DNA from: Candidatus Hermodarchaeum yapensis
GTDB lineage: Archaea; Asgardarchaeota; Hermodarchaeia; Hermodarchaeales; Hermodarchaeaceae
Assembly: GCA_016840405.1 (NCBI GenBank)
Contig: JAEOSK010000055.1
Location: forward strand, 1 to 11,412
Length of the DNA: 11,412 nt
Reading direction: 5' to 3'
In this document: positions 1-11,412 of the stretch, piece by piece
Position numbering within the stretch: position 1 is the first letter of the stretch
How the letters are laid out: each line of letters starts with the position of its first letter
Program-made: the position numbers and the translations under genes
Notes under the pieces: model-generated
What the model saw: only the letters and a program-made list of their open reading frames with translations
Told to the model about the DNA's origin: nothing
Databases searched by the model: none

Positions 1-202
1 CCCACTGCATTGATGAGTTTCCAAGTGTTTGAACACCTGTAACCATGCTCTGTTGAACGCCTGTTGCACCCAAATCAACAGCAAGTGCACCTGTGTAGGC
101 CCAGAGCAGATTGGCGCCAATTTGCCATGACGACCAGAGCGAGGCTACACGGACACGTTGCTGGTCCAAAGGCTCTATTAGAGTTGGTTGGTCGTCAGGC
201 AT
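1..202 (-). CDS. MFS-like membrane transporter, N-terminal part (runs off the left edge)
   Basis: Manual translation from the ATG at 202 gives MPDDQPTLIEPLDQQRVRVASLWSSWQIGANLLWAYTGALAVDLGATGVQQSMVTGVQTLGNSSMQW. The frame is open to the window edge. The hydrophobic helix, 'DLGA' turn and second helix resemble MFS TM1-TM2. Not in the supplied ORF track because it is truncated. Confidence 0.6.
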   Translation of the reverse strand, partial: MPDDQPTLIEPLDQQRVRVASLWSSWQIGANLLWAYTGALAVDLGATGVQQSMVTGVQTLGNSSMQW

Positions 203-252
203 GAATCATCGCCTTTTTTGTTGTGAGAGGGTGCCATCTTGCCTTTGAGTAG

Positions 253-263
253 AAAAAGCTTGT
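253..263 (-). promoter_or_regulatory. Putative BRE/TATA-like promoter element (ACAAGCTTTTT) of the MFS gene
   Basis: Lies about 50 nt upstream of the ATG at 202. The identical 11-mer occurs on + at 3121-3131, about 45 nt upstream of the ATG at 3176. Confidence 0.4.
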
Positions 264-420
264 TCAACCACAGGTTATCGAAGACAGTGAATTTCCGCGG
301 TTTTCATTGAATTCTGTGACTTATTTACGTCAAATAGTTACAGAATATGGGTGTAACCCCACACCCTCTATCCCGTCCGCTGTGAATGCTTTCGGGACTG
401 CTTTTCGCCCGATATTATAG
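254..420 (-). ncRNA. Putative omega/re-RNA of TnpB (scaffold overlapping the tnpB 3' end, right-end hairpin, flanking guide); boundaries approximate
   Basis: TnpB omegaRNAs derive from the tnpB 3' end/right end plus 3' flanking DNA. An imperfect inverted repeat is seen at 284-293 (acagtgaatt) and 310-317 (aattctgt), followed on the minus strand by GATAAC (279-274), a candidate element end. Confidence 0.45.
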
Positions 421-1600
421 GCACCGTTTACATCCGCGTTCAGGATGCGTCCTGTAGATGACTGAAACAGTCCTCGTGTTACTCGCTGACCTCGATAAGT
501 CTGGTGATGTCTAATTGGTTCGTCATCAAGGAAGCTCACCTTGGAGGTGAAATTTTCTTCCACCGACATCACCTCGATTCCTACCAAGGCGGCTTTATAT
601 TGTATTTGCCGTACAAGCCTTAAGAAAGGTACATTCACGAAATTTTGATTAGTTCGCTGACCCAATCCGATACATTGTTTCCAGGTTTCGTTATACCCAA
701 TCACGATGCGTCCAAAATCATTGGTCAAGCAATATTCAATGAGCTGACGTGACACTTTATGAAAGACATCGGTAATCTTGTTTCTTCGTTTTCGAAGTAG
801 CCTTTGAAGTCGCCTTGTAGAGCGCACGAGACCTCGTTTATCCAGAAGGGAATGAAGTTTTGCTCTTATCCTGTTATAGTACTGATTGATGGATTTGACG
901 CACCCGCCTTTAACGCGCCAGGGCGCAAGCCCTGCGTTGTTTACAACAGTTACGAGATTGTTCAACCCCAAATCAATACTAATTACTCGACGTGGATTCA
1001 GTTTATGGTCAACAGAGATCTTCTCATATATAATTTCCAGGATGTAATGATTACCCCATGGTAAGAGTCTGATTTGACAGAACCTTCCAGTGATTCGGGT
1101 CTTGATTGGTAGCAATTGGGTTTTTTTCGGAAACACAATGAATTGATTTCTAATATGGCATTGCTGGTTAGTGAAGATCACAATGGATTCGCCATTTTTC
1201 GGTTTGTATCGTGGTAGCTGAGGACGTCCAAGATACTTACAAGGATGCGAACGCCAATCCTTGAAGGCTTTGAAAAAAGCTTTCCAGTTCTGATCAAGAA
1301 GTCGGAGTACCTGTTGGGCCGTTTGTGCGGGAAGGTTCTTGTATGCTACGGTATTTTTCAGGAGGATGTATAAATCTCTGTATCGCATCCAGTGTCCTTT
1401 GTTGATGAACTTTTGTCGGACATGATAATTCGCTAGATTGTAGAGATTTTTAGCTTGGTGGCAGAGCCATGAAAGAGGTGCGGATGCCCGAAGTTGTATT
1501 CGTTCTGTAAGGTGCGTGGCGCTTCCTCCTGAGTGTTAAAGGGACGTTGTAGTGCTGAGGGCGAATCCATTGGGCTCATTAATTTTTATACAAGCTACAT
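274..1600 (-). mobile_element. Solo-tnpB IS200/IS605-family element (IS1341-like, no tnpA); left end not resolved (about 1540-1800)
   Basis: Contains tnpB plus a subterminal hairpin downstream. Only about 345 bp separate tnpB from the next gene, with no Y1/HUH or serine-recombinase ORF visible. Confidence 0.7.
330..1517 (-). CDS. tnpB: RNA-guided endonuclease TnpB (IS200/IS605 OrfB family), about 395 aa; first in-frame ATG is at 1388
   Basis: RuvC-I ISIDLGLNNL (D at 972-974), RuvC-II region VIGYNETWKQ, EENFTSK, RuvC-III NADVNGAYNI (D at 432-434) and C-terminal GIEGVGLHP. The frame stays open upstream of 1388 with typical N-terminal TnpB sequence (HLTERIQL...LCHQAKNLYNLANYHVRQ) up to ACG at 1517-1515, which is preceded by AGGAGG. 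Confidence 0.93.
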   Translation of the reverse strand, partial: THLTERIQLRASAPLSWLCHQAKNLYNLANYHVRQKFINKGHWMRYRDLYILLKNTVAYKNLPAQTAQQVLRLLDQNWKAFFKAFKDWRSHPCKYLGRPQLPRYKPKNGESIVIFTNQQCHIRNQFIVFPKKTQLLPIKTRITGRFCQIRLLPWGNHYILEIIYEKISVDHKLNPRRVISIDLGLNNLVTVVNNAGLAPWRVKGGCVKSINQYYNRIRAKLHSLLDKRGLVRSTRRLQRLLRKRRNKITDVFHKVSRQLIEYCLTNDFGRIVIGYNETWKQCIGLGQRTNQNFVNVPFLRLVRQIQYKAALVGIEVMSVEENFTSKVSFLDDEPIRHHQTYRGQRVTRGLFQSSTGRILNADVNGAYNIGRKAVPKAFTADGIEGVGLHPYSVTI

Positions 1601-1658
1601 AGCAAAGTTTTCTGATACACTTTCAAGTTTTGTCGTTGCCCGCAGTTTCTATAAAAAT
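1582..1658. promoter_or_regulatory. Candidate back-to-back TATA boxes (TATAAAAAT on - at 1590-1582 and on + at 1650-1658)
   Basis: Two identical 9-mers in inverted orientation in the divergent intergenic region, each pointing toward one flanking gene. Confidence 0.4.
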
Positions 1659-1846
1659 AACAGACGGGGTAGTTTAAGGAGAGGTAGAGAAGAAGATAAG
1701 TGGTTCTTGAGAACCTTAAGAGCTCCAAGAGTTAATGTCAGCCCATTGTTATTTTTTTAATAATTCCCTTAGCAAACAGGGAGAATAACCAATTATTTCA
1801 ACCACATACATTCTAAAGTTCTAGTTACCCGTTTTCTTGATGTATC

Positions 1847-1853
1847 AGGAGGT
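1847..1853 (+). promoter_or_regulatory. Shine-Dalgarno-like site AGGAGGT of the SHMT-family gene
   Basis: Located 9 nt upstream of the ATG at 1863. Confidence 0.65.
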
Positions 1854-1862
1854 TGAACGTAG

Positions 1863-3053
1863 ATGTGTGCTGAATTTTTCAACAAAATTACAGCGACTGT
1901 GAGAACCCATGAGCATTGGCGAAGTAAGTGCCTAAATTTGATTCCATCTGAAAATCTTACTAGCCCACAAGTTCGAGCTCTGTTGGGATCCGATTTCGGT
2001 CACCGGTATGCTTGGGATGAGCCCTGGTACGGAGGACAAAAATACTCAATTCAAATCGAAAAATTTGCGGTCGAAGCAGCGAAGCAGCTCTTTGATGCAA
2101 AATATGCGAATGTTCGGCCACTTTCTGGGCACCTCTCGTTGATGTCAGTGATTATGGGTTTATGCCAACCAAATGACCCTATCCTGATTTCGCATTTCAA
2201 AAATGGTGGCTACCCTTTAAATCTCCAGGCGCGGTTTCCCCTCGATGTCCATTACATCCCCTACCAAGTGGATCAGTACACAATGGATGTAGCCAAAACA
2301 CGTGAGCTTATCGAAAACGCTAGTCCAAAGTTAGTTATTCTTGGAGCCAGCATTTTCTTGCAGCCTCACCCAGTGAAGGAATTAGCTAAAACTGCACAGG
2401 ATGCTGGGGCTGTACTGGTTTTTGATGGATCCCATGTTTTAGGTCTCATTGCGGGTAAACAATTTCAGAACCCCTTCAAGGAGGGGGCTCAAATCCTTCT
2501 GGGAAGCACACACAAGACTTTCTTTGGACCACAAGGTGGCATTGTGCTTGTAAAAGATGATATGGAAGTGGCAGAACAAATTGATTTGACGCTGCGACCG
2601 AATCCAGTTTTAGTTGATAATTACCATTTGAATCGTGTGGCAGCGCTAGCCCTCTCTTTAGCAGAGTTGCTCGCTTTTGGAGAGGATTATGCAAAACAAG
2701 TCCTCACTAATGCGAAAGAGTTAGCTCAGGTTCTGCACAAGAATGGTATTTCGGTTACTGGTGATAAATGGGGTTTCACTTCTTCTCACCAAGTTCTGCT
2801 AAAAACAGCCAGCTTTGAGGAAGGAATTCAAATGCGTGATCAGCTAGAAAAAGCGGACATTATTGTAGATGCAGGTGTGCGGTTAGGAGCTCAAGAGGTT
2901 ACCAGACGGGGAATGAAACAGGGTGAAATGCAAGAGATTGCAAGATTAATCACGCAGGTGCTTAAAGAAGAAGAGAAGCCAGAGAAGGTCAAACAGGCTG
3001 TTCACTCTCTTGTTCAACAGTTTGAATCGGTTCAATATGTCTTTGAGAACTGA
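1863..3053 (+). CDS. glyA: Serine hydroxymethyltransferase-family PLP-dependent enzyme (archaeal type, divergent)
   Basis: Motifs LNLIPSEN, SDFGHRY, ANVRPLSG, DGSHVLGLIAG, GSTHKTFFGPQGG (PLP lysine at 2514-2516) and GVRLG..EVTRRG. The family is secure, but the exact activity is uncertain (see findings). Confidence 0.85.
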   Translation: MCAEFFNKITATVRTHEHWRSKCLNLIPSENLTSPQVRALLGSDFGHRYAWDEPWYGGQKYSIQIEKFAVEAAKQLFDAKYANVRPLSGHLSLMSVIMGLCQPNDPILISHFKNGGYPLNLQARFPLDVHYIPYQVDQYTMDVAKTRELIENASPKLVILGASIFLQPHPVKELAKTAQDAGAVLVFDGSHVLGLIAGKQFQNPFKEGAQILLGSTHKTFFGPQGGIVLVKDDMEVAEQIDLTLRPNPVLVDNYHLNRVAALALSLAELLAFGEDYAKQVLTNAKELAQVLHKNGISVTGDKWGFTSSHQVLLKTASFEEGIQMRDQLEKADIIVDAGVRLGAQEVTRRGMKQGEMQEIARLITQVLKEEEKPEKVKQAVHSLVQQFESVQYVFEN

Positions 3054-3175
3054 GTTGATTCATTATCCTTGTTTGTATTTTGGGTTTAGCGAAAATTTTT
3101 AGCGTAAAACGGGTTGCGCCACAAGCTTTTTGCGTATTCTTTTTGATAGTCTAGTGTTCCAATGGGGAATGCTCC

Positions 3176-4300
3176 ATGCCAAATGAGATGCCTGAGGATA
3201 AATCAGACCCTGAAAAAAAATGGCGCTACCGAAAATACAATAATGACAAGATAGAGCCAGGAGAGCCTGTAGAAACCACTCTAAAGCCAGAAGAACCACC
3301 AATAGAACCCGAAGACCTAGAAGAACCCGAAGAAGTCGAAGACCTAGAAGAACCCGAAGAAGTCGAAGACCTAGAAGAACCCGAAGAAGTCGAAGAGCCA
3401 GAAGAACCCGAAGAGCCAGAGACACCAGAAACAATTGAAGACACAGAAGATAACGAGGAAGCCCCAGCAGAACCCGAAGAACACACAGAGATTTCCACAG
3501 AACCCGATGAGCCAGCAGAACCTCCTGAAATTGTGGAAGTTGACGAAACAGCTGAGCTCAGTGCACAAATTTCTGAGTTGAACGAGCAAATAGCTGAGGT
3601 AAAAAAAGAGAATAAAAACTTGACTCGCGAAGTAGATAAACTCGTTAAGCAGGTTGAAGAGATCGAAAGTAAGAAGGATGAGCTTACTGAAAAGAATACA
3701 GAATTAACTGAAGAATTACAGCAGGCGAAAGAGACTGCGAAAAAGAAGACAAATAAAATTGACGAATTAAAAACCACGCTATCTGACTCTGAAAAGCAAG
3801 TTTCTGACCTGGACAAGAAGCTAAAGCAACTGGAAAAAACAGCGAAAGAGCGAGAAGAACATATGCTTTCTCAGCTTGAAGCAATGGGAGAACGACTTGA
3901 GAAGCAGCAGAAGGTCATCAGGAAACGAGATGAGGAGCTTGTCGCCCTTCAAAAGGACATACTCGTCAAAAAGGACACTGCACATGATGCCCAAGAAGAA
4001 GCCGATCAGCTTCGCACTGTAGGTATCGTACAACGAGAAGCTGTGCAAGACACCACAGTCCTCCGTCGGCGAGTCACCGATTTGGAAGTCGAGTTAGAGA
4101 AGTTAAAGAAAGCTCTTGAAAAGGATCCGAAATACCGAATCTACATGCTAGTACGTGAAACTGGGCAACGAACCCTTGAAGAGCTGAGTAAAATACTTGG
4201 AGTCGGCATCTTTGAAGCACGCCGTCGTGTTCAAGAATTAGTTCGCGCTAGATTGCTTGATCTAAAGGAAGAAAAAGTCACCCTCGCACGTCGGAAGTAA
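3176..4300 (+). CDS. Hypothetical protein: acidic Glu/Pro-rich disordered N-terminus, long coiled coil, C-terminal winged-helix-like domain
   Basis: 374-aa ORF. About aa 25-125 are E/P/D-rich, about aa 125-318 show heptad-like E/K/L periodicity, and the C-terminal DPKYRIYMLVRETGQRTLEELSKILGVGIFEARRRVQELVRARLL has a wHTH pattern. Confidence 0.8.
   Translation: MPNEMPEDKSDPEKKWRYRKYNNDKIEPGEPVETTLKPEEPPIEPEDLEEPEEVEDLEEPEEVEDLEEPEEVEEPEEPEEPETPETIEDTEDNEEAPAEPEEHTEISTEPDEPAEPPEIVEVDETAELSAQISELNEQIAEVKKENKNLTREVDKLVKQVEEIESKKDELTEKNTELTEELQQAKETAKKKTNKIDELKTTLSDSEKQVSDLDKKLKQLEKTAKEREEHMLSQLEAMGERLEKQQKVIRKRDEELVALQKDILVKKDTAHDAQEEADQLRTVGIVQREAVQDTTVLRRRVTDLEVELEKLKKALEKDPKYRIYMLVRETGQRTLEELSKILGVGIFEARRRVQELVRARLLDLKEEKVTLARRK
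3310..3396 (+). repeat. Perfect in-frame 27-bp tandem repeat, 3.2 copies (cgaagacctagaagaacccgaagaagt; encodes EDLEEPEEV)
   Basis: Identical units at 3310-3336, 3337-3363 and 3364-3390 plus 6 nt, followed by degenerate 9-bp EEP/EPE units to about 3430. Confidence 0.95.
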
Positions 4301-4394
4301 CATCTCAAGGCGTTTATTCAACTTTTTAAAATCAGCAACCCCTATCAGTACACGAATCATTTCCTCCAAACTATGAAAGGGAAGTGCGAGACTG

Positions 4395-5408
4395 ATGATT
4401 CAGGTGTACTATATCAAAGATGGAGAATTTCGTAAGCTAGCCCGTAACGAGGAATTTCAGAAAATTTGGCGTGACCTCGATTTTATTTGGATTAGCACAG
4501 TTGAACCTACACCAGAAGAGGAAAGCCTTCTCGGTTTGTATCTCTCGGTTGATGCAAAAAGCCTGACACGCGTCTTTGAACAATCTAACAGAGGGAGATA
4601 CCACCGATTCTATGAATTTTCCGCGTTTCACTTCCCCGTAATGGTTGCACAACCAGTTCAAGATGTCGAAACTGCATTAGTGCTCCTTGGCGAACGAATG
4701 GTAGCGACCATCGGAAAAAATATCCCACCCGATGCAATCGGTGAAGTGGAAGACACCATTCGAAATCTTGTCTCAATGGAGCAACAAGTGACACCTTCTT
4801 ACGTAGCAGTTCGAATCATCCAAGAAATCATCGAACGCAATCTCACCATAATAAACAGCATTGTTCAAGCCACGATGGAATTGGAGGAACTGTACGCTAG
4901 CGTTGACATCAATACTCTGCTTAAAGAAATACAACGGTTACGGCGTGCTCAAAACGAATTATATCAACATTTAACGGTACAACGGCATTTCGTAGACATG
5001 ATGCTTCAACATGTTCCTCGCCATTTACATATTACAGATGAGTTATCAACACTCCTCAGCACAACCCTCTCTGAGTTAGAGCGACAACAACAAACTTTGG
5101 AACTCAATGCACGGAACCTCACAGACCTAGTTTCCCTTCATTCGATTCTTTTAGCGAACCGGCTGAACCGCGTGATTGTAATATTAACAGCTATTACTGT
5201 GAGCGTTGCGGTCCCATCTCTGGTGGCGAATATCCTGGGGATGTATAACATCTTCCATCCAGATCCGTTGTTTTATTTTCCAGGAGGATTCCCCGTTTAC
5301 ACATTTCAGGTTCAATTTCTGATTCTTATTCCTGCCATTCTTATTCCGTTACTCTGGGTGATTAGGAAAGGATTGATTCGCATATCATCACCGGGAGAAA
5401 AGAAATAA
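4395..5408 (+). CDS. CorA/ZntB-family (2-TM-GxN) divalent cation transporter
   Basis: 337 aa with an N-terminal soluble domain (WI...PTPEE), long helices, the stalk NRLNRVIVILT, TM1 ending in LGMYN and a second C-terminal TM segment. Confidence 0.85.
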   Translation: MIQVYYIKDGEFRKLARNEEFQKIWRDLDFIWISTVEPTPEEESLLGLYLSVDAKSLTRVFEQSNRGRYHRFYEFSAFHFPVMVAQPVQDVETALVLLGERMVATIGKNIPPDAIGEVEDTIRNLVSMEQQVTPSYVAVRIIQEIIERNLTIINSIVQATMELEELYASVDINTLLKEIQRLRRAQNELYQHLTVQRHFVDMMLQHVPRHLHITDELSTLLSTTLSELERQQQTLELNARNLTDLVSLHSILLANRLNRVIVILTAITVSVAVPSLVANILGMYNIFHPDPLFYFPGGFPVYTFQVQFLILIPAILIPLLWVIRKGLIRISSPGEKK

Positions 5409-5466
5409 CTTAACACACCAATCCTCTCATACGGTTACTCTAGAGTAATTTGAGGTTGGATTAGCT

Positions 5467-6381
5467 TTGGTTGATTCCCAGAAGATTATGTCTTTGAAGC
5501 AGATGGTTCAACAGTTCATTCCAGATAAGTGTCAGATATATTTGGAGGGGCTACTCGTCAATCGTCTGCCTATGGCCACAGTTCATGAAATTATTCGTGC
5601 AAAGAGAACAGGATTGCGAATAGTGAGCGCGCCGAATGGTTTAGCTGTGGATCAGCTTATTGGTGCCGGCATGGTAGCTGAAATTGAGTTCTATTTCCTT
5701 GGCTTCATGACGGAGAAAGGCTTTGCTTCAATGCGGAGATTCCGGTCTGCTGCAGAGAACGGAACTGTGCAAATTAAAGAGAGCATGGGTTATGCCATTT
5801 GTATGGGATTACGTGCGGGAGCCTTTGGAATCCCATTTATTCCCCTTCCTGATTTTCGCGGATCAGATCTGCTAACCATTCGAGAAGACTACCAAGTCAT
5901 GTCATCCCCTTACAACCCTAAAGAAACAGTAATCACGGTTCCCGCATTACGACCGGATGCCCTCATCCTTCATGCGCATTCAGCAGATCAACGGGGTAAC
6001 GTCGTTCTCGATGAGCCTTGGTCTAGTTTCACCTTGACGACAGCGCAAGCCTGCAATCGCGTCTTGGTTACGGTTGAAGAGCTTGTAGAAGAAGGTTCAA
6101 TGCAACCAAATCAGATTACTATCCCCCACTTCCTTGTTGATGCTGTCGCACACACACCGTACGGTGCAGCCCCAACGGCTTTGAACCATCGCTATGAGAT
6201 TGATGCAAGTCACATTGAGTTATATCAAGATGCAGCAAAAACTAAGGAAGGGTTTGATCGGTATCTGGAGGAATACATCCTCAGTTGCAGTAATCATGAA
6301 GAATTCATTGAGAAAGTGGGTCTCCCACCTTCCTGGGTGAAGAAAGCACCAACCCAAAAGACGAAGGAGGAGACCAAATGA
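5467..6381 (+). CDS. Family I CoA-transferase-fold subunit A (GctA/AibA-like); start is TTG 5467 or ATG 5488
   Basis: Motifs R.PMA.VHEIIR, LRAGAFGIPF.P, ALRPD.LILHA..AD.RGN, VTVEE and P.GA.PT. Its stop overlaps the next start (ATGA, 6378-6381). Confidence 0.88.
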   Translation: MVDSQKIMSLKQMVQQFIPDKCQIYLEGLLVNRLPMATVHEIIRAKRTGLRIVSAPNGLAVDQLIGAGMVAEIEFYFLGFMTEKGFASMRRFRSAAENGTVQIKESMGYAICMGLRAGAFGIPFIPLPDFRGSDLLTIREDYQVMSSPYNPKETVITVPALRPDALILHAHSADQRGNVVLDEPWSSFTLTTAQACNRVLVTVEELVEEGSMQPNQITIPHFLVDAVAHTPYGAAPTALNHRYEIDASHIELYQDAAKTKEGFDRYLEEYILSCSNHEEFIEKVGLPPSWVKKAPTQKTKEETK

Positions 6382-7166
6382 CAGACTTTTCCACTGATTT
6401 CACATATGATGAACTGATACTCACAACTCTAGCTCGTCAACTTCAGGATGGCGATCGTGTATTCACAGGAGTTGCTAGCCCCATCCAAATGATGGCAGTG
6501 TTCCTTGCCAAAGCCACTCATGCCCCCAACTTGTTATACTTCACCATACTGGGAACAATAAATCCGCATCCTGAAAAACTACCCTTCTCAACTGGAAATC
6601 CCCATCTCTTTGACAACTGTGAAAACGCCATTACTTTTCCAGAAATCTTTGACCTAGCCAACACGGGTCGGATGAATGTAGCATTTCTTGGTGGTACACA
6701 AATTGACCAGTATGGCAACCTTAACATGAGCATTATTGGGAAAGATTACAACCGTCCAAAAGTACGATTGCCTGGTGGAGCAGGTGGTCCGATAATGATT
6801 CGAAGTTTTCAAAGAATTATCGCTTGGCGCCCAAATCATAGTGTGAAAAATCTGGTTGTCCAAGTCCCGTTTGTCACTAGCCCAGGCTGGATTCCAGAAG
6901 CTAAAGGAACCCGAAACGGAGGACCTGATACTATCATCACCAATCTGTGTGTCTTCAAATTCAACCGACAGGAGGAAAGTATCCAACTAGCATCAATACA
7001 TCCAGGTTCGAGTATTGAACTAATCAAGGATCAAACAGGATTCCCGTTCAAAATTCCTCGAAAAATCACAACAACTGCATCTCCTACAACGCGTGAAAAA
7101 GAGGTTATTACCAAGCTTGTTGACCCAGAAGGAATTCGTAAATTGCTTCTTCAACCACCACAATAA
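6378..7166 (+). CDS. Family I CoA-transferase-fold subunit B (GctB/AibB-like)
   Basis: Motifs FTGVASP, A.ATHAPNL, FLGGTQIDQYGNLN, RLPGGAG, FVTSPG, IITNLCVF, SIHPG and TGF. Translationally coupled to subunit A. Confidence 0.88.
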   Translation: MTDFSTDFTYDELILTTLARQLQDGDRVFTGVASPIQMMAVFLAKATHAPNLLYFTILGTINPHPEKLPFSTGNPHLFDNCENAITFPEIFDLANTGRMNVAFLGGTQIDQYGNLNMSIIGKDYNRPKVRLPGGAGGPIMIRSFQRIIAWRPNHSVKNLVVQVPFVTSPGWIPEAKGTRNGGPDTIITNLCVFKFNRQEESIQLASIHPGSSIELIKDQTGFPFKIPRKITTTASPTTREKEVITKLVDPEGIRKLLLQPPQ

Positions 7167-7188
7167 GTTCGCCGAAACACAGATGATA

Positions 7189-7202
7189 CAAACGTTTATA
7201 AG
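7189..7202 (+). promoter_or_regulatory. BRE/TATA-like promoter (caaacgTTTATAAG) upstream of rpo5
   Basis: TTTATAA at 7195-7201 is preceded by an A-rich BRE-like segment, about 60 nt upstream of the ATG at 7262. Confidence 0.55.
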
Positions 7203-7261
7203 AGATTTTTAGCACTGTCGCGGCTCGAGTGCGGATAAGAAGAAGATTTCTCGATTAAAGA

Positions 7262-7831
7262 ATGGTGAAACTCGTGAGTTTAACAGAAAAACAACATTAT
7301 TTTGTTAACCGGCTCATCAAACGCCGCGGGTTTGAGATATCTAAGAAAATCGAAGGAGAAAAAGAGGGGATTGTCGACATTCATGCCAAATCTGTTGAGA
7401 AAAAGCCTAAACAAACCCTCTTAATACGAATTATTCTTGATACACCGACCGTGGGTGTCGAAATTCTTCGGAATACAATCAAGGAGCGGGATAATGGCGA
7501 ATTTAGCCATGCAATTCTCATTGGTGGTGAACGTTACACCTATGCTGCCAGGCGCGAAGCCAAGGAAATGGACGTGGAATTACTACACCGCCGGTTCCTT
7601 TCCATAGATCTTTTCATGCATGATCTTGTCCCCGAACATGACATCGTTGAAGAAAAAGAGATTCTTGAACTCGAGAAAGAATACGGAATCTCACGTGAGC
7701 AGTTTCCAAAAATCAAAGCAGGAGATCCCGCGGCAAAAGCCATTGGGGCTCGTCCTGGAGATGTCATTCTCATCAAACGAAAATCGGAAACAGCCGGGAA
7801 ACACCAAGTTTACCGTTTCTGTGTCGCTTAA
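7262..7831 (+). CDS. rpoH: DNA-directed RNA polymerase subunit Rpo5/RpoH with an additional N-terminal Rpb5 jaw-like domain
   Basis: The C-terminal HDLVPEH...FPKI...DP.AKAIGARPGDVI.I.RKSETAG...YR is the Rpo5/Rpb5 signature. There are about 115 extra N-terminal residues. Confidence 0.93.
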   Translation: MVKLVSLTEKQHYFVNRLIKRRGFEISKKIEGEKEGIVDIHAKSVEKKPKQTLLIRIILDTPTVGVEILRNTIKERDNGEFSHAILIGGERYTYAARREAKEMDVELLHRRFLSIDLFMHDLVPEHDIVEEKEILELEKEYGISREQFPKIKAGDPAAKAIGARPGDVILIKRKSETAGKHQVYRFCVA

Positions 7832-8814
7832 TCCGCCTTCATTTTCATAAGAAATTTCGAGAGCTCCTGTTCAGTTGGCAAGGCTGTCATGGCACCAATT
7901 TTTGTAATTACAAGAGAAGCAACTGCTGTTCCTTGCCTAACCGCTTCTCGAATGTTCATCCCTTTTACCAGCCCCACAATTAATCCAGCATTGAACCCAT
8001 CCCCTGCTCCGGTCGTATCCACAACATTCACATCCAACGCTTTTTGGGAAAATTGGTCATATTTCCCCTTGGCTGTCTTGGTAGAAATTCGGCTGCCATC
8101 AGCTCCACATTTGAGACAAATTGTGTGTGGTCCCAGCTTATGTGCACGGGAAAAGGCATCATCTATTTGCTCTGTATCCATGATTAACAGAAGCTCGTGT
8201 TGTGACGGCAGGAAAATATCAGTTCTAGCCAACACGATATGCAAGATTTTTCGACACTCATGAAGCCCCCCTGACCAGAGATCTAGCCGGAGGTTTGGAT
8301 CAAAAGTAATGACCGCTCCGTTTTTCCGTGCGATTTCTATTGCGCGAAGGGTTGTCTGTCGACTCGGATTTCGAGTTAGACTTACACCACCTACATGTAG
8401 GTATTTGATTTTGCGAAGCCAATCTTTAGGTAAATCGTCTTCGGTAAGAAGAACATCTGCGCAGGGGTCACGGTAGAAAATAAAATGACGCTCACCAGTT
8501 ATTGATCGGCTTACAAAAGCGAGTGCTGTTGGTGCTTCCTTTGTTTCCACAATACCCTCAATGTTGATGCCATTCTCTTTCAATGAGGTTTTTAGGAATT
8601 CTCCAAATGTGTCTGAACCTACCTTTCCGATAAACCCACATGTCACGCCTAACCGACTAATTCCAACTGCAACGTTGGCAGGGGCACCCCCAGAATGCTT
8701 TCGAAATGAGGCTACTGAGTCGAGAGAACCCTTTTCTTCTGAAATGAAATCAATTAACACTTCACCCAAACAAGCAACAAGTGGCACTTTATCTTCAGGA
8801 TTAGACGCATTCAT
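7828..8814 (-). CDS. PfkB-family carbohydrate kinase (fructokinase/KDG kinase-like)
   Basis: Motifs GEVLIDF, GGAPANVAVG..RLG, IGKVG.D.FG, FDPNLR and DTTGAGDGF. Start moved from 8940 to ATG 8814, because the longer ORF overlaps the upstream gene by about 100 nt. The stop overlaps the rpoH stop (ttaa, 7828-7831). Confidence 0.92.
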   Translation of the reverse strand: MNASNPEDKVPLVACLGEVLIDFISEEKGSLDSVASFRKHSGGAPANVAVGISRLGVTCGFIGKVGSDTFGEFLKTSLKENGINIEGIVETKEAPTALAFVSRSITGERHFIFYRDPCADVLLTEDDLPKDWLRKIKYLHVGGVSLTRNPSRQTTLRAIEIARKNGAVITFDPNLRLDLWSGGLHECRKILHIVLARTDIFLPSQHELLLIMDTEQIDDAFSRAHKLGPHTICLKCGADGSRISTKTAKGKYDQFSQKALDVNVVDTTGAGDGFNAGLIVGLVKGMNIREAVRQGTAVASLVITKIGAMTALPTEQELSKFLMKMKAD

Positions 8815-8839
8815 CAAACCCTTCTCTTTGTATGCTTCA

Positions 8840-9625
8840 TTAAAAAGTGAATGTGGTATTATCAGCAGCGACGCGAATTTCACCATTAAAGTGTCGAGCG
8901 GCTCCGTCAATGAGGGTTTGTTGATCACGCGCGCGAACACGACTCGTGTGAATCAACACTAAGGTTTGAACACCTGCTTTGGCTGCATCTACACCTGCAC
9001 CTTCGGGGCTTGAATGTCCTTTACTAAAGGCAAAGGTGTGAACGGCCGTAGGAAAGGTGCAGTCATGGAAGAGTGCCCTTGCACCTTTTGCTAGCGCTAA
9101 GAGGGTCTTGCAGTTGGGGCGAGTGTCTGGTACGATTACGACTTTTTTCTTTCCCTGAATTATTCCGTAACCTGCGGCCATAGTAGTGTGACAAGCGGCA
9201 GCGGCCCACATCTCGGTGTTCGATTTCGGAAAAGAAATAAGATATTCGGGGTCATTAGGAGTATAGGTTTCAAAATCTACAAATCCGGGAACTCCTCGTG
9301 GATTGAAGAACCGGATGAACATTTGAATATGGTAAAAGGCATTCACGGGGCAAAAAATCGTTAGTGGTTTTTTTCGTTTGTTTCGTTTCATTCGCTCTAA
9401 AAGGGCTCCTAGAAACATTATGTGGTCGGTATGACGATGAGTGATGAAGATGTGACTCACGTCAAGGATATCTTTTCGAAATCCCAGGATGCGCCGTGTT
9501 CCTGCGTCAATGAGGATGCGATCACCGTTGCCGAGATTGATGAAAAAGCTAGACCAGCTTCCCTTTATGGTCGGCAAAAATGAGGAACTTCCTAAGACTT
9601 CAATTTGCAATGAGCAAATACACAT
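8840..9625 (-). CDS. RNase Z-like metallo-beta-lactamase-fold hydrolase
   Basis: Motifs LIDAG, THRHTDH (HxHxDH, 9422-9439), ACH, PDTRP, HDCTF, GHSS and LIHTS.R occur in the order seen in tRNase Z/ElaC proteins. Confidence 0.8.
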   Translation of the reverse strand: MCICSLQIEVLGSSSFLPTIKGSWSSFFINLGNGDRILIDAGTRRILGFRKDILDVSHIFITHRHTDHIMFLGALLERMKRNKRKKPLTIFCPVNAFYHIQMFIRFFNPRGVPGFVDFETYTPNDPEYLISFPKSNTEMWAAAACHTTMAAGYGIIQGKKKVVIVPDTRPNCKTLLALAKGARALFHDCTFPTAVHTFAFSKGHSSPEGAGVDAAKAGVQTLVLIHTSRVRARDQQTLIDGAARHFNGEIRVAADNTTFTF

Positions 9626-9683
9626 CCTCTGATGATGAAGGGCAGCTTCTAATGGAACCTGTGTATGTTAGACTTCTAAAAGG

Positions 9684-10286
9684 TTAAGGAGCTTCAGCTT
9701 CGGGTTCTGCATTACTTTCTTCTAATTCTGGCCTTTTAATGGGCGGGGTAGTTATCTTTTCCTCCAATTGGGCAATCACGTAGAGTAAGACCCCTTGAAG
9801 CCATCGAAGTTCAGCAACAGTATTGCAGAAAGCAATGAATCCGAATGCACCAGGCGTATCTTTAAACCGAATCCGCCCTACTGAAGTGGCGTCTGTACGA
9901 AGAAGAATTATTTTTGGTGAAATCGGCATAAATCGTGCGACAACCTGTCGCTGTGCATCTCGAAGAAGAACCACTTGAGGAGAAGCAGCCTGACGAATTG
10001 ATAGAACTTCGTGTCCATTCGCGATTAACGAATAACGTTGTACTTCTCCAACGGTGATAGCCTTAATGAAAAAGGGTTTGATTTCGAAGGGTGGAATAGA
10101 CTTTGCAAGGTAACGAGGAGGAGTAGTGGAACGACGTGTAATTTGGAGTAGAGTTTGTCCAGAGGTTTTCTGTATCAGTAGCTTCCACCCACCGGGATGA
10201 AACTTTGGTCGAAGGACATACTGTTCAGTTCGTTGGCCAGTCTTCAATGAATCCCCTTGTTTCACTGATTTGTCTGCAGGTGGCAT
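9684..10286 (-). CDS. Hypothetical protein, possibly Tubby-C/LURP-one/scramblase-like fold
   Basis: 200-aa ORF that fills the gap co-directionally. Many short beta-strand-like segments are followed by one hydrophobic helix (WLQGVLLYVIA). The fold guess is weak. Confidence 0.6.
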   Translation of the reverse strand: MPPADKSVKQGDSLKTGQRTEQYVLRPKFHPGGWKLLIQKTSGQTLLQITRRSTTPPRYLAKSIPPFEIKPFFIKAITVGEVQRYSLIANGHEVLSIRQAASPQVVLLRDAQRQVVARFMPISPKIILLRTDATSVGRIRFKDTPGAFGFIAFCNTVAELRWLQGVLLYVIAQLEEKITTPPIKRPELEESNAEPEAEAP

Positions 10287-10323
10287 TTTTGGAAACTCCG
10301 CTGACCCAACTTTGCCGGCACGT

Positions 10324-11412
10324 TTAGGGTAATGGAGGATTGACTATTTGCCCGCGAGGATATTCCACTTGGAATGAGTATGTGATTTTGGTTTCTCCTT
10401 CAGCAGGAATTTCAAGTTCCCAAGTGAGAACTCCAAGTTCGTCCTTTGTTGGCTCAGGTCTGAATTTTCGGTCCTCCACTTTGATGATTTCTGAATCACT
10501 GTGGGGAATTCGGTCCATTACTTGGATGGAGCTCATTTTCTTTCGGAAATTTGTGATAGTGAGCTCATACTTGTAGTCTCGGGCGACATTGCCTTTCATG
10601 AGTCCTTTCTTTTCGGTACTTTTTGCGACGAGTTTCTTCTCCACTTTGAGATCGTAGGAGAACCGCATACCTACATCCACTTTTTCGTTGGGTGCAATGA
10701 GTTCGAGATACGTTTCCCCGAGATATTCGTCCTGACTATAGATTCGTGCCTTGCCAGGAAGTATTACGGTGTCACCGTTCTCAACAATTGTTACTTCAAC
10801 AGCTTCAGCGAAATCTACAGCGTTCCAGAAGAACTTCCTATCTGCAATTAATTTGGTATGACTGGTTCGAAACGCATGTGGTTCACCATCTGCCAGAACC
10901 TTTACTGGGTTAGGTAATACAAAGACGTAGACGCCGCCAACTTCCATTGTAGTGGCAACGACTGGCGCTGGTTGCATATCGGGAAGTGGTTCTTCAGCTA
11001 GGAGTTCTTCAGCTTCATAAACCTCATCTGCTACAGCCCCTGCCGAGGGTGCCGCGACTCTTGCTTCTTTGCGAGCCATCTTCATAGATGGTCGTCGTGG
11101 AGGTGGAGTGTAGATTCGGATGAAGTAGGGTGAGGGTTCGGTGATAGTTGCTGGCCGTCGGGAAGCCGTGGAAACTGTAAGATTCACCCTATCCCAGTCT
11201 TCTTGCGTGTTGTTATGCACAATTGTATAGGTTGTAACCTCAGTCGAGTCTTCGGAGAGGATGAAATCGTAGGTGGGTGCCCAGCTTGCATTGTGAACAA
11301 AATAGGAAAGATTGAATTCACATTTACCGAGTTTGGAAGCTTCAACGTTGACCAACACGCTGTGTGTAATCTCGTATTGGTTGAATTCACTTCGGAATTT
11401 ATCGATTTCTCG
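10324..11412 (-). CDS. DUF4139-domain protein (MuiA/F37C4.5-like), 5' end outside the window
   Basis: Motifs LSY.V..ASW.PTYD, N.TQEDW..V.LTVSTA, LPG.A.IY....YLGE, DRIP.S....IKV and G.LTW.L. The frame is open from 11358 to the window end (REIDKFRSEFNQYEITHS), so the listed GTG start is probably internal. Confidence 0.88.
   Translation of the reverse strand, partial: REIDKFRSEFNQYEITHSVLVNVEASKLGKCEFNLSYFVHNASWAPTYDFILSEDSTEVTTYTIVHNNTQEDWDRVNLTVSTASRRPATITEPSPYFIRIYTPPPRRPSMKMARKEARVAAPSAGAVADEVYEAEELLAEEPLPDMQPAPVVATTMEVGGVYVFVLPNPVKVLADGEPHAFRTSHTKLIADRKFFWNAVDFAEAVEVTIVENGDTVILPGKARIYSQDEYLGETYLELIAPNEKVDVGMRFSYDLKVEKKLVAKSTEKKGLMKGNVARDYKYELTITNFRKKMSSIQVMDRIPHSDSEIIKVEDRKFRPEPTKDELGVLTWELEIPAEGETKITYSFQVEYPRGQIVNPPLP

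Follow-up and report, generated by a model that had tools for sequence, protein, structure and literature searches.

To our knowledge, AibAB, a decarboxylase, and IpdAB, a hydrolase that cleaves a ring, are the only characterised members of the CoA-transferase fold that lack the catalytic glutamate. A further pair of subunits of this kind is encoded by Candidatus Hermodarchaeum yapensis, an Asgard archaeon, and the question raised by the locus is which reaction is catalysed by such proteins, which are publicly annotated as 'glutaconate CoA-transferase' or 'CoA-transferase subunit'. The window, i.e. the whole stretch of DNA that was analysed, has a length of 11,412 nucleotides. We read the products of the two genes (Table 1) as the two subunits, alpha and beta, of a single enzyme that belongs to the glutaconate-CoA-transferase branch of the family I CoA-transferases; from homology the two are expected to pair. 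Both products match PF01144 (CoA_trans), with E 1.5e-21 for alpha and E 3.8e-14 for beta. The sequence GGAGGAG is found 6-12 nt 5' of the beta ATG, and the two genes are predicted to be translationally coupled. The TTG start of alpha is preceded by a GAGGT motif 10-14 nt upstream, and the 7-residue N-terminal extension of this subunit is common to its relatives. In the window the pair is accompanied by genes for SHMT, a coiled-coil protein, CorA and RpoH. No neighbours of the aibC/liuC type, no mvaS and no TetR gene were found there, and the gene content of the window thereby confirmed the absence of aibC and liuC reported in the preliminary description.

Table 1 Features of the alpha-beta pair, with positions in the window
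Feature	Position	Strand	Remark
alpha (P0001), GctA/AibA/IpdA-type	5467..6381	+	TTG start, 304 aa
alpha Glu27 (YLEGLL), acidic in this clade only; C-terminal end of strand 1	5545..5547	+	
alpha Pro56-Asn57, corresponding to AibA pocket Pro54-Asn55	5632..5637	+	pocket list of PMC7756340, alignment
alpha Glu105-Ser-Met-Gly108	5779..5790	+	Glu105 corresponds to AibA Glu103; Gly108 is the IpdA Glu105 position
Shine-Dalgarno-like GGAGGAG and ATGA stop/start overlap	6366..6381	+	read from sequence
beta (P0002), GctB/AibB-type without catalytic Glu	6378..7166	+	262 aa
beta Ile57, codon ATA, catalytic-Glu column	6546..6548	+	aligned to AibB Cys56 and paralogue P0123 Glu
beta Thr72, in line with AibB Glu72, the final proton source proposed for that enzyme	6591..6593	+	HMMER alignment
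beta PGGAGG loop (residues 132-137), corresponding to AibB PGVAGA with Gly134	6771..6788	+	alignment

The residue that forms the enzyme-CoA thioester in GctB is Glu54 (PMC5380842). In the beta subunit its column is occupied by Ile57 (ATHAPNLLYFTILG). HMMER pairs this residue with Cys56 of AibB, which is altered in the variants 5N00-5N03, and MAFFT pairs it with the Glu of 'IIYEGG' in P0123, the canonical paralogue from the same genome. The isoleucine did not arise by chance, since 105 of 115 homologues have Ile at position 57 and the others Leu (7), Val (2) or Asn (1), but never Glu. The alignments and the homologues thus agree with the earlier claim that Ile57 replaces the catalytic Glu. Because the beta nucleophile is missing, a canonical ping-pong CoA transferase is very unlikely. 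Moreover, a canonical Glu-bearing GctAB pair, which already provides for the transferase role, was found on another contig (C5) of the same genome. The beta subunits of the two pairs are 34% identical. Both this C5 pair and the GctAB of Acidaminococcus fermentans (PDB 1POI) have the same fold and subunit sizes as the pair described here, but with the catalytic Glu at the Ile column (GctB Glu54; paralogue 'YEGG') and with GTG--L and PGSGG instead of TGVASP and PGGAGG.

The preliminary description had concluded that the pair is not a CoA transferase. As far as the missing beta nucleophile is concerned this conclusion stands, but alpha Glu27 was found as another possible active-site Glu. Forty-four close Asgard homologues were aligned, and the 42 that cover this column have Glu (41) or Asp (1). 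The column is Gly in AibA, an AibA-like representative, the canonical paralogue, Atabeyarchaeia and the related bacterial clade, and Ala in IpdA. In the alpha model strand 1 ends at residue 26, and Glu27 is located at the C-terminal sheet edge, two residues ahead of Leu29 and Leu30 of the pocket; the Pro56-Asn57 and Glu105/Gly108 loops emerge from this edge as well. Glu27 may be a relocated catalytic carboxylate, and it could also act as nucleophile or base for quite different chemistry. If it served as the nucleophilic carboxylate, shifted from beta to alpha, the pair would still be a CoA transferase. Its invariance within the clade, with Gly or Ala elsewhere, its modelled position directly after strand 1 near pocket residues, and the precedent of IpdAB for a catalytic alpha-subunit Glu in this fold (6COJ, E105A) argue for such an enzyme. 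However, Gly is found at this column in the Atabeyarchaeal and bacterial relatives that have the same Ile, and the genome already harbours its canonical pair. We also know of no family I transferase with a nucleophile at the alpha Glu27 position, and regard a transferase of this type as distinctly unlikely.

AibA/AibB, the 3-methylglutaconyl-CoA decarboxylase of Myxococcus xanthus (PDB 5MZW-5N03), is likewise a two-subunit enzyme of GctAB fold without the beta Glu. Sequence, fold and a tree of moderate support all support it as the nearest characterised relative of the pair. The best PDB sequence match of alpha is AibA (5MZW_A, E 3e-34) and the best matches of beta are AibB (E 2.7e-37 to 1.9e-36). 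The best fold matches of the beta model (pLDDT 83.6, with 61-68 in the loop of residues 64-86) are also AibB (TM 0.79/0.85). The alpha model (pLDDT 91.9) has TM 0.86 to GctA, its first match by E-value, and 0.92 to AibA, its highest target-normalised TM. In the beta tree an AibB-like protein, with Cys at the catalytic site and a TetR-alpha-beta locus, falls on the side of the pair, away from the Glu-bearing transferases (SH-aLRT 92), on a long branch and with weak deep nodes. The free alpha tree, in which deep nodes are also weak, separates the clade of the pair from the AibA clade; a tree constrained to join the two has a log-likelihood 17.9 above that of the free tree (p-AU 0.906). The supplement of PMC7756340 lists 19 pocket residues for AibAB, of which 9 are identical in the pair, 8 conservative or small and 2 changed; 5 of the 19 are matched by the canonical paralogue. 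The beta motifs TGVASP, ATHAP and FPEIFDLANTGR align with TGVASP, ATHAP and IPDLFDHARRGR of AibB, sharing with them an (I/F)PxxFD motif, and Gly134 is kept. Similarly, SAPNGL and KESMGY of alpha align with SLPNPL and REHDGY of AibA (S-x-P-N and E-x-x-G-Y). The resemblance to AibB/AibA that had been proposed for TGVASP, ATHAP, FPEIFDLA..GR and SAPNGL is real, all four being present and all aligning. Alpha Glu105 is conserved in AibA as well, and the P-N motif is common only to the AibA-like group and Atabeyarchaeia.

Nevertheless, the pair differs from AibAB in having Ile for Cys56, Thr for Glu72, the extra alpha Glu27 and an archaeal host. Furthermore, AibA (265 aa) lacks the C-terminal helices of GctA length that are kept in alpha. 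In blastp the pair is 33-34% identical to AibAB-type proteins (152 bits) and equally close to the canonical paralogue (150 bits). The bona fide AibA representative lies in an alpha-beta-MDR-HMGCS locus and AibA-like loci have TetR upstream; this aib context (TetR AibR, MDR reductase AibC, HMG-CoA synthase MvaS) is unmatched by the neighbours in the window. In view of the low identity, the replacement of both Cys56 and Glu72 and the absence of the aibC/mvaS/TetR context, the pair is judged not to be an AibAB orthologue. Of the earlier proposal of a candidate archaeal AibA/AibB-like enzyme, the relationship to AibAB and the archaeal (Asgard) host are retained; decarboxylase activity and the suggested connection with HMG-CoA/mevalonate metabolism stay hypothetical.

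The second system to be considered is IpdAB from Rhodococcus and Mycobacterium (PDB 6CO6, 6CON), a hydrolase that cleaves a ring of COCHEA-CoA. It also has a GctAB fold without the beta Glu, and it turns over a bound CoA ester without CoA transfer. By analogy the pair could, like IpdAB, hydrolyse a C-C bond by a retro-Claisen reaction, with a beta-keto acyl-CoA as substrate, or else be an acyl-CoA thioesterase. Such a function would be in line with the title of PDB 9CQ2, in which an active-site mutant of CtfAB is called a 'hydrolase', and with the richness of the genome in beta-oxidation and ring-opening genes. Glu105 of IpdA was located by comparison of the 6CO6 and 6COJ sequences, the sole difference being MDEG to MDAG (6COJ is titled E105A). 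The corresponding column, however, is Gly108 in the KESM-G-Y of alpha, so that the lack of the IpdA Glu in alpha was correctly noted before. IpdAB is also more distant than AibAB (E 1e-18 and 2e-14 vs 3e-34 and about 1e-37), and a thioesterase beside a CoA ligase, as in bacterial relatives, would create a futile cycle. A hydrolase thus has a rather low probability. Steroid ring-degradation genes (EchA20, IpdC, FadA6) were not found in the window or in syntenic loci.

With less than even confidence, we tentatively propose that the pair acts on an acyl-CoA in some way other than CoA transfer, its most likely reaction being the decarboxylation of a glutaconyl-type ester, and we infer non-covalent catalysis, decarboxylation and this substrate class as follows. 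Ile replaces the glutamate of the covalent enzyme-CoA thioester, whereas the CoA site, the glycine loop for the thioester oxygen and an acyl pocket that is mostly hydrophobic are retained. The acyl-CoA would be bound non-covalently and its thioester would stabilise an enolate or dienolate, like in AibA/AibB and IpdAB. A glutaconyl-type acyl-CoA, with its vinylogous beta-carboxy group, would then be decarboxylated without a cofactor, and the dienolate would be protonated by water or by the clade-specific alpha Glu27, beta His76, Asp79 or Cys81. Gly134 of AibB offers its backbone NH to the thioester/enolate oxygen (PMC7756340), and G134, A135 and G136 of beta are invariant or nearly so among homologues. 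The Cys56Val, Ala, Ser and Asn variants of AibB stay active, Cys56 being dispensable in vitro (PMC7756340), and the activity of Cys56Val implies that a branched aliphatic residue at this site is compatible with decarboxylation. The proposed proton donors of AibB, Cys56 and Glu72, are both replaced in beta (Ile57, Thr72). S-T at the Thr72 site is conserved in the family, and the AibB-like representative likewise lacks Glu at the Glu72 column. That 3-methylglutaconyl-CoA is the specific substrate seems quite improbable.

Orthologues were found in one Asgard GTDB family, in 18 out of 18 genomes. The submitters' names (Thor-, Hod-, Odin-, Hermod- and Promethearchaeota) suggested that the pair is widespread in Asgard archaea, but this was rejected as all close orthologues belong to this single family. 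Among close homologues, 75 alpha positions are invariant and 113 beta positions invariant or near-invariant. Loss of the nucleophile, and conservation of the locus among the non-metabolic neighbours CorA and RpoH, might point to a catalytically dead protein that binds CoA or acyl-CoA, e.g. a sensor or scaffold. This is very improbable in view of the strong conservation of pocket and glycine-loop residues in both subunits, the retention and apparent translational coupling of both genes and the presence of the pair in every genome of the family.

More distant relatives occur in Atabeyarchaeia and in about 460 bacterial species. The beta subunits of Atabeyarchaeia and of the bacterial 'N-I-T-G' clade (Chloroflexota, Bacillota, Nitrospinota and others) are 39-45% identical to that of the pair, with which they have Ile, S-T and PGGAG in common. 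In Atabeyarchaeia alpha has P-N and Gly108, as in the pair, whereas bacterial alpha has KTAGAY, KEHACY (invariant Cys108) and Gly27. Cultured bacteria of this clade include Ktedonosporobacter rubrisoli, Gracilibacillus alcaliphilus and Maledivibacter halophilus. In non-Asgard genomes a PRK08162-type AMP ligase adjoins the related pairs at 22 of 61 loci. In Archaeoglobi the neighbour is an ADP-forming synthetase, in Atabeyarchaeia IorAB and DUF362 follow downstream of the pair, and CoA-disulfide reductase is a further context. The closest outgroups, P0052 and P0191, lie on short contigs that carry no informative neighbours. Neighbours that make acyl-CoA fit an enzyme for which a CoA ester is the substrate and not the product of a transfer. 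The alpha pocket of the bacterial relatives differs (KTAGAY, Cys108), however, so that their neighbours may not be a guide to the Asgard pair. The heterogeneity of these contexts, generic for acyl-CoA turnover, would also suit other enolate chemistry on a CoA ester, catalysed by a double-bond isomerase, epimerase, hydratase or lyase. The substrate might then be an aryl- or branched acyl-CoA from 2-oxoacid:ferredoxin oxidoreductases or ligases. Several other Glu-less GctB-like lineages exist in Asgard genomes, which suggests that this scaffold came to serve many different reactions. However, the pocket of the pair is more like that of AibAB than that of the canonical paralogue and we know of no precedent for such chemistry in this fold. 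Overall, it is unlikely but has an appreciable chance.

Elsewhere in the genome, 7 crotonase matches were obtained. None of the 6 scanned reached any curated NCBIfam equivalog cut-off, so that none of them is identified as a methylglutaconyl-CoA hydratase. LiuC/AibC homologues could not be identified in the genome among the crotonases and the adjoining MDR examined. The best match of this MDR, which lies beside one crotonase, is the Had model of the dearomatisation pathway. A gap in leucine biosynthesis was considered as a reason for having an isovaleryl-CoA route and was dropped; one aconitase-family large subunit and an HMGL/HCS-like synthase are present. The pair might also take the place of a Na+-pumping glutaconyl-CoA decarboxylase. 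OAD_beta, the beta subunit of this decarboxylase, was not found in the genome, which is 86% complete. Its sole carboxyltransferase is of the MmdA/12S type, followed by a 5S subunit. Seven acyl-CoA dehydrogenases are encoded, and a decarboxylating glutaryl-CoA dehydrogenase is possibly among them. The benzoyl-CoA pathway was considered as a source of glutaconyl-CoA and rejected as specific support, for it does not co-occur with the pair: the Bcr-like cluster, located on contig C65 here, was found in only 10 of the family's 18 genomes, and other families have the cluster but lack the pair.

The pair represents a conserved, uncharacterised lineage with different candidate catalytic residues, fixed in one Asgard family. 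Although unlikely, a more specific version of the proposed decarboxylase retains a modest chance: the pair would be the first archaeal cofactor-free decarboxylase of the CoA-transferase fold, with glutaconyl-CoA or another carboxy-enoyl-CoA of this kind as substrate and with the catalytic acid moved to alpha Glu27, in an anaerobe whose genome yielded no beta subunit of Na+-pumping glutaconyl-CoA decarboxylase. If true, Glu27 would be the third independent solution after AibB Cys56/Glu72 and IpdA Glu105. The transferase annotation of such proteins is almost certainly wrong, an error that would mislead attempts to reconstruct the metabolism of Asgard archaea and Chloroflexota. Once found, the substrate of the pair would add a reaction to anaerobic acyl-CoA metabolism and would also reveal how the CoA-transferase scaffold is re-used for enolate chemistry.

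The alpha and beta genes lie on the same strand and share an ATGA stop/start overlap; GAGGT is found upstream of the alpha start codon and GGAGGAG directly 5' of that of beta. A 7-residue N-terminal extension of alpha is common to its relatives. Both subunits match PF01144 above the curated cut-off, and neither reaches any NCBIfam equivalog cut-off, their scores being far below all of these.

Coordinates of features in the window
Feature	Position	Strand	Remarks
TnpB-family RNA-guided endonuclease gene	330-1388	-	contig end; NF040570, 161.7 bits
SHMT-like protein	1863-3053	+	313 bits versus NCBIfam serine hydroxymethyltransferase cut-off of 335 bits, hence a divergent GlyA homologue
alpha subunit	5467-6381	+	304 aa, TTG start
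beta subunit	6378-7166	+	262 aa
beta Ile57 codon (ATA)	6546-6548	+	column of catalytic Glu
RpoH/Rpb5 gene	7262-7831	+	189 aa; N-terminal Mrr_cat restriction-endonuclease-like domain fused to Rpb5 C-terminal domain

The preliminary description had noted Ile57 of beta in place of the catalytic Glu, and this is borne out by alignments and conservation; the motifs quoted there are all present in alpha and beta. AibB Cys56 (HMMER alignments with the 5MZW-5N03 chains) falls in the column of Ile57, as does the Glu of IIYEGG in beta of the canonical paralogue, a GctAB-type pair on contig C5 of the same genome. Among 115 full-length beta homologues residue 57 is Ile (105), Leu (7), Val (2) or Asn (1), and never Glu. 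Since beta lacks this Glu, a ping-pong mechanism via an enzyme-CoA thioester is unavailable.

Comparison of both subunits with all PDB sequences gave Myxococcus xanthus AibA/AibB as top match (E 3e-34 for alpha, 2.7e-37 to 1.9e-36 for beta), followed by GctAB of A. fermentans (3.4e-32 and 4.5e-27) and IpdAB (about 1e-18 and 2e-14). The AlphaFold models are confident (pLDDT 91.9 for alpha, 83.6 for beta). Foldseek placed AibB first for beta (TM 0.79/0.85, 33-34% identity) and GctA and AibA first for alpha (TM 0.86, and 0.92 by target). The proposed likeness to AibA/AibB thus stands as closest affinity by PDB sequence match, but not as orthology: in blastp, beta is no closer to an AibB-like protein (34% identity, 152 bits) than to the canonical paralogue (34%, 150 bits), so that the pair appears, from sequence, to be a distinct subfamily. 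Identity of beta to the bacterial members of the Ile clade, the relatives sharing Ile in this column, is 39-43%.

The pocket of AibAB is formed by Phe27, Met28, Leu53, Pro54, Asn55 and Phe75 of chain A, and by Gly30, Ala32, Ser33, Cys56, Ser71, Glu72, Ile86, Leu89, Phe90, Val132, Gly134, Ala135 and Leu138 of chain B (Sheng and Himo supplement, PMC7756340). Transferred through HMMER alignments, the equivalents are, in order, Leu29, Leu30, Ala55, Pro56, Asn57 and Phe77 of alpha, and Gly31, Ala33, Ser34, Ile57, Ser71, Thr72, Phe87, Ile90, Phe91, Gly134, Gly136, Gly137 and Met140 of beta. Nine of these 19 residues are identical, 8 conservative or small and 2 changed; the canonical paralogue, as a control, has 5 of the 19. 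Both changes fall on the very residues proposed as proton donors in AibAB, Cys56 and Glu72. AibB retains activity when Ala, Ser, Asn or Val stands in place of Cys56 (PMC7756340), and Glu72 is also missing from the AibB-like protein of a TetR-alpha-beta locus. AibA Glu103 corresponds to alpha Glu105, invariant in all Glu-less relatives examined.

The best reading of the pair is non-covalent, thioester-assisted enolate chemistry on a CoA ester, because the beta Glu is absent, the CoA-binding fold, Gly loop and hydrophobic pocket are kept, and AibAB shows the closest affinity. As the leading specific proposal, put forward tentatively, the pair would decarboxylate a glutaconyl-type ester; some other enolate chemistry has a modest chance. 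A non-catalytic binder is considered very improbable. IpdAB is a hydrolase, and hydrolysis by the pair is unlikely. IpdA Glu105 was located by comparing 6CO6 with 6COJ, titled E105A (MDEG versus MDAG); its column holds alpha Gly108, confirming that alpha lacks this Glu.

A new feature, absent from the preliminary description, is alpha Glu27 in YLEGLL. Of the 42 close Asgard sequences covering the column, 41 have Glu and 1 has Asp. Gly occupies this column in AibA, the canonical paralogue, Atabeyarchaeia and bacterial relatives, and Ala in IpdA. Since Glu27 directly follows strand 1 of the alpha model (residues 23-26), it shares a C-terminal sheet edge with the loops of Pro56-Asn57 and Glu105/Gly108, which emerge there, and it may reach the active site. 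A transferase using Glu27 as relocated nucleophile, in place of the Glu missing from beta, is doubtful. Further clade-specific invariants (beta His76, Asp79 and Cys81) lie in a loop modelled with low confidence.

An exhaustive HMMER search with alpha yielded 977 cluster representatives at E <= 1e-10 from a very diverse superfamily. One small group shares the alpha motif x-P-N-P-L; it includes P0264, whose locus (alpha-beta-MDR-HMG-CoA synthase) is an aib operon, and two other members preceded by TetR genes. Without constraint, the maximum-likelihood tree unites the Asgard alpha clade with Atabeyarchaeia (SH-aLRT 99) and keeps it separate from the AibA group. Constraining the Asgard clade with the AibA group raised the log-likelihood by 17.9 (p-AU 0.906), so that a joint clade is allowed and, on these sequences, mildly favoured, the group having been named after the motif was seen, which makes this not a clean test. 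The beta tree places the AibB-like protein, on a long branch, and the Ile clade on one side (SH-aLRT 92), and Glu-bearing transferases with several other Glu-less Asgard lineages on the other. At least five such further GctB-like lineages occur in other Asgard families (loci L119, L123, L128-L133, L137; genomes G047, G070, G251, G040, G038, G258, G296, G107, G170), with IYGMW, LYFLG, HYIMGNTF, IYGGYW or FSALG in the Glu region and G(V/I)A(S/T)P versus GTG--L of Glu-bearing transferases.

A sample of 300 genomes of the phylum plus the window's own (301 in all) has close orthologues (>= 63% identity) in no GTDB family but that of the window, where they were found in 18 of 18 genomes and two genera. 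A second family, matching Atabeyarchaeia, has proteins at about 45% identity (3/3 genomes), and the remaining genomes hold only canonical or other Glu-less paralogues, with up to 8 matches per genome. Relatives are encoded on 479 stretches (contigs, one genome per species); among the best 80, about 19 are Asgard loci and 2 come from Archaeoglobi, the others being bacterial and chiefly from Chloroflexota. Cultured Ktedonosporobacter, Gracilibacillus and Maledivibacter carry members of the bacterial Ile clade.

Gene order around the pair is conserved in the Asgard family (SHMT-like gene, coiled-coil/HTH protein, CorA, pair, RpoH), the SHMT-like gene included, and there is no metabolic partner in the window or its syntenic relatives. 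RpoH has its own TATA-like element (TTTATAA, ~60 nt upstream) and stands alone downstream of metabolic genes; in relatives the gene was called either in a long form of 184-187 aa or in a short one of 87 aa. The TnpB-family protein has OrfB_IS605 and Cas12f1-like TNB domains, and TnpA was not seen within the window. In Atabeyarchaeia (L005/L052/L053, about 9100-15300) the pair, a 147-aa ORF, IorA, IorB and DUF362 follow on one strand, which looks like an operon tying the pair to a 2-oxoacid:ferredoxin oxidoreductase; a Zn-ADH (MDR) gene lies just downstream on the opposite strand. Among the 61 non-Asgard loci, a PRK08162-type AMP-forming acyl-CoA ligase adjoins the pair in 22 (orthologous, 59-69% identical) and a GNAT-fused ligase in 4 more. 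A divergent ADP-forming acyl-CoA synthetase is present at both Archaeoglobi loci, and at two Bacillota loci a CoA-disulfide reductase lies immediately upstream. In all these settings CoA esters are made or handled, which fits a CoA-ester-consuming enzyme, an argument that may not carry over to the Asgard pair because bacterial alpha has a different pocket (KTAGAY; position 108 an invariant Cys). The bacterial Ile clade (L057-L110, e.g. L106:7425-10723), with the Cys of KEHACY in the IpdA Glu105 column and often with the PRK08162-type ligase alongside, is a separate uncharacterised enzyme family.

The window's genome (86% complete) encodes HMG-CoA synthase and seven acyl-CoA dehydrogenases, gave seven crotonase hits, and contains a Bcr/Dch/Had/Oah-like dearomatisation cluster and a second dehydratase-type cluster. 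The former, of benzoyl-CoA type (C65:13282-32076, L030), holds two BcrAD-type ATPases, two HGD-D/BcrBC-type subunits, Dch-like and Oah/BadI-like crotonases, a Had-like MDR, an aldehyde:ferredoxin oxidoreductase and a large NADH-dependent Fe-S flavoprotein; it showed no co-occurrence with the pair across genomes. A 12S+5S carboxyltransferase pair is also present, its MmdA/12S-type gene split over two contig ends (C6:9420-10850, C42:1-2721) and trailed by the gene of a 5S (PycB/OadA-like) subunit. Such an arrangement points to a system of the methylmalonyl-CoA:pyruvate transcarboxylase type and not to a Na+-pumping decarboxylase; OAD_beta was not found in the 86% complete genome.

In the Hermodarchaeota genome paper, GcdA is the enzyme given for glutaconyl-CoA decarboxylation, and the main text makes no mention of CoA-transferases; the literature search turned up no paper describing an AibAB-type enzyme from an archaeon. 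Glu-less CoA-transferase-fold enzymes are a kind already known, and what is new here is a further variant among them.

What the first reader, a model, noticed from the sequence alone, without database searches (positions are those of the whole stretch)
7262..7831. Eukaryote-like two-domain Rpb5 in an archaeal genome
Seen: 189 aa, with about 115 aa N-terminal to the Rpo5 core, including LIKRRGF, DTPTVGVEILR, AILI and YTYAAR. Known: typical archaeal Rpo5 is about 75-85 aa and lacks the N-terminal jaw domain. Eukaryotic Rpb5 has this restriction-endonuclease-like domain, with motifs like DRGY and EPSVGVKTMK in yeast (recalled). Inference: this is a homolog of the eukaryotic jaw domain and a possible intermediate between an Mrr-like nuclease fold and Rpb5-N. 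The VDI Asp is retained but there is no clear (D/E/Q)xK motif, so it is probably nuclease-dead. Similar fusions may already be catalogued in some archaea.
Basis: partly seen in the sequence, partly recalled or inferred. Interest (0 to 1): 0.75.

Follow-up and report, generated by a model that had tools for sequence, protein, structure and literature searches.

The report
Archaeal Rpo5 with Rpb5-type jaw domain
This Asgard archaeon makes its only RNA polymerase subunit Rpo5 as a two-domain protein whose extra front half is a disabled Mrr-type nuclease domain related to the "jaw" half of eukaryotic Rpb5, a part that the reviews I read say archaea lack.

Summary
Window 7262-7831 (+) is an intact 189-aa gene. 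Residues 117-187 are a standard Rpo5/RpoH core, and residues 13-111 match Pfam Mrr_cat. It is the only Rpb5_C gene found in the 86%-complete genome.

A profile built only from N-domains of 27 Asgard proteins hits eukaryotic Rpb5 in the PDB (11 significant hits, best E 7.5e-9) and no Mrr nuclease structure. Profile-profile scores place the archaeal domain between free Mrr domains and the eukaryotic jaw.

The Mrr catalytic (E/Q)xK is absent in 0 of 27 archaeal and 0 of 17 eukaryotic rows, so the domain is nuclease-dead.

Caveats:
- This protein's own family is among the least Rpb5-like.
- It has no PF03871 hit.
- The domain trees do not resolve the question.

The long form is the sole Rpo5 in many Asgard families and in some Bathyarchaeota, while other Asgard families keep the short form. 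My literature searches found no paper that describes it. This scan has noted the same thing in at least 48 other genomes.

The parts
7262..7831 (+). rpo5/rpoH gene, 189 codons plus stop. It encodes the two-domain RNA polymerase subunit.
   Evidence: ORF. Pfam and NCBIfam matches. It is the only Rpb5_C match in the genome.
7298..7594 (+). N-terminal domain, residues 13-111. It is an inactivated Mrr-type PD-(D/E)XK domain and the archaeal counterpart of the Rpb5 jaw.
   Evidence: Mrr_cat E 6.6e-7. The family profile hits eukaryotic Rpb5 N-domains. The ESM Atlas model of this protein matches Mrr_cat models at TM 0.74-0.80.
7376..7378 (+). Codon of D39, the retained first acidic residue of the Mrr motif ('VDI').
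   Evidence: Column 35 of the three-way alignment is D in 53 of 53 free Mrr rows, 16 of 27 archaeal Rpo5-N rows and 2 of 17 eukaryotic rows.
7427..7435 (+). Codons R56-I57-I58, at the place of the Mrr catalytic (E/Q)xK. The motif is lost here.
   Evidence: Columns 52-54. (E/Q)xK is present in 27 of 53 Mrr rows, 0 of 27 archaeal rows and 0 of 17 eukaryotic rows.
7535..7552 (+). YTYAAR (residues 92-97). It aligns with the eukaryotic 'TPSA' stretch that touches downstream DNA.
   Evidence: Human MTPSAK aligns to profile fTpaAk. T is present in 27 of 27 archaeal and 17 of 17 eukaryotic rows. The DNA contact of TPSA/P118 is taken from review PMC6690254. This protein has Y94 where eukaryotes have Pro.
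7610..7822 (+). C-terminal assembly domain, residues 117-187 (RNA_pol_Rpb5_C).
   Evidence: The best PDB matches are archaeal Rpo5 chains (4qiw_H E 3.3e-19).
7194..7242 (+). Likely promoter and leader. It holds A/T-rich TATA-like words TTTATAA (7194-7200) and ATTTTTA (7205-7211). Two RNA-library contigs begin at 7242.
   Evidence: Sequence. Contig pieces X17 and X18 both start at 7242. The promoter assignment is an inference only.

Best explanation
The gene encodes the cell's RNA polymerase subunit Rpo5 (RpoH).

Shown:
- The C-terminal 75 residues are the ordinary assembly domain.
- The N-terminal 114 residues are a Mrr-type restriction-endonuclease (PD-(D/E)XK) domain that has lost the (E/Q)xK of its active site.
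- This long form is the only Rpo5 in the genome.
- The same two-domain protein is the only Rpo5 in many Asgard families and some Bathyarchaeota.
- The archaeal N-domain family is significantly similar to the N-terminal 'jaw' domain of eukaryotic Rpb5, and lies between free Mrr domains and that jaw in profile space.

Inferred:
- One fusion of a Mrr-like domain to Rpo5 happened in archaea.
- Eukaryotes inherited it and it then diverged, gaining an inserted segment of about 15-25 residues and losing the remaining Asp.
- In the enzyme the C-domain docks on the largest subunit as in other archaea.
- The basic N-domain (pI 9.7) sits at the lower jaw beside downstream DNA. There it acts as a DNA-contacting and factor-docking module rather than as a nuclease.
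For: Architecture:
- Searches give the two-domain layout.
- There is a single Rpb5_C match in the own genome. The rpo2 gene is on another contig. The neighbours are a CoA-transferase pair and a PfkB kinase.

Distribution:
- The N-domain query matches 196 of 400 genomes of the phylum.
- N plus C lie in one frame in all 30 loci (two cut by contig ends) and in 18 of 18 further loci from 12 families.
- Five complete or near-complete genomes each have one Rpb5_C match, in a frame of 181-227 aa.
- Two Bathyarchaeota MAGs have only long forms.

Homology to Rpb5-N:
- The N-only profile gives 11 significant PDB hits, all eukaryotic Rpb5.
- Eukaryotic Rpb5 sequences (Drosera, sturgeon, rows named RPABC1, Micromonas-like) are hit at E 2e-11 to 4e-7 among 1.84e9 proteins.
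- hhalign gives 98.4-98.6%.
- Full-length phmmer alignments run unbroken across the domain junction (query 58-186 against human 76-208; query 43-188 against yeast 67-215).
- Pro at the former catalytic Lys position occurs in 9 of 27 archaeal and 14 of 17 eukaryotic rows but 0 of 53 Mrr rows.
- The tree that holds all Rpo5/Rpb5 N-domains together has a log-likelihood 7.3 higher than the free tree (p-AU 0.61).
- The Atlas model of the whole protein overlays Nucleocytoviricota Rpb5 models at TM 0.84 both ways over 183 residues.

Dead site and charge.

RNA-library contigs of close relatives cover both halves of the gene, 7242-7822.
Against: - This protein has no PF03871 hit at E<=10. Only 4 of 28 archaeal long forms have one, while 28 of 28 hit Mrr_cat.
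- The N-domain alone finds nothing in the PDB by phmmer.
- The window's family scores 14.5-17.8 bits on my eukaryotic-N HMM, about the same as free Mrr domains (median 15.2, maximum 30.3).
- The archaeal N profile is closer to Mrr (score 138) than to eukaryotic N (score 84). However, my Mrr set was picked as the best hits of that same profile.
- In the free N-domain tree, four archaeal families (f31, f14, f16, f17) fall on the Mrr side, and the branch joining eukaryotes to the others has only SH-aLRT 86.
- A tree with eukaryotes outside the archaeal group is not rejected (p-AU 0.385).
- The protein lacks both prolines that the review says touch DNA in yeast.
- Five Asgard families, including the largest sampled (0 of 135 genomes), have no N-domain match, and the five genomes checked there have short forms. 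Single origin therefore needs losses or transfers.
- No structure model, no docking and no experiment were possible.
- RNA-library contigs do not prove transcription.
Confidence: 0.75

Rival explanations
1. Independent fusions. Archaea and the eukaryotic stem each joined a Mrr-type domain to the front of Rpo5 separately, so the archaeal domain is only a cousin of the jaw.
For: - 28 of 28 archaeal long forms hit Mrr_cat but only 4 of 28 hit Rpb5_N.
- The window's family is no closer to eukaryotic N than free Mrr domains are.
- The AU test does not reject eukaryotes lying outside the archaeal group.
- Four archaeal families sit on the Mrr side of the free tree.
- The same dead domain is also fused to a different, Cys-rich partner in other archaeal proteins, so it has been recombined more than once.
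Against: - Both groups show the same partner, the same order, a colinear junction and the same loss of (E/Q)xK.
- They share Pro at the old Lys position, which is absent from 53 free Mrr rows.
- The N-only profile finds Rpb5 and no Mrr structure in the PDB.
- The constrained single-origin tree is the best tree found.
- The carriers are the archaeal phylum regarded as nearest to eukaryotes.
Confidence: 0.12
2. Transfer of a two-domain Rpb5 gene from eukaryotes or giant viruses into archaea.
For: - Atlas feature and structure searches put the protein next to Nucleocytoviricota Rpb5 clusters of similar length (score 0.94; TM 0.84).
- The distribution within Asgard is patchy, and the form also occurs in Bathyarchaeota.
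Against: - The long form is the sole Rpo5 in complete genomes of five families.
- Its C-domain matches archaeal Rpo5 chains best.
- The archaeal N-domains are the less derived state: closer to Mrr, without the eukaryotic insert, and with Asp often kept.
- In the full-length tree eukaryotes form one starred clade (99) among the archaeal long forms, not the reverse.
Confidence: 0.05
3. The N-domain is a working nuclease or defence module that happens to be attached to Rpo5.
For: The Mrr_cat match is above Pfam's cut-off, and D39 is retained.
Against: - (E/Q)xK is present in 0 of 27 archaeal rows, and in this protein the position reads R-I-I.
- The protein is the only Rpo5 and is conserved across families, not patchy like a defence gene.
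- 28 of 28 long forms also match the 'inactive restriction endonuclease' family NA-iREase1 at E<=1. For this protein the match is below the cut-off (19.7 against 27 bits).
Confidence: 0.03

Closest known systems
Eukaryotic Rpb5 / RPABC1 / POLR2E (Pfam PF03871 + PF01191; e.g. PDB 1dzf, 5flm_E), shared by Pol I, II and III
   Same: - Two-domain order, with a PD-(D/E)XK-fold domain followed by the assembly domain.
- A colinear junction.
- Profile-level similarity of the N-domains.
- Loss of the nuclease site.
- Conserved R-G-[YF], VGV and T-x-x-A stretches.
   Different: - No PF03871 hit for this protein.
- It lacks the eukaryotic insert of about 15-25 residues after the first helix.
- It keeps the Mrr Asp.
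- It lacks both DNA-contacting prolines.
- It is 189 aa against about 205-215 aa.
- It serves one polymerase, not three.
Canonical archaeal Rpo5 / RpoH (about 75-100 aa; PDB 4qiw_H, 2waq_H, 1hmj)
   Same: The C-terminal 75 residues are the same domain (E 3e-19 to 7e-14). It meets NCBIfam's RpoH equivalog. It is the sole copy in the genome.
   Different: It carries about 114 extra N-terminal residues. The gene stands apart from rpo2, whereas the usual cluster is rpoH-rpoB-rpoA (PMC10833476, passages).
Mrr_cat restriction endonuclease domains (PF04471), including inactive relatives (NA-iREase1, PF22722)
   Same: The Pfam match is above the cut-off. hhalign gives 99.7%. The Atlas model overlays Mrr_cat models at TM 0.74-0.80.
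   Different: There is no (E/Q)xK. The domain is fused to an RNA polymerase subunit. The NA-iREase1 score is below its cut-off (19.7 against 27 bits).
Nucleocytoviricota (giant virus) Rpb5 homologues
   Same: Similar length (about 176-206 aa) and the same two-domain shape in predicted models (TM 0.77-0.84). Some viral clusters also hit Mrr_cat.
   Different: They are viral genes. The relation was seen only through the Atlas search, which gives no alignment or E-value. The ASFV chain 8q3b_E aligned only over the C-domain.
Rpo13 of Sulfolobales
   Same: It is described as sitting by the N-terminal part of Rpo5 and binding double-stranded or downstream DNA (PMC13257274 and PMC7289017, passages). 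That is the role I infer for this N-domain.
   Different: It is an unrelated small separate subunit. The likeness is in proposed role only and was not tested.

Membership tests
Rpo5/RpoH/Rpb5 assembly domain (PF01191; NCBIfam NF007129) | Match to the family model above the curated cut-off | tested here: met
   PF01191 scores 85.4 bits against 23.5. NF007129 scores 93.1 bits against 83.
Rpo5/RpoH/Rpb5 assembly domain (PF01191; NCBIfam NF007129) | It is the cell's RNA polymerase subunit (single copy, no short paralogue) | tested here: met
   One match in the 2.7-Mb, 86%-complete genome. One match in each of five complete or near-complete genomes of other families. Physical presence in the enzyme was not tested.
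Eukaryote-type two-domain Rpb5 (PF03871 + PF01191) | Match of the N-terminal part to Pfam RNA_pol_Rpb5_N | tested here: not met
   No hit at E<=10 for this protein. 4 of 28 archaeal long forms hit it, best E 7.8e-5.
Eukaryote-type two-domain Rpb5 (PF03871 + PF01191) | Significant profile-level similarity of the N-domain family to eukaryotic Rpb5 N-domains | tested here: met
   (11 Rpb5 hits, best 7.5e-9). (eukaryotic Rpb5 at 2e-11 to 4e-7). (hhalign 98.4-98.6%).
Eukaryote-type two-domain Rpb5 (PF03871 + PF01191) | N-domain directly upstream of the assembly domain with a colinear junction | tested here: met
   Single unbroken phmmer alignments run across both domains to the human, yeast and plant chains.
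Eukaryote-type two-domain Rpb5 (PF03871 + PF01191) | Restriction-endonuclease-like fold of the N-domain that superposes on the solved Rpb5 N-domain | not testable with these tools
Indirect evidence only: the Atlas model matches Mrr_cat models (TM 0.74-0.80) and viral Rpb5 models (TM 0.84).
Eukaryote-type two-domain Rpb5 (PF03871 + PF01191) | DNA-contacting prolines (yeast P86 and P118 / human TPSA, per PMC6690254) | tested here: not met
   This protein has I58 and Y94 at the aligned places. Among archaeal rows, 9 of 27 have the first Pro and 11 of 27 have T-P. The Thr is present in 27 of 27.
Eukaryote-type two-domain Rpb5 (PF03871 + PF01191) | Groups with eukaryotic N-domains rather than free Mrr domains in a tree | tested here: inconclusive
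   In the free tree it groups with eukaryotes at SH-aLRT 86. The single-origin tree is best, p-AU 0.61. The alternative is not rejected, p-AU 0.385.
Mrr_cat restriction endonuclease (PF04471) | Match to the family model above the cut-off | tested here: met
   29.9 bits against 21, residues 13-111.
Mrr_cat restriction endonuclease (PF04471) | Catalytic D ... (E/Q)xK | tested here: not met
   D39 is present. R56-I57-I58 stands in place of (E/Q)xK. The full motif is present in 27 of 53 free Mrr rows and 0 of 27 archaeal Rpo5-N rows.
NA-iREase1 inactive restriction endonuclease (PF22722) | Match above the curated cut-off | tested here: not met
   19.7 bits against 27.

The most novel reading that the evidence does not exclude
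The lower-jaw module of all eukaryotic nuclear RNA polymerases was invented in archaea. A Mrr-type restriction nuclease was fused to Rpo5 and disarmed before eukaryotes arose, possibly before Asgard and Bathyarchaeia parted. It already served as a platform for downstream DNA and transcription factors in archaeal polymerases. Eukaryotes only elaborated it, and lineages such as the large short-form Asgard family lost it. The variants seen in passing (tandem gene pairs, two or three N-domains in a row, Lys-rich or acidic tails) would then be archaeal experiments in specialising polymerases through this subunit.
Probability: 0.6. Interest if true: 0.8.

Novelty: new variant of a known kind. Interest (0 to 1): 0.68.

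Why it matters
Reviews and research papers state that archaeal RpoH has only the C-terminal domain and that the N-terminal jaw is eukaryotic. I saw this in passages of PMC6690254 and in the abstracts of PMC3906176 and PMC1802627. The PD-(D/E)XK census lists PF03871 as 'Eukaryota' (PMC3424549).

If the archaeal long form is the ancestor of Rpb5, three things follow:
- One more 'eukaryotic' part of the transcription machine is archaeal.
- Its origin from a restriction-nuclease domain becomes traceable step by step.
- The jaw's role in downstream DNA handling and factor docking can be studied in a simpler single-polymerase system and in yeast complementation.

It also gives a discrete character (long or short Rpo5) for comparing Asgard lineages with eukaryotes.

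Tried and rejected
- Single-sequence search. The N-domain alone against the PDB gave only two chance-level rows (E 0.66 and 1.2).
- Pfam RNA_pol_Rpb5_N. No hit for this protein.
- The search for related loci with the diverse alignments A2 and A3 failed because no stretch was conserved enough. A1 worked.
I took eukaryotic sequences instead. That set is dominated by green plants and Micromonas, so it is a narrow sample.
- Trees. The N-domain tree and the full-length tree are 'quick' trees with open backbones. I could not say which archaeal family is nearest to eukaryotes. One short-form row (L034) fell among the long forms on a long branch.
- I first took the organism for a Hodarchaeales member from one protein name. 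Record titles of close relatives say otherwise. Of 18 loci at 58% identity or more, 8 are named Hermodarchaeota or 'Hermod', 6 'Promethearchaeota', 1 Odin, 1 Thor and 2 'uncultured archaeon'. I dropped that idea.
- I dropped row P0140 from the Mrr set before the AU tests because it looked like a truncated Rpo5-type N-domain.
- The Mann-Whitney figure treats related sequences as independent and should not be read as a probability.
- RNA runs. Four metatranscriptome runs hold only 4-7% of the sampled words. Seven contig pieces at 90-97% identity cover 7242-7822 and nothing of the flanks. These are relatives' contigs from RNA libraries, so they do not prove transcription or a start site.
- Marine-sediment, seawater and estuary DNA runs hold the stretch. 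Four of them may be its source.
- Literature. Ten searches found no paper describing a long archaeal Rpo5.
- For all 11 papers I opened, I read only passages found by term (plus the outline and abstract of PMC13257274). I read none in full.
- Subscription journals and all supplementary tables were not searchable. Gene-cluster or signature-protein tables of the large Asgard genome papers may already list this.
Full report
THE OBSERVATION

One search lists an ATG-started ORF at 7262..7831 on the + strand, 189 aa.

- Pfam places RNA_pol_Rpb5_C at residues 117-187 (E 2.2e-24).
- Pfam places Mrr_cat at residues 13-111 (E 6.6e-7, 29.9 bits, above the 21-bit cut-off).
- A weaker match to the 'inactive restriction endonuclease' family NA-iREase1 is below its cut-off.
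- There is no match to RNA_pol_Rpb5_N even at E<=10.
- NCBIfam's RpoH equivalog covers residues 115-188.

THE CELL'S ONLY RPO5, STANDING ALONE

- A search of the whole assembly (2.7 Mb, 77 contigs, 86% complete) with PF01191 finds only this gene.
- The upstream genes on the same strand are two CoA-transferase-family genes. The downstream gene is a convergent PfkB kinase whose end overlaps the stop codon.
- The rpo2 gene lies on another contig. The usual archaeal order is rpoH-rpoB-rpoA (PMC10833476, passages).
- The 95-base spacer upstream holds two A/T-rich TATA-like words.
- Contigs from four metatranscriptome runs (three studies), at 90-97% identity and therefore from relatives, cover 7242-7822 and none of the flanking genes. 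Two of them start at 7242. This is a weak hint of a separate transcript, not proof.

WHOSE GENOME

- The closest homologues (58-96% identity over both domains) lie in 18 MAG loci.
- Their record titles read Hermodarchaeota or 'Hermod' in 8, 'Promethearchaeota' in 6, 'uncultured archaeon' in 2, and Odin and Thor in 1 each.
- One protein is named Hodarchaeota.
- I read this as an Asgard archaeon, probably of the Hermod group. The labels are the submitters' own.
- DNA runs holding the stretch are from marine sediment, seawater and estuaries.

HOW WIDESPREAD THE LONG FORM IS

- The N-domain alone, used as a query, matches 196 of 400 genomes of the phylum. It matches nearly all members of many families (f1 18/18, f7 30/31, f10 21/22, f12 11/12, f14 6/6). 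It matches none in others (f20 0/135, f19 0/14, and f3, f4, f5).
- In all 30 loci returned, the N match is followed by an Rpb5_C match in the same frame (two cut by contig ends).
- The same holds in 18 of 18 further loci that I fetched from 12 other families.
- Five genomes from the no-match families have ordinary short frames of 88-102 aa.
- Five complete or near-complete genomes with the long form have no second Rpb5_C.
- Names attached to members include Heimdallarchaeota, Heimdallarchaeaceae, Hodarchaeales, Helarchaeota and Bathyarchaeia.
- Two Bathyarchaeota MAGs carry only long forms, one of them in two copies.

IS THE N-DOMAIN THE COUNTERPART OF THE EUKARYOTIC JAW?

Evidence for:

1. 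A profile built from N-domains only (27 sequences, 13 families, alignment A2) was searched against all PDB sequences.
   - It gives 14 rows at E<=10. The 11 rows at E<=1.8e-4 are all eukaryotic Rpb5 (human 7.5e-9, plant 7e-8, yeast 4.8e-5).
   - The other three rows (E 0.09-1.7) are unrelated, and no Mrr-type nuclease structure appears.
   - The alignment covers human residues 64-119 (strand, VGIK, helix, MTPSAK), and weakly the first helix with RGY.
2. The same profile was searched against 1.84 billion representatives.
   - It gives 1299 hits at E<=1e-3.
   - 35 of the 52 rows at 60 bits or more also carry Rpb5_C by my local model, and most of the rest are short fragments.
   - Below about 55 bits the list mixes free Mrr-type proteins with eukaryotic Rpb5. 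Rows identified by name or sequence include Drosera, sturgeon, 'RPABC1' and a Micromonas-like row, at E 2e-11 to 4e-7.
3. hhalign gives archaeal N vs eukaryotic N 98.4-98.6% (E about 6e-15, score 81-84), archaeal N vs free Mrr 99.7% (score 138-139), and eukaryotic N vs free Mrr 97.4-97.7% (score 60-70). The archaeal domain therefore sits between the two.
4. Full-length phmmer alignments to the human, yeast and plant chains run through the junction without a break. The spacing between the domains is therefore conserved.
5. At the old catalytic Lys position, Pro is found in 9 of 27 archaeal and 14 of 17 eukaryotic rows and in 0 of 53 free Mrr rows. This is a shared derived state.
6. The tree that holds all Rpo5/Rpb5 N-domains together is better than the tree found by free search (log-likelihood +7.3, p-AU 0.61).
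7. The Atlas's model of the whole protein overlays giant-virus Rpb5 models at TM 0.84 in both directions over 183 residues.

Evidence against, or limits:

- This protein, and 24 of the 28 archaeal long forms tested, do not hit Pfam's Rpb5_N. All 28 hit Mrr_cat.
- The window's family scores only 14.5-17.8 bits on a eukaryotic-N HMM that I built. Free Mrr domains score a median of 15.2 (maximum 30.3). Other Asgard families reach 36-50 bits.
- The eukaryote-like signal is therefore carried by the family as a whole, and this member is one of the least Rpb5-like.
- My Mrr comparison set consists of the best hits of the archaeal profile, which inflates that score.
- In the free N-domain tree the eukaryotes (one clade, SH-aLRT 98) join families f1, f6, f7, f10, f11, f12, f28 and f32 at only 86. 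Families f31, f14, f16 and f17 fall on the Mrr side.
- Holding the archaeal rows apart from the eukaryotes costs 6.5 log-likelihood units and is not rejected (p-AU 0.385).
- The full-length tree has a starred eukaryotic clade among archaeal long forms, but its backbone is open.
- No fold comparison with solved Rpb5 could be made.

THE ACTIVE SITE

- In a three-way alignment, free Mrr rows show D (53 of 53) and the full D...(E/Q)xK motif in 27 of 53.
- Archaeal Rpo5-N rows keep the D in 16 of 27 and have (E/Q)xK in 0 of 27.
- Eukaryotic rows have the D in 2 of 17 and (E/Q)xK in 0 of 17.
- This protein has D39 and then R56-I57-I58. It should not cut DNA.
- The N-domain is basic (pI 9.7, 23 K+R against 17 D+E), and the C-domain is not (pI 5.9).

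HOW IT MOST LIKELY WORKS

Shown: the architecture, the sole-copy status, the dead site, and the family-level similarity to the jaw.

Inferred from what is known of Rpb5 and Rpo5:
- The C-domain binds the largest subunit.
- In eukaryotes the TPSA stretch and two prolines touch the DNA there, and the domain also binds factors (PMC6690254). Archaeal Rpo5 and Rpo13 are also placed at downstream DNA (PMC7289017).
- The Thr of that stretch is conserved in all archaeal rows. This protein has neither proline, so its contact, if any, differs in detail.

WHAT IS KNOWN

- The fold assignment of Rpb5-N to the PD-(D/E)XK superfamily is established, and it is listed there as eukaryote-only (PMC3424549, passages).
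- A 2026 survey of archaeal small subunits modelled Asgard Rpo5 with other subunits. In the passages I saw it says nothing about a long Rpo5.
- Ten full-text searches found no description of it.
- Databases do carry these proteins, with automatic names and domain calls.
- Supplements and subscription journals could not be checked.
- This scan has already made the same finding on other DNA: 53 notes in at least 48 genomes, covering Thor-, Hermod- and Jord-type archaea. I treated those as leads and re-derived the points above myself.

VERDICT

This is a real gene and a real extra domain. It is very probably the archaeal counterpart, and likely the forerunner, of the eukaryotic Rpb5 jaw, and it is nuclease-dead. 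This particular family is a divergent, Mrr-like member rather than an especially eukaryote-like one. The placement in the enzyme and the single origin remain inferences.

Noticed in passing
L030:806-1366 and 1459-2016; L049:1011-1571 and 1664-2221; L050:1020-1583 and 1661-2227: Family f31 has two intact two-domain rpo5 genes in tandem, about 60-100 bases apart. Two polymerase variants that differ in this subunit would be possible.
   Followed up: partly
L040:546-1841 (family f9); proteins P0060 (481 aa), P0074 (456 aa), P0075, P0089, P0117: Some Rpo5 frames carry two or three N-domains in a row before one C-domain, by my local HMMs. P0060's cluster is named RpoH/Rpb5 C-terminal domain-containing protein.
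   Followed up: no
L038:969-1928, L053:992-1765, L039:980-1630, L041:805-1533: Long forms of family f7 (relatives are named Heimdallarchaeaceae) and f11 have C-terminal tails after the Rpb5_C domain. Two are Lys-rich repeats (TTKAKPK-like) and two are acidic runs. One Pfam pre-annotation on such proteins is PF07382.
   Followed up: no
Proteins P0077, P0088, P0103, P0110, P0127, P0143: These are archaeal proteins of 196-251 aa. They have a similar N-terminal Mrr-like domain that keeps the Asp but lacks (E/Q)xK. It is followed by a conserved Cys-rich C-terminal part with no significant Pfam match (C..KCG...EC.G...Y.C.IR.ISDNA.FH). One cluster is named 'restriction endonuclease [Bathyarchaeota]'. 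In the N-domain tree they sit next to f16/f17 Rpo5-N. They may be a sister use of the same dead domain.
   Followed up: partly
L073:950-1507, L074:914-1507; G401 contigs C182 and C122: Bathyarchaeota MAGs carry two-domain Rpo5 as their only Rpb5_C genes, and one genome has two copies on different contigs. The long form is therefore not confined to Asgard.
   Followed up: partly
ESM Atlas clusters: Giant-virus (Nucleocytoviricota) Rpb5 clusters of about 176-206 aa are the nearest non-archaeal neighbours by features (0.94) and by predicted structure (TM 0.77-0.84). In one of them 90% of members hit Mrr_cat. Viral Rpb5 may keep the compact, archaeal-like state.
   Followed up: no
Protein P0095 (217 aa): This unnamed metagenomic two-domain Rpo5 has a longer linker of about 22 residues between the N and C domains. 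In that respect it resembles eukaryotic Rpb5.
   Followed up: no
window 7242: Two RNA-library contigs from two runs begin at exactly this base, 20 nt before the ATG. No RNA contig covers the neighbouring CoA-transferase or PfkB genes.
   Followed up: partly
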